Origin: Entomortierella parvispora E1425
Taxonomy: Eukaryota; Fungi; Mortierellomycota
Length of the DNA stretch: 64,000 bases
Reading direction: 5' to 3'
Assembly: GCA_020891255.1 (NCBI GenBank)
Contig: BQFW01000002.1
Span: 3,224,001 to 3,288,000 of the forward strand
The position numbers and the translations under genes are program-made. Under the pieces are notes generated by a model. That model saw only the letters and a list, made by a program, of their open reading frames with translations. It did no database searches and was not told the origin of the DNA. This document shows, one piece after another, positions 1-64,000 of the stretch; positions within the stretch are counted from its first letter, which is position 1; every line of letters begins with the position of its first letter.

Positions 1-777
1 GGTCGCTCTCGTATTTGTTGATCACATAGCCGCTGAATCCTGTCGACACGATGGCGGTCCCTTGAAGAATGTAGTACAGAGATGATTTGAACATGCGTTC
101 CTTGTCGCCAGGTCTCACCAACGTCTCGTTCTTGAGCCAAATGAACACAGGGATGTAAGCGGCCTATATATGACAGGAGTGGGAAGGGAAAGCACAGGTC
201 ATTAGAAACAAGGAAAAGCCAGTGAGCGAGATGAGTAAAGTAAAGAGGAATATCTCACCGGAAGCAAGACGACACCCATGGCCAAAAGAGTGAACAGCAT
301 TCTGGAAGAGAAAAAGTCTGTCAAGGGGAAGGTCTGACCCCCCTGCCACTCCTCCCAACCCATGGGATACATGAACCGGTTATAGCCCATGCCCAAGATG
401 GCATTGAAGCAAGTGTAAGCGTGGATCCAATATTGGTTCATGCTCATGTTCAACTGAGACTCATGACGGTGTTGACGGATCTTGCGGTAAGTGACATAGA
501 ATCCAATGATGCCCAAGAGTACGTTCGTGAACGCAAACAAAGTAGGCAACGCCGCATGGATCTCGTTCTTGTCGCCGAGCAGGTACATGGATTCCCAACC
601 AGGGTTGTCCCAAAGGAGGTACAGACCCGAAGGCGCAAAGATCAACGAGAGAAAGAGGAGCGAGTAGACAAAGGACGGGGTCAACCAAAACGTCTCTTCG
701 TTCTTGAGCGATCCTGCAGAACAGGCGGCAAAAGCCGCGCCAAAGGAAAAGGACCAGAAAACGTCGACTTCAAGCAT
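1..777 (-). CDS. Uncharacterised multi-pass membrane protein (3' end runs off the window)
   Basis: ATG at 777 (MLEVDVFWSFSFGAAFAAC...) with several hydrophobic segments. A GT-AG intron at about 164-258 joins VLLP to AAYIPVFIWLKNETLVRPGDKERMFKSSLYYILQG..., which stays open to base 1. Confidence 0.75.
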
Positions 778-1513
778 TTTTTTCCCTATGTCTTGATGTA
801 GATAGATGGGAAAGAGGAAGAGAAAAAAATGGGATGTTTGAAAAAAGAAGAAAGGATCTGGGAAAGAGAGGACGACAAAAAAAAAGAGAGATGCGGAGGG
901 TTAAAAGAGGGGTGAGGGAACCCTCGATTTAGGCAGGGTCCCCCTCTCCGTTTTTATGTGGAGGAGGGACGAGGAGGGACATGGCCTGTGGCCGAGCGAG
1001 TTTCCCGTCCCGCGTGCCTGGACATCAACATAGTTGGGGAGACAACAAGGCGTCCGACACGAGGGAAAACACTTCCCATGTAAGCCATGACCCCCTCTTC
1101 ACCCGAACCGAGGGTGTCTGGTCTCTTAGTGCAATCTGCATGTTGATCGTTGGACTGTCTTTCTTCCTCCACAACACCTCTTTCGCACCCACATTGGCCA
1201 GACAGCTTTCTTGTCCCCTTCGTCTTTGCCAACATGCGAGCAATTGATCCGTAGTCTGGATGAACACAAGAAGCTCTTCGTGTCCGAGATAGATAGACAT
1301 ACATCATGCGAAAAAAGGGCAACTACAAGTGTGGGCCAATCCCTTCCTCTGGGCGTTGAGTGAGCAAAAAAGAAAGGAACACGGACCCACAGCAATTAGT
1401 CCTTTTCTTTCCTTTCTTCTTTCTCTTTGCCTTCTATCCCTCCCTTCCTCTCGGCCCTAGTCTTCTCTAGGAACAAATACTCACCTTCAGGAAAAAAAGA
1501 GAATACATCCAGG

Positions 1514-3018
1514 ATGAGCAAACCCACCATCGACCCGTTCACCAACACCGTGATCTATGCGCCGGCGACGGTGCATGCCCAACGCGGCGGCGTACTCTAT
1601 GATCGACTCATGAATGCCATGGCGACCTCTCCTTACCTGCCCAGGAAACTGGTCGAATCAATGCTCCTCTATGTCGAAGTGGCTGTGGTGGGTGTGCCGG
1701 AATGGATCTTTGGCGAGACAAACGGGGAGGCCCCCACGGTCGAAAAACGGATCGACAGTTCCATTGCTGCCAGTCGATTGATCATGGCCGACACTGTCGC
1801 TCGAGGAGATCGACGAAAAGTCGCCGTCTTGACTGGTAAGAAAAACTGCCATGAGCATCAAGACAAAAAAAAAACAGGGTTTTCCGTTCGCAACAGAAAA
1901 CTGAGAGCAGTTGTCTTGACAATCTTTAATGACTTTGTGTTTCTCTTTCCTTTTATCTTTCTTGCTGACATGCTCCAATGTTAGGTGGCGCAGGTGGATT
2001 GGGATTGGTGACAGCAAAGGCCATTGCAGAAGCAGGATATCATGTTATCATTGGTAATGTCAATCGATTGGGCAGCATCGGATATCCATGTTTTATCCCA
2101 TTGCAAGGAGTTAACAGGGGCGCGCTCGGACCATTGACCACATAGGCGACAGAGCACGCGAGGACGGAGAGAAGGTTGTTGCAACGATCAAGGAGCAGAC
2201 CCGCAATGAGAATGTCGAGTTCATCTATCTGGATCTCGCCTCCTTGGAGGAAGTCAAGAAATTTTCTCGGGAGGTCCAAAAGCGCACCAACACCATCGAC
2301 TTGCTCATCAATAGTAAGTTTTTCTCTCGAAAAAAAGGTCGCGCAAACCCAAGAGGGTTGGACAAAGAGGCGACCTTATGACTGATTTCAATGGCACCAT
2401 CCCTTTTTTTTCAATTCGTACAAAGACGCTGGCGTCATGGACATTCCGGAATTCAGACCAACGGCCGAGGGATATGATTGTCAATTCGGTATCAACCATC
2501 TCGGGCACTATTACCTGACGCACTTATTGCTGCCCTTGGTCAAGAAGGCACCCAAGGCGCGTATTGTGATGACGGCCTCTGCCGCTCATTATGGCGCCCA
2601 GTCCATCAACTATGAATCGCTTACGGATGCTAGCAAGTACGATCGACTCCACAACTATTGCGAGTCCAAGTTGGCGACGGTGATGTTTGCGCGTCATTTG
2701 GCAAAGACGTTGAAAGAGACGGATCCTCAGATCACGGTGAATTGTCTGCATCCAGGTTCGTGTAACACGAACCTGTTCAAGAGTTCATTGCAGCTGCAGG
2801 TGATGACAACGATTGGGCTGCAGCTACTGTTGCGTCCTGCGTCCAGGGGAGCAAGAACGATCGTCTATTTGAGTTTGAGCGAGGAGGTGGAAGGGATCAG
2901 CGGTGAGTACTGGTTCGATGAGCGTATGCGGCAACGGAGCCAGGCTTCGAACGATGTGGCCAAGCAGGAAGAGTTGATGCGGTTCTCCAACAAGGCAGCA
3001 GGCATCGCCTCGCTTTGA
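1514..3018 (+). CDS. Short-chain dehydrogenase/reductase, retinol dehydrogenase/DHRSX/WWOX-like
   Basis: Spliced exons give VAVLTG|GAGGLG (TGxxxGxG Rossmann motif), LDLASLEEV, LINN|AGVM, QFGINHLGH and YCESK (YxxxK). Stop at 3016-3018. Confidence 0.9.
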
Positions 3019-3134
3019 TGGCCCTATGGTCCTCCATAATCAAGCTGCATGAAATAGGAGCAAAGAAAAAGAAAAAAGAAAAAAAACGCGCTATGGAACA
3101 CAATTTTGAGTTTTGGGTTGCGGTGACGTTGAAT

Positions 3135-3158
3135 TGTGTGTGTGTGTGTGTATGTGTG
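3135..3158. repeat. (TG)n microsatellite
   Basis: (TG)8 followed by TATGTGTG. Confidence 0.9.
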
Positions 3159-3662
3159 GGGTGATTGTCGAATCAGATCAGATTGCTTCATTCGTTTTCA
3201 TTTCTTGCTTTCCTTTCATCAATTCAATCTCTCCTTCCTATCCTGTCCGCTCTTGTTCATTCATAACTTCAACCTGTAAGCCTGTCGGATGATCTTTGCT
3301 CGGGATGAAACACCTCGACCTCAGGAACAGGGGATGACTCTCGCCTTTCTCATCGAGATCAGCAAAGAAGCACGGATGGCTCAGGCACCACGCGACTCGG
3401 CATCAGCATCAGTCGGGAACACAGCGATCCACAACGGACAAGGATTCAGACTGGAAACTGCGTCTTAACTCGGGAAGGAAGGATCCTCTTTGCATTCATT
3501 CTGTTCATGGTCCTTACCCGGCATCTCCCCTTTCTTTTTTCGTTCACTTCAACAGGCGGCTCCTCTTCTGCTATTACTTTTTAAAACAAGCCTCGATTAG
3601 ACACAACATCCCAAAACGCCACCTTGACCTTTTTACAAAACAACAACGACCAGTTATTCACC

Positions 3663-4809
3663 ATGGATCCAGTTTGGGGAAGCTCCCGCAAATCGTAAGC
3701 ACATATTTTCAATAATTGAGTGCAAGCTGCCTGGACTTGTCCTTGGACTGGGGACTGATTTCTCGCCATTTTTCTTTTGACTTTCTAGAGCGAAAGATAA
3801 CAACGTATCCGCAGGCGGATCAAAGCTGGTGCAGTTGCAACGACAGAGCTCGGCTATCGGAGCTGGATTGCCATCGCTTCACAGTGGAACGACTTCAGCA
3901 TTCTCAGGCACTCCACAACCTGGATTGTCTGCGTTCCTGACTCCTTCGGAACCCGTGGACGATTACGGTGTCTCATCCGGGTCAAAGCAAGGAGACAGCA
4001 ATAGTCACAACTTTGGCCTTGGATCCTTCTCTTCATCTTCTTCGTCAGCAGTACCACAGCCACAGAATCAGCACTCACAGCACTATCAGCAGGCGAGCGG
4101 CCCCGGAAGTTTAGCGAGCTCAGGGCAACAGCAACAATTGTCGACTGGCTCTGAAATCCATCCTTTGCACTTCAACTGGGTCTTTTGGTTCATGCACAGG
4201 GCTCCTGGAAGCAGGATCTTGAACTATGAGAGCGCCATGAAGAGGATTGCTAGCTTTGGCTCTGTAAGTTGTGACTCTTTCAGTCTCAGGAGGCCCTTTT
4301 TTTTATTGATGACGACTATGCCAATGTTTTGGCGCCAGACTAACACTCTTTGGATCTGTATTTTTTTTTAATAGGTTGAAGACTTTTGGGCCGTGTATTC
4401 TCATCTCCGAAGACCTCATGAGTTACCCCATGTGAGCGATTACCACTTGTTTAAGCAGGGCGTCCGGCCTGTGTGGGAGGACGCCACCAACATCAATGGT
4501 GGCAAATGGATCGTGCGGTTGAAGAAGGGTCTCGCCAGCCGGTACTGGGAGAACCTGGTTATGGCCGTCATTGGAGATCAATTTGATGTCGGTACCGAGA
4601 TTTGTGGCGCGGTCTTGTCGATCCGTGGAGGAGAGGATATCCTCTCGCTCTGGAACCAGTCTGCTCACGAGGGTCGGATTAATCTCAAGATCAGGGATAC
4701 GATGAAGCGCGTCTTGAACTTGCCTGCAGACACCATCATGGAATACAAAACTCACAACGATGCCTTGAAGGACAACACGAGCTTCAGAAACACGGACGTT
4801 TTCAGGTGA
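3663..4809 (+). CDS. EIF4E2: Class II eIF4E (4EHP/nCBP-like cap-binding protein)
   Basis: Three exons (ATG 3663; introns about 3695-3788 and 4264-4375). Motifs HPLHFNWVFWF, S|VEDFWAVYSHL, DYHLFKQGVRPVWED, NGGKWIVRLKKGLASRYWENLV. Tyr (NYE) lies at the W56-equivalent position, typical of class II. Confidence 0.9.
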
Positions 4810-5049
4810 AAGGTGACGGGTTGAAGTTTATCAACCCCTTTCATTCAGGCCAGGCAGCCAGTCATCACCTCTTCTTCAGCCTGGCTGCCCATAAACCCCT
4901 CCATCCCAACCTCAAGTTTTTTTTTCCCTTTTTTTTTCTTTTTTCTTCTTTTTCTTTTGCTCCGTGCTAGATCACAATAAAAAAAAAGTGCTACAGCATG
5001 AAGGAAACAAACGATATATTGAAGATTGACTTTGCGCACACAACGTTGT

Positions 5050-6388
5050 TCACAAGTTCTGAGGCATACTGGAATAAGGTGGTGGGGCGTTTGTGGAATC
5101 CTCCTGGGCTACAGAGGCCTTGGCCTCCTTTTCCTTGTCACTCGCCTTCTCTGTGGCTGCAGCTCCCGTGGCCTTGTAGAACCGGAGGGTGCTGTGGGCA
5201 TTGGTAGTAGAGATCTTCATCTCGCTAGGTCCATGACCTCGCGTACCCCTCTTGGACGACTTTTTGTCCGTACTAAAAGTCAAATCCGTGCCCTCGACCG
5301 TGGCCGTAGAGTTGCTGGTGTCGAGAATGAAGGATCCTTGGAATTCTTCCGTCTATTTTTTCACATTTTCGAGCCATTTGCGTCAATAAAAAAATCCAAA
5401 AGGACCTTGTCAAATGCAATGCGTGTCTTTTTTCACTTACCAAGTTGACATCCACAGAAGAGTTGGAAGAACTGGCCTCACCCTTGAAGGGCTGGTTGGG
5501 TGGCAACGTGATGGAAGAGGTAATGTTTCCATTGGAGGACCCTTGCTTCACCTCCAAAGGCTGGGTTGTGTTTCTGGCATCGAGGTTCAAGTGAATCTTG
5601 GCGTTGCTGGTCATGTTCTGGATGAACGAGGCCCGGTCGGCCTTGGTCAATAGGGCCTCAATCTCCAAATGACCGTTGCTGCTCGTGTTCTCCATCCAAA
5701 GACCGCGCGACGTTTCCAAAGCCGAGACGGTGCACTCGATCCTGCTGTTGGTGGTCCTTGTGCGCACGGTTGATTGTTGGCCATCCCACGGCTCCCGGAC
5801 CTTCACCTGGGTCTCAATAGCGCCGTTGGTCGAGGTCAAGTTCAAATGACCTGCCTCAAACCGTCCACGGATCGATGCATTCGTGGTCCCGATCTGGATC
5901 GCATCGGCGCGAAGGACCTTGGTCTCCACGCTCGCATTCGTGAACGACCCCTTGAGCGATCCAAATAACAATCTCGCGAGCTCCACTCCGGCTGAGAAGG
6001 TAGTACTGGGGGATTGGACAGACAAGGAGCCCGTGGAGGTGAGGGAGGCCGGGTATTGAATCATGGTTTCGTGGTAGATGCGTGTGTTGATGCCCCAATC
6101 GGGCGGGGTTTCCAGAGTGATGGTCAAAGTTTGTTGGTCAAAGACGGGTTGAAGCGTCACTTCCTTTTCAAGTCCCTGACGCGGGATCCAGATACGGGTC
6201 GAGACTAGACCTTTTCCAGAATCGTCGGTTTCGATGCCGCCGTGGACAAGGCGGATCTTGCCCGAGATTTTGCCTTGGGCATGAAAGACCACGTTGGGGT
6301 AGTCCTGGGGGTTGAAGGATGTGTCGTCGTTGGGGAGACGGACGGGGATATTGGGGTTGCCGAGGAGTCCAGAGAGATGTTGGAACAT
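5050..6388 (-). CDS. DUF4097/putative adhesin-like beta-repeat protein
   Basis: Repeated (T/S)(T/S)N(A/G)xI units (TTNASIRG, STNGAIE, TTNSRIE, SSNGHLE, SSNGNIT). One intron near 5345-5437 joins the 371-aa ORF to the exon ending PPPYSSMPQNL. Confidence 0.65.
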
Positions 6389-6535
6389 TTTTGTATTGTT
6401 TTGTGAGAGGGAGAGTGTCAGTGTGAGTGTGAGTGTGAATGCAAGTGTGGATTGTAGAGGAGAGGAGCTTCTGCAAGTATCTGGGCGAATGTGGTGGGAA
6501 TGAGTGAAATCAAGAAAGGAAGAAGCAGCGTGCGA

Positions 6536-6543
6536 CTTTTATA
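6536..6543 (-). promoter_or_regulatory. TATA-box-like element upstream of the DUF4097-like gene
   Basis: TATAAAAG on the minus strand about 150 bp upstream of ATG 6388. Confidence 0.45.
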
Positions 6544-6658
6544 TGGTGTCGATGCCCAGACTCACAAAAAAGGGAAGAACCAAACGCGGCGCTGCGTGAC
6601 GAATGAGAGAGGCCCAAACATCACTTTCGATGTTTGTTTTGCCGAGAGCCAAGCACGG

Positions 6659-6667
6659 CCCATTTCC
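6659..6667. repeat. Left 9-bp target-site duplication (CCCATTTCC)
   Basis: The identical 9-mer occurs at 12920-12928, directly outside the other TIR. Confidence 0.95.
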
Positions 6668-7220
6668 TAGTCTCGTCACCATCCCCTCCGCCGGTTCACA
6701 GGAGAGTCACAAGTGCTGACGCACCTGCCTTTTTAGGCAGCTCTCACTGAAAACCTCTAGAGGGGCTGGTCGGCAAGTAAGGTTTCCACTATGACCCTGC
6801 AGAGCTCTGTCAAAAAAATAACGGCAAAGTCGAAAAACAGCTCAGTTTTGCTCATCCTCCCTTCATCATTCACCTCATCTCGCACCATTAATCTATGGTC
6901 GCCTTGCCATTCCACTCCCATTCCCCTCCCATTCCCCTGTTTCCATCGCAATCTTCCACTCTCAGTGCGTTCTCGCTCTCTTGACGACCTTCATACAAAG
7001 CGCCTCCGCCGTTCCCCGTCTCTCAGGTTATTTGTTTTCGCTGAGAAAAGTGCTCCAGGTACGCCTTCATGGACACGAATATATGAACTAGCACGCTCTG
7101 GCCATGGAAACTAACAGCTATTCCCTCTTCTACACCAAAAGCCCAGTCCTCAATTGATCCCCCCGCTCTTCAATTGATCCCTCCGTCCTCATATCCCGTC
7201 CAATTGGTATCACGCTAGTA
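6668..7220 (+). repeat. Left terminal inverted repeat (553 bp)
   Basis: Reverse complement of 12367-12919. The 107-aa ORFs at 6791-7114 and 12473-12796 translate identically, and the match ends at ...CACGCTAGTA. Confidence 0.95.
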
Positions 7221-9253
7221 TGCCTCCTTTGTCTGATACTGATCGCGTCATAAGTGTCTGCGAAGACAAACTCGGCGTCATCCCCAAGCCCGAGCAATTG
7301 GACGTTCTCCGATCCATTATTGATCGGAGAGATTGCGTCTTAATTGCCCCCACAGGTTGGGGAAAAACTCTGGCCTTCACTCTTCCACTATTTCTGTGGA
7401 GTGACGCTGCCATCCTTGTAATAACACCTCTTAAGGCTCTTGGCATCGAACAAAGAGACAAGCTCAAGAATCTCAACATCGAATGTGTCAGTATCACGGA
7501 GGATGATAAGGATATCAACGCCTCCAAAGTCCTCCAAGGTGGATATCGGGCAATTTTTCTATCTCCAGAGATGCTTCTTGAATCCAAACGATTAAAGGGT
7601 CTTTGGGAAAACAGCAAATGGGCTGAAAGCATACGCGCTGTTGTTGTTGATGAAGCCCATTGCATCCACGCCTGGGGATCGTCATTTCGCCACGCTTTTG
7701 GGGAGCTTGCTAAGTTGCGCTACAGGCTAAACAATCGAGCACCTTTCATAGCTGCCTCGGCTACACTTCCCAGATCAATTTTGAAGACTACAATACTATC
7801 ACTGGACATGATGAACCCGACTATCATCAACATCGGTAACGATCGACCCAATATCATGTACAAGGTCACTTCATTTAAGGAGGCCGTATCATCATTTAAA
7901 GATCTCCTTTTCTTGAAGGACAAGGCCAAGACCATCGTTTATTTCGACAACCGGGATTTAGCAGAGCAAGCTGGACACCTTCTACGCACTTGGTTCGGCC
8001 AAGAACAAGTTCGGGTGTATCATGGTTTCAAAACCGATGATCTCAAGAATCGTCGCATGAAGGAGTTCCGTGAAGGCAAATATCCTATTTTGCTAGCAAC
8101 GGAAGCCGCAGGTATGGGATGTGACATTAGGGATATCGCTCGTGTTGTCCAGTATGGCTACCCTCGGGATATAAATTGTCTTTTTCAGCGATTTGGACGA
8201 GCTGCAAGGGACGGCACAATCCAAGGATACGGTATATTTTTGGTCCCAAAATCGGCACCAAAAGTTACCCCCAAAAAAAAAAGATCCCGTTCAGCAAGAT
8301 CTTAAAGACCTTATTGACCTAGCGAACTCTCCTGGATGTATCCGAAAGTATTTTAACGATTACTACGGGAACGAGCACGTCCCAGTTACGGACGTGTGCT
8401 GCAATATCTGCAATCCGGATGAAGCTGATGACAAGGACGAGTCGTCAACAATTCAGCCAGCAGACAAGGCATCGAAACGAGAGAAATGGGATAAGAATGA
8501 GGCGGAACAAGTCCGGAATGCGCTGATAGTATGGAGGGATAATATGTATGACTTGCACTTTAAGGGCCGCATGCACGACACAGAACAAACGGTCATGACC
8601 GACTACATGTTAAACAAGACCGTCAAGAAGTACAAGAGTATAATTGCTGCCAGATCAATCGACATGCTATACTGGGACCCACTGAATGAAACATATCCAA
8701 GCCAGGTGCTAGAGATCATCATGGGTTTGGGCAAGCAATTCTTGGAGGAGAAGGACGAGAAGGAAAAAAAAATCGCCAAGAAAAGGAGCGACGGCGGCAA
8801 TTTGGAATGGCCCCATCTTTTCAAATTCCTCCTTTGATCAGTGCCACAACGGATCAGCAGGAAATGCAAGTCGTTTCCACAGCCAGTCGCGACCAGCAAC
8901 AGTCAGACCAACTAATAAGTGAAGATGAAATGGAGATTCATTCGCTGCAGGACGGCTATGGCCAGCGGCAGATTGATCAAAACCTTCCACCGCAACAAGT
9001 CAAGGAAAGCAAAAATCTCACGCAATTGCTGCTTAAACCCCCGAAAACACCTCCAAAAAAAACGAAGGCGATACGAAAAAAGGGAGGAACAGCAACAGAG
9101 AACAACCCTTCGTCTAAACAAAAGGAACTCAAGGTAATCCAATATTTTCTTCCGCCATCACCACAGAGAAGCAATCAAGTTCAAGACAATACTTCCACGC
9201 CTCCTACAATATCAATTATTCAACATTTCGGCCCCTCTGCTCTGAAGCGGTGA
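7220..9253 (+). CDS. Transposon-encoded RecQ-like helicase (two frameshifts in A runs)
   Basis: Motifs APTGWGKT, VVVDEAH, ASAT, LATEAAGMGCD, QRFGRAAR. In the next frame, an RQC-like Zn motif (CIRKYF...CCNIC) and an HRDC-like helix region. Frames switch at A10 (8273-8282) and A9 (8764-8772). Confidence 0.85.
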
Positions 9254-9834
9254 CAACTATAACAGCACTTCAAATAGAAATAAAAAAACCTCGCTCATGA
9301 AAGTCGAGGAGGTGGAGGTATACTACCGGCAGCCTGCACAAACGTTGCAGTTGGGCAAGGGGACTGGGACTGGGCGAAAAAGAGAACCGGTGCACTGCGT
9401 CTCTCAAAAGAAAAAAAGCCAGTGCGCCGAACTGGTTCACTGCTCTCACTCAATTTTTTTTCTTCATTTTTTCCCTGGACCAATTTATTGAGGCTGAGAA
9501 GGGTCGAAACAAGAAAACAGAGACCTCAAAGAGTAGTATGAGAAAACAATGTCACCAACACCAGTGACATCCCTTGGAGGATTGGAAGCAAAAGAGAGGA
9601 GAGGGATCTGTATTTCAGCTCAGGCTGCGTACGATCAAAGCAATGGACCGAGAAAAATTTCCGGAAAAAAAAAATCACTAGAACCACGGTTCCAAAAATG
9701 TGCGCCGACCTCGAAAAAAAATGAGAACCGAAGTACACCACAGAGTGGTCCCAATCCAATGGACAGATACTTGTCGGCAGGGGCGCCGTGTGGCTCTGCG
9801 GTTAGATGTACATTGCAGGGAGGTGCTGCTTTAT

Positions 9835-12263
9835 TTAACAAAAGTTATTTTCAACGAACTCGTCCAGGTCGAATTGTGAGATGTCGAATTCAGGAAACTC
9901 TAGTGCTTCATCATCAGCAATTGTAGGGCGTTCCTCGTCCATCTCAGCATCTTCCTCCTCCTCCTCCATCTCGACATCCATCTCACCAGCGTCTTCATTA
10001 CAATAGCGACCACAGCATTTCTTGAAAACAGCAATTCGACGCTTATCTACAATATTATTGCGTCCCTCTGCCAAAAGATCTCTCACAGCAGGAACCACAA
10101 GATCAGGAGATATATCGTCATGCGTGAAAAAGCCAGCCTCGATGCACCGCTGCTTAATTATATCGATGTCCGCCACAGAGGATGGAGCTGAGTGGTTGGT
10201 TCCACAATGAGGCGTTTTGAACATTTTCTCGACCGTCCTCGCAATCTCCTGGAACGTGCGAACGTTTGGCGCAATTTTTTTCTCTAAAATACCCCAGTTC
10301 AGATTGCTGGACTTTTGCCGCGTGTCTGATTTTTGTAAGAAGATTGTTGTGCTCTTGATAAAGGTCGGTGGGTATCCATCTGTTTGGTTGTCCAGTAGTA
10401 TTAACTAGCATCGAGGATAATATGGTATTCCTATCCTCTGTCTTCCAAGAATAAAAGAGGCCACAGTGAAGTCGTAGAAGCTCATTTGCGTAGTTTCTAT
10501 TGCCTCCAGCTTGAAAGGTCAAGGTAAGCCATCGGATCATCTCCAGAATTCGCCCTATATCCCCTGCTTTGATCGCTGATCCCAGCTCAATGTAGAACAG
10601 CATGTCCCGAATGAACAACGCGGCGTTGACTGACTGCTGATTTGCCATGCCACCAAGGCCTGTTGCTGTCAAATATTGGCCGATGATACCGTCAACCTTA
10701 TCCATGACATCCATTGATGAGTGAGGCATCTGTCCGGAGGACTTGCTGGACAATTCCTCTTCACTCTTGAGCTTGATTTCCCAAATGAGCAAGACTATGG
10801 CATCAAAAACATGGCGAAGAAATTCATCAAGATCATGGAAACTAGACTTGTCTGGGCTGATCCGCTTTTTTTCCAAGGCCGCGACGAAGGAGCTGAGCGA
10901 TCCAGGTGTTGTTCGAGTGCCCCAGTGCGTCTTCAAAATTGTTGATGCCAGAACCATCTGAAGATGAAAAAGTTGAAGGACAGGGATTGCCCATTCCACA
11001 CGGTAGTACGCCAAGTCCTCATCCCATCGTAATCTTGCTACACTTCGTATTCTGGCCAAGGTGAGTTGATCTCCTGCAACAACAAGACGCGTCTGATCAA
11101 AGAAAGTCTCTGGCGAAAGCTGAAGCACCTTCATGATCTTGTCAAGAATATCCCTGTTGCCTTCCACGGTTGACTGGTCAATGTGCATGGATGGAAGTGG
11201 GTAAGCTTTGGTTCTCTCCACTTTGAGTTTGTTCTTGACTGGCTCAGGAATAGGGTTTTTGAGAGATATGGTTCCTCGTCTTCGCAGCGCCTCAATCAGA
11301 TGATAACGGTATGTTTCCTTCAAATGACTGTCCTGTTCTTTGGAGGGGTACAAATCGGAGGCACGTATATGCCTCGTGGCATCTTGCACCCCTTCAACAG
11401 CAGGCATCTCAGAAGTGAGAATTGCCGTCGCTGTGGCACCATTTTCGAATGAATCTTTGTTTGTCGTTCTCTGATTGTAGCGCCGAAATGCCATGTTGAT
11501 GTTATCGTACACAATCATGAACGGTTGTTTCCTGTCCTTCAAAATTGACTGGATTTTTTTCTAAATGTGCCGTGGTCAGATGATCCAAGCCCTCCATAAT
11601 CCAGTCAAAGCTATTGCTGAGTCCAGCTCTTTGGAGAACACTGACCAACGACTTTGTAGCACCCTGGCTATAAAAGTAGAGACTGAAGATACCTTGGAGG
11701 AAATTTGCCCGTCTATTCCACGTCCTGAGGACGACACTGGCGACTACAGGGACGGCGGGGATTTCTGGTTCGAAAGGTGAAAGCCTCTTGTCGTTTATGA
11801 GACCACGCAGCAAGGCTAGGGATATGGGGGCATGCCCCTCCATTTCTCGCAGGATATTTTCGAGGCGGAACTGTTCCAGAGCTTCCCCGGTTACTGCAGT
11901 GGCAGGGAGCCCAATATTCATGGTATGGCTGGCTCGTTCGATTTCTGGCCGTGCGAACTTCAGCACGAAATCCATGGCAGAAGTCAATAGAGTTTTAGAA
12001 TGGTCCTTCTTGATGCTGTCCTTCCAGATATCGAAGCAACGGGCGGGGCATCCATGTGCGAGGAAGTGATCAACTTTTCTTTTCACCACAATGTCATCTG
12101 AATTGAGACAGGCTTCAATGAACGAACCAAACGAAAGCCCGCAATCTCTGATATACTCTAGAATAGCAACGAGATTTTTGCCTTGGTCCTCAGAGACAGG
12201 CCTCTCCTTTGGTTGTTTGACCCACTGGCTTCGGGGAATGCGACGATGAAGAGATGTGACCAT
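9835..12263 (-). CDS. Academ-type DDE transposase (DUF6589-like; two frameshifts in A runs)
   Basis: Candidate catalytic motifs IVYDNIN, VAGDQLT and DLYQEHNN, plus LQLFHLQM. Three ORFs (11502-12263, 10154-11542, 9835-10224) join into one protein if one base is removed at 11554-11560 and one at 10313-10316. Confidence 0.85.
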
Positions 12264-12366
12264 ATTTTTTTATCGTGGGGGGGGGGGGCTGTCAACAGGA
12301 CGGGAGAACTGATATCGGCCGTTAGAACAATGATTTTTTCATCAAACGCGAAAAAATCGCGAACTT

Positions 12367-12919
12367 TACTAGCGTGATACCAATTGGACGGGATATGAGG
12401 ACGGAGGGATCAATTGAAGAGCGGGGGGATCAATTGAGGACTGGGCTTTTGGTGTAGAAGAGGGAATAGCTGTTAGTTTCCATGGCCAGAGCGTGCTAGT
12501 TCATATATTCGTGTCCATGAAGGCGTACCTGGAGCACTTTTCTCAGCGAAAACAAATAACCTGAGAGACGGGGAACGGCGGAGGCGCTTTGTATGAAGGT
12601 CGTCAAGAGAGCGAGAACGCACTGAGAGTGGAAGATTGCGATGGAAACAGGGGAATGGGAGGGGAATGGGAGTGGAATGGCAAGGCGACCATAGATTAAT
12701 GGTGCGAGATGAGGTGAATGATGAAGGGAGGATGAGCAAAACTGAGCTGTTTTTCGACTTTGCCGTTATTTTTTTGACAGAGCTCTGCAGGGTCATAGTG
12801 GAAACCTTACTTGCCGACCAGCCCCTCTAGAGGTTTTCAGTGAGAGCTGCCTAAAAAGGCAGGTGCGTCAGCACTTGTGACTCTCCTGTGAACCGGCGGA
12901 GGGGATGGTGACGAGACTA
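12367..12919 (-). repeat. Right terminal inverted repeat (553 bp)
   Basis: Reverse complement of 6668-7220. Confidence 0.95.
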
Positions 12920-12928
12920 CCCATTTCC
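12920..12928. repeat. Right 9-bp target-site duplication (CCCATTTCC)
   Basis: Identical to 6659-6667. Confidence 0.95.
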
Positions 12929-13615
12929 AAGGAAAATAAATAAAATTCACTTGGCACAAACACAGCAAGAGGGCCAAGAAAAAGGGTTCTCAAGAAATCT
13001 CAAGAGAAGCAAGTGCGCCGTTGGCGGCGTGCTCATCCAGCTCTTGTGCGACAGATCAAATGGCCTGGAAGGAGTTCTCCGCCGCCACGCTTGCATTTCT
13101 CCCAATACCTATAGCTCCGAGCTCCCGCCCTAGCCTCTTTGCCAATCGCTGAGCAATAATGAGGCTTCCTCCGATTCAAGAGTCTGTTCAAAAAAGTCTT
13201 TGCTGCCATTCATGCTGGGTCCAGTCCATTTTTTTTATTATTCTGGGTGAGCGTGTCGAGAAAGTAAAGGGCACAGGGCAACGGCGAGCAACACGTAAAA
13301 GAGTTGGAAAAAAATATTCGTCCTGGATCGAGATATCGCATGCGCCACCATCAAGAAGAAGGCTGAAATAAAAGAAAAGGACACACCTCTCCTCCAGTTC
13401 ATTGGCCACCTGCGATGATCATCCGTGGTGGAGGTGAGCTCTATTGTCAGAGGTGAATGTCTACCACGCTCAGATCCTCCCTCCCGCACCTCTGGGTCTT
13501 CTTGCACTCCAAGATTTGCAATCGTTTTGTCACTGTCGTTGTCATCCAGACTATCCATGCAGCCCACTTTTCCTCCTCCAATGCCCCTCCTTTTGCCCTT
13601 GATTCCGCCGGCTTC

Positions 13616-15348
13616 TCAACTCGTCTCTTCTAGAAAAGTCGAAAGCTTCCATCTCGTAGGTGCCTAAACGATCATGGGCAAATACATGTCAGTAAAGATC
13701 CAGAAAAGCGGCAAGAGCGACTATGAAAAAAAACAGCACCTGTTTGTCATCGGCTCCTATAGTTACCTTGATTCCACGTTTCACCTTGGTGCTGTCTATC
13801 ATAAGTTGGTCACGTACGAGTGTTGCTTGCTTGACTATGGTCAACAGTGCGGGTTCACACGACATGCCATTACAACCTATAGTGTGTGACGGGATTTGTT
13901 TAGAGCCGGATGGGGAACCAAAGCACCTGCGATTGTCCAAATCTTGCTTGTCCTCAAGAGTGTCTGTCCCTCCAGTGAACCAAAGACTTACCTAGAACTG
14001 CGCTATTCATAATATCGGCTAAATGGTCCCGCGCTTCTTGGTTCATAAGATGGCCACGTGGAGCCTCCTCTGGCTTTGGGTACGCAATGACTGATACTGT
14101 CTCTACCATGTGGGTTTCATAATGATCTTTGCCTTCTGGGTCAAGTCGAGTGAAATCTGCGACGACCTGCTGTGCAAACATAAGGGCTTCTGGTCCTGGA
14201 TCAGTCTTGACCATTTCGATGAATTTTTGACATTGTAGCTTGAAATTCATATGGATCGATGCTGGTGTGGTCAAGTGGCTGTTGGGGTCGATTGACAAGA
14301 CTCCTGGAAAGGCCGAGTTGCAGAGCTCCATGGCTGGCCCGATATCGCCGTGCGAGATCAATGAGCGGATAGCTATATTTGTAAAAAGAAAAAGGTGACA
14401 GGTGAGAATGGGAATGTCTAGCAACAGGCATACAGAGTGAAAGGTCCAAAGGGCCAGAGGGAGACGAATAGTGACGATCCACTGTCCCCTTCTTGTTCAT
14501 GATCCCTCTTGTTGTGGTGCAATGTCGTCAGTCCGCCTACTGGTTTGCTCGCTTCTCTCCCCTTTGTCGGGTCTTTTTCCCTTTGTGTATGTGTGTGCCC
14601 CTGGTCCAGCCATCCCGATCCCTGGCAATAATCCCAGCCCTTGGACAAAATGGGACCAAAACATCCCTTGCATTCCCCGTGTTTTCTTTGGTTCCTTTTT
14701 GTTCCTTTCCCGTCTCGTGGATGTGAATCCTGTTGGGAATCGGGTCTCTTTTGTGGTTGCAGGGTGGCGGCAGGGGATGCCTCTGAGTGCTGACGCGACC
14801 CCTCTAATTTCATGGATCGACGCAATCGTACCTTTGCGGGTCTCGAGGTTCTTGAGCTGTTCGTCGATATGGAGTGCATGTGCCTTGTCGGCCGTGAAGG
14901 TGCCTGCGGTGAGGGTGGGTTCCTTGGATTCTGAATAGCTCTCACCCATGGGCGAATCGCCTTCGTGATCCAGTCGATTGTCGTCCTGGTCGTCCTCCTC
15001 GGTTTCCATCATGGTCCCTTCGTTGCTTCTCCGTAGACTTTCGTCAGAGGCATTCCGGGTCATGAGCCCTCCTTGAATGTGACTAGCCGCATGGTCACCA
15101 TTGCGATGAGCACCATTGCTGTGGTTGTGGTGGAGGGATGCCTTGCCATTGCGGCCCTTGCTCTCCTTTTTAGGGAGGAGGCCCTTCCGCAGGTCAGAGA
15201 CGTCTTTGACGGCGTCGAGGTCGTCCTTCATGAACGCACGCGCAGTCTCGCCGTAGCAGTTGTGGAGGAGATAGTCCAAGACAAGCTGCCGCGGGATGGC
15301 GGTATCAATCTTGCTATTGGAGGTTTGAATGTCGGCGTCCATGTCCAT
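13616..15348 (-). CDS. LisH/CTLH/CRA domain protein (GID/CTLH E3 ligase subunit-like, GID8/RanBPM class)
   Basis: LisH: LVLDYLLHNCYGETARAF. CTLH: IRSLISHGDIGPAMELC...FKLQCQKFIEMV. CRA: VIAYPKPEEAPRGHLMNQEARDHLADIMNSAVL|GCNGMSCEPALLTIVKQ. Four exons. Confidence 0.8.
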
Positions 15349-15623
15349 GGCTGCTTTAGAGAAGGACTGGAATGAAAGTTGGGACGACAAGGCTGGAGAG
15401 CGAGGTTGGAAGGAAGGAAGGAAGGAGGGAAGGAAGGAAAAGGATAAAAGAGAAGAGGGATAAGAGAAAAGAGAAAAGGGCAATGGAGGGAAATGAGAGG
15501 AGGAATGAGAAGGGAATGCCAGAAGGGAGGAATGAGAACGATATAAAGAAGGGAAGGGGACAAGGAGAAGGAATGGAAGGAGTGTGGTTTTGGGGGGAAT
15601 GAACAAGACCGAGAAGGAAGAAT

Positions 15624-15673
15624 GAATTGAATTGAACTGAACTGAACTGAATTGAATTGAATTGAACTGAATG
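15624..15673. repeat. Pentanucleotide microsatellite (GAAYT)x10
   Basis: Ten consecutive GAATT/GAACT-type units upstream of the LisH gene. Confidence 0.9.
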
Positions 15674-17042
15674 CAGTACGAGAGAAGGAAGCATGGGCCC
15701 ATTGTTCTCTGTTTTCATTCTTTCTTCAATTTGCATTGCATTTTGCATGGCATGCAGACATTGCATACATTGTCCCTGGGGTGCTGAAACTTCTTTCTTT
15801 CTTTCTTTCTTTTTTGCTTTCCTACAAGCACACCATAGCCACACCCCCCATGGACTCACACCTATATACATGCACACATACACCATGGACACACACACAT
15901 AACATACACACCCGCCCATAAGACACACTCCCAGAACAGACACTGAACAGACACAAAAGGGGCCCTTTGGACAACAACAGGGGATAAGACCATCATCCAT
16001 CCCTCTCGGGTCACGCCTTTGGGTCCTGACTCTTTACCTTTGTACATATGAGCAACCAAGGATCCACCCGCGTGACATGATTTTATCTTCGTATACGTAT
16101 ACGCGCTGTCTTGGTCCAGACATCCCCGCGTCTGCCACGCGTGTGGCCATATTGCAGTGGCCATGTTGTAGTGGCCATGGACATCATGACGGGCAAGTCT
16201 GTTCCTCTCGACCTCCTTCGTGCTTCGCCCAATTTTCAATCTTCCTTCAAGAGAATCGACCGCCGTCCTCCTTCTTGTTCTGTTCTATTCGACAGTCTAT
16301 CAGTCTATCCGAGGATCATCCACAGTCTGACGCGTATGTGGTATCCAGCAAGGTCATGCTTATAGCCAGCATCCGAGAAAAGACCTTGTGTCGAGAACTA
16401 CATCCTTCGACAACAGGTACAACAGGCAAAAGAACAACGGCGCTCATCTTTCCCTCCACCGTCGGACGATGACCAGGCGCCACCAAAGGACATGCGCCAC
16501 CAAAAACATGCTCCACCTGTCATGAAATCACTCATTGCATGTCGCCATGATTCCATGACGCCCTCCATCCTTGAAACTCTGTGTCTATACAGATTCGCCA
16601 TGTTCAGCAACATTATCGAGGTGACTGAGCTCACAGAGTAGGAGGCACAATAGCGGTGGGCTGTCAGCCACCCACTTCGTCGCACGAAAGACTGCATGGC
16701 GAAGCAAGCAGTGATTGCGTCGACTCACACGGGAAGAACAAGCATGGGAAGGACATACGGCCACTCTTTGGACAAGTTTTGTTTCCTTCCTTCACCTTCC
16801 ACCCCTCGTTCACCCACATCCTGCTACAGTTTCGGCGTTGCCCTTTTGTGCTAATCCATTTTTGCTCTTGTTGTCGGAACGAGTGCATGTCAACAGCCAG
16901 CATATCCAATAACTCCCAAGGTATCGTCGTCACCATCACCTTCACCTTCACCACTACCACCACTACCAATGGCCCCAGAAGATACATAGCAGGGAGAACT
17001 ATCTGATGCTTACCTCATACATATCTTGATGATAGGATCAAC

Positions 17043-20000
17043 ATGCCGTTTTCGGTACAAGATGCTTTGAGGCGGGCAAGAGCTCACATTGAGGCTGCTC
17101 GAGAGGTTGGAAGCTCGAAACAAACAGTCATCACGCACTATCGCGCTGCCAAATCTGCCCTTTGTAAAGTCGGTGACATGGAAACGAATCTTGAATCTTT
17201 GAAGGAGGTGATTGCAGCGTTCCAAGAGCTCGCCGTGGTTTTGGACCATTCGGAAGAACAGGAGAGGGCTGTCAAGTGCAGGCAGAGAGCAGAAACTATG
17301 AGGTAGGTTGTTCCTCTTATTTCTTCCAAGTACTGAGTGGGTGACTCAAGATATCCAACTGACAACAGTTCTACGCTAGGAAAAAACTTGACGGGAGAAT
17401 GAGGCTCTTTGCAGCCGCCATTGCACCGTCTTTGATCGGGCCAGGATTCTCACAGCCCATCGCACAGGCAGGAGCGGCGCATTGGAGTTCATTAGCATCG
17501 TTAAGCAGCACCCCATCTACTGTAACCACAGTCAGCACTTCTACGGCGACCTGTATCAACCCTGTTCTGGCACATCGACCGCTGTCTCCAGCTATCTCCC
17601 GAGAGGCCACATCTTGCTCAGCCTCCACCACGGTCACGAAGTCTCTGTTGTTCTTTAGCAATGATGTGAAGCCAGTACTCTCTATCTGCCCCCTGCCTTG
17701 TCCAGGCGAGCCACTGCAAACTACCCGCCAACTCGCCTATTGTCTCGCTTTGTTGCAAACCCCTGACCAGGAAGAGAATCTCCCTCTCGAAGTTCTGGAA
17801 TATCGACAACGTATCTTGGACAACCCTGATGAAAAGAGTCGCTTGGAATCCATGTCTGGTCAAATCATCCAGGCGTTTAAAAAGGATTCCATGAAGGACG
17901 CTGCTGCAGTTGCCGAGGTTGTCGAGTTGGCGCCTGTGCTCAATGGTGACCAGTCTCGGTTTCTCTTCACGACCTTCATCGACACTATGAACCAGTCTGA
18001 GATCCTGCATTTGCATTCAGTGGAAGGGTTGGCCAAGGTAATTCATGAAGCCGCACCAGGATCCATCGACTCGGACGATCTCGTGAGGATCCTTCGTTCT
18101 CTTCATAACAAACTTCAATCAACCCACTCGGAGAGCAATCGGAATCGATGTCTCCTGCTGTCAGCAGTTTCACGAGTTCTGGATGCGATGGGGGATGCTC
18201 ATGTCGGAGATGTCGACCGTGTCAACCTCCACGAGCCACTGACGGATCTACTTCGGGAATCCGAGTCAAGCGAGTGTCCTTACTTGACTTTCCAAGCAGC
18301 CTATGCCACTCAGGCGTTGTTGAACGTGTCAGATGATGAAAACATCTGGCATGCAGGATTCAGACGAGGATGGCTAGTATTGAAAGGAGGAGCAGGATTT
18401 TCCCAGATGCCAAATCCGACCGAGATTGGAGATGCACTCGAGGGTCTGGAGACACTTTACGAAGCAGGCAAAGGAAGCTACAGGATGCTCAAGGACACCA
18501 TCAGCGCAATCAGGGACCACGAAAAACCTACCTTCACAGTGAAAGAAGGTCTGAAATTCAGGAGAGCCTGGTACCGCGCACTTCGCACAGCGGAAGCATA
18601 TATCCATGCGGGTAAGCTTGTGCTGTTCAAGGATCTGGTCACTACGACGCCATGCCGACACTATCTTATGTTTCAATGGGGAGTTTGCAAATTGCTCGGA
18701 CGGTTCGCCAGTGATGCTCGATGGGATTCAGAGACGCGGCAAGAGGCGGTTGTTTTCCTTAGAGCACTCTACAAAGCTGATGGGATCTGGAAACGACATA
18801 AAGAAGTTGACCAGGCCATATTTGACGCGCTCACCGATATAGCATCGGATAGTGAAGGTATGTAATCCTTGCGCACCATTTCCTGTGATCATGTTTAACA
18901 ACTGAGTTGAGTCGAGTGTGTCCTTGCTAATTTTTCTGCTTGACTTCTGCTTCATACATAGCTGCCAGACTCCTCCTGGAAGAAATGAGACAGCACGACC
19001 CTGCACTAAAGCCGACTGCTGACCTAGACTCGCCACTTTGGAACAGCATCAGGCCTGCAAATCCGACTGTGCACGCTACACCCAATATCAAATTGCTGAA
19101 GGTTGTTCAGGATAAAAGTGTTCGACATGCAAAGCTGGAACACCTGCCTAATCTTCCAGTGGAGACTAGTCTGGCCGACATCCATTCTGCCCTCCAGAGC
19201 TACCATGCACCGGACCTTGTCATTCTTAGAGTCTCAGGAGACGAGCTGGATCTAAAGACATGCTTCGTCAATCTGGCGATCGTTGAGGCACCATTTCAAC
19301 GTCAAAAAGAAAAGAAGGATCTAAAAGAGCAAGCCGCCGTTTCTCATCGAATATTTCATCGAATTGCGAGTTTCGAAAAAATTGATAACACAGATACCCA
19401 GGCGTTGATCCCTTTGGAACAACTTTTCGACAAGCGTGAATTGCAAGGTGGGAAGGAAAGTTATCCTAGAAGGATCTTGGTGCAAGGACGGGCAGGCATT
19501 GGCAAAACAACACTGTGCAAGAGATTAGTCCATGCGCATCAAAACGGACTGTGGAGGGATCAATTTGACATCGTATTATGGCTCCCATTACGTCAGCTCA
19601 GAGGAACGAGGAGCCGTACCCTGGAGGCTCTATTCCAGGAAAAGGTTTTTATGGGTCAAGACCTGAATCAAGAACAGGCAGCATTGGCTCGTGCTCTTGC
19701 AGTGTGCACTCAGGAGGGCAGGGTTTTATTCATCTTGGACGGCTTGGATGAGATTGTCACAGATGCAGGGAGCGACGAGAACAAATCCTTCAGATCGTTC
19801 TTAAGAACCTTGCTTCATCAACAGCATGTTGTCATCACCTCAAGACCCTCTGGTTTGGACCGCAAGATTTTACCGCCCATCGATCTAGAGCTTGAAACTG
19901 TTGGATTCAGTCAACAGAATGTCGACGACTTTTTGATCAAGGTCCTTGAACCAGATGCAGCAAGGACTGTCCAGGACTTTATTCGACAAACGCCACTGAT

Positions 20001-23000
20001 CCAAGGACTCGTCAACATTCCAGTACAGCTTGACGTGATCTGCTTCAGTTGGGATTCCCTTCCAACGGAACACGTGGCAATCACCATGACAGGACTGTAT
20101 CAACTGATGGTACGACAGCTGTGGCGCAAGGATGCGATTCGACTCAAGAAGACTGCAGGCGGACAGAATCTGACAGAACGACAAATCAACAAATTGAAAG
20201 CAAAGGCAATTGATGCGCTGATGGCGACCGAACTTCAACATCTTGGGTATCTCGCCTTCAAGGGGATGACCAACAGCCACCAAATCGAGTTTGACGAAGA
20301 CGCTCTGCTCCTTGCTTTTGAGGACCTGGAAGACCAAACATCAGACAACCAGCGACTATTAGCCCCTCAACTTGTCGAGATCATGAAGCAAACCTCATTT
20401 TTGCACACGGCAGACGCTGACCTGGATTCAGGAAAGAGCGAATCTCAACAAGCATGGCATTTTCTGCATCTGACGTTTCAAGAATATTTCGCGGCAACAT
20501 GGATCGTTCGCCATTTCCAGCTCAAGCAGCCATGTTCTACAGCCGGAATGATGACCAAGGAGCAAATGACGGCTTTCGTTCACCAACACAAATACAACCC
20601 TCAATATGAGATTGTATGGACGATGGTGGCAGGGTTGCTGGAGGACAAGCCATTGAGCGACTTTTTTGGAATTTTGCAAGGAGCACCACGCGATTTGATC
20701 GGAGGTCGACATCAACAGATGCTGGCATCTTGCTTGAATGAGGCTCGGGATCGACTGGATCCAGCGGTTGCAGTAGTTTTAGAGGCGGAGTTCAAGTTCT
20801 GGCTACGCTTTGAGATGTGCAGCGGCCGGCATGCTGTTCTATACAGACTTCGACACGCTGCATCTGCTCCGCAGAAAAGCGTGTTGGGCTGTCATCCCTC
20901 TTTCCCAGATACCATTCTAATTGAGACATTGAATTCCAAGTCCGCGTGGAGAAGTCCTCTAGCTCTGACCTTAGCAGACCGTCCTACATTTTCAGATTCC
21001 GCCATCCAGTTTCTTATTACTGGACTCAAGGGTCATCTTGGCGATCTCAGGATTTGCTCAGCAATAGCACTGGCCAAACAGACCATGTTGCCAGAGACAG
21101 CTGTTCGGTCCATTGCTGCTGCGCTCAAGGACAAAAACAAGGATATCCGCGATAAAGCAGCATTGATATTACACAAGCAGGCCAAGCTGTCGGATTCAGC
21201 CGTCCAATCCCTTTTAGAGTCACTCAAGGACGAGGATGAGCGTATCAGGTCTTCATTGGCATTAGCACTGCACAGTCAGGCAGATTTGTCGGAATCGGCC
21301 GTCCTATCCCACATTACTTCGCTCAGTGATGAAGATGAGGGTGTCAGGTCTTCTGCAGCATCCGCATTAGACAAGGAGATCAAGTTTTCAGAGTCGGCTA
21401 TTCTTTCCCTTATTGCGACATTGAGTCACGATAACTGGACAGTCAGGTTTTCAGCTGCATCTATATTGGACAAGCAGTCTGCGTTGCCGGAATCTGCCAT
21501 TCAAGCACTCATGACTGTACTTGAGTATGAAAATGAGGGAGCTAAATCTTCAGCAGCATGGATTTTGGAAAAACAGCCCACATTGCCGGAAACAACCATC
21601 CACTCCCTCGTTATTGCATTCAAGAAAGAGGACGTGGGGCTCAGGTCTTCAGCAATATCGATATTGAGCAGGCAGTCCAACCTGACGGAATTTGCCATTC
21701 AGTCACTAACGGTTGCACTCAAGGAGGACGACAAGTGTACCAGATCGTTAGCAGTATTGGCATTGGGGAGGCAGTGTAGGCTACCGGAGCCAGTTATCCA
21801 GTCCCTTGTCGATGCTCTCAAAGATGACGATGAAGACATCAGATCATCCGCAGCGTTGGCATTAGGCAAACAGTCCGCCTTGCCGGAATCAGTCATCCTT
21901 TCGCTCATTACCTCGCTCAAGGACAATGATTGGATAGTCCGGTCGTCAGCCACAACAGCACTGGACAAGCAGTCCATGTTGCCCGAGTCGGCCATCCAGT
22001 CCCTCATTATCACACTTCAGGATGAGGATGACGATATCAGATCTTCAGCAGCATCGTTATTGAGAAAGCAGCCAATGTTATCAGAGTCGGCCATCTTGTC
22101 TGTCATTGGAGCGCTCAAGGACAGCAGTTGGCGAGTCACGACTCTAGTGAAGTCGATATTAGACAGGCCGTCTATATTGCCTGAATCGGCCATCTGGTCC
22201 CTCATTGCCTCACTCAATGATGAAGAGGAAGGAGTCGTGTCTTTCTCAGTATATTTACTGAGGAAGCAGTGCGCGTTACCGGAATCAGCTATTTTGTCCC
22301 TCATCACTGCACTCAGGCACACCAGTTGGAAAGTCAGAGCTTCGGCAGAATCAATATTGGTCAACCAGTCTAAGCTGCCCGAAAAAGCCCTTCAGTCCCT
22401 CATTGCTGCGCTCAAGCACAAAGAGGAGGGCGTCAGGTCCACAGCAGCGAGGGCGATAAACAGGCAATGTCCATTGCCGGAATCTGCCATCCAGTCCCTC
22501 ATTACTGTTCTCAAGGATGGCAATTTGAGCGGACCCTTGGCTGCATCGATACTGGACAATCAGTCTTCATTACCGGAATCAGCCATCCAGTCCCTCATCA
22601 CCACACTGAAGGATAAAGATGGTGGAGTCAGGTCTTCAGCAGCGATGATAATAGGCAAGCAGTCTACATTACCAGGATCTGCTATCCAGTCCCTCGTCGC
22701 CATACTCAAGGACAACGATCATGGAATTAGATCTTTGGCAGCATCGATATTCGACAGACAGACTATATTACCAGAGTCAACTATCCAGCCTCTCGTTGCT
22801 GCACTCAGTGACAAAGAGACGGGCGTCAGATCGTTAGCAGCTTCGGCACTGAGCAAGCAGTCTACATTGCCAGGATTCGCTATGCACCCTCTTATTGCAG
22901 CACTTGAGGATGAAGATGAAGGAGTTAGGTCGTCATCAGCGTTGGCACTAGGAAGCTGGGCCACATTGCCGGAATCAGCCATACAGACGCTTATTATCAC

Positions 23001-24582
23001 TCTCCATGACAACAGCAGGATAGTCAGATCAACATCGGCATTGACATTAGGAAAGCAGTCTGGAGTGTCCGAATCAGTCACCCAGTCACTCATTGCTGCG
23101 CTCGAGGATGAGGATGAAGGGGTTATGTTTTTGGCAACTTCAGCACTAAGCAATTGGACCTCACTATCAGAGTCGGCCCTCCAGTCCCTCGTTGTTACAC
23201 TCGGGGACAACAACGGGAGAGTCAGATTTTCAGCGGCATGGATATTATACAAACAGTCCATGATGCCAGGATCAGTCATCCAGTCGCTCATAGCCGCGCC
23301 CAAGGATAACAATTGGAGAGTCAGACTTGCGTCAATAGCGATTCTGGGCAAACAGTCAGGGGTGTCGGAATCGGCCATCCACCTGCTTATTGCTGCACTC
23401 AAGGATGAAGTTGATGATATCAGGACTTGCGCAGCGTCAGTACTAAGCAAGCAGTCCACTTTACCGGAGTCAGCTATCCAGTCCCTCATTGCTACACTTG
23501 ATGACGACAACTGGATAGTTGGGGTTTTGGCAGGATCAGTACTGGACAAGCAGTCGCCTTTGCCGGAATCAGCCATCCAGTCCCTCATTACTATCCTTAA
23601 GGATGAAGTGAAGGGTGTCAAGTCCTTGGCGGCATCGGTATTGGGCAAGCAGTCAGCATTACCGGAATCAGCCATCCTATACCTAACTGACAGGCTCAAA
23701 GATGGCAATTGGATAGTCAGGTCTTGGGCAGTGTCTGTTATGGAAAAACAATCTTCGTTGCCGGAATTAGCCATCCATGCCCTCGTCGGTGCGTTCGAGG
23801 ATAAGAATGAGAATGTCAGATCATCAGCAGTGTTGGCATTAAACAAGCAGTCTGTATTACCAGAGTCTGTCTTTAAGCCCCTAGTGGCTGCACTCAACGA
23901 CAAGGATGAGGACATCCGTGCTCCAGCAATGTTGGTATTGAGGCAATATTCGCTGTCGGGATCAGTCATTCAGTCGATCGTAGGTGCATTGATGGATGAA
24001 AACGAGGTTATCAGATCCTCGGCAATAGCGGTGCTTGGCACACAGTCGAGATTGCCTGACGCAGCTATCCAGCCCATCATTGCTGTGCTCAGTGATGAAA
24101 GTTTACGTGTCAGGAGAATGGCAGTCATGGCCTTGAGGATGGTACCTACATTGCCGGAATCTACCCTGCAGCTTCTCGTTACTGCACTCAAGGATGATAG
24201 TAACAATATCACGACCGAGGCGGCAGAGGCATTAAGCCGGCAGTCTGTATTGCCGACAGAAGTCATCAAGTCCCTTGTTTCTGCACTCAAGGGCCACGAG
24301 AACGTCAAGGCTCTGGTGACGGTCATCCTTCAAAAACAACACCATTCCTTGTTCACTTCACTCCCACACTTGACAAAAGATGAGATTGCCTGTCTTTATG
24401 AGCACTATCTCTTTCCTTATAGCTGCAGTCATGTTATTTCTTTGCAGGTTCAAGATGGCAAGCTGTGTTTCTATACCGAGCAAGGCGTATTGGACGTGGA
24501 TCTCGTAGACAGCGACAGGGAGGAGATCATAGCATCAGCCTTCAAAGCTGTTCAGCACAAAGCAGAGTTGTTAATACAATAA
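17043..24582 (+). CDS. Giant NLR-like protein: N-terminal helical and ARM-like region, NACHT, 34 HEAT repeats, small C-terminal domain (about 2,452 aa)
   Basis: Exons 17043-17302, 17380-18857 and 18962-24582 join in frame (7,359 nt). NACHT motifs GRAGIGKTT (Walker A), VLFILDGLDE (Walker B), VVITSRP, NIPVQLD and FLHLTFQEYFAA. Confidence 0.9.
20985..24339 (+). repeat. Coding tandem array of about 34 HEAT/PBS-lyase-like repeats, 33 aa (99 nt) period
   Basis: Consensus xxLPESAIQSLIxxLKDxxxxVRSSAAxxLxKQ, counted unit by unit in the 1880-aa ORF. Confidence 0.9.
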
Positions 24583-24734
24583 CTCAATAACTTTTTTTTT
24601 TTCATTCTTCATTGAGTGTCGAGGTGTGTCGAATATCATTAGTAGACAATGGTAAGGCATGAGTAAGGGGGATGTAAGAAGGAGGGTCGTCAGAGCGAAG
24701 GAGGAAGATATGTAAAGCTGCTCTTGAAACCAAG

Positions 24735-25202
24735 TTAGCCATTCTTTCCCTCATTGCAGTACTCAAGGACAACAATTGAATGGTCAGGTTTTCGTTAGCG
24801 TCGGCGTTGAACAGAGTGTCTGCGTTATCACAGCCAGCAATACGGTCCCTTGTATTTGTACTCGACGACAATGTCTGGGATGTCAGACAATTGATTTCTG
24901 GTATTCTCAGGAACCAATACCATTCCCTGTGCACTTCACTTCCACACCTGACAAAAGCCTGTCTGTATCAGCAACATCTCTTTCTTTATAGCTGCAGTCA
25001 TGTTATTTCTTTACAAGTTCAAGACAGCAGACTGTGCTTCTATATCGAGCAAGGCGTGCTGGACGTGGGTCTCGCAGGTATCGACGGTGAGAAGATCATC
25101 TCTGCCTTCAGAGAGGTCCAGCGCAAAACTGAGTTCAGTTCAATCATAAACTATTCTTCATTTCATACAAGATCAGCGTCAGTGCTAGAGAAGTTTTCTT
25201 GA
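24735..25202 (+). pseudogene. Decayed tandem duplicate of the NLR 3' end (2 HEAT repeats plus C-terminal domain)
   Basis: AILSLIAVLKDNN*MVRFS (TGA at 24777-24779 where the repeats have W), then HSLCTSLPHLTK...YSCSHVISLQVQDSRLCFYIEQGVLDV, closely similar to the intact gene end. Confidence 0.85.
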
Positions 25203-25204
25203 AA

Positions 25205-25438
25205 GGAAAAGGAGCCGCGAGTGGGTGCATTCGGTCAACGAAAGGTGATATATGTTGTTTTTATAAGAATCATCTTTTTCTTTATAGCGGTGATGATATT
25301 ACTTTTTTTACACCCAAGAAGGCAGGCTATGTTTCTACACCTAGCAGGGCGCTGGAAGAAGATCTCATGGACAACACCAGTGCGGAGATCGTATCATCAG
25401 CCTTCAGAGATGTCCAGCACAAAGCAGGGCTAATATGA
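25205..25438 (+). pseudogene. Second, more diverged copy of the NLR C-terminal domain
   Basis: GDICCFYKNHLFLYSGDD...EIVSSAFRDVQHKAGLI versus DEIACLYEHYLFPYSCSH...EIIASAFKAVQHKAELLI in the intact gene. The middle appears frameshifted. Confidence 0.7.
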
Positions 25439-25743
25439 TGCTTGCTTGGATGCTTGCTTGGATGCTCTTGACCTTCAATGCATCAACCATCTGTAGAATT
25501 TTACTGAAAATCACAAGAACGCAACACGAGTGAAGGATGAATGGTATGTAAAAGAAAAGTTGGTCAGAACGCGAAGATCATGGCGTCAGTCAGTCCACCA
25601 ATTTCTAGCGTGTGGAGTGGACCGGTTCGAAAAAAAAAAAAAAAAAAAGACACGTGATCCATTGCTCATTTTCCAGTTTGTCCCCTGGGCCTGCACGTCT
25701 CTGCCCATCCATCTTTCGTCCCCCCTTGTCAATACGAGTCTCC

Positions 25744-26936
25744 ATGGAATCTTACGCAGGACTGGCTGGATGGGCATTCTTGCCATCGTTCGTCACCAAT
25801 GTGATTCAGAGCATCTGGTACTCTTTCAAATACCCTGTCAATTCGGGTGCCAAACCAGCTCCCAACACGCCAAAGTTCCGTCGCCACTACAACAGGATTT
25901 ATTGCGGCGTCGTCCTCGCCTATCTGGCGTACACAATCCTTGAGGTCGATCGATCCACGCCAACAAACGCTTACGGCTTGCTGGACTTGAGCTTTAACAC
26001 CTTCTCGCAGAAACAGCTCAGGACCAACTTTCGGAAAACCTCGCTTGTATATCATCCCGACAAAGTTGGAGAAGCCGGTGCAGGTAAAAAAAGCATTCGA
26101 GGTTTTTTCTGTTTTAGGTTGAGTGTTTGCAAGGCCGCGTTCTAACATTCGAAAAATGACTTTTTATCCACAGAGGCATTTGTTCGTATTCGGGCAGCCC
26201 ATGATGTTTTGAGCAACCCGGTGGCCAAGGTCGCCTACGACCGCTTTGGACCCGACATTGTCACTTGCACGACATGCAAGACACTCAAGGATCACATCTC
26301 CCGAGGATTGTCATCTCTTTATACCTACTATCTCGGCACGGGCGTGGTCCTGATTTTGATGAGTGTTTTGGGCAAGGGCCAGTTTGGACGATTCTGGCGA
26401 TTCATTGTCTTGGCAGGAATGGCAGCATTGGAGCTGGCGATGGTGACGCGGTCAGAGCCATTGACGCTCCTGTCGTGGATCATGCCCCACCGAGTGACCT
26501 TTGAGCAACGGGCTATCCTCCACCAAGTTTTTGTCTCGACTTTTATCGCCATTTCTCAGATTGGACCTATTCTGGTGCCTTCCAAGGAGCAGGAAAAGAG
26601 CAGCGCCAAGGATCTTCTCCAGCGACTGGAGCTCCTTACAGCCATTTCGAGTAAGGATTAATGTTGTTTTTGCCTGTGATGATTTTTGATGGTTGGTCTA
26701 ACTCTTTTTTCTTTTTTTTTTTTTAAACAAAAATAATAATAATAATTGTAGATGCGGAGTCGATTGGACAGCTCCACGGCACGTTCGAGGTGTTTAGAGG
26801 AGACGAGGAGAGCATGGGACTTTTGAAGCGACAGATGGGTATCATGGCGCTGGACGCCCGACTTACCCAGGACCAGCTCCTGAACGAAACCCGGCAAGCG
26901 GTGCAGCGCAGGCTTCTCCAGCGAAAAGGGGCCTAG
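25744..26936 (+). CDS. Membrane-associated DnaJ (J-domain) protein
   Basis: N-terminal TM segments, J-domain NAYGLL...FRKTSLVYHPDK|EAFVRIRAAHDVLSNPVAKVAYDRFG with the HPD motif, and C-terminal TM segments. Three exons. Confidence 0.85.
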
Positions 26937-27851
26937 ATTATGCCATATTTTTCTTGAATAAAAATTGTTTCTGGTTAGTTCACGTGATGAAGTTGTTTCA
27001 CCCTCCTCCAGAAGGGGCACACGTCATGAAATGGGTGGGGTAAGGGAAGTCGACCCTGGGGCGACAGTGGGACGGACAGACGGACGCGATGAAATAGTTC
27101 GATGGCAATCCTTGGGTGAATGCACTTGTTCCTTCTTCCCCTTCTGTCCTGCGCGAGCATTCTTTCCTCATTCTCCCTCCTCTTTCTTTGGTCCAGCCTA
27201 CGACTCACCACGAACAGACTGACTGACCGACACGCTGCTGTTACTCCAGACCTTGCTTCACTTTGCTACACCCTCTTCTCACGCTTCCCTTCCCTTCTGT
27301 CTTTCTTTCAGAAGTACTTTTTCCCCCTTGGAGCAAGTATACACTGACACAGAAAGATAAACAAAAAAGAAAAGACGACACGACGACGACGACGACGACG
27401 AACAACGACCCCTCTTTCCCACGACTGCAACTGCCAGCAGAGTTTTTTGCTGAAGAAGGCTCTCCACCATTGACCAGCTATCGAATCTAGCACACCTCGC
27501 CAATCCCCAATTCCTCCTTGTCATCTGCGTGCTCCTCCTCTCCTTCCAGTACCTGCGCGCTAAAATGGTACAGTGTTTTCCAGTCCAGTCAACATGAAGG
27601 GACCATCCCAATGAGAATGAGAGAATGAGAGAATAGAAAAGAAGAAAGAAAAAAAAAAAAAGAAAAAAAAAACGCGACACGGTCAAGAGAATGATTGATT
27701 GGAACCCAGCCTGACCGGCTCTCTCCCGCCCTGCGGCTCCTTCTCTCTTTCTGTCATTTTCTTTCTGTCATTTTCTTTCTCTCCATTTGATTCTGATCCC
27801 TTTGACATTCAATTCTCTTTCCCTTCCCTTCCCTCCCTTCCTCCTTCTCTC

Positions 27852-30800
27852 ATGCAGGAAGACCCTATGGATCCCAGACCCGAGCCTATGGACCTCAAAC
27901 CCGACTCTGTCGACCTCAAGCCCGAGCCCGTCGAAGAAGCGCCCTCCGCAGACGATGGTATGGCAACAATCTGTCCTGACTTGACCTGACTGACGTACAT
28001 TTCAATGCCTGGCTCACACTCACTGATTCACTGACTATACTCGAATGTGTTATTTTCTTGTTTTCTTCCGTTTCGTCTTTCTTCCTCTCTCCCGTCTCTT
28101 GTGCGATGGATATATGGATACAGTCGAATGGATGGCAAAGAAGCTGATGCCCATGATCCCCGACCTCGAGGAGATTGGCTTTGAGACCTTTCAATGGCGC
28201 ATCGAAGACTGGCGTGCCCTCGACAAACGAGTGACCGGACCCGAGTTTGAATGCGGCGGCAACAAATGGCAAGTGTCTTCATCCCGTGGGCTGTGGGTCG
28301 AATTGCTTGGCTGTGTACACCTGCCGCCCTCTGGAGCCATGTTATCGACAGTGCTAGTGAAGAGCTGCATGCCAAGGACTGGCGCTGACCTTTTGTATCC
28401 TTGACCCTTGACCCTTGCAAATATTAGGCGCATTCTTCTCTTCCCCCAGGGCAACAACACTCCCGACCAGGTCGCCGTGTACCTGGACTCTGCAGAGCCC
28501 CAAGAACACGACTCACCCAACTGGCACGTCTGTGCCCAGTTTGCGCTCGTCATGTCCAATCCTTCCGATCCCACCCTGTTCCGCAACAACAGTAAGTCAA
28601 GTTGACGAGTATATACCTTTGCCAGTACATTATCTGCCGTACCTCTCACTCACAGGCAATGTCATTCTGCCATAGCTGGTCACCATCGTTTCGTCCCTGG
28701 TGCTGCGGATTGGGGATTTATTAGATTTGTCGATTTCAGAACGCTGGAGCAGGTTTTGCTGGACCAAGGAAGCACCGTCATCACCGCATACGTAAGAGTT
28801 TACAAGGACCCCACAGGCGTTCTCTGGCAGAATTTCGACCATTACAACTCCAAGGCCCAAACGGGCTATGTCGGATTTAGCAACCAGGGTGCTACCTGCT
28901 ACATGAACTCGCTCCTCCAGTCACTCTTCTTCACCAACAAATTCCGCAAGTCTGTGTACGAAATCCCAACCGAAAAGGACGAGCCCAAGAAGTCTGTGTC
29001 ACTGGCCCTTCAGCGTGTGTTTTACCAGTTGAGCACGAGCTCAGAGGCAGTCGACACCAGCGAGTTGACCCAATCTTTTGGTTGGCACTCAAATGACAGC
29101 TTCTCACAGCACGATGTCCAGGAATTCAACCGTGTCCTCCAGGATAATTTGGAGGGCAAGATGAAGGTACAGATCGATCTGTTGTCGTATTTCCCGAATT
29201 GTTTTTGCGCGTATTCTGGCGCTGGGTTGCGTGATTACATTGATCTAACAGTTCTCAACCAATCCTTGATGACAGGGCACTGCTGCGGAAGGTTCGATTC
29301 AGGAATTGTTTGCAGGAAGGATGAAGAGTTATATCAAGTGCATCAATGTCGACTATGAATCGTCTCGTGTCGAAGACTTTTATGGTAGGTCCATTGGATC
29401 CATTTTGTCTTGTTTCTCATCGTTGCCAAGTGGCCAGTTGGATCGATTTTAACTTTTTCTCGTCTAATTCATCTACAGATATTCAACTGAATGTCAAGGG
29501 CTGCAAAACGTTGGTGGATTCTTTCCGCAACTATGTTGACGTGGAGACGATGGATGGCGAGAACAAGTATCAGGCTGAGGGCCATGGTCTTCAGGCAAGT
29601 CTTTTTTGCGGTTCACATACTATAACGATATTTTATATGTCGGCACTAACCTTTATTCTAATCCAATCTTCAAACAGGACGCCCGCAAGGGAGTTATTTT
29701 TGAGACACTCCCACCAGTGTTGCATTTGCAGTTGAAGCGTTTCGAGTACGATATGGAGCACGACGTCACAGTCAAAGTCAACGATCGCTATGAATTCCCA
29801 ATGAATGTTGATCTTGCAGAGTTTGTTGCCGAGGGCGAGCAAAAGGAGAAGCTTGGCCCTGATGGATTCAAGTACTCGCTTCATGGGTAAGTTTTTTTTT
29901 TAAAATCGATGATTCTAGGGTATGAAAATTGTCTGTTCTCGTTGCTGAACACAGACTTTTTTTTTCAATAGTGTCTTGGTTCATGCTGGTGACAAGAACG
30001 GTGGACATTACTTTGCATTGCTGAAGCCCGAGCGTGATGGAAAATGGTTTAGATTCGATGACGATCGAGTCACCCCTGTGACGTTAAAGGAGGTCATGGA
30101 GGAAAACTATGGTGGAGTAGACTCACCCGAGCCCACTGGTCCCATGTCGAACCTGATGCGCCAAATGGCTCGCCATAAGAAGTTCACCAACGCCTACATG
30201 TTGGTGTATATTCGGGATGCCGCCATGGAGGAGGTGCTGGCACCGATCGCGGAAGAGGAAATTCCCAAGCATTTGGCGCAGCGTCTTTTGGATGAGCGAG
30301 CAGCAGAGGAGGCAGCGCGAAAGGCCAAGGAAGAGGCGCTCCTTTACTTTAATGCCCGTGTGATCTCTGATCTCGACTTCAAGACACACGACGGCTTTGA
30401 CTTGATGAATCCTATTTCGTCCGCTGTTGGAAAGCTCATCAAGGTCAGGAGACAGGATACTTACGCCACCTTCAGGGATGTCGTTGCTGAAAGCTATGGC
30501 ATCACCGAGGAGCCGTTCCGTATCTGGACACTTGTGAAGCGACAGAACGACACCCTCCGTGTGGATATCCCTATTCCCGACACGGATCTTCCTCTCAGTA
30601 AGAGCATTGCCTAATTGGTCGCATATGCTTGAGTGGGTGAAATCTGCAGAATCTAACTCATTTTCCCTTTATAGTGATGGATGAGGTCAGGCAAAAGTAC
30701 GGTGTTCGCAACTCTACAGAGCTCCGATGCTACGTGGAGTTCCCTGAGAAGACTGTTGCGAAGGTACCCAACGGAAAGGCATCCTGGTTCCAGAATGATT

Positions 30801-32526
30801 CTCAGGCTGGCACCATCATGATTTTCATCAAGTACTACGATCCTTACACCCAGACAATGGAGTAAGTCCCTTTTTCTAACCAAAGTGAAGACAGGTTCTC
30901 TTGACAGTGCGTTTACTTACTTATCGGACTCTCTTTTTAGGGGCCTTGGCAAGTTGTTTGTTCACAGGAACGGAAAGGTGGGCGACATTGTTGGTCAGTT
31001 GAACGAGAAGAAGGGTCTCCCAGCAAACACCGCTCTGAAGCTGTTCGAGGTAAAGAAAACAATGATGGCTTATTCCAAGGGCTGTTCTTTCTCAAAGCAT
31101 CGATGATGGAACCATGTCTAACAGCTCCTTGCCTGCTTTTATAATATTTAGGAAATCAAACCAACTATGATCGAGCCTATCAAGATGAAGTCGACATTCA
31201 TGCAGAGCGAGATTCAGGGTGGAGATATCATTGTCTTCCAGAAGGAGCTCACTCCCAAAGAGCAAACAGAGCTTACAGAGCGTGGATTGCGCGTGTCGAT
31301 TCCTCATCACTTTGAGTACATCTTCAACCGCGTTACTGTAGAGTTCAAGCCAAGAGTCGAGGAAGACACATCTCTCCCTGTCATTACGATGGACCTCAGC
31401 AAGAAGAACACCTACGACGAAGTTACAGCCAAGCTGGCCGAGAAACTGAACACCAACCCATTGCATCTTCAACTCACGACTGCATTGGGACCTGGAGGCT
31501 TGCCAAAGATGACCCTCAGGCGGCACACCAACATGCTTTTGAAGGAGATGCTTGGTATCAGTCACCACCAGGGTATGGCTTCTGGTATTTACCGACTCTA
31601 CTATGAGAAGCTGGACACCACCATTGATGAGGTCGAAAACAGGAAACAGATCAGAGTGACGTGGCTCGGACCCACTTTGAAGGACGAGGTAAACACATTT
31701 GCGTTATTTAACTGGACTAGAGTGAAAACTATTTCTGTGGACTAGCACTCATCGCATGGTGATTTTTCCATTTCTAGTCGACCCATGATTTGAAGTTGCT
31801 CAGAACCAGCACGATGGATGTCGTAGCAAGTGAACTTCTTCCTAAGGTGACCCTTTCAGCAGAGGGAAGCAAGAAGTTGCACGTCTTCTCAGTATATAAC
31901 GGCTTGATTATGAGGGACCATCTGATGTCGGACTTGATCACGACCGTCCATGACCAGTATCAGCTTTATGTCGAGGAGATCCCATTGGATGAGTACGAAT
32001 GCGAGAACGAAGACCTCAAGTTGCAGTGCTTCCACTTTACTGCAGATGTCACTCGGACACATAGCATCCCTTTTACTCTTGTTATGGCAGAAGTAAGTGA
32101 TCCCGGAATTTGGATCAGTTGGAGGAGGATGTTCGAGTCGTTTGGGCCGTGAATTATATTTGCATTGAATTTAACATTTGTATTGTTCGTTATCTCCATT
32201 AGGGCGAGCTCTTCCAAGATACAAAGACTAGACTTCGTGCCCGTCTTGGCATGAACGAGAAGGACTTTGGAAAGATCAAGTTTTATATCTACAACTCGAC
32301 CACGCGTCGCAGCATAGCCCTCACTGATGGTAAGACTCTGCTCTTTTATTCTATATAGCCCCAGGACATTCAAAGAACCCTTGCTAACCTACTCTCCACT
32401 CTTTCAGACTTGGTGCTTACGGATCTCAAGCTCTCAAAGTCCGATAGTCTGGCTCTTGACCATGTCGACAAGACTGGCAGAAGCAACCGATTCGCACCCG
32501 AGAAGCCAATCTTCATTCGGGGATAG
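27852..32526 (+). CDS. UBP15: Ubiquitin-specific protease 7/Ubp15 (MATH + USP + UBL repeats)
   Basis: MATH: FQWRIEDW, GPEFECGG, WHVCAQF, DWGF. Cys box GYVGFSNQGATCYMNSLLQSLF, QHDVQEF, and His box VHAGDKNGGHYFA. C-terminal LDHVDKT...EKPIFIRG. Many introns. Confidence 0.95.
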
Positions 32527-32837
32527 AAGAAAAAAAAACAGAAAAGGAAAAAAAAATCGTCTTTTTTGCAGAAACGGGATGGACAAGGTGGCGGGCGACC
32601 TGGGTCCCTGATCTACCTCTTCTCTCTCTTTCTCTCTGTCTTTCTCTCCCACACTCCCATTCTTCGCCTAATCGCTATTATTATTATCTTTTGCTGGCGA
32701 GTTTCTGAACTTTTGGCCATGCAATCAAGAAAAAAACAGAAAAAAAAAAGATCAAAAAAAGGGAGAGTTGGATGCAAATATGATACAAGATAAAATAAAA
32801 AAAAAAAAGTGAAGTTTTCAAAACAAAAAAAAGTTGT

Positions 32838-35327
32838 TTATTGCTCCCTGTCTTCGGGACTTCTCTCTGCATCGTCCAAAGCTGATGACGAGTCGGCCTC
32901 ATCTGCAAACAACTCACTCTTTGGGTCGAAACGAATGACGGGAGGGGGTCCTCTGAATATGGAATTTGCCTTTGGTTTCGACTCTTTTCCAGGAGAGGAG
33001 GTGGAGGACAATGTCGAGTTGACATCAGTGGCAGCTGCAGGAGTTCCAGTCGCAGCCGCTGCTCCTTGTCGGATCCAGCGATCTAGGTTGATGGTATCTT
33101 GAGGGTGATTCTTTTTGGGCTCCTTGATCGCAAAGTGTCGCGTAATGGTACTGTTGGTGCAGCTGCTGCTGACGCTCTTGAGTGGAACTTGGTTCTTTGG
33201 CCTGGGCAATGACGTTCCAAACATGTTTTTGATGGTCCCTCGTTCCTGCTGCTGCTTGCTTTGTTCCTGCAGTTGTTGATTCTGTCGTGAAGGCGAGGCT
33301 GTACTCCAAGGACTACTCCTTTTGGTGCCTGAATTCATTGTAGGGGTTGCAGTGGAAAAGAAAGGACCGGCCACGGTCTTTTCTGGATCAGCCCGGGGCT
33401 TGATATATATCTGAGTTGGCTTTTGCTCCTCTGCTGGTTTTGCAAAAGGGTCGTGACCGCCCATGCCAAATGGATTCCGCCGTCTTCCTGGGAGGTGGCC
33501 ACCAGTGCCTCCGCTCCCGCCTCCAAAGCCTTCGCTCCCTGCCATTGCAACTTTGCTAAAGGGCGATGATGATGATCCTTGAGACTGCGACTGAGACGCA
33601 GGCAAGGTGGAGGAACCTTCTTGTTTGATAAACATGCCAGAGGAAAGTTTTGTCCGCTTGGCCCCAGGTTCAAAAAATTGTTGTTGTTTCTGTTGCAGGT
33701 TCGACTTGCTAAGGATACTCGATAGAGACGACAGGTCGAGTTGGTTGGATGGGGTCGGTCGTTGGTGGCGTTCCTTAATCTTGGCAGTCTGAAAGGCTAC
33801 AGAGGAGGCTGCAGAAGATTTGGATGCATTTTCCTCTTCTTCCAGTTCCTTGTCCAGTTCCTCTGTCAACCTCTCTAGAATCAACTCCACTGTCGCTCGA
33901 TTCCGTACAAACGCCATAGATACTGCTCCAGTCATATCAGATTTTCGTCCATAGGAAGGAGGACCCTGTCTCTGACTCGCCTGGACAGAACTCAGGACCC
34001 GCTGGTACATGGTCAGGTTATACATGTGTTCCAGCTGCCCGCCGTTGTCTGCATATGCTTCCGCCCTGGCCTTTGCGATCTTGGCTGCCTGAGCCGCCTC
34101 AACTCGGTTCTGATACGCCTTCTTGGTCTTGTTCTTCTTGGCCAGTCTCTCTTCCCTCTCCATGCGGATCCAATCTCCTTGTTTACGGTACTCGATCTCC
34201 TGTGGTGTTGGGATATAATCCGGGAGTAACCGAGGGGCTATGTGGCCTAATTTCGCGATCGCCAAGCTCTCTGAGAGTCCCAGTCCATCTTCTCCTGCCA
34301 GATCGGGTCGTTGTGCAAATTTGATCCTCAAAGTTCGATTAAAACGATCGAACCACTTGGACATGGGTCTTGTGTCCAGGATGGCTTCTTCTTCATCTTC
34401 CTTGTATTCGTTGCTGCGACTGGTGGAACTGTCGGGGAAGAGAGATATTCCCACGGGTAATCGGCTCCAGGGAGCCTGCATTTCTAAGGCAGAGTCGAGA
34501 TCGTGATACAGCTTGCTGTTTCTGTTGGAAGAATCTTCGAAAAGCGTCTTGGCTACCTCGTTATGGACTCTGGATCCAGTCAGATCTACGCCCAACAGCC
34601 GCCGAAAGACCAGTTCCCGACTCGATCCTGCCTTGGCTGAAGGTGTCGTCGTTGTCCTTCTGTCGAGCGCTGAGGTAGATCGAAAGAGCTTTGCGACACC
34701 TACATCCGAGACCAGGGTCCGAGCGAGGTTCAGGTACTCTAGTTGTGAGGGTCCCGAGGAGCCAAAGGTTACACTTCGGACCAAATGACCTAGTCCTGTA
34801 TCTCCAATCATCAGTCCAGACAGGTTCAGGATCTTCAGATTGTATAAACCTGTCAGACCCACTAGATCCGCATCGGTCAATCCTCTCTTCTCGTCCTCCT
34901 CATCCTCTGTTCCTGCTCCTAATCCGCGACCTCCCGAGAGATCGAGATAGACCAGGCATTCCGCAAACGTGCCGAGGTGTGGGATATCCTTGGGCAAGGA
35001 GCATTTGAGACCCGAGTACTCTGGCCCTAAAAGTCCATCGATCCCAAAGGCTTCCGCAAAGAGGAGGATACCGATCTGTCGATGCTCGGTTGTGAGTCTC
35101 CAGGAAGAGGCGCGGGTTTGGAATTCAGCAAGGAGGGCTTGTCCGATGGGGTAGTAAGGGAGACCTTGGAGAGAACCAAAGATGTGAAGGGCAGAGATGG
35201 AGGCTTGGATGGCTAATTGGAACAATGACGGAAAGTTGTGTGAATTGTTGGAGGAGCGTTGGATGGCGAGCTCCTGTACGCGACTCTTGCGCTGTGAGAG
35301 GGAGGATGCGGATGCGGATGCGGGCAT
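32838..35327 (-). CDS. Leucine-rich-repeat (RNI-like) protein with long disordered C-terminus
   Basis: Single 829-aa ORF with LRR units LVYLDLSG, LKILNLSGLMIGDTGL, LEYLNLARTLVSDVGV and LLGVDLTGSRV. Low-complexity S/Q/G-rich tail. Confidence 0.7.
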   Translation of the reverse strand: MPASASASSLSQRKSRVQELAIQRSSNNSHNFPSLFQLAIQASISALHIFGSLQGLPYYPIGQALLAEFQTRASSWRLTTEHRQIGILLFAEAFGIDGLLGPEYSGLKCSLPKDIPHLGTFAECLVYLDLSGGRGLGAGTEDEEDEKRGLTDADLVGLTGLYNLKILNLSGLMIGDTGLGHLVRSVTFGSSGPSQLEYLNLARTLVSDVGVAKLFRSTSALDRRTTTTPSAKAGSSRELVFRRLLGVDLTGSRVHNEVAKTLFEDSSNRNSKLYHDLDSALEMQAPWSRLPVGISLFPDSSTSRSNEYKEDEEEAILDTRPMSKWFDRFNRTLRIKFAQRPDLAGEDGLGLSESLAIAKLGHIAPRLLPDYIPTPQEIEYRKQGDWIRMEREERLAKKNKTKKAYQNRVEAAQAAKIAKARAEAYADNGGQLEHMYNLTMYQRVLSSVQASQRQGPPSYGRKSDMTGAVSMAFVRNRATVELILERLTEELDKELEEEENASKSSAASSVAFQTAKIKERHQRPTPSNQLDLSSLSSILSKSNLQQKQQQFFEPGAKRTKLSSGMFIKQEGSSTLPASQSQSQGSSSSPFSKVAMAGSEGFGGGSGGTGGHLPGRRRNPFGMGGHDPFAKPAEEQKPTQIYIKPRADPEKTVAGPFFSTATPTMNSGTKRSSPWSTASPSRQNQQLQEQSKQQQERGTIKNMFGTSLPRPKNQVPLKSVSSSCTNSTITRHFAIKEPKKNHPQDTINLDRWIRQGAAAATGTPAAATDVNSTLSSTSSPGKESKPKANSIFRGPPPVIRFDPKSELFADEADSSSALDDAERSPEDREQ

Positions 35328-35896
35328 GGTGGCCCTCTTGGGGGAGGGGGGGATGTTGATGTTGACGAGAGAAGGAGAGAAGAATGATCACAACAAGCAA
35401 AGAAACGCGCGCGGGGACGCGACTCGAAAGTGAATAAAAAGACAGTCCGACATGCTCTTTCTCACTGGGAACAGACAGGAACAAGGGGCAGGAACCAGCC
35501 TTGCAAGGAGACACGCCGTGCGCGCCTCTTGAACAACACGCGTGCCTTTTGGACGTCTGGATGGATGGAGTGCTGCAATGGCAATGGCCATTCCAAACGA
35601 AGAGACCGGCCCGATTCTCGCTCTGATCGGAATGAGTCGACGGCGACACATACCTAGGCCTCCTCTCTCTCCCTTGGTCGCAGTCTCGTGTTCGTTCGTT
35701 CGTTCGTTCCTCCTTTTCTTTCCTCCCTTTCCTGTCTTCTCCACATCCACCTTGTTTCTCTATCGAGTTTCAATCAGCCTCCTCTTTCTCTTCTTTCCAC
35801 TGCCGTACCTTTTTTCTCGTCTCTATAACTGCCATTCTCTCTCAGCCTCTCTCTATCTATCTCTCCTCCTGCTCTTCCTCGTACCAATACATCCCC

Positions 35897-36768
35897 ATGG
35901 CACGTCTTCGTCTCGTTCTCTTGGTGCTCCTGATAAGTTGCGTCGGAATCACCCATGTCAATGCCTGCGGTACGTCCACCCAAAGCAAACCGAGTTATTC
36001 TCCTTGACAGCATGGACCGCCGTTCTCTTGCAATGGGCACCAAATTCAACGACTCTAAAAAAAAAAACTCGTCTATCTTTGTACCCTTTGCTCCTATTTT
36101 CTTGTCTGTCCTCAGAGGAGGCCTGTCGGGGTGATCCAGTCACATTCCTGACAAAGCGATACCAGGCTGTGCTTGAACATCAAGCCGGCACCATTTCAAA
36201 CCCTGAAGTGCAGAAGGTCTCCAAAGAGCTGATTCCCACAGTCATGTCCAAGATTACAGGACGCGGCGGGACCGTAGACAGTGCCATCTTTAGTGTCTTT
36301 AATGGACCTTGTACCAACAAAGCTGGCCTGAGGGAACCCTCCGAGTTTTGTGGAAGCGCCAAATCTATCGCCTGCTTTGCTCCTTGGGGCCACCCCAATG
36401 GTGTTTTTGATAGTGTCCACAAGGCGGTCGCGCAAGTGGTCAAGGACATCTACGAGGGTGAAAAGAACCCCGAGATCCAGGCGGCCATGGTCGAGGGCGT
36501 TTCCAACTTTTGTCCAGTGAACTGTGATGACTGGATTGTACCGTAAGTTTTTTTTTTCTTTTTTTTTTTTTCGGGGGGCCACAAAAGAGCCAAGCTCATG
36601 GAGATGCAGTGTTTTTCCCCAGATAACGATTTTCATCCAACTTTTCTGGTCTCTTTGGTGGCACTAAATAGGTTCCAAAACATCATGTTGGTGTGGGAGC
36701 AACGAGAGCACCCTAAAAAGTATAAAGTCACCCCCAACTGTCTTTCACTTGAAGCGGGAGGCATCTAA
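35897..36768 (+). CDS. Small secreted cysteine-rich protein (198 aa, 8 mature Cys)
   Basis: Signal peptide MARLRLVLLVLLISCVGITHVNA. Exons 35897-35969, 36116-36542 and 36672-36768 join in frame (597 nt). Confidence 0.75.
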
Positions 36769-37213
36769 ACATTCAAGTCCACTGGCCGCCACCCCAGCTT
36801 CAGTCTATCAAAAAGGAACCAGCCAGCCGAATGCGGGAATAGGAAGCAGAAGAGGGGCTAATCTTTCGCACCTTCTCCGTGTCTCATTTTCCACTTCAAA
36901 AGTTGTCTTCCAATATACGAAATGTCTGTTTTTTTAATCCCTTGAAGGGCACTGCCACTATATTTTTTTCGGACTTGAACAATCAATCCATGGCGTGCAT
37001 TTAATTCCGCACAATCACCGGTAGACGCAGAGCATGCGAGCGCATCGTTGCTCTGAGAAATTGATTATGGCAGAAAGACGACGCGTTCTAATCTGCGCCT
37101 ATCGCTGGTATCTTTTTGTAGAAAACGAGTGGAGTGACAGAAAGCTCATTTATGTTGTGTAATGTTTTTTTATTCTCTTATTCGTTTTTTTTAAGGAAAG
37201 TGGTAAGTCTCCC

Positions 37214-37669
37214 TCAAAGCGTGGCCAACATGGCGCCGACGGCGACCAAACCCGAGAAACCCACTAAAGAAGTCGAGTAAGGGGCCAAAGAGGAAGCAGC
37301 GCTGGTAGAAGGTCCCATGTTGGCCATGGCAGTACCATTGCAGTACATGGCGTACATTGACTGGTAAACACTGACAACCGAGCTAAGATCCAAACCAGGG
37401 CATTGACCCTTGCAGCCGTCAAAGACAGATTCACCCTTGAAGCCCAAGTTGCACAAGCACTGCTGGTAGTTCTTGGGATATTGACTAAAGCTATCGGCCT
37501 TCTTGGTCAAGTCCAGTCCTCCACAGCTGGGGACGGCATGGGTCGCGTCGTTGAGGCATCCTTGGCAGATTTGTTGTTGGGCCGAAACCACCGAGGTTTG
37601 GAGAAGGGCACAGATCATGAAGAGAGTGGCGATCAAAGTCGCAGTTGAAAATGAAAAGGTGGAACGCAT
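37214..37669 (-). CDS. Small secreted, probably GPI-anchored 8-Cys protein
   Basis: Signal peptide, CxxC...C...CxC...CxxxC...C, then an S/A-rich linker and a hydrophobic C-terminus (LVGFSGLVAVGAMLATL). Confidence 0.75.
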   Translation of the reverse strand: MRSTFSFSTATLIATLFMICALLQTSVVSAQQQICQGCLNDATHAVPSCGGLDLTKKADSFSQYPKNYQQCLCNLGFKGESVFDGCKGQCPGLDLSSVVSVYQSMYAMYCNGTAMANMGPSTSAASSLAPYSTSLVGFSGLVAVGAMLATL

Positions 37670-38267
37670 CTTTGTTTATGGGTAGATAGGGTATACGAGT
37701 GAGAACGGAAAGTAAAAAGTGGAACAAGAGGGGGACTTGGAGAGCTGAGGTGCGAATGGCCGGGGAGGTCGAGGTATTTATGTTCGCCTGCGGGTGGCAG
37801 ACTTGAAGAATGGGTTCATATTCGCCCTTGGAGGCCAAGCAGAAGTTTCTTGGACGTTTTCTTTTTTTTTCTTTTTGCCTGTTCAGATTTTGATGCCTGT
37901 TCAGATTTTGAGCTCACACTCACAACAATGCTCTCGTTCCTCGGTACGCTGAGATTCATCTCCGGGGCTGTCAACTCCTGCCAGAGTTAGGTTTGGGGTT
38001 CTCTTTTTTTTCACAAGGCAGGTGAAGAATCAAAATTTCTTTGGAGAGCAACAATGGACGGGCGATGAATGTCATTTTTCAGTGCCAGATCAGGTAAACG
38101 CATCTTGCACCGCCCAATTTGCGCCCCCCGGGGAAGCGGCCGCCCAGGGTGCCATGAGGATCCAGGGATATAAGGATTCAAGGAATGTGTAAAAAAACAT
38201 TACAATGGGCAGGGCAGACAGCCCTTTATATATTTTCAGAAATAGCCAGAGAAACACCCTCCCTAAT

Positions 38268-40664
38268 TTAAACGGCAGTCGTAGACGCCCTTCGCGTCGC
38301 TGCCCTGTACATACCACCAAACACATCCTTGATGGCCCTTCTTGACTCCCAAATGGGATATATCGTCACTGCAATGGTAGAGAAGATGGCCCAGACGATG
38401 CTCATAATGACCCATCCTGTATAGAAACCCCGCGTGAAAACGTACTTTGAAAAGAACATGGGCAGAGGCCACAAGAGGATCAAGATCACGGTCAAGACGC
38501 CAGAACTCCATCGGGCGAATCGAGAGGCCTTGGCCAACTTTGCGTCCTCCTCTGCATCAAACTTCCAACCTCCAACCGGCTTCGTGATCTCCACCTTGGC
38601 TGCAGTGTTCGTCTTCTTCTCATCGCCCATGATGTCCTCGGATGAGAAGTCCTCGGATGAGTTGTTGCTTCCAGGTGTTCCAACAGCATCGTCCGTTACT
38701 TGCTTCAGAGACCGGGTCGCCTCAAACGTGTAATTATCGGGCTTTAACAATGAGAGTACGACCGAGATCGTGCCACCGCCGAGCAACGCACCCAAGTTAC
38801 CAGCCAACATGGCCTGATCCGTGCCAGTGGATGTCAAGGTGATCTCACCCGAGTAGAGCTTGGCGCAGACCAACCAGGCCGTGATCGAGATGCAGAGACC
38901 ACCGATGGGGGCTGCAATAGCAGCCTGAAGACTTTGCTTCTTCCACAAGAGCGAGAACGTTACGGGCACGACAGCCGACGAGATCAGCACTCCCATCTAT
39001 GTGTTTGTTCCATTTCGCAGTATTGTTTGTCAGCTTAGAAGGTTCTCTTCTTTCTCTTCTTTCTTCATTTCTGGTTCCTGGTTTGCACGTTGACGGAGAA
39101 AACGGTCATCTTACCAGTGAATAAAGGTAACCAAGATCAATACCGACTTCTTTGAGGATAACGGCCAATACGCCCATCATCAAACCGAATCCGCCCACGA
39201 CACTATGCGACACACGGATCAGTTGCTTTCCAGTCGCCATTGGGTTGATATAGGTCCTGTAGATATCAAAGGTGCACACCGAACTCACAGCAATCAACTC
39301 AGCACTGGCAGCCGAGGTAACAGCCATAAAGACCAAAAGCAGAACTGCCACCGCGCCTCCATGACCCAAGAGGGCCACTGCGGCGTTCGGTGCCACCAAT
39401 CCTGCCGAGACATCCGAGGCCGAGAGACGAAGAGGAAAAGTAGGGAATCTTGGGTTTGATTCCAAGGCGACGGCCGAGATACCCAAGGTGGTGGCCAAGG
39501 TGAAAGGGATGGCGAACCAAGAGAGACCTCCGATCAAGTAGGCTTTGACAGTAGAATGCGGCGAGGATGCGATGGCACGCTGCCAGTACGCGTTATCGAT
39601 AAAGACGGTGCCAAAGTTGGAGCAAAGGTTGATGATGCCAAACATGAGACCCTGAGAAGAGGACATGGTCAGGTAGCTTCCCTCATGGTTTCCACTGACA
39701 GGATGCAGGGTCGACGCCGCTTGTAGGAGCTCAAACATTTTTCCGGGAGATCCGATGAGGTCTGAGGTGGTGTAGGCAGTGAAGCTGAAAAGGAGGACGA
39801 TGATCATGATTACGACCGTGTGCGTGTAGTCGGCGATAAAAGTGGCCTTCAGGCCTCCAAAGAGGGTGTAAATGATCACACCCAGGGGCAACAGGAAGCA
39901 GGCTGCGATGGTATTCATTCCCGTCAAGGCCGTCACCACCGCCGATCCGCCCAGTAGCAACATGGCACTGACAATGATGTTGGTCAGCAACCCAAAGAAG
40001 AGGAAAACGTAATGAGCCTTGGGACCGTAACGGATCGAGATGATCTCCAAGAACGTGTGAGCATTGGGACACTTGCGTTTCAACTCAATGGCCAGCACAG
40101 AGAACAACAGGACCTAAAAAGACAAAGACAGTGTGGGGGGGAATCGTCGGAGGTTGGAGGTATGAGTTTCTCCTCCATCTTACTCTCACGGGTAGCCATG
40201 TAGTTATTTTTTCTTCTCCTGGAACGTGGAGATCTTAAAAAAAGTGGGTTTCGTCCGTTACCTGGACACAGGCACCTGAGGCATACCAGAATGGCCCAGA
40301 GATTCCGTATTTGTAGGCGACAGAGGAGGATTGGAGCAATGTGGCGGCCCAAGTCCAGGAAGAGACCACGGCGGAGGCTACCAATCCTGTCTTGACATTA
40401 CGACCTGCGGCCATGTATTCCTCTGAGGTGACTCTCTCGTTCAAGAAACGCTTCTGGATGGTCGTGATCAAGGTCATCAGCGCCGCAAATACGAGACCGA
40501 ATCCCAGCACTGTCGAGAGGAGAGAATAAAAAACGTCAAGACCTTCTTCTGAAGCCGGTCCAAAGAAGCCTAAAAGGACTATCGAGGTCCCTCTGCTGAA
40601 AGTTCCGTAGATCTGTTTCCTTACCGATGCCATATCCAAAACCTTCGCTCAAAATGGCAACCAT
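38268..40664 (-). CDS. DUR3: Urea/polyamine active transporter (sodium:solute symporter family)
   Basis: Start MVAILSEGFGYGI. Motifs SEEYMAAGRNVKTGLVASAVVSSWTWAATLLQSS, YGISGPFWYASGA, GGLKATFIADYTHT, FGTVFIDNAYWQRAIA and FMAVTSAASAELIAVSS. Confidence 0.95.
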
Positions 40665-41964
40665 GGGTGATGAGGACGAGGAGGACAAAGTTGGCGAGAA
40701 GGATTAATTCGGTAGGAGAAGAAAGAGGTAACTTTGAATATTGGCGAGGACGATCTGGTGAATATAAGCTTACAGCCCCTTGACGAAAGAGCAGAAGGAG
40801 AGGGGGAGAGACGGTAACAAAAAAGATAATCAAGGGTGCAAAAAAAAAAAAAAAAAATGAACGGAGAGAAGGAGGGGAGGAGAAAAGATGGGGAGGTGAG
40901 ATGGTGTTTTTCTGCTCGGCAAGGGTGCATGAGCTTGCTCCTTTTATACTGTAAGCAAAGCATTCTCGTTAGATTAGAAGTGGTGGTAGAGATGATGAAT
41001 GGTGTGTGCATCAACGGTGCGATGCGGGCTGACGAGAACGTCGCGTTCGCGCATGCATGTGTTGTACTTTAATTTCTTTGCCTCGAGGTCAACAGATAGG
41101 TGATTCGATCTGACTTGTCTTTTTTTCGGAATTGGCTCTATGATGGGGGAAGAGGCTTGCAGTGAAAAAGGATTCATCCTGCAGGCATGCTGGTGCTCAA
41201 CAAAGATAGATCTCGGGTTTTCCGGACTGTTTGTTGTCTTCAACGTCGTGCACGTTTGCATGTCCATCACAGCAACGACTAATTCTCCGCAGGGGGAGAA
41301 AGCACGACAGGCTGAAAAATCCGGATCCGGCCAAAAGTGCGGGGTAACCAGGGCCAGAGACCTCCTAATCTGAGAGCAACGCAGACGATGAGGAAAATTC
41401 GGAAGAGAAAAGACCACATAAAAAGATGGATTGGGAGCGCGTGTTTGGGATCGCCTTCTCTGTCGCCCGACTGATCCGTGGACATCATTCGCCAGAGAGG
41501 CGTTTTTTCCAATTGAGCATGTCTGTGAAACCATCCTGGTGCACCCTTTTCTCTCGTTTCCACATGCTGTTAGAAGGGAAGCCCTAAACCCGTGAGTGCG
41601 GCGCTCATAAATTTTCTGCTGGGTTGTTCGTGTGCTCGTCTTGTCACAGATAAGTCAACGTGTTTGATACTGGTCCATCGGAGGGCGCCCTGCATTGGTG
41701 TACAGGGGTGACGAAAAGACAGCCTAGATACTAGATAGGGGATTGTCAAAGGCATGGACTTTTTCCCCGTCTTCGAGATGGTGCCTCGGTGCCCCTTTTC
41801 TTGGTCTGCTGCACAATCAAACACCCTGCACGTCGTCCTTGTAGATTGTCAAGCATCTCTACCTAGGACCGAGGACGTTTCGAAGAATGAAAAGAAATCG
41901 ATGACAACAAGTTCATTGAGACCGTAAATGAGTCGCCAATGGCCCCACAGCCCGGATGGAGAGT

Positions 41965-43056
41965 TTATTCTATGTATGTAGAGTACAGTTCTTCGCCATC
42001 CTGCACCTCCCGCGTTGTCACCAGAACTACTGTTCGGAGCGAATCCAAGCCCGTCTCATTGCCTTGTCCCGCCTCTTCGCCTTCTAGATCATGATACGAG
42101 TGCCAATCGCCTGCCTGCCAAAGATTGGGCAAGAACTGCTGTAGTTCTAGAGGACAGTCCCTGGACCGAAAGTCCAACTCCTGATACCGTACATTGGACA
42201 TGAACTGACGCGTGCCATTGTTCACGATCTGTCCTACTGCCAGAGGGTTCTTTAGTACTTGCTCCGTCGAGATCTGAGCTGTGGTCGCATCGGTTGAGTT
42301 GGCAGTGGCGATTGTGCTCGCCCAAGGAAACATCCAGGTCGTGTCAGCTGTAGGCGTGATCCCCGGATAGTTATCTCTGGCATTGACAGACCGATAGAAA
42401 TAGCCCGAGAGTCCTTGAGACTTGGCGTCGACAAAGATCCCGTCGTTGCACTTTAGGATGTAACGATTGTGGATCGAGTTGAAAAAAATAGCCTCGCCCG
42501 GTCGATAAAGAAGTCCAGGGTACATGCCTACGATCGTCCCTGGGGGTATACCCCTGCCGCTTCCTTTGTGATGATTTTCCGGTGCAGTAGCCTGTATTGT
42601 TGCTGGTATTGTTGACGAAATTGTTGCCTCCTCTACTCGACTGAGTGCCTGTGCTTCTTGAAGGCCATAGTCTTGTCCGCCAGGGCGATGGATCTTTAGA
42701 AAGACACCCAAGCCTGCCTGTGGGATGCTGGAGGTCTGGACGTGGAGAGTATAGCCAAGGTAGCTTGAGGACGCCTCAGTTCGGAAGGGATGCCCAACTC
42801 GGTGTCCATGGCTATGGGTATCATTTTGTTTGTCTTTCAATACGCGAAAGAAATTGACTAGGAAGATCCGGGCTTTGTCGGGGTCAAAAACAGCCAAGGG
42901 CGACTCGGGTGTGACTGAGCTGGAGGGACCAATACGGCGCGGCGACGATGGTCGGGCGCGTTGGACCAGGAGCTTCAGTGCCTGGTATGGATAAAAGCGA
43001 TGCACAAAGTCCCTCATGATTAGAATCGACTCGGCTGCATGGAGACAGTTGCACAT
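41965..43056 (-). CDS. SETD9: SETD9-like SET-domain protein (intronless)
   Basis: SSIPQAGLGVF, GTIVGMYPGLLY...IFFNSIHNRYILKCNDGIFVD, NPLAVGQIVNN, NVRYQELD, and LRTVVLVTTREVQDGEELYSTY follow the recalled human SETD9 sequence in order. The start may be 43017. Confidence 0.8.
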   Translation of the reverse strand: MCNCLHAAESILIMRDFVHRFYPYQALKLLVQRARPSSPRRIGPSSSVTPESPLAVFDPDKARIFLVNFFRVLKDKQNDTHSHGHRVGHPFRTEASSSYLGYTLHVQTSSIPQAGLGVFLKIHRPGGQDYGLQEAQALSRVEEATISSTIPATIQATAPENHHKGSGRGIPPGTIVGMYPGLLYRPGEAIFFNSIHNRYILKCNDGIFVDAKSQGLSGYFYRSVNARDNYPGITPTADTTWMFPWASTIATANSTDATTAQISTEQVLKNPLAVGQIVNNGTRQFMSNVRYQELDFRSRDCPLELQQFLPNLWQAGDWHSYHDLEGEEAGQGNETGLDSLRTVVLVTTREVQDGEELYSTYIE

Positions 43057-45119
43057 TGATCGCCCTCATCAGAAAAAGGGCCGCATGTTGTACCCTTAAG
43101 ACAGCGCAACTTGCCTGCTCACATGGTGGCGCCGGGACGCCCAAATCACTCGCGTTCCCTTGAACCGTGCCACTTGAGGTGCCCAGGTCTGGCTACTCCA
43201 CGGATACAGCATGGACAAACTCGATCAAAGTCGGCGGTGAACGTCTGTCCGCCCTTCTGTCGGAGTCATGTTGCCGCAGGGTATCACGCCAAAAAAAAAG
43301 TCGCGGTTCCAATGAAGTTGCCACCAAAATTAAACACATGGATGAGAAAGGGACAATGAGGAACGACATGCGCGGTCAAGTGCAACAAAAGGTCAATGAG
43401 GATCCATGATCCATGAGACTGGGCAAGAGAGGCAACAATGGAGGGAGGGAAGGGACCCTTGCCCAGGGAAACAAAACAAAAGGGCGGCCCACCGGCGTCC
43501 CGGTGAGCATGGGGGCTAGCAAAGGCCTTTCGACCCTCTCCCACCGTACGACTTGTCTCCGCCAAATGCATATACGGCAACCCAGTAGACATGATCAGAA
43601 TCTCCACAACTCCTGGGCAGATTCCTTCAGACTTATCTAATATTTCTATGTCTCCTTTTACATATTTATAGGCAAGTTCTGTGGACGAAACACATTTGCG
43701 GTACCAGCCTGCAATTTGGTAAAATGATTTCAATCGAGGTGCAAAGACAGTCAAAAGGCATGGTGCAAGTGGCTTGCGTGCAACGGTGCATTGGTGCAAT
43801 GGTGCGATACGCGTGTGTGCGGCACGTGCACTCTGGGCTTGAGGGGAGAGTCAGAAAGTGGTACCCGTCAGCTCTGTCTCTAAAGTTCTCGGCGACGGGG
43901 CGTCGGAGCGATGAGCGGCGAACGGCTGCATGACCGCGCCAGAAAGGATAATCAAATGGTGAGGGTTGCATTCCACCATGGCTCATTCGAATCAACAGCA
44001 TCCTCGTTTTTGTGCGTGAAGGACACGCCATGTCAACAATGACGCGGTCAAAGAGGACTCTTTTGTTTTCATGCCCGATATACCCACGCAGAAGCTGTTC
44101 TTCGGAGGGGATGCCTTTTGCACCAGATCTGGGCAGACAGAGTACCCTGAGAGATCCTCCTTCCTGCCTTGGCAAGCACTGATTCTCAAGTGATAAGAGA
44201 GGAGAGAATCGAAGCATAGGACACAAAAACAACAAGGATCAGGAATGATTTTCTATCTAATTCGTGATATTCCCTCTCGTCTCGTTTTTACCGCAACTCC
44301 ATCTCTGTTGCTTTCAGGTCCTTGGCACTCGTCTAGGGGTGTCTTCTGTTCCTTGGCACTTACCGAGAGGCCATCCCAGCAGGGGGTGGTGCATGGAAGC
44401 ACGGACGGATGGTGGCATTTTTAAGGGGCCTATATATGAATTTCATAAATGCGCTCTTTTTTCGTTCGTCGTTTTTTCTGCACGCTCTCTTTGTCTTCAC
44501 TTCTGATGATAGCATGGTAAGTGCCTTCCTTGAACATCCTTCTTTGTTCCTCGATGTTGTTGTTTCTGTGTGTATGTCCTTGCTCTACCGTCACCGCCCC
44601 ATTTCCTTCGTTCTCGGTCACTCTTTTTTTTGTAATGCTCATGCTTTCATGCCATTCGACATTTTCCCACACGCGTCATGTCATGTCGACTGCGCCATTC
44701 ACCTCAAGTTGCTGATTTCGCTGTTTCTTTCAACCTGCTTTCCTTCGAAATAGCCGTATCTTTAGGTCTGACCCAGAGCATCTCCCTTTGGCAAGCATGG
44801 CGCGCTTGCAGTGGTTCTTTTGGTAAGTTGTGGCCCAGTTGTGGCCCCTTGTTCACCTTTTGTGGATGGATGCCAGGTGGTCGACTGTGTTTCTCACAAG
44901 TCCTTGCTATCATTTCACTTCATCTTGAGCACTCTGCAGACCCCCATCGCATCGGCTGGCTCCGTTGCACAGCGCCGCTCCCTCGCCGTTGGCCGTTGAA
45001 CAAGTTAAGTTACTGTGGTTCTCCCCCCCTTTGCCCTTCCACCTCTTTTCTTTCTATGATCTCTCCTTCGGACCCATATCTGCTGAGAGAGGTTGAAAGG
45101 GGCTTTTCGTGTTTCTTAT

Positions 45120-46246
45120 CCTGGCAACGGGAGACGGAAGCGTGATTTGCAACTTGTGGCCCAACTGCCGTTTTCTGGCGACGGAATCCGGAAGGTGGAC
45201 TAGAGGCCTGCGAGCGATGCTGTCGTATTCCTGGCAACGGGGAAACAAAGCATGGCGAACCCTTTTATCCCATTATAGTCCATGGGTTCATCTATCATGA
45301 CTGTGGCTATCCACCTCGTGTGTTCGTCAACACCTTTGCCTCCGGGTAATGGCATCGTGTCGGGCACACAGCCGCCGGTGTCCTTTGCGACGCTGATGGT
45401 TCTCCCCCTTTGCGGCTGTCATTCGTTTAAAGGCGTTTGGGGGCCTACCTTGGGTGTTAATAGCAAGCGGGAAAGGGACCCAAGGCGAATCCTTCAACAT
45501 GGAACCACCCTTGGGTCTTGGCACTCACCGCGAGAAATGCTGGTGATAGCAGAGTACCCTCCCTTCGGGTTGAAGGTGTTCTCTATTTGGTGCAATCCAG
45601 GACCAACAAGCAACTCTTTCCGTCAAACGTCCGATCGTCTTGTTGGTCGAGCCGAGCCGTCGTTCCCTGGCAACGGGGAGCAAAGCTTGGCAATACCATT
45701 TTAGTCCTTTGTTCATATATCATGAGCGAGGCTAACCCCGTACGGTGCAGCAGCCCTTTGCCGGCAACGGAAATCGAAGCGTCGTACCGTACAGCCATAT
45801 ACTAGCAGCCCTTTGCTGGCACTGGATTGCCGTGCCAGGAATCGAAGCGTATATATGGTTTTTTCACTCCCTCGAGTCCACCAAGCTCCTCAACAGAGCC
45901 GTGGACCGTCCTTTTTTTCAAATCCTTGGTAGTTCAGACCTGCTTTTGAGCTCTCTGTTCTATCAAGGTACCCTGGAGATTTCACGTCTTTCCGCTTGGG
46001 AGTTTGGGAAGTGAAGCGTGGTCTTTACCCCCCTAGATCGTGAAGCGCTCTTCCCTCGGGGATAGGAAGTGCGTGGTCTAGAAAGCCAGCAACCTCTTTG
46101 TCATCCCTTTTGTTTTTTATTGCTGATTTCGAAGGACGGACTACGGGTAGTAGTTCTGCATCTGTTTCGTTTTGTCTGGGACAGGAAGCAAGCGAAGCTC
46201 CTCTAGACCTTCTCTTCAACAGATGTTGCGTCAATCCTGGCAACAG
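45120..46246 (+). promoter_or_regulatory. Cluster of CCTGGCAACGGG motifs (RFX/X-box half-site-like)
   Basis: Exact 12-mer at 45120, 45230 and 45666. Variants at 45176, 45761 and 46237. Function is inferred only. Confidence 0.35.
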
Positions 46247-46546
46247 GAAGTGCGACGTGGTCTTTGTCTATGATTGCTGGGATTGAGTGGATCAAAACAA
46301 CATTGATCCAAACACTGGTATATGATTATTGACAACTGGCTGGATATAGTGGATAACTCACCTTTGAATCTTCCTGGATAGGTATACCGGGCGGCTGCCA
46401 GATCATCCTGATCTGGTGGCCATGACAATTCAAGAACAGTTGGCTAGGGCGGAGGAGGTTAGGGATGGCGGGTGGGTCTTCCTTCTGCTCTCAGCGGATC
46501 TATTAGCACTACCGATAACATAGCATGCGAGCAAACAACGGCGCGC

Positions 46547-46733
46547 ACCGAAGCAGAACACGAGCAGAAGCGCCTCGAAGCAGAATCCGGGCGGGCCACG
46601 CACTGCAGCAGAATCCGAGCAGACCATGCACCGAAGCAAGGCTCCAGTGAATCACCAAAGCAGAATCCGCGCAGACCATGGACTGAATCAAGATCCTAGT
46701 GAACCACCAAAGCAGAAACCGAGAGACCACAGG
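46547..46733 (+). repeat. Degenerate approximately 27-nt tandem repeat (CACCRAAGCAGAATCCGMGCAGACCATG-like)
   Basis: About six imperfect units starting near 46547, 46577, 46604, 46629, 46653 and 46705. Confidence 0.6.
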
Positions 46734-47239
46734 TATATTGATGGGTAACTGAAATATTCCCTGTTTCGTCCCCTCTTTGTCATCCTATCATGTGTCTATG
46801 ATGATACCCTCGAAACACAGGCGCAGCTTGTATCTGCCAAGATATTGTTCAAGGGCCATCACATCGGGCATCTGTCTGAATTTTTCTCAGCCGTTGCCAC
46901 ATATTTGGTTCTATGGGCACTTACAGCAGTGAGTTCAAAGATATGAAAATAAAGATACAACTTTGAATTGCCCTTCTTCTCTTCCTACATCTCGTGCATT
47001 GCTGACACACGAACCTCTTGGCCAGGGATGCAGAACCAAAAGAGGCGAAGAGAGGGAAGGAGAGAGCAGACAAAAAAAAAAAAAGGGTAGAGATGGGCGC
47101 GCGCCTTCATTCTGTCTCCTTGCACTACCACCCATCTCGTCCTTTGATTCAAAGCAGATGCAGCTTTGCATTGGCTGATGTCAAAAGGGAAAAGGTCCTT
47201 TTCTTCAACATAAACCGGTTCTACTCAGTAGAGTGTAGA

Positions 47240-47975
47240 GTTGGTTCTCAATGAGATAGGATATCTCATCTTGCGTTAGATATGGAAGTGAGGCGCAAAG
47301 CGAAGGGTGTTGTCTATGGAGAGCGCTTGAAAGAGAGGGCCTGACCCTCTCAACGCCGTCCTTGAAAGCGGAGACAGGAAACAGCACGATTGCTTTCGTG
47401 ATCGTGGGCTGCTTGTTCAATTTGGATTCGAATGATGACCTGGCATTCCAGCGGCTGGTACTGAACGCAGCAATGAGCGGCAGGATGACCGACTCTGGTA
47501 ATTTGGATTGCTTGTCTAATATCGACGCGGCTGAAGATCTCACCTCTTGATCTTCATCCTGGAGTGCAACTATGAGGGCTTGGATAGTTGACTCTGGCAA
47601 CACGGTCTGCTCGTTCAAGAGTGATCCTGCTGAACATCCTGCTCTCTAGTTGCCCTTCTTAAGCGCAGAAATCAGGGATAGAGTGGCTGGCTCTGGTAAC
47701 GAGAACTAATTGTCCAGGATCATTGTCACTGAAGACTTGACTCTCCAATTGTCGACGCCGAGTATAGCAACAAGGGCCACCCTGGCCATTTCCGACAATG
47801 CCGCTGCACAGCGGATGACTTCGTCTTCATCATCCAGACGAGTAATAAGGGTATGGATGACTGATTCCGGTGGCGTAGCTTCCATGCTCAATATCAATCT
47901 TGCTGGCAACTTTGGCGCCTCCATCTTTTTCCTTGACAGCCGCAACAAGGGGTTGGATGGCTGACTCCTACATTT
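47240..47975 (-). pseudogene. Dispersed relic of the same NACHT-HEAT NLR family (HEAT repeats plus start of C-terminal domain)
   Basis: ESAIQPLVAAVKEKDGG, PESVIHTLITRLDDEDEVIR, LPESTIQALIVALQDEDQEVRSSAASILDKQ, HPSLCASLPYLTQDEI. Two in-frame TAG stops at Q and W positions, plus a frameshift. Confidence 0.85.
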
Positions 47976-48270
47976 GTCGATCAGACACCTTGGTCAAAAG
48001 AGGCGCCATCAGCACTGCCACCCCCCGATCCTAAACTCCAAATTGATCGATCCCCGGCAAGGGCGCAAAGCTGCGACTTTAGAGAGTCAAGGATCTTCGC
48101 TGACTCCTTGAACGACAAGGCATACCACATTGCAGACGCTGATAATGATGTTGAATCAAGAGATAAATGAATATAGGAAGGCCGTGCAATGCACAAAAAT
48201 GTTTATTGTAAATGCACTTCACTGGATAGGTGGTAAGAGGTGTGGAGCATGATGAGAATGAGGGCTGAAA

Positions 48271-51200
48271 TCAAATCCCACCAGGTGTGGTGATCGCAAG
48301 GCCCAAAGGAGGACGCGAGGATCCAGGTGCATCCTTCAAGACGTTGCCCTCAGTGTCCTCTTTGCTGTCAGTAGCGTCCTCGGTGGTATTACTCTTCCCG
48401 CTATCGCTCTTGTTGCTTCCTCCATCTGATTCAGAGGCACTGTGGCTCTGGCTGTCGCGTCGGTCCTTGCTGTGCTCCTTGATATTGTCGACATACTCCT
48501 GTCGGAATTTAAACACTTTGTATTGCGCCGTCAGCGACGACATCACGTCCCGGTATTTCTCACGTCTGCTGGGAATCTCGGATGCGGCCCACGTCGTGGG
48601 GTCATCACTTTTGCTCTACATAGGATTTGTAAAGGCGCGCGAAAAAAAAAATCAGTATCTGAAGTCCGACAGTTGATACATGGGACACTCGATGCCATTG
48701 GGAAAACATACCACGATGGAATCCACAATGGCGCTGGGGTTCCTGAGGAATACTTCGGCATAGTGCAGCAGGTATACACCGCAATCACACAAGTTCTCCT
48801 GGCGAGGGCACTATTTTTACAGGAGATCAACCGAAATGTCAGCTTACAATGAACACAATCAAAAAATGAAGAGCAATTGGCCAGGTCATGCATACCTTGG
48901 AGTACTTTCCGACAAGCTCTTTGGAAGTTAGTGGGGCAGCAACTCCCTTGCGTGTCAATAGCTCCTGCTGAAGGTATGAACGCAATGTCTTGAACACGGT
49001 GGGATGAGCACCTCTCAAAGAATCCAAGCACAAAATGAACGGTCTATCCAAAGAAGAAACGTTCATGTTAACTATGATCGCGAAATCGCAGCGAGCATGC
49101 AGGTCGAGTAAACCGATTCTTTACCTGGTGGACGCGTTAAAATCTGGCGACGAGGCTGGCTTCGAATCTGTTGCATCCACATCCATCTCATTTCGATGTT
49201 CGGCACTAGGTGAATCCGGATCCAGAATGTGCACGTCTTCCTGATGCTCGAGAATATCAAGAGAAGTCACCTCCTCAGTGGATGATGTAGCCGCTGCGCT
49301 TTGCTCTGCTTCCTGAAGGATTAATCCTGGATTGACAATAATGGCAAGATACCAATGCAAACTAATGACACGGTTGGGAACATGATCAGATACTAGATCT
49401 CGTATTTTTGAACATTCATGTCGACGCACAAAAAGAGACTGCATACTTTTCATGAATAGGCACGATGATGTACTTCATCGAAAAAAGATCCACCTTTGAC
49501 GTCCAGCTTTTGACAGAGTCATAAGACGACATCGATCCCTTACTAAATTCCAGAATAAAAGAATAGGTAATGGTCAGTTTCCGTCATTGCAAGTCTCGAT
49601 TCAGTCATTCTTCCAGAGACATACGATGGCTTGGCGAGCAATCTCTGATAGAAAAACGAGTTGAAGATATAGACTTGTCCTGCCAATGATGCGTTCTTCA
49701 GCTCCAGATTAGAGTGGATATATCTACAGGACAATGTAAAGTAGAGTAAGTCTCAGTCCATGGACATCGTTAAAAGTTTGATCTTGAAAAGAGAAAGAAA
49801 AGCTGGATAGTCGTACTTGAGCCCAAATTCGATCAGTGTGTCGTTCAAGAACTCGCCATCGGCCAGCCTGGAGACGTCCTCTGAGCGCACTGCAATGGAT
49901 TTTGACTTTCCCAGGTTTTGGAAGGGAAACATGAAGAGCCTATGAGGGATTGTATACGATTTAGTCGGTCAAGTTGAAGCCTACAACGCAAATTCCACCA
50001 TAATGGACAGCAAAAACATACGTCTCCTCGCTCTGCTGTGACAACCGTTGAGGAGATACTCTCCTGTGGTTCATGGTTAGCAACTTTTCAGCTGCCTCAG
50101 GCCTAATAAAAAAAGAACGATCCATAAGTCTATATGATATCCTGTTGGTCGTGTATTATTCCTCCTGTTCCTTTCTGTAGGTGACTTACGTCAAACATCT
50201 AGTCTCGACGCCCTTTTCCTTCAACTTGGAGCACTGCCCAAGTACGGAGGATCCATCCTCATCGGTATAGAGCACAATCTTTCGGGCCTTTCCTGAATGT
50301 AACGTAGGGTCGTAATAGTTTGCCAAAATCGACTTTTCTGAAAGTTTGCCCCATGTCACAATCTGCATGATCCTCACTCTTGAAGCCGTATAGTACTAAT
50401 AAGACAACGTCAGCCTGATTAGCCTCATAGTTTTTTCTCTTTCCAGCAAAAAGGCCAATCCAAGAGAGTGGTTCGGTGGGTGTACCTCTACAAGCTTCAG
50501 CTCTGTGTGTAGGATGGTCGTCGTCTTTCCCCTGATCACCAAAGCAATCCGATCTGATGCAAACTCGATGGTCGTGTTGGGCGTAGCAAACTCAGTCTTG
50601 GGTCCGACTCGGACACAAGAGATTTGAATCCTGGGCCAGGGTCGAGCATTGCTGCTGTTGCTGCTGGCGCCGCTGAGGCTCGAGACGGAATCCCGTCTTC
50701 CAGAGCTGAGGGATGTGGCAGGTCCGTTGAGAAGTCTGGCACGGCTCTGTGCTGCTCCTGAAGTCGTAGGTGGAGGAGAGGGAGAAAACGCCACAGAAGG
50801 TTGAGGTGATCGAGGTGAAAACGCCTGTTGTTGAGATGGGTGTGGTGGCGATCCGAAGGAGACAACAGACTAATTAAAAAAATAAAAAAAATCCAGTACT
50901 GTCAGAAAAAACAAGGTGGATCCGTGTTTCTTTCTTCCATTGTGGTTATGGTCCATCACTGAAGTCAACATACGCTCTTTCTCCTTCCTTTTGGGGTCGT
51001 GGCCGTCAGAGGAGGAGATAGTAAAAGAGTGCTCTCGGCGTCTTTATCCACTTTTTTCTTTTTTGTCACAGGTTCTGCAGCAAACAAAAGGGAGAGAATG
51101 TGGTCCCGTTAGTATACAAAAAAACTCTCTCTTTCTCTCCTATGCACAGTGATCACTGCATCGAGCGATTGCATATCCATCCATGTTTTCTCACCCGCAA

Positions 51201-51941
51201 TGTCGTCCTGATCAATTGAGATTGAAGAGCGAGAGTCGGGAATTCTCTAAGAAAGGCGGAGTTGAGGAAAAACAAGAAGGCCCATGCATTCGTGGGGTTG
51301 GGGTCAGGTCAGCGAAACAGTATCACAGTCGATAGAATGGTTGCTTTGTCTTTTCCTCTCCCAGAATTGTGATTTTGACATACCATCCTATTGACCTCTA
51401 CATCCACTGTCTGTTCAAATCCAGGAAGAGCGCCAATAATATCATAGTCGTCCGCTATGAATGGAAGGAAGATTTGGGTTAGTTGTGGGGGAATACACCA
51501 TTTTTTTTTTTCAAAAGTTCCATTCTTTTGCTTCTCCATCCATGAGTTGAAAACCACACACCTTTATGGGCAAGGAAGGGAGGTGACTTTGAACCGAGGG
51601 AGACCAGACTGGATTTCCGTCTTGCAGCAGCGTGGCCTCCGTCCCGGAATCCGGTCATGAGAGCGCGGTTGGTGGTCTTGAGTGAAAAGTTTGAGAGGCG
51701 ACGTTCATTTTTAGGCACATCGATAGGGATACCCTTTGGTTTGGTTGTGCTATAGAGAATAGAGCATAGGGAAAGAATGACACGTTAGCGTCTCTGGTGG
51801 CAACTAGAGCCAAGTTTTGTGTTCCGTAAGAGTCGGTGCGAAGGAGAGTCGACGGGTAGAAGGAAAGCACGACTGTTGGTCGTACCTTGAGGCGGATGTA
51901 GAGGCCGAGGAGGAAGGGGCGAGGGGATGGACGGAGGTCAT
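48271..51941 (-). CDS. ULP2: SUMO-specific protease, Ulp2/SENP6-7-like (C48 peptidase)
   Basis: DGEFLNDTLIEF, YIFNSFFY, IVPIHEN|LHWYLAII (His), CLDSL (Asp), CDCGVYLLHYAEVF (Cys), with an upstream PH-like region. The 5' exons and ATG 51941 are less certain. Confidence 0.85.
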
Positions 51942-52534
51942 TGGGGTTTGGTCTGCGTCCTCGAGGGAGGAGAGGGAGCGAGAGGGGGAAGGAGAGAGAG
52001 GACTGAGGTGGGTGCGCTGCGATGGGCGGAGCAGCAAAGGATGAAGCAGGCAAACAAGAGAAATGGAGTCGAGTGAAGGTGCAAATGAGGCGACAATGGC
52101 AATGACTTTTGCATGGGAACACAGATGAATGAAGCGCATGAATGCGAGCCAGGGCGAAGCCTTTACAAGGAGACAGAGCGCAGAAAGGGATCGAGGCCGC
52201 TTTCCCCTCTCTCTTCCTGCACACCTCTCACAGGCTCTGCTGACGTTGTTTCATTTGGGCCAATCAGCGCGCTTCCTTCGGGTCCTGTGCGTGCACTGCA
52301 CTTTCGTGTTCTTTTCTGTTCTATGTATGTATCTGCTGCTCTCTTTGATGGTTTTTGTGAAAATAGGGGATCTTTATGTGAAAAAATGCGTGTAGCCTCC
52401 CCTCTCTCCTCTCTCTCCGCGCTCTCCTACTATGCTGTTGTAATGGAAGGCGCCGCACCGGCAATGGCCAGCCACAGCCCTTCCTCGTTCCGCTCTGGTG
52501 TATACTAGAAATATTATAGGCGACGCCTCTGAAC

Positions 52535-54587
52535 TTAATCGGTGGTCTCGCAGAGGGGGCACATGCACTTGAAGCGGTAGTGCTGGAAGAGCTCCTGACG
52601 ACGCTGCTCAGTCGAGAGCGAGCCGTTCTTCTGGTCGATGAATCCAACGTGGAGCTCATCGCCGGCCTTGACGTCTCTTGTGGCGACAACGGCGAGGCTG
52701 TTATTATGGTCCTGGTAGGCAACCTTGGTATTGGGCTCGCAAGAGTGCGACATGTAGGATGTGACTCTGTAGAATCCAGCTCCAACAACGGGGGCATCGT
52801 GGACACTGCGGTACTTCTCAGGGGAAGGCTATTGCCAAAAAAAACAAAAAAAAAAAAAATATTAGGAATAAAAATAATAATAAGAGAATTCATGGTCAAC
52901 ATTTCGCGATCAAGAAAAAAAACAATCACCAAACCAAAACATACCTCGACAGATCGGTTAGCATCCAAAGAGGTCGAGATACCATAGGCGTTGTAGAGCA
53001 ACTTGCCCTTCAAGGTCAAGTAGCGCTCCTCGTTGATGAACTCCTCAATACCGGGGATCTTGGAGCCAAGGGCAACCTTCAACAACTCAATCTCCTGCTC
53101 CTCAGCAGCAGAGGGACGGACCTCCAAGAAGCGGAGGCGCTCAATGTGATCAAACAAGTTGTACTCCTCGCTGCTGACAGTCTCCTCGTGAACCATGCGG
53201 ACCAAGAACTTGGCAATCATCTCTGGGTACTTGTTGTTGGTCTCCTTGGTGTAGTCGTACAACTTGCGCTCGGGTGTTGAGGCATCCTCGGAATCCTTGG
53301 TGCAAAGAACAGCGTGGAACTCGGTCGAGGCAGAACTCTCGCAGGCGGCGGAACAGAAAACAACCTTGGTGCAGTTGGCGCAAGGAACCTTGGTCTCCTC
53401 ATCGACAATCTGCTTCAAGCAGTAGTGGCAGAACTCGTTACCCTCCAATGAAGGCTCCAATGAGCTGATGATAGGGGTCTCGGAATAGATAGTCTCTCCA
53501 GCAGCAAAGTCCTTGGTGGCGATCAATCCACGACGAACAACCTTCTGTCCCTCAGCGGTAACACCCTCGGGCAACTCATCCACCTTGACGTTCATCTCCT
53601 TGGGGGGGAAGACGGTGTAGTATTTCTCCTGCTTCTTGTGGACCTATTGTGTTCAGGAATGTTTTTGCAATCGCTGTCAGTCCTAGGGCTTTCAACACCA
53701 CCATCACGGCTCCTTTTCAATGATTCCAAATGTCTCGTGGCGCCAACTTACATCCATGCTCAACATTCCCATGACGAGGGTGAAAACCTCTGGGGGAATA
53801 GTCTTCTGGTAGACCATGACCAACTCGGCGGGGGCGGGGTAGACCTTCAAGGCCTTGTAGAAGCAGATCGCGGCCATATCGTAACCCTCGGGACCTGATA
53901 CAAAACAAAAAACAAAAGCAATGGGACGAAGGTAAGTCAACATCGTTCCTGGGAAGACTTCAATCTGATCCTTTTTGGCGGGTGAATTTCTCCCGATCAG
54001 AGTTTGGCTCCGGTTTTCGAAGAGAGAAAAGGAGGGAGCCACATCCTTACCTCTGGTGAAGAGGGCTTCACCGGTCGAGAGCTGCTCCATGCAGAACTTC
54101 TCGCGCTCCTCCATACTAGTGGGGAAATCCTCCTCCTTGATACCGGCCAAAGCCTCCTCGACGCTCTGAGCGGTCTTGGTGACCTTCTTCTTCTCCTCGT
54201 CCTTGGCGGCCTTCTGAGCACGCTTCTTCTCCTTCTCTAGAAACGGCGAGGGGTAAGATTGACAAAACCGTATATAATTAGAAACCGAGTAGAGGGTCAC
54301 AGTCCAGTCGTGAACATGGCATGTTCCACCTTCCACAGAGGGCATGCAGCCAATGGGGAAGGGTGAGAATACAGTGGAGCATGTCCGGGGTCTGGTCGGA
54401 CAGGGGTAACAGAAAAAGAGCAAGGAAAAAAACAAGACACAGGGGGGGGGGAATGTCTGGGAGTCGTACTCAGTTTGCGACGGAACTCGGGATCATTTCT
54501 GCGCTTCGAGTCAAAGTAGAGAGCGTATCCAATGGTGGCGATGGCGACGGTGCCAACGGTGGCAGCGACGATGGTCGAAGTCTTCAT
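52535..54587 (-). CDS. TOM20: Tom20 (MAS20) fused to a SMYD-type SET/MYND domain (479 aa)
   Basis: Tom20: anchor plus GYALYFDSKRRNDPEFRRKL and AAICFYKALKVYPAPAELVMVYQKT. Five exons (54587-54470, 54236-54051, 53894-53752, 53643-52945, 52828-52535; 1,440 nt) join it to RRGLIATKDFAAGETI, a MYND finger, SHSCEPN, GDELHVGF and post-SET FKCMCPLC. Confidence 0.85.
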
Positions 54588-55015
54588 GGTGCGGGGATGG
54601 AGGGAAGGAGAAAGGATGCGGAAATGGCAAAAGTTGAATCTGCTGCAGTCTATGTCACAGAGTAAACAACACGTACAGCGCGGGAATGACTGTGTTCTGG
54701 TGTGTACGTGAGATCGGACCCTCGAAATGGAGATTCCTCATTTTCTCGGGATTAAATTTAATGGGCATTTTTTTTTTTTTTATTTTCGAAAGAAGCGAGG
54801 GGACATTATGGTAGCGGAGAAGGGGTACAAACGTGAAAGAAGTTTTTGGTAAATGTATAGAAAGGTATGTGAGTGTGCATGATAAAGAGATATTTTTGGG
54901 TAGACAAGGATAGAAAACAAGAAAGGGAGAAAGGGCATAAATGAAGAAAAAAACGAAACGAAAGAAAATAAAAAACGAAAATCAGTCGACAAGTCGAGGA
55001 TGTCCAGACACCCCT

Positions 55016-58000
55016 TCAAGAGACTGTGCTACGAGCAGCTTCATCATAAAGTGCCTCGAACTCAGACCCTCCAGTCCTTTGGGCTTGCATGCGCTGCTGA
55101 ATAGACTGCTGCGAGGCTTGCACTGGGGACTGTGGTGGCTGCTGGGGTGGTTGTTGAGGTGGCTGGGGAGGGGCCATGGGGGAGCTCGAGTTGGGGAATT
55201 GAGCTGGACCGTTACCCATCCTGGGAGAAGACTTGTTGAGGAGAGGTGATCCACGTGGGACCTGCATGGAGGGTGCTGGACCGGGGAGGGCTGGGGGTCC
55301 ATTGGAGAGAGGACCAGAGGACAGAGCAGGCGACGATGGCAAAGACACGTTGGGAAGAGCGGTCTTGGGAGGAGGAAGAGCATCACTAGGGAACTTTGCG
55401 CGAATGGACTCGAACATCAGAACAATCTTGGGCTCGTTGCCGTTGAAGATGTCCTTGACTGTGTATCCATCAGTGGAGATGCCAACTCGATCCATAAACT
55501 TGAACGCTGTCAACAGATTCTCCAGCATCTGGAGAGTATACGTCGCGTTAGGGATCCTCTTGTCGACCTGCTCGCCCGAAAGCTGCTCGATCAGTCTCAC
55601 GAGCACAACTCCAGACCGAAGCGACTGGGTCATGTCAGACACAGGCTCGACGGAAGTGGGCAAGTTGCGGTTGATCCATGCAACATACTTCTCTTGGGTC
55701 TGTTCAAGATGAAAAGACAGTCATTAGTGAGAAAGCACAATGAAGAGAAAAATTCAAATGACCATAGGGTTTTTCCAGAAAAAAAACCTACCCAGGAACC
55801 GTTAGGATCATTTTCCGTTTCCTCGGCATCCTGTCCGAAAGCATCCAACTCGCTATCTGGACGACCGTTCTTGCTTTGTTGTTGTTGCTGCTGGTGGTGT
55901 TGCTGTTGTTGAGACATCACAGGCTGGGACTTTTGCTTGTTGAATCCCTCTCCATCCTCATCTCTCCAAGGATCATCGTCACTGTCCAGTTTTTCCAGTT
56001 TCACAAAGCTGTTGCGTTGTTGTTGACTATTGGGAGCTTGTAATCCCTGTAAGATGGGGCTCTCGGGTAACTGTTGTCCCTGAGAGGGTTGATTCTGCTG
56101 GATAGCGTTAGGGATCGCGCTTTGGTGGACGGGAGGGCGGGGTCCGTCATAGGTGTTTGGGATGTAGTCCTCCGCATCCGATTCCTGGTCATCATAATCT
56201 AAAAGTTGTTGCTGGAATGACTTTTGTTGTTGTTGCTGTTGCTGAGAAGCTGGAGGTGTTGGCAAAGGCTGCGATTGCAATTGCTGTTGGTAGAGAAGGT
56301 CCTGCTGCTGCTGTTGCTGGAGTTGACGCTGTTGCTGATGCTGTTGTTGTTGCTGCTGTGCTTGCTGCATCTGGAAGGACTGGCCATTGGGTCCCAGTGC
56401 TCTTGGTCTCTTGGAAGGGGATGGAGGACGGGGAGCCATCTGTCGGGCGACATGCAGCGAGATCGTGGGGATGTTGCTAGAAGAAATCACGGGCGCGTTC
56501 GGATCACGGCCAATAGTGACCTTCATCAACGCCTTGAGCCAGCCCTTCATATCCGTTTCACTGTCGGTGTAAAAGAAGAAATTACGGAGGCTATCGTGAA
56601 CGGCCTTGAAGCAGTATTTGCCAGCGTAAATGTTCTCGTCCTGAATGATCTTGTAGCCAATCAAATTAATATAGTCCTTGCTAGCCTGATCCTTGGGCGA
56701 GTTCATGTAGTAGAGCGTGACGCCCTTCAGAATAAACCATCGGCTCTTCCAAGTGCGGTACGTGTCTCCGCGTTTCTTGAGCCAGCCCGAAAAGTCTGGC
56801 TTTCCGATCAACTCTAGAGAAACAACCTTATCACTGGGATCTGCCTTTCCATTGCGTTGGCGATTCGTGCTGTCAGGGTTGTGGAACTTGCGTGGCTTGG
56901 GGATGGGTTGTTGGTACGATTCGTTGCCAAAGGAGGAAGCACGCAAATCAGGGCTGGTGGGGCCGATTTGGTCCATAGGTCTTGGATACTGATCTACAGC
57001 TGGCTGACCAAATGGACGTCCTCCATAGAACCCATCATCATAATCGCCAGCGCCAGGACCTCTCTGAGATTGTTGCACCGCTGCCGAACTAGACATCTGA
57101 GTAGGCCGCGTCGTGCTTCCCCACTGATTGCGAGAGGTGTTGGCGGTGGAAGAGTAGGCAGATATGAGGCTCTGGCGATGTGCTCCTCGCAGTTCAGAAT
57201 CAACGTAGGGAACAGGGTAGTCGCCTATGCTTCCGCCGCTTGGAAGTGATCCTAACGTGTCAGAGCGGGCAGCCCGACTTTGCGAGTCATAATCGGATTG
57301 GTGCTGCATTTGCTGGCGCATTGGGGGAGACTGAAGACTAGCAGGCGGCTGTGGTGGAAGCGAAATAGGTGCACTTCTTGGGTCCTGGAATCCCTGGCGA
57401 GGATCGCGCATGTAGTCGTTACGCAAGTCATACGTGGGTGCCCCAGTAGGAATGTTGATGGGGGCCGATGCCATACGGGGAGGGATGTTCGGTCCTTGTC
57501 CCGAGGGATAAATTGGTCCCATTGAGTTGGATAGAGTGCCATATGGGCTCTTGGGTCCCTTGGTGCTTTGTTTCAAGGAAGTGATGGCGTTCATGATGTT
57601 GAACCGCTTTCCGAACGAGTTGATCTCCAATTCCTTTAAGTTGTTCAGATTCAGCTCCAAGAGGATAGCTCCCGAGATCTCGTTATCTACAGTGAAGAAG
57701 GAAAGTCAGTATTGCTGGTCTCTCCTGGCAACTCGATCGTCATTGTGTCATGCTGCTGAATCTTACCGACGAAACTGGGAGCAACGTTGCCAAAGCCGCA
57801 GAATTCAAGCCAGTAAGCAACTTGATCAATGGACCAAAGAGACGGGTGACCAGCCAGCTGGGGATCGCCGAGACTATCCTCTACGCTTCGAGCAATAAGT
57901 TTGCTGTTGGGCGCAGTGCCGGATGTACCATTCCTAATAGAGCCTCCATATCCGCCACGCACTGAGCCTGCAGGAGGGCTGGCGATTGCTGGGTTCTGGT

Positions 58001-59412
58001 GAATATGCATGTTGTTCATGACAGTGCTCAGGGTCTGACCGCTCTGCTGCATCTGAGAACGAGTGTCGATGTTGCTCTTGCTGTTAAAGTTTCCGTTAAC
58101 GTTGTTGCCGACTTGTTGCTGGATATGGTTGGCAATATGATTCAGGTTGGAACTTGTGTTCGTTGAGCTGGCTCCGAAAGTACCATTGGCGTCAACTGGC
58201 CGACTCTCAGCCCCTCCATATCCATTAGCATGCAGGGCTGATTGAGTACTGCTCACAGTCTGTTCTGGTGGTTCTAGAAAAGTGTGAGGCAAAAAAGAGA
58301 GAGGAAGAGTGCGAGAGAGAGATAGGGATATTAGACATTCATGTCGCAAAGGGGCATACAAACGGCGTTCTTCCTGTGCACTTCTACTCCTCTCCCCTTC
58401 TCCTTGTCCCAAGAGAAGAGCAGGATGAATGATGATGCTCATTGCTCTCGCTCTACACTATGTTGATCACTGCCACCCAATCCTTCGCATCATTCAGCCC
58501 TCTTTTTTGGTGTAGTATCCACACTCCAAACATGAATTCCGTCAGTCTGCATCTCTCTCTCTCTCTCTTTTTTTTTTTTCATCGGGCAGCTGGGTTGAAT
58601 TTTTGTGCTCGAGCTCTCAGGAGCACAAACAATATTTTCTTCTGTTCTTTCTCCTCCACTTCTGCGAGGGGTTTGTCCTCCTGTTGTATTCAGAGTCGAC
58701 CTACTTTGAACTGTATAGTTCTTTGAGAACAACAAGAAAGTAGAGATGACGATAAAAAGTCAGCTTTGAAGTGCTCCTTTTGGGGATGTCGCTTAGGATC
58801 AAATCAACCGCACTCCAGCAATGCAACGTACCTGGGGAAACAATCCAGTCTGTCCTCGAACATTGGTACCCTATAGAGAAGGGAAAGTGTGTTAGCAGTG
58901 AGCAATTGATGTCAATGGTTTCTCTTCGACACGCACACACGCACACATGCACACACAGGCATGGACTGTGTCCTTTCAAAGTTTTCGCTGAAAGAATATG
59001 CTCATTCTGACATGTGTGACCAATTGTTGGATGAAAAATAATGTTGTCCAGGTGTTGTACTGGGCGTTGCTCCTTGTCATCCACAAGGAGCAACGCCCAG
59101 AAGAACGCGACCGTTGGCGGTCAGTCAGCAGACAGGGCAGATAGGCATTCATACAACCAAGTGCATAAAAAAGCAACACCGGTGCTCAAATCTCGCTTTT
59201 CCCCAGTGATTGAGCAATCCTGTTGCCGTTCGGGCATATAAAACTCTTTCAAAAATAAAAAGCAAAAAAGTAGTGAACTGGCTTACCTCCCACCATCCGT
59301 CCTGGTAAAGCTCGTCCTTTTGAACAATGATAATAGGTTCGCCGATGTGGAAAGTGATCTCGTCCTCGGCCTCAGCCTCAAAGTTGTGAATGGCCCACAC
59401 AGTCTCGGGCAT
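55016..59412 (-). CDS. Boi1/Boi2/Pob1-like polarity scaffold (SH3-SAM-PH) with C-terminal calponin-homology domain
   Basis: SH3: VWAIHNFEAEAEDEITF...DGWWE. SAM: WSIDQVAYWL...ISGAILLELNLNNLKELEINSFGKRFNI. PH: FSGWLKKRGDTYRTWKSRWFILKG...WLKALMK. CH: YVAWINRNL...SLRSGVVLVRLIEQLSG...DIFNGNEPKIVLMFESI. Confidence 0.85.
56221..56365 (-). repeat. Coding CAG/CAA polyglutamine tracts
   Basis: QQAQQQQQQHQQQRQLQQQQQQ...QQQQQQQ within the Boi-like ORF. Confidence 0.85.
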
Positions 59413-60006
59413 TGTCGAGATAAGGTGCGCTCGATCCGGTCTGTTGTTAGAAAAGAGGGGGGGATGTTAACAGGGACTCAAGTGTAAGAGAGAGCACGTC
59501 GGATAGTTTCCGGAGGATAAAGGTAATAAAGGTAATCAAGTCAAAAGGTGAATGAGCAATGGCAGAATGGCAATGCAGAAAAGGTGAAGGTGGTAGAGTA
59601 ACAAGAGTTGAGTTGAGAAAAGAACACGGTTGTTGTTGTGCACCAGAGAGAAGGACGGGATAGTTCTAGGGGTCCGAGAGTAGTCGGGATGCAATCGGTT
59701 TGCCTTCCTCGTTGTCTGCGTGAGAGTGGTTGCTCTTGAGCTGACGTTCAGCCAGGCTGAGGTCAGTTGGGGAGGAGGGGCGTGAGGTGGGAGTGTTGGG
59801 TATGGAAAGAGGAGAAGGAGGAGAACTGGTTGCGGGTCTCCTGGGCTGAGGACAGGAAAAAAGAAAAAGGAATCAAAGAGAATGCGATGACCAACCTCGA
59901 GGAGGGTGAATGAACTTTTGTCGAGGAAAGAGAAAAGGAAGTAGGACAAGGACGAGCGAAAGGAGAGAAGGAAGAAGGGCGGCAGTAGCAAAGAGTCGAG
60001 AAAGAT

Positions 60007-60039
<33 letters not shown>
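60007..60039 (+). repeat. Poly-G homopolymer (33 nt)
   Basis: Uninterrupted G run between the divergent Boi-like and RAD52 genes. Confidence 0.85.
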
Positions 60040-60040
<1 letters not shown>

Positions 60041-60899
60041 GAAGAAGGAAAGAGAGAGCACCGGCGGGGCAAAGGCACCAGGACCGTACGGACGACGTTG
60101 GGATAAATGCGTTGAGCTGAGTGCGGATTGTTATAATTTGGCGGCAGATTTCCCTTTCCTCTCGTACCTTCATCTGCTGGTCGTCTGCGAGTCGCCAGGT
60201 CTTTGATTTTCTCGGCTGGCCAACCAGGGAACCTTTGGCTCCTTTGGTTCTTGTCTCTTCGCACCTGCTGATGACCCGTCTCCTTGGGCTGCGTGCTTGC
60301 TCGCGGCTTCGCTTGCAGATTGCATCGCTATCGTCGGGCAAAAGACAAGAAGGGAGGCATCCTTCTTCCTCTGCCCAGGCTCAGCTTCGCGAGCCATTGG
60401 AAAGACGGAAAGGAGAAACAAAAGAAAACAAAAAAGCCAGAAAGACACGGAACACAAACAGCAAAGTTAATTCAACCCAAAAACCGACTCTTTGTCCTTT
60501 CGCTCTGCGTCCTTCTCCTGCGTGTTCTCGTCCATGGCCGAAACTTGCGGAGGTGCAAACAAGAGGGAAGACTACCCGCCAACCCGCTCACTTCCGCACC
60601 TCCCTCACACAGCCAGTCTCTTGTCTGCGACGCAGGGTGATCTTCGACCGCAGCATCTTTCGGGGCTGTTCGCTTGGACCCTGTCTTGTCTCTCAGTCAA
60701 AATTGGTGGCGTTGTCAAACCAGCCTGCCACTCCTTCAAGTCACGTGCATGATCTGTTCAGTCAAAAAAAAAAAAAAAAAGAACGCGATCAATGCATCGC
60801 TCCACTCTTCGTTCCTTTCGTTCCCTCTTTCCATTTCCATCTGCCCTTGCACACACTGCACCCCCTCTCCACTCCCTTAATTCCACACTGGAGAAACTC

Positions 60900-62889
60900 A
60901 TGATTCCAAAGACAGAGCCTGGTCTCGCCCGGCCCAATCTCAACATGAATGGATCCGCTGACAATCCCGCGGACAATCAGTCCGTCTTTGGTCGCGGTCC
61001 GGCCGCCCTTGCTGTCCACCCAGCTGCTGCACCACCACAATCCTCATGGGCTACTGGTTTTACGGCAGAGGAAAAACAGAGACTAGAGTCAGAACTGCCA
61101 AAGTACCTAGCCCCAGAGTTCACGTCGACGCGTTCCGGACCTGGACAATCATCCCTGACTTATATCGAAGGCTGGAGGATCAAGAACCTGGCAAACAAAC
61201 TCTTTGGTTTCGATGGTTGGAGTCACTCCATCACTGACGTTACGGTGGATTTTCTCGATGTTGACCGGGACGGGAAGGTAGCCCTTGGAGTCTCGGTCAT
61301 GGTCCGCGTCACGCTCAAAGATGGAACCTCTCATGAAGTAAGATTTCCGAACAACTCTGCCCCACACCAAGTCTCTGTCTGAAGTACTGTATCTAATACG
61401 CTGTATGCTTTCTCCGCTTAGGACATTGGATACGGATCGAGTGAAAATCAAAGAAGCAAGGCGTCTTCATTTGAAAAGGTAGGATTTTATGCACGATAAA
61501 AGTTATGTTCCACAGACTCGCGTAGAGAGAATGTACTGACCCAAGCAATTTGGATCCACGCCTAGGCTCGAAAGGAAGCGGTCACCGATGCGTTGAAGCG
61601 AGCACTTACATCCTTTGGCAATGTCCTCGGCACTTGCCTCTACGACAAGAACTTTTGCAAGTACCTCAAGAGACAAAAGTTCAATCCGGTAAATGGCGCT
61701 TAGAGACTGAAATGGTGAAATGGTGGCAACCGTCAAATGAAATTTTATTTGGCTGACCTTTTTTTTTGCCACCACAATATTTTGCCACCACACAACAATG
61801 TTTTAGCCAAGTTTTGATGGCGCAGACTTTTATTATTATCCAGATGACCGTCGCAACCAACAACGACAACAGCAGCAGCCTCTAGCGCCACCAGCGCCAC
61901 AGCAACAACAGCCGCCTCTACAGAACTCTAACCTCCAGCGGCAGCCACCATCCGCTCAGTCCAAACAGATACAGCAACACAACGCCTCGTCCGCGTCATC
62001 TGCCCACTCAATTGGACAGATTAGAGGCTCTGCCGGTTTCCAACAGATGCATGCAGTGAATCTTCAGATCAATCCAAGTTCGAGTACTGGCGCCGCCTCC
62101 AACAGCTCTTCTGGCTCAAGCACCGTTGGCAGTGTGCAGGAAACGGCAAATTGCGGTCAACCCCCCAGATTTAGCCGCGTAAAGAGCGAACTGGACGACG
62201 ATATATTTGGTCCAGACTTTGATGATGCAAAGCCGCTTCAACCAGAAAGTCCTCGCATGTCTGACTTTGATGACATGGATATGGGAGACTTGCTGCCTGA
62301 CGACTCTCCAATCAAGCCCAAGACCGAAGCTCTACCCTCTTTCAACACCACCTCTGACAGGCTCCCTACTACTCCGCGGCGCGAAAGGTCATTTTCAAGG
62401 GTGTCAAGCAGCCCCTCTCTTGTGCAGTCTTCACCTACTACCTACAACACGTCACGCGGACTATCAAAGCCAGGTCAACCTCCTTCCACCCACGCCAAGC
62501 CACTTTCGTCTTTTGCAATGATGAGCAATCCTTTTGCGATGCAGAAAGCCGCGACTCCTTCAACAGTGGCTGCTCCAGCCCCTGACTCCTCCTCCAGCAC
62601 TCCTGTGGCTTCATCCTCAAGCGCTCGTACATCGCCGCCAGCTTCAGGGTCAAGTTCTCGCTCCACACCTCCACCCTCAAAGACGTCTCAACCTCACAAC
62701 AATCAATCAACAAAACCGAGCAATAGACCTTCAGCAAATGGTTCAGTCAACCCTTTGCGTGTTAATAGCATGGCAGCCGCTGCACAAAACCAGAAACAAG
62801 GCGCATCGTCAGTGCTGCAGAATCCATATAACTCTGCTAATGGCAATCCTTCAGGAGGACTTAAACGACCTCTTGGTCACGTCGGGTAG
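60900..62889 (+). CDS. RAD52: DNA repair/recombination protein Rad52
   Basis: [46 protein letters not shown]|DIGYG, and [28 protein letters not shown], with a long disordered C-terminus. Confidence 0.95.
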
Positions 62890-63131
62890 GCAATTTACAG
62901 TCGTATATGCTTAGTTGATTTCTGAAGGTTCATACGCTAAAACCTTTTTTTTCTACAATCCCTTTGAACTCTTTAGTATCCTTGATGGTTTGAACAGTAA
63001 CAAAGAGGCCCGTATCGTTTAAAAGCATGGGAGCAAGCCGCTGCATTGTGTCATCTGCGCAAGGAACCGCTGAATAAAGAATTCTTAAGAATGAATGAAC
63101 AGCATGGGGATGTTTATTGGATAAAATGTTC

Positions 63132-64000
63132 TCAGTTGACATTGTTAACGGGAGTCAACAAGGAGCCAGAGGAGAGGTAAAGGTCAATGTTTTCCATTGT
63201 CAAAGCCTCCATCTTTGTGATGGTCTCGATGGTGAATGCACCCAAATGGGGCATCAAAGCCACGTTCATGTTGCTCAAAAGACTTGGGTGAACCTTGGGT
63301 TCGTGCTCAAAGACATCGAGACCGGCACCAGCGATGTGACCAGACTCAAGAGCCTTGACCAAGGCCTCCTCATGCACCACTGGACCTCTGGAGGTGTTGA
63401 GAAAGTATGCGCCTGCCTTCATCTTTGCAAACTCTGCCGCACCGATCAAATGACGGGTCTCGGCCGAGAGAGGAACGTGGATCGAGACCACATCCGAGAC
63501 GGCGAGAAGTTCATCCAAAGTGGAAAGGTATTCGACAGTGTTCAGGAAGGTAGAATGAGCGGCGTCCTCGGAAATGGGACGGCGGTTGTGGTACACGACC
63601 TTCATGCCCAATGACTGTGCGCGTTTGGCAACAGCCTGAATATCCACGTTTTTTTTTTGATGTTGTCGGAACGGAAGAATAGATGCAAAAAGAAAAGAGA
63701 CAGGTGAGCGTTCATGACCATGTTGTGTTTTGTAAGCAAGAAAGAATGGCGTGCAATTCTCTTTCTCTCATGCCTCGAGAGAAAGACGGGCAGGATGTTA
63801 CCTTGCCAATACCTCCCATGCCGACAATACCCAAGATCATGTTGGTGGGATCTCTTCCGATTCTGGGCTTGTTGGGCAAGCCATGGCGCATGTTGTATTC
63901 AACCTCGTACTGGTGACGCATCGTGCTGAGCATCAAGAGGATCGTGGCATCTGCCGTGGCATCGTCCACGACACCGGGGGTGTTGGTGACCCATTGTTTG
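63132..64000 (-). CDS. D-isomer-specific 2-hydroxyacid dehydrogenase (glyoxylate reductase-like); 5' end outside the window
   Basis: NTPGVVDDATAD, LGIVGMGGIGK (GxGxxG), NTSRG, LDVFEHEP and MPHLG. One intron near 63645-63800. Confidence 0.9.

What the first reader, a model, noticed from the sequence alone, without database searches (positions are those of the whole stretch)
52535..54587. Tom20 import receptor fused in frame to a SMYD-type SET/MYND domain
Seen: the Tom20 signal anchor and TPR-like receptor core are joined, through a phase-0 GT-AG intron (53644-53751, with a CTGAC branch-like site), to a complete split SET domain containing a MYND zinc finger (CHYC, CANC, CSAAC, HAVLC) and a post-SET CxCxxC. 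Established: yeast and animal Tom20 end shortly after the receptor core. Inference: a lysine-methyltransferase-fold domain would sit on the cytosolic face of the TOM complex, where it could modify or bind incoming preproteins, TOM subunits or chaperones such as Hsp90, which SMYD proteins bind. I recall similar fusions among automatic annotations of basidiomycete and mucoralean proteins but know of no functional study.
Basis: partly seen in the sequence, partly recalled or inferred. Interest (0 to 1): 0.8.

Follow-up and report, generated by a model that had tools for sequence, protein, structure and literature searches.

The report
Tom20 import receptor fused to SET
This soil fungus makes its mitochondrial import receptor Tom20 as one protein with a SMYD-like methyltransferase-type domain. 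The join is real and old, shared by most fungal groups except the yeast and mould group (Ascomycota), has been noted only in passing in one survey, and its function is untested.

Summary
On the minus strand, five GT-AG exons (54587-52535) encode a 479-aa protein. It has a Tom20 signal anchor and a complete MAS20 receptor core, a 16-residue linker, a SET domain split by an intact MYND finger, and a post-SET CxCxxC.

The join is a true fusion, not two neighbouring genes:
- The 48 nt before the internal Met change only at third codon positions between species, and a stop codon closes that frame at the acceptor.
- The junction intron sits at the same phase-0 site in six relatives.
- In Tieghemiomyces one exon spans the junction.
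- A spliced, polyadenylated Rhizophagus transcript reads straight through it.

The architecture occurs in Chytridiomycota, Blastocladiomycota, Zoopagomycota, Mucoromycota and Basidiomycota. None was found in Ascomycota. Mortierellomycota have two fused paralogues, and no unfused Tom20 turned up for them.

The closest solved structures are SMYD3, SMYD1 and SMYD2, but the SMYD C-terminal domain is absent. The whole family lacks the Asn of the NHSC motif. This copy and its clade have Phe where SMYD3 has Tyr239, so its catalytic activity is doubtful.

A 2022 survey lists the family as "Group 25" SET proteins with an upstream MAS20 domain. No functional study was found. This is a new member of a catalogued but uncharacterised family.

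The parts
54470..54587 (-). Exon 1: start codon at 54587-54585, N-terminal signal anchor (residues about 4-24, nt 54516-54578), then the basic stretch DSKRRNDPEFRRKL
   Evidence: translation. MAS20 profile positions 1-29, E 1.1e-10. AF2 model of the 95% orthologue has a helix at residues 4-30.
54237..54469 (-). Intron 1 (233 nt, phase 1, GTACGA..TCTAG)
   Evidence: Same position (after aa 39.33) in six relatives.
54051..54236 (-). Exon 2: charged linker and first half of the Tom20 receptor core
   Evidence: MAS20 profile positions 31-90.
53895..54050 (-). Intron 2 (156 nt, phase 1)
53752..53894 (-). Exon 3: second half of the Tom20 core (CFYKALKVYPAPAELVMVYQKTIPPEVFTLVMGMLSMD), ending where stand-alone fungal Tom20 proteins begin their short tail
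   Evidence: MAS20 profile positions 94-131 of 132, E 7.7e-13. Alignment with unfused Tom20.
53644..53751 (-). Intron 3, the junction intron (108 nt, phase 0, GTAAGT..CTGAC..AATAG). If retained, it adds 15 codons and then a stop.
   Evidence: Same position in Gryganskiella, two 'M. alpina' genomes, Podila, Jimgerdemannia and Calcarisporiella, with lengths 119, 97, 158, 74, 185 and 62 nt. About 50% aligned identity between species, against 89% for the CDS.
53596..53643 (-). Conserved 16-residue linker VHKKQEKYYTVFPPKE at the start of exon 4, upstream of the internal Met (53593-53595)
   Evidence: Differences from Gryganskiella (5) and 'M. alpina' EC968 (6) are all third-position and synonymous. 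Y157, F161 and P162 are near-invariant in 54 fusion proteins. A stop codon lies immediately upstream in this frame.
52945..53643 (-). Exon 4: linker, SET N-lobe (RRGLIATKDF), MYND finger and the helical SET-I insert
   Evidence: zf-MYND at residues 72-114 of the exon and SET N-part. Match to the SMYD3/SMYD1 N-part.
53302..53430 (-). MYND zinc finger, residues 221-263, with all eight ligands (C221, C224, C237, C240, C246, C250, H259, C263)
52829..52944 (-). Intron 4 (116 nt, 24% GC, T-rich)
52535..52828 (-). Exon 5: SET C-lobe, post-SET and stop codon (52535-52537). The protein ends 4 residues after CxCxxC, so there is no SMYD C-terminal domain.
   Evidence: SET profile positions 61-102, E 5.7e-9. 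Aligns to SMYD3 residues 192-270.
52730..52750 (-). SHSCEPN (residues 409-415), the counterpart of the SET NHSCxPN motif with Ser in place of Asn
   Evidence: In 54 fusion proteins this position is S, M, A, T, Q or P, and no Asn appears among the residues tallied. The adjacent H, S, C and P are invariant.
52640..52642 (-). Phe445 codon (TTC) at the position of SMYD3 Tyr239
   Evidence: HMMER alignment to SMYD3. Family tally is Y 29, F 21, W 4. F in 16 of 17 members of the window's Mortierellaceae group, Y in the sister paralogue clade.
52550..52567 (-). Post-SET CMCPLC (C470, C472, C475)

Best explanation
This is one gene for a bifunctional mitochondrial outer-membrane protein. The N-terminal signal anchor and MAS20 core form a complete Tom20 presequence receptor. 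A short, conserved and probably structured linker joins it directly to a SMYD-like module: a SET domain split by a MYND zinc finger, followed by post-SET, with no C-terminal TPR-like domain. Given Tom20's known N-in(IMS)/C-out topology, the SET-MYND module sits in the cytosol beside the TOM entry site.

Shown: the gene model, the domain content, and that the join is translated. The fusion is ancient and pan-fungal outside Ascomycota. In Mortierellomycota both paralogues are fused, and no stand-alone Tom20 is on record for them.

Inferred: this protein is a working Tom20 of the organism. The SET-MYND module acts at the mitochondrial surface on or with incoming precursors, TOM subunits or bound chaperones. 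Because this copy has Phe445 where SMYD3 has Tyr239, and Ser409 for the Asn of NHSC, I think it more likely works as a binding or scaffolding module, or as a weak or altered methyltransferase. The Tyr-bearing paralogue, which relatives have, is the better candidate for an active lysine methyltransferase.
For: - **Gene model and domains:**
- **Linker is coding:** all 5 and 6 nucleotide differences in the 48-nt linker against two species are synonymous third-position changes. Intron 3 has only about 50% aligned identity, and a stop closes the frame at the acceptor.
- **No alternative start in a relative:** Calcarisporiella has Trp at the internal Met position, so no start codon is there.
- **Conserved junction intron:** it lies at aa 149.0 in seven genomes from three lineages.
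- **Single-exon junction:** in Tieghemiomyces, L009:2660-3016 is one open exon spanning the Tom20 end, the linker and the SET start.
- **Transcript evidence:** the Rhizophagus contig L001 (1630 nt, poly(A) end) has five genomic introns removed, the junction intron among them, and carries one 482-aa ORF.
- **Wide distribution:** an HMM census gave 233 cluster representatives at E<1e-30, with named full-length fusions in five fungal phyla.
- **No unfused Tom20:** none was found for Mortierellomycota, only exon fragments.
- **Structural relatives:** the Tom20 part matches Chaetomium Tom20 of the TOM holo complex (E 2.9e-31; Foldseek). The SET part matches SMYD3, SMYD2 and SMYD1 (E 1e-12; Foldseek E 6e-12).
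- **Conserved motifs:** the Zn ligands, Y400, H410-S-C, Y466 and F468 are conserved.
Against: - No RNA data exist for this species, so splicing of intron 3 here is inferred from homology.
- No biochemical data exist for any member of the family.
- The catalytic-site changes (F445, S409) argue against standard SET catalysis in this copy.
- The absence of an unfused Tom20 rests on protein databases, not on a search of this genome. Mucorales do carry both forms.
- The AF2 model is only moderate (mean pLDDT 69, pTM 0.56), so the relative placement of the domains is not reliable.
Confidence: 0.8

Rival explanations
1. These are two separate adjacent genes, a normal Tom20 ending at the stop inside 'intron 3' (53704-53706) and a SMYD-like gene starting at ATG 53595. 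On this view only gene predictors fuse them.
For: With intron 3 retained, Tom20 would end after 15 more codons at a normal length of about 164 aa. An ATG lies 16 codons into exon 4. Dentipellis fragilis is annotated that way, as g83 plus g84.
Against: The 48 nt upstream of that ATG evolve as coding sequence in the spliced frame. The linker residues are near-invariant across phyla. Only 108 nt would have to hold a terminator and a promoter, whereas flanking intergenic gaps are about 430-600 nt. Calcarisporiella has no Met at that position. Tieghemiomyces has no intron or stop at the junction. The Rhizophagus mRNA is fused. Gene adjacency kept from chytrids to mushrooms would be very unusual for independent genes.
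Confidence: 0.04
2. The locus makes several products: the fusion, plus a short classical Tom20 (by intron-3 retention or polyadenylation within the intron) and/or a soluble SET-MYND protein from an internal start at Met166. The fusion would then be only one isoform. This reading is compatible with the main explanation.
For: The junction intron has been kept at the exact domain boundary in most lineages. Retention gives a stop within 3-57 codons in every species examined. Met166 is kept in 45 of 54 proteins. Mortierellomycota show no separate Tom20.
Against: Stops in a retained intron are expected by chance. Intron lengths are mostly not multiples of three, and the intron sequence is not conserved. 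No transcript evidence for short forms was seen. The short Rhizophagus proteins in the cluster are exon-level ORF calls from genomic contigs. Tieghemiomyces has no intron to retain.
Confidence: 0.2
3. The SET domain of this copy is a fully active lysine methyltransferase that methylates precursors, TOM subunits or Hsp70/Hsp90 at the import site.
For: The SET fold, the post-SET Zn site, H410, Y400, Y466 and F468 (counterparts of SMYD3 H206, Y198, Y257 and F259) are conserved. The domain is under clear purifying selection across fungi. From my own knowledge, some active SET/PR enzymes lack the NHSC Asn.
Against: Phe sits at the SMYD3 Tyr239 position. From my own knowledge, Tyr-to-Phe changes at this site are used as inactive SMYD2 and SMYD3 mutants. 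The position varies Y/F/W across the family. No Asn appears among the residues tallied at the NHSC position.
Confidence: 0.25

Closest known systems
Tom20 (Mas20/MOM19) of Saccharomyces, Neurospora and Chaetomium; animal TOM20
   Same: It has the N-terminal signal anchor, the basic stretch and the full MAS20 receptor core, with the FYKALKVYPxPxEL..YQKT.P motif. The best PDB match is Chaetomium thermophilum Tom20 in the TOM holo complex (9i7s_K, E 2.9e-31). Two phase-1 introns lie within the Tom20 part.
   Different: Stand-alone Tom20 ends 15-30 residues after the core. Here a 330-residue SET-MYND module follows instead of the short acidic tail.
SMYD lysine methyltransferases (human SMYD3, SMYD2, SMYD1; yeast Set5/Set6-type proteins)
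   Same: The SET domain is split by a MYND finger, followed by a post-SET CxCxxC. The best sequence and fold matches in the PDB are SMYD3, SMYD1 and SMYD2. The eight MYND ligands and the post-SET Zn ligands are present.
   Different: There is no C-terminal TPR-like domain. The module is membrane-anchored through Tom20. Asn of NHSC is replaced (Ser here). Phe445 replaces the SMYD3 Tyr239 equivalent in this clade.
'Group 25' fungal SET-domain proteins (J Fungi 2022, PMC9692433)
   Same: [quoted passage not shown] That matches this architecture and the distribution I found.
   Different: The paper gives one descriptive sentence. It makes no link to Tom20 or mitochondrial import, does not test whether the fusion is real, and does not analyse the junction, paralogues or catalytic residues. 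Membership is judged by architecture, because I did not place the window protein in their tree.
Toxoplasma AKMT (apical complex lysine methyltransferase)
   Same: It is a SMYD-related SET enzyme that acts in the cytoplasm at a specific cellular structure rather than on chromatin. It gives weak sequence and fold matches.
   Different: It has no membrane anchor and no receptor domain, and it is only distantly related (E 1.6e-3).

Membership tests
Tom20 / MAS20 (PF02064) | Full-length match to the MAS20 profile above the gathering score | tested here: met
   Exons 1-3 cover profile positions 1-131 of 132. The 95% orthologue scores 152 bits against a cutoff of 27.
Tom20 / MAS20 (PF02064) | N-terminal hydrophobic signal anchor followed by a basic stretch | tested here: met
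   Residues 4-24 (TIVAATVGTVAIATIGYALYF) are followed by DSKRRNDPEFRRKLKKEKKR. The AF2 model shows a helix at residues 4-30.
Tom20 / MAS20 (PF02064) | Location in the TOM complex and binding of presequences | not testable with these tools
   Needs localisation and binding experiments. There is only homology to Chaetomium Tom20 in the TOM holo complex.
SMYD-type SET proteins | SET domain interrupted by a MYND zinc finger with its C4-C2HC ligands | tested here: met
   SET N-part, zf-MYND (25.1 bits, cutoff 22.7) and SET C-part lie in that order. All eight ligands are present.
SMYD-type SET proteins | Post-SET cysteine cluster that completes a Zn site with the Cys of NHSC | tested here: met
   C412, C470, C472 and C475 align with SMYD3 C208, C261, C263 and C266.
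SMYD-type SET proteins | C-terminal TPR-like domain (SMYD1-4) | tested here: not met
   The protein ends 4 residues after CxCxxC. SMYD3 aligns only up to residue 270 of 428.
SMYD-type SET proteins | Catalytic and cofactor residues: Asn-His of NHSC and the invariant Tyr (SMYD3 Tyr239) | tested here: not met
   The window has SHSC and Phe445. Across the family the Asn position is S, M, A, T, Q or P, and the Tyr position is Y 29, F 21, W 4.
SMYD-type SET proteins | SAM-dependent lysine methyltransferase activity | not testable with these tools
   Needs a biochemical assay.
Group 25 fungal SET proteins with MAS20 (PMC9692433) | MAS20 domain upstream of SET in one protein, with the family absent from Ascomycota | tested here: met
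   Architecture. Among 89 named hits, the fused ones come from non-ascomycete fungi, and the Ascomycota hits are all unfused Tom20. The paper's statement is quoted.

The most novel reading that the evidence does not exclude
The ancestral fungal Tom20 was a receptor joined to a SMYD-type methyltransferase, and the textbook short Tom20 of yeast and Neurospora is a derived, trimmed form. In Mortierellomycota, where only fused forms are on record, presequence recognition at the TOM complex would be physically coupled to lysine methylation, or MYND/SET-mediated capture, of precursors, TOM subunits or docked chaperones. The two paralogues would have split into a Tyr-bearing catalytic form and a Phe-bearing binding form.
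Probability: 0.25. Interest if true: 0.85.

Novelty: new member of a known kind. Interest (0 to 1): 0.6.

Why it matters
Almost all that is known about Tom20 comes from Ascomycota and animals, where it is a small receptor. Outside Ascomycota, most fungal lineages encode a Tom20 welded to a SMYD-like domain. They include arbuscular mycorrhizal fungi, Mortierella, chytrids and many mushrooms. In Mortierellomycota this may be the only Tom20.

If the SET-MYND module is active or binds clients, it would be a new kind of coupling between protein import and protein methylation or chaperone docking at the mitochondrial surface.

The finding also has a practical use for annotation. Public models of this locus are variously split, fused or over-merged, and they are named either 'TOM20' or 'histone-lysine N-methyltransferase SET5'.

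Tried and rejected
- **Exon mapper:** my splice-aware mapper worked for seven loci but failed for Clavulina. It timed out when widened. I used tblastn instead for Clavulina, Tieghemiomyces and Thoreauomyces.
- **Earlier scan notes:** a word search for Tom20/MAS20 returned nothing. The genome-wide listing showed only unrelated findings, apart from an unchecked species name.
- **Whole-genome search:** I could not search this genome for a second (Tyr-type) paralogue or an unfused Tom20. The claim rests on protein databases.
- **Short TOM20-named proteins:** the short 'TOM20'-named proteins of 69-176 aa in the Rhizophagus cluster looked like possible short isoforms. Those I read (165-176 aa) are SET-part exon ORFs running into an intron, so I rejected them as isoform evidence.
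- **Literature:** searches for Tom20 with SET domain, SMYD, MYND or fusion found nothing relevant. Only the pair 'MAS20' and 'SET' found the 2022 survey.
- **Cytochrome c idea:** I considered a role like the fungal SET enzyme Ctm1, which methylates apocytochrome c. Nothing supports it, so it is only a speculation.
- **Promoter scan:** the sigma-70 promoter and terminator scan does not apply to a fungus, so I did not use it.
Full report
**1. What is in the sequence**

The region is a minus-strand gene. Five exons join into an open 1440-nt reading frame of 479 codons plus a stop: 54587-54470, 54236-54051, 53894-53752, 53643-52945 and 52828-52535. All four introns are GT..AG.

The junction intron runs from 53751 to 53644.

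Pfam results:
- MAS20 (PF02064) lies on exons 1, 2 and 3, covering profile positions 1-29, 31-90 and 94-131 of 132.
- zf-MYND and the N-part of SET lie on exon 4.
- The C-part of SET lies on exon 5.

The translation shows these features:
- a hydrophobic anchor at residues about 4-24
- the basic stretch that follows it
- the Tom20 core motif
- eight MYND ligands: C221, C224, C237, C240, C246, C250, H259, C263
- SHSCEPN at residues 409-415
- GDELHVGF ending at F445
- the post-SET CMCPLC at residues 470-475
- a stop four residues later

**2. One gene or two?**

If intron 3 were retained, Tom20 would end after 15 more codons, and an ATG lies 16 codons into exon 4. The two-gene reading therefore had to be tested. 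Five results speak against it.

- **The linker evolves as coding sequence.** The 48 nt of exon 4 upstream of that ATG differ from Gryganskiella at 5 sites and from a 'Mortierella alpina' genome at 6 sites. All differences are third-position and synonymous. Intron 3 aligns at only about 50% identity, against 89% for the CDS. In the window a stop codon lies directly upstream of exon 4 in that frame. These codons can therefore only be translated by splicing from exon 3.
- **The linker peptide is conserved across phyla.** Y157, F161, P162 and V168 are nearly invariant in 54 fusion proteins. Calcarisporiella has Trp at the Met position, so it has no start codon there.
- **The junction intron keeps its position.** It sits after residue 149.0 (150.0 in Calcarisporiella, which has one extra residue in exon 1) in the window, Gryganskiella, two 'M. 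alpina' genomes, Podila, Jimgerdemannia (Endogonales) and Calcarisporiella. Its lengths are 108, 119, 97, 158, 74, 185 and 62 nt, mostly not multiples of three.
- **One lineage has no intron at the junction.** In Tieghemiomyces parasiticus (Kickxellomycotina), L009:2660-3016 is one open exon. It reads from the Tom20 core (FYRALKVYPDP...) through the linker into the SET N-lobe.
- **A relative's mRNA is fused.** A 1630-nt assembled contig from a public sequencing run (L001) ends in poly(A). It carries one 482-aa MAS20+SET reading frame and is 96-99% identical to the Rhizophagus irregularis gene. Against the genomic locus L011 it lacks five introns, one of them at the Tom20/SET junction. Exon-level ORFs from genomic Rhizophagus contigs run into one of those introns, which confirms that L001 is spliced.

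A transcriptome-derived protein filed under the plant Anthurium amnicola (P0048) is the same fungal fusion.

The flanking same-strand intergenic gaps here are about 430 and 600 nt. The 108-nt 'gap' would be too short to hold a terminator and a promoter.

I put the two-gene reading at about 4%. Extra isoforms from the same locus cannot be excluded without RNA data.

**3. Distribution**

A profile search of 1.84 billion cluster representatives found 233 with E<1e-30, many covering the whole profile. All named members are fungi:

| Group | Named members |
|---|---|
| Mortierellomycota | about 20 genera |
| Glomeromycotina | Rhizophagus, Funneliformis, Diversispora, Acaulospora, Racocetra, Dentiscutata, Paraglomus, Ambispora, Geosiphon |
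| Mucoromycotina | Jimgerdemannia, Bifiguratus, Calcarisporiella, Absidia, Mucor, Gilbertella, Blakeslea and others |
| Zoopagomycota | Piptocephalis, Syncephalis, Coemansia, Spiromyces, Smittium, Dimargaris, Tieghemiomyces, Basidiobolus |
| Blastocladiomycota | Sorochytrium, Paraphysoderma, Blastocladiella |
| Chytridiomycota | Thoreauomyces, Fimicolochytrium, Entophlyctis, Rhizophlyctis |
| Agaricomycetes | Clavulina, Cantharellus, Tulasnella, Rhizoctonia, Botryobasidium, Hysterangium, Galerina, Pleurotus, Dentipellis |

No ascomycete fusion appeared. Ascomycota and Mucorales supplied the unfused 164-180-aa Tom20 proteins, and Mucorales have both forms.

Within Mortierellomycota a tree shows a well-supported clade of a second paralogue. 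Several species carry one copy of each type.

No full-length unfused Tom20 of Mortierellomycota was found. Everything above 60% identity to the window's Tom20 part is an exon fragment or a partial fusion. The fusion is therefore old, probably dating to early fungi. In this lineage it is most likely the working Tom20. That last step is inference, because I could not search this genome as a whole.

**4. What the parts look like**

The Tom20 half matches Chaetomium thermophilum Tom20 from the TOM holo complex (E 2.9e-31; Foldseek). It ends exactly where stand-alone fungal Tom20 proteins start their short tail.

The SET half matches SMYD3, SMYD1 and SMYD2 best, both in sequence (E 1e-12) and in fold (Foldseek E 6e-12, probability 1.0). 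The model was an AF2 prediction of the 95% orthologue, with mean pLDDT 69 and pTM 0.56.

The alignment to SMYD3 residues 192-270 shows the following:

| SMYD3 residue | Window counterpart | State |
|---|---|---|
| Y198 | Y400 | kept |
| H206 | H410 | kept |
| C208 | C412 | kept |
| Y257 | Y466 | kept |
| F259 | F468 | kept |
| C261, C263, C266 | C470, C472, C475 | kept |
| N205 | S409 | replaced |
| Y239 | F445 | replaced |

Across 54 fusions, no Asn appears among the residues tallied at the N205 position (S, M, A, T, Q, P). The Tyr position is Y in 29, F in 21 and W in 4.

In Mortierellaceae, 16 of the 17 members of the window's group have F. The one exception, Mortierella sp. GBAus27b, has Y. 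The sister paralogue clade has Y throughout.

From my own knowledge, Tyr-to-Phe changes at this site are used as inactive mutants of SMYD2 and SMYD3, so standard catalysis by this copy is doubtful.

There is no SMYD C-terminal TPR-like domain, because the protein stops four residues after the post-SET motif.

The model shows the last Tom20 helix running on to about residue 160, and the first SET strand starts at 168. With the conserved YY..FPP motif, this suggests a short structured connection rather than a floppy tether. This is an inference from a moderate-quality model.

**5. How it most likely works**

*Shown:* a single polypeptide with a complete Tom20 receptor and a complete SMYD-like SET-MYND module, kept under purifying selection across fungi.

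*From established knowledge:* Tom20's topology is N-terminus in the membrane and the bulk in the cytosol. That places the module on the cytosolic face beside the TOM pore.

*Inferred:* the module binds or modifies proteins that come to Tom20, such as precursors, TOM subunits or docked chaperones. For the Phe-type copy in this window I favour a binding or scaffolding role, or an altered weak activity. The Tyr-type paralogue is the better candidate enzyme.

However, the SMYD domain usually linked with that interaction, the C-terminal TPR-like part, is missing.

**6. Comparison with what is known, and novelty**

Database annotators already label these proteins 'MAS20 protein import receptor-domain-containing protein', 'TOM20' or even 'histone-lysine N-methyltransferase SET5'.

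[quoted passage not shown] It makes no mention of Tom20 function or of mitochondria in this context. Searches pairing Tom20 with SET domain, SMYD, MYND or fusion found nothing else.

The window gene is therefore a new member of a catalogued but uncharacterised family.
- evidence that the join is real at the DNA and RNA level
- the conserved junction intron and linker
- the breadth of the distribution
- the paralogue split in Mortierellaceae
- the apparent lack of an unfused Tom20 there
- the catalytic-site differences

**7. Verdict**

Interest is moderate to high. A mitochondrial-import specialist would probably be surprised that most fungal lineages outside the model ascomycetes have a Tom20 carrying a SET domain. 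The question is directly testable. The architecture itself is already in databases and in one paper, and nothing here shows function.

An earlier scan note names the genome Entomortierella parvispora. I did not verify that, but the best hits are Mortierellaceae, with Gryganskiella at 95%.

Noticed in passing
window 55019-57660 (minus strand): The upstream neighbour is a multi-domain protein with SAM, PH and CH domains. This is the same neighbour as in Gryganskiella (L005). In other Mortierellaceae and in Jimgerdemannia the upstream neighbour is ribosomal protein S27e and the downstream one a Ulp1-like Peptidase_C48.
   Followed up: partly
public proteins P0252/P0153 versus P0253; P0027, P0275, P0106, P0248: Public gene models of this family are inconsistent. 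The gene is split into MAS20 and SET genes in Dentipellis fragilis but fused in Dentipellis sp. KUC8613. Elsewhere it is over-merged with S27e, Peptidase_C48, an HSP70 domain or Elp2. Names range from 'TOM20' to 'histone-lysine N-methyltransferase SET5'.
   Followed up: partly
P0052 and P0297 (Gilbertella persicaria), P0109, P0290: Mucorales carry both a stand-alone Tom20 (164-176 aa) and a Tom20-SET fusion. The two Gilbertella proteins lie on contigs of identical length (580188), so possibly on the same contig.
   Followed up: no
window 52829-52944: Intron 4 is unusually AT- and T-rich (24% GC, long T runs) compared with the other introns of the gene (45-52% GC).
   Followed up: no
alignment A1, P0047, P0048 and P0049: In Rhizophagus-type and Clavulina fusions the second Cys pair and the His/Cys of the MYND finger are lost, while the SET parts stay conserved. 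The MYND finger is therefore dispensable in some lineages.
   Followed up: partly
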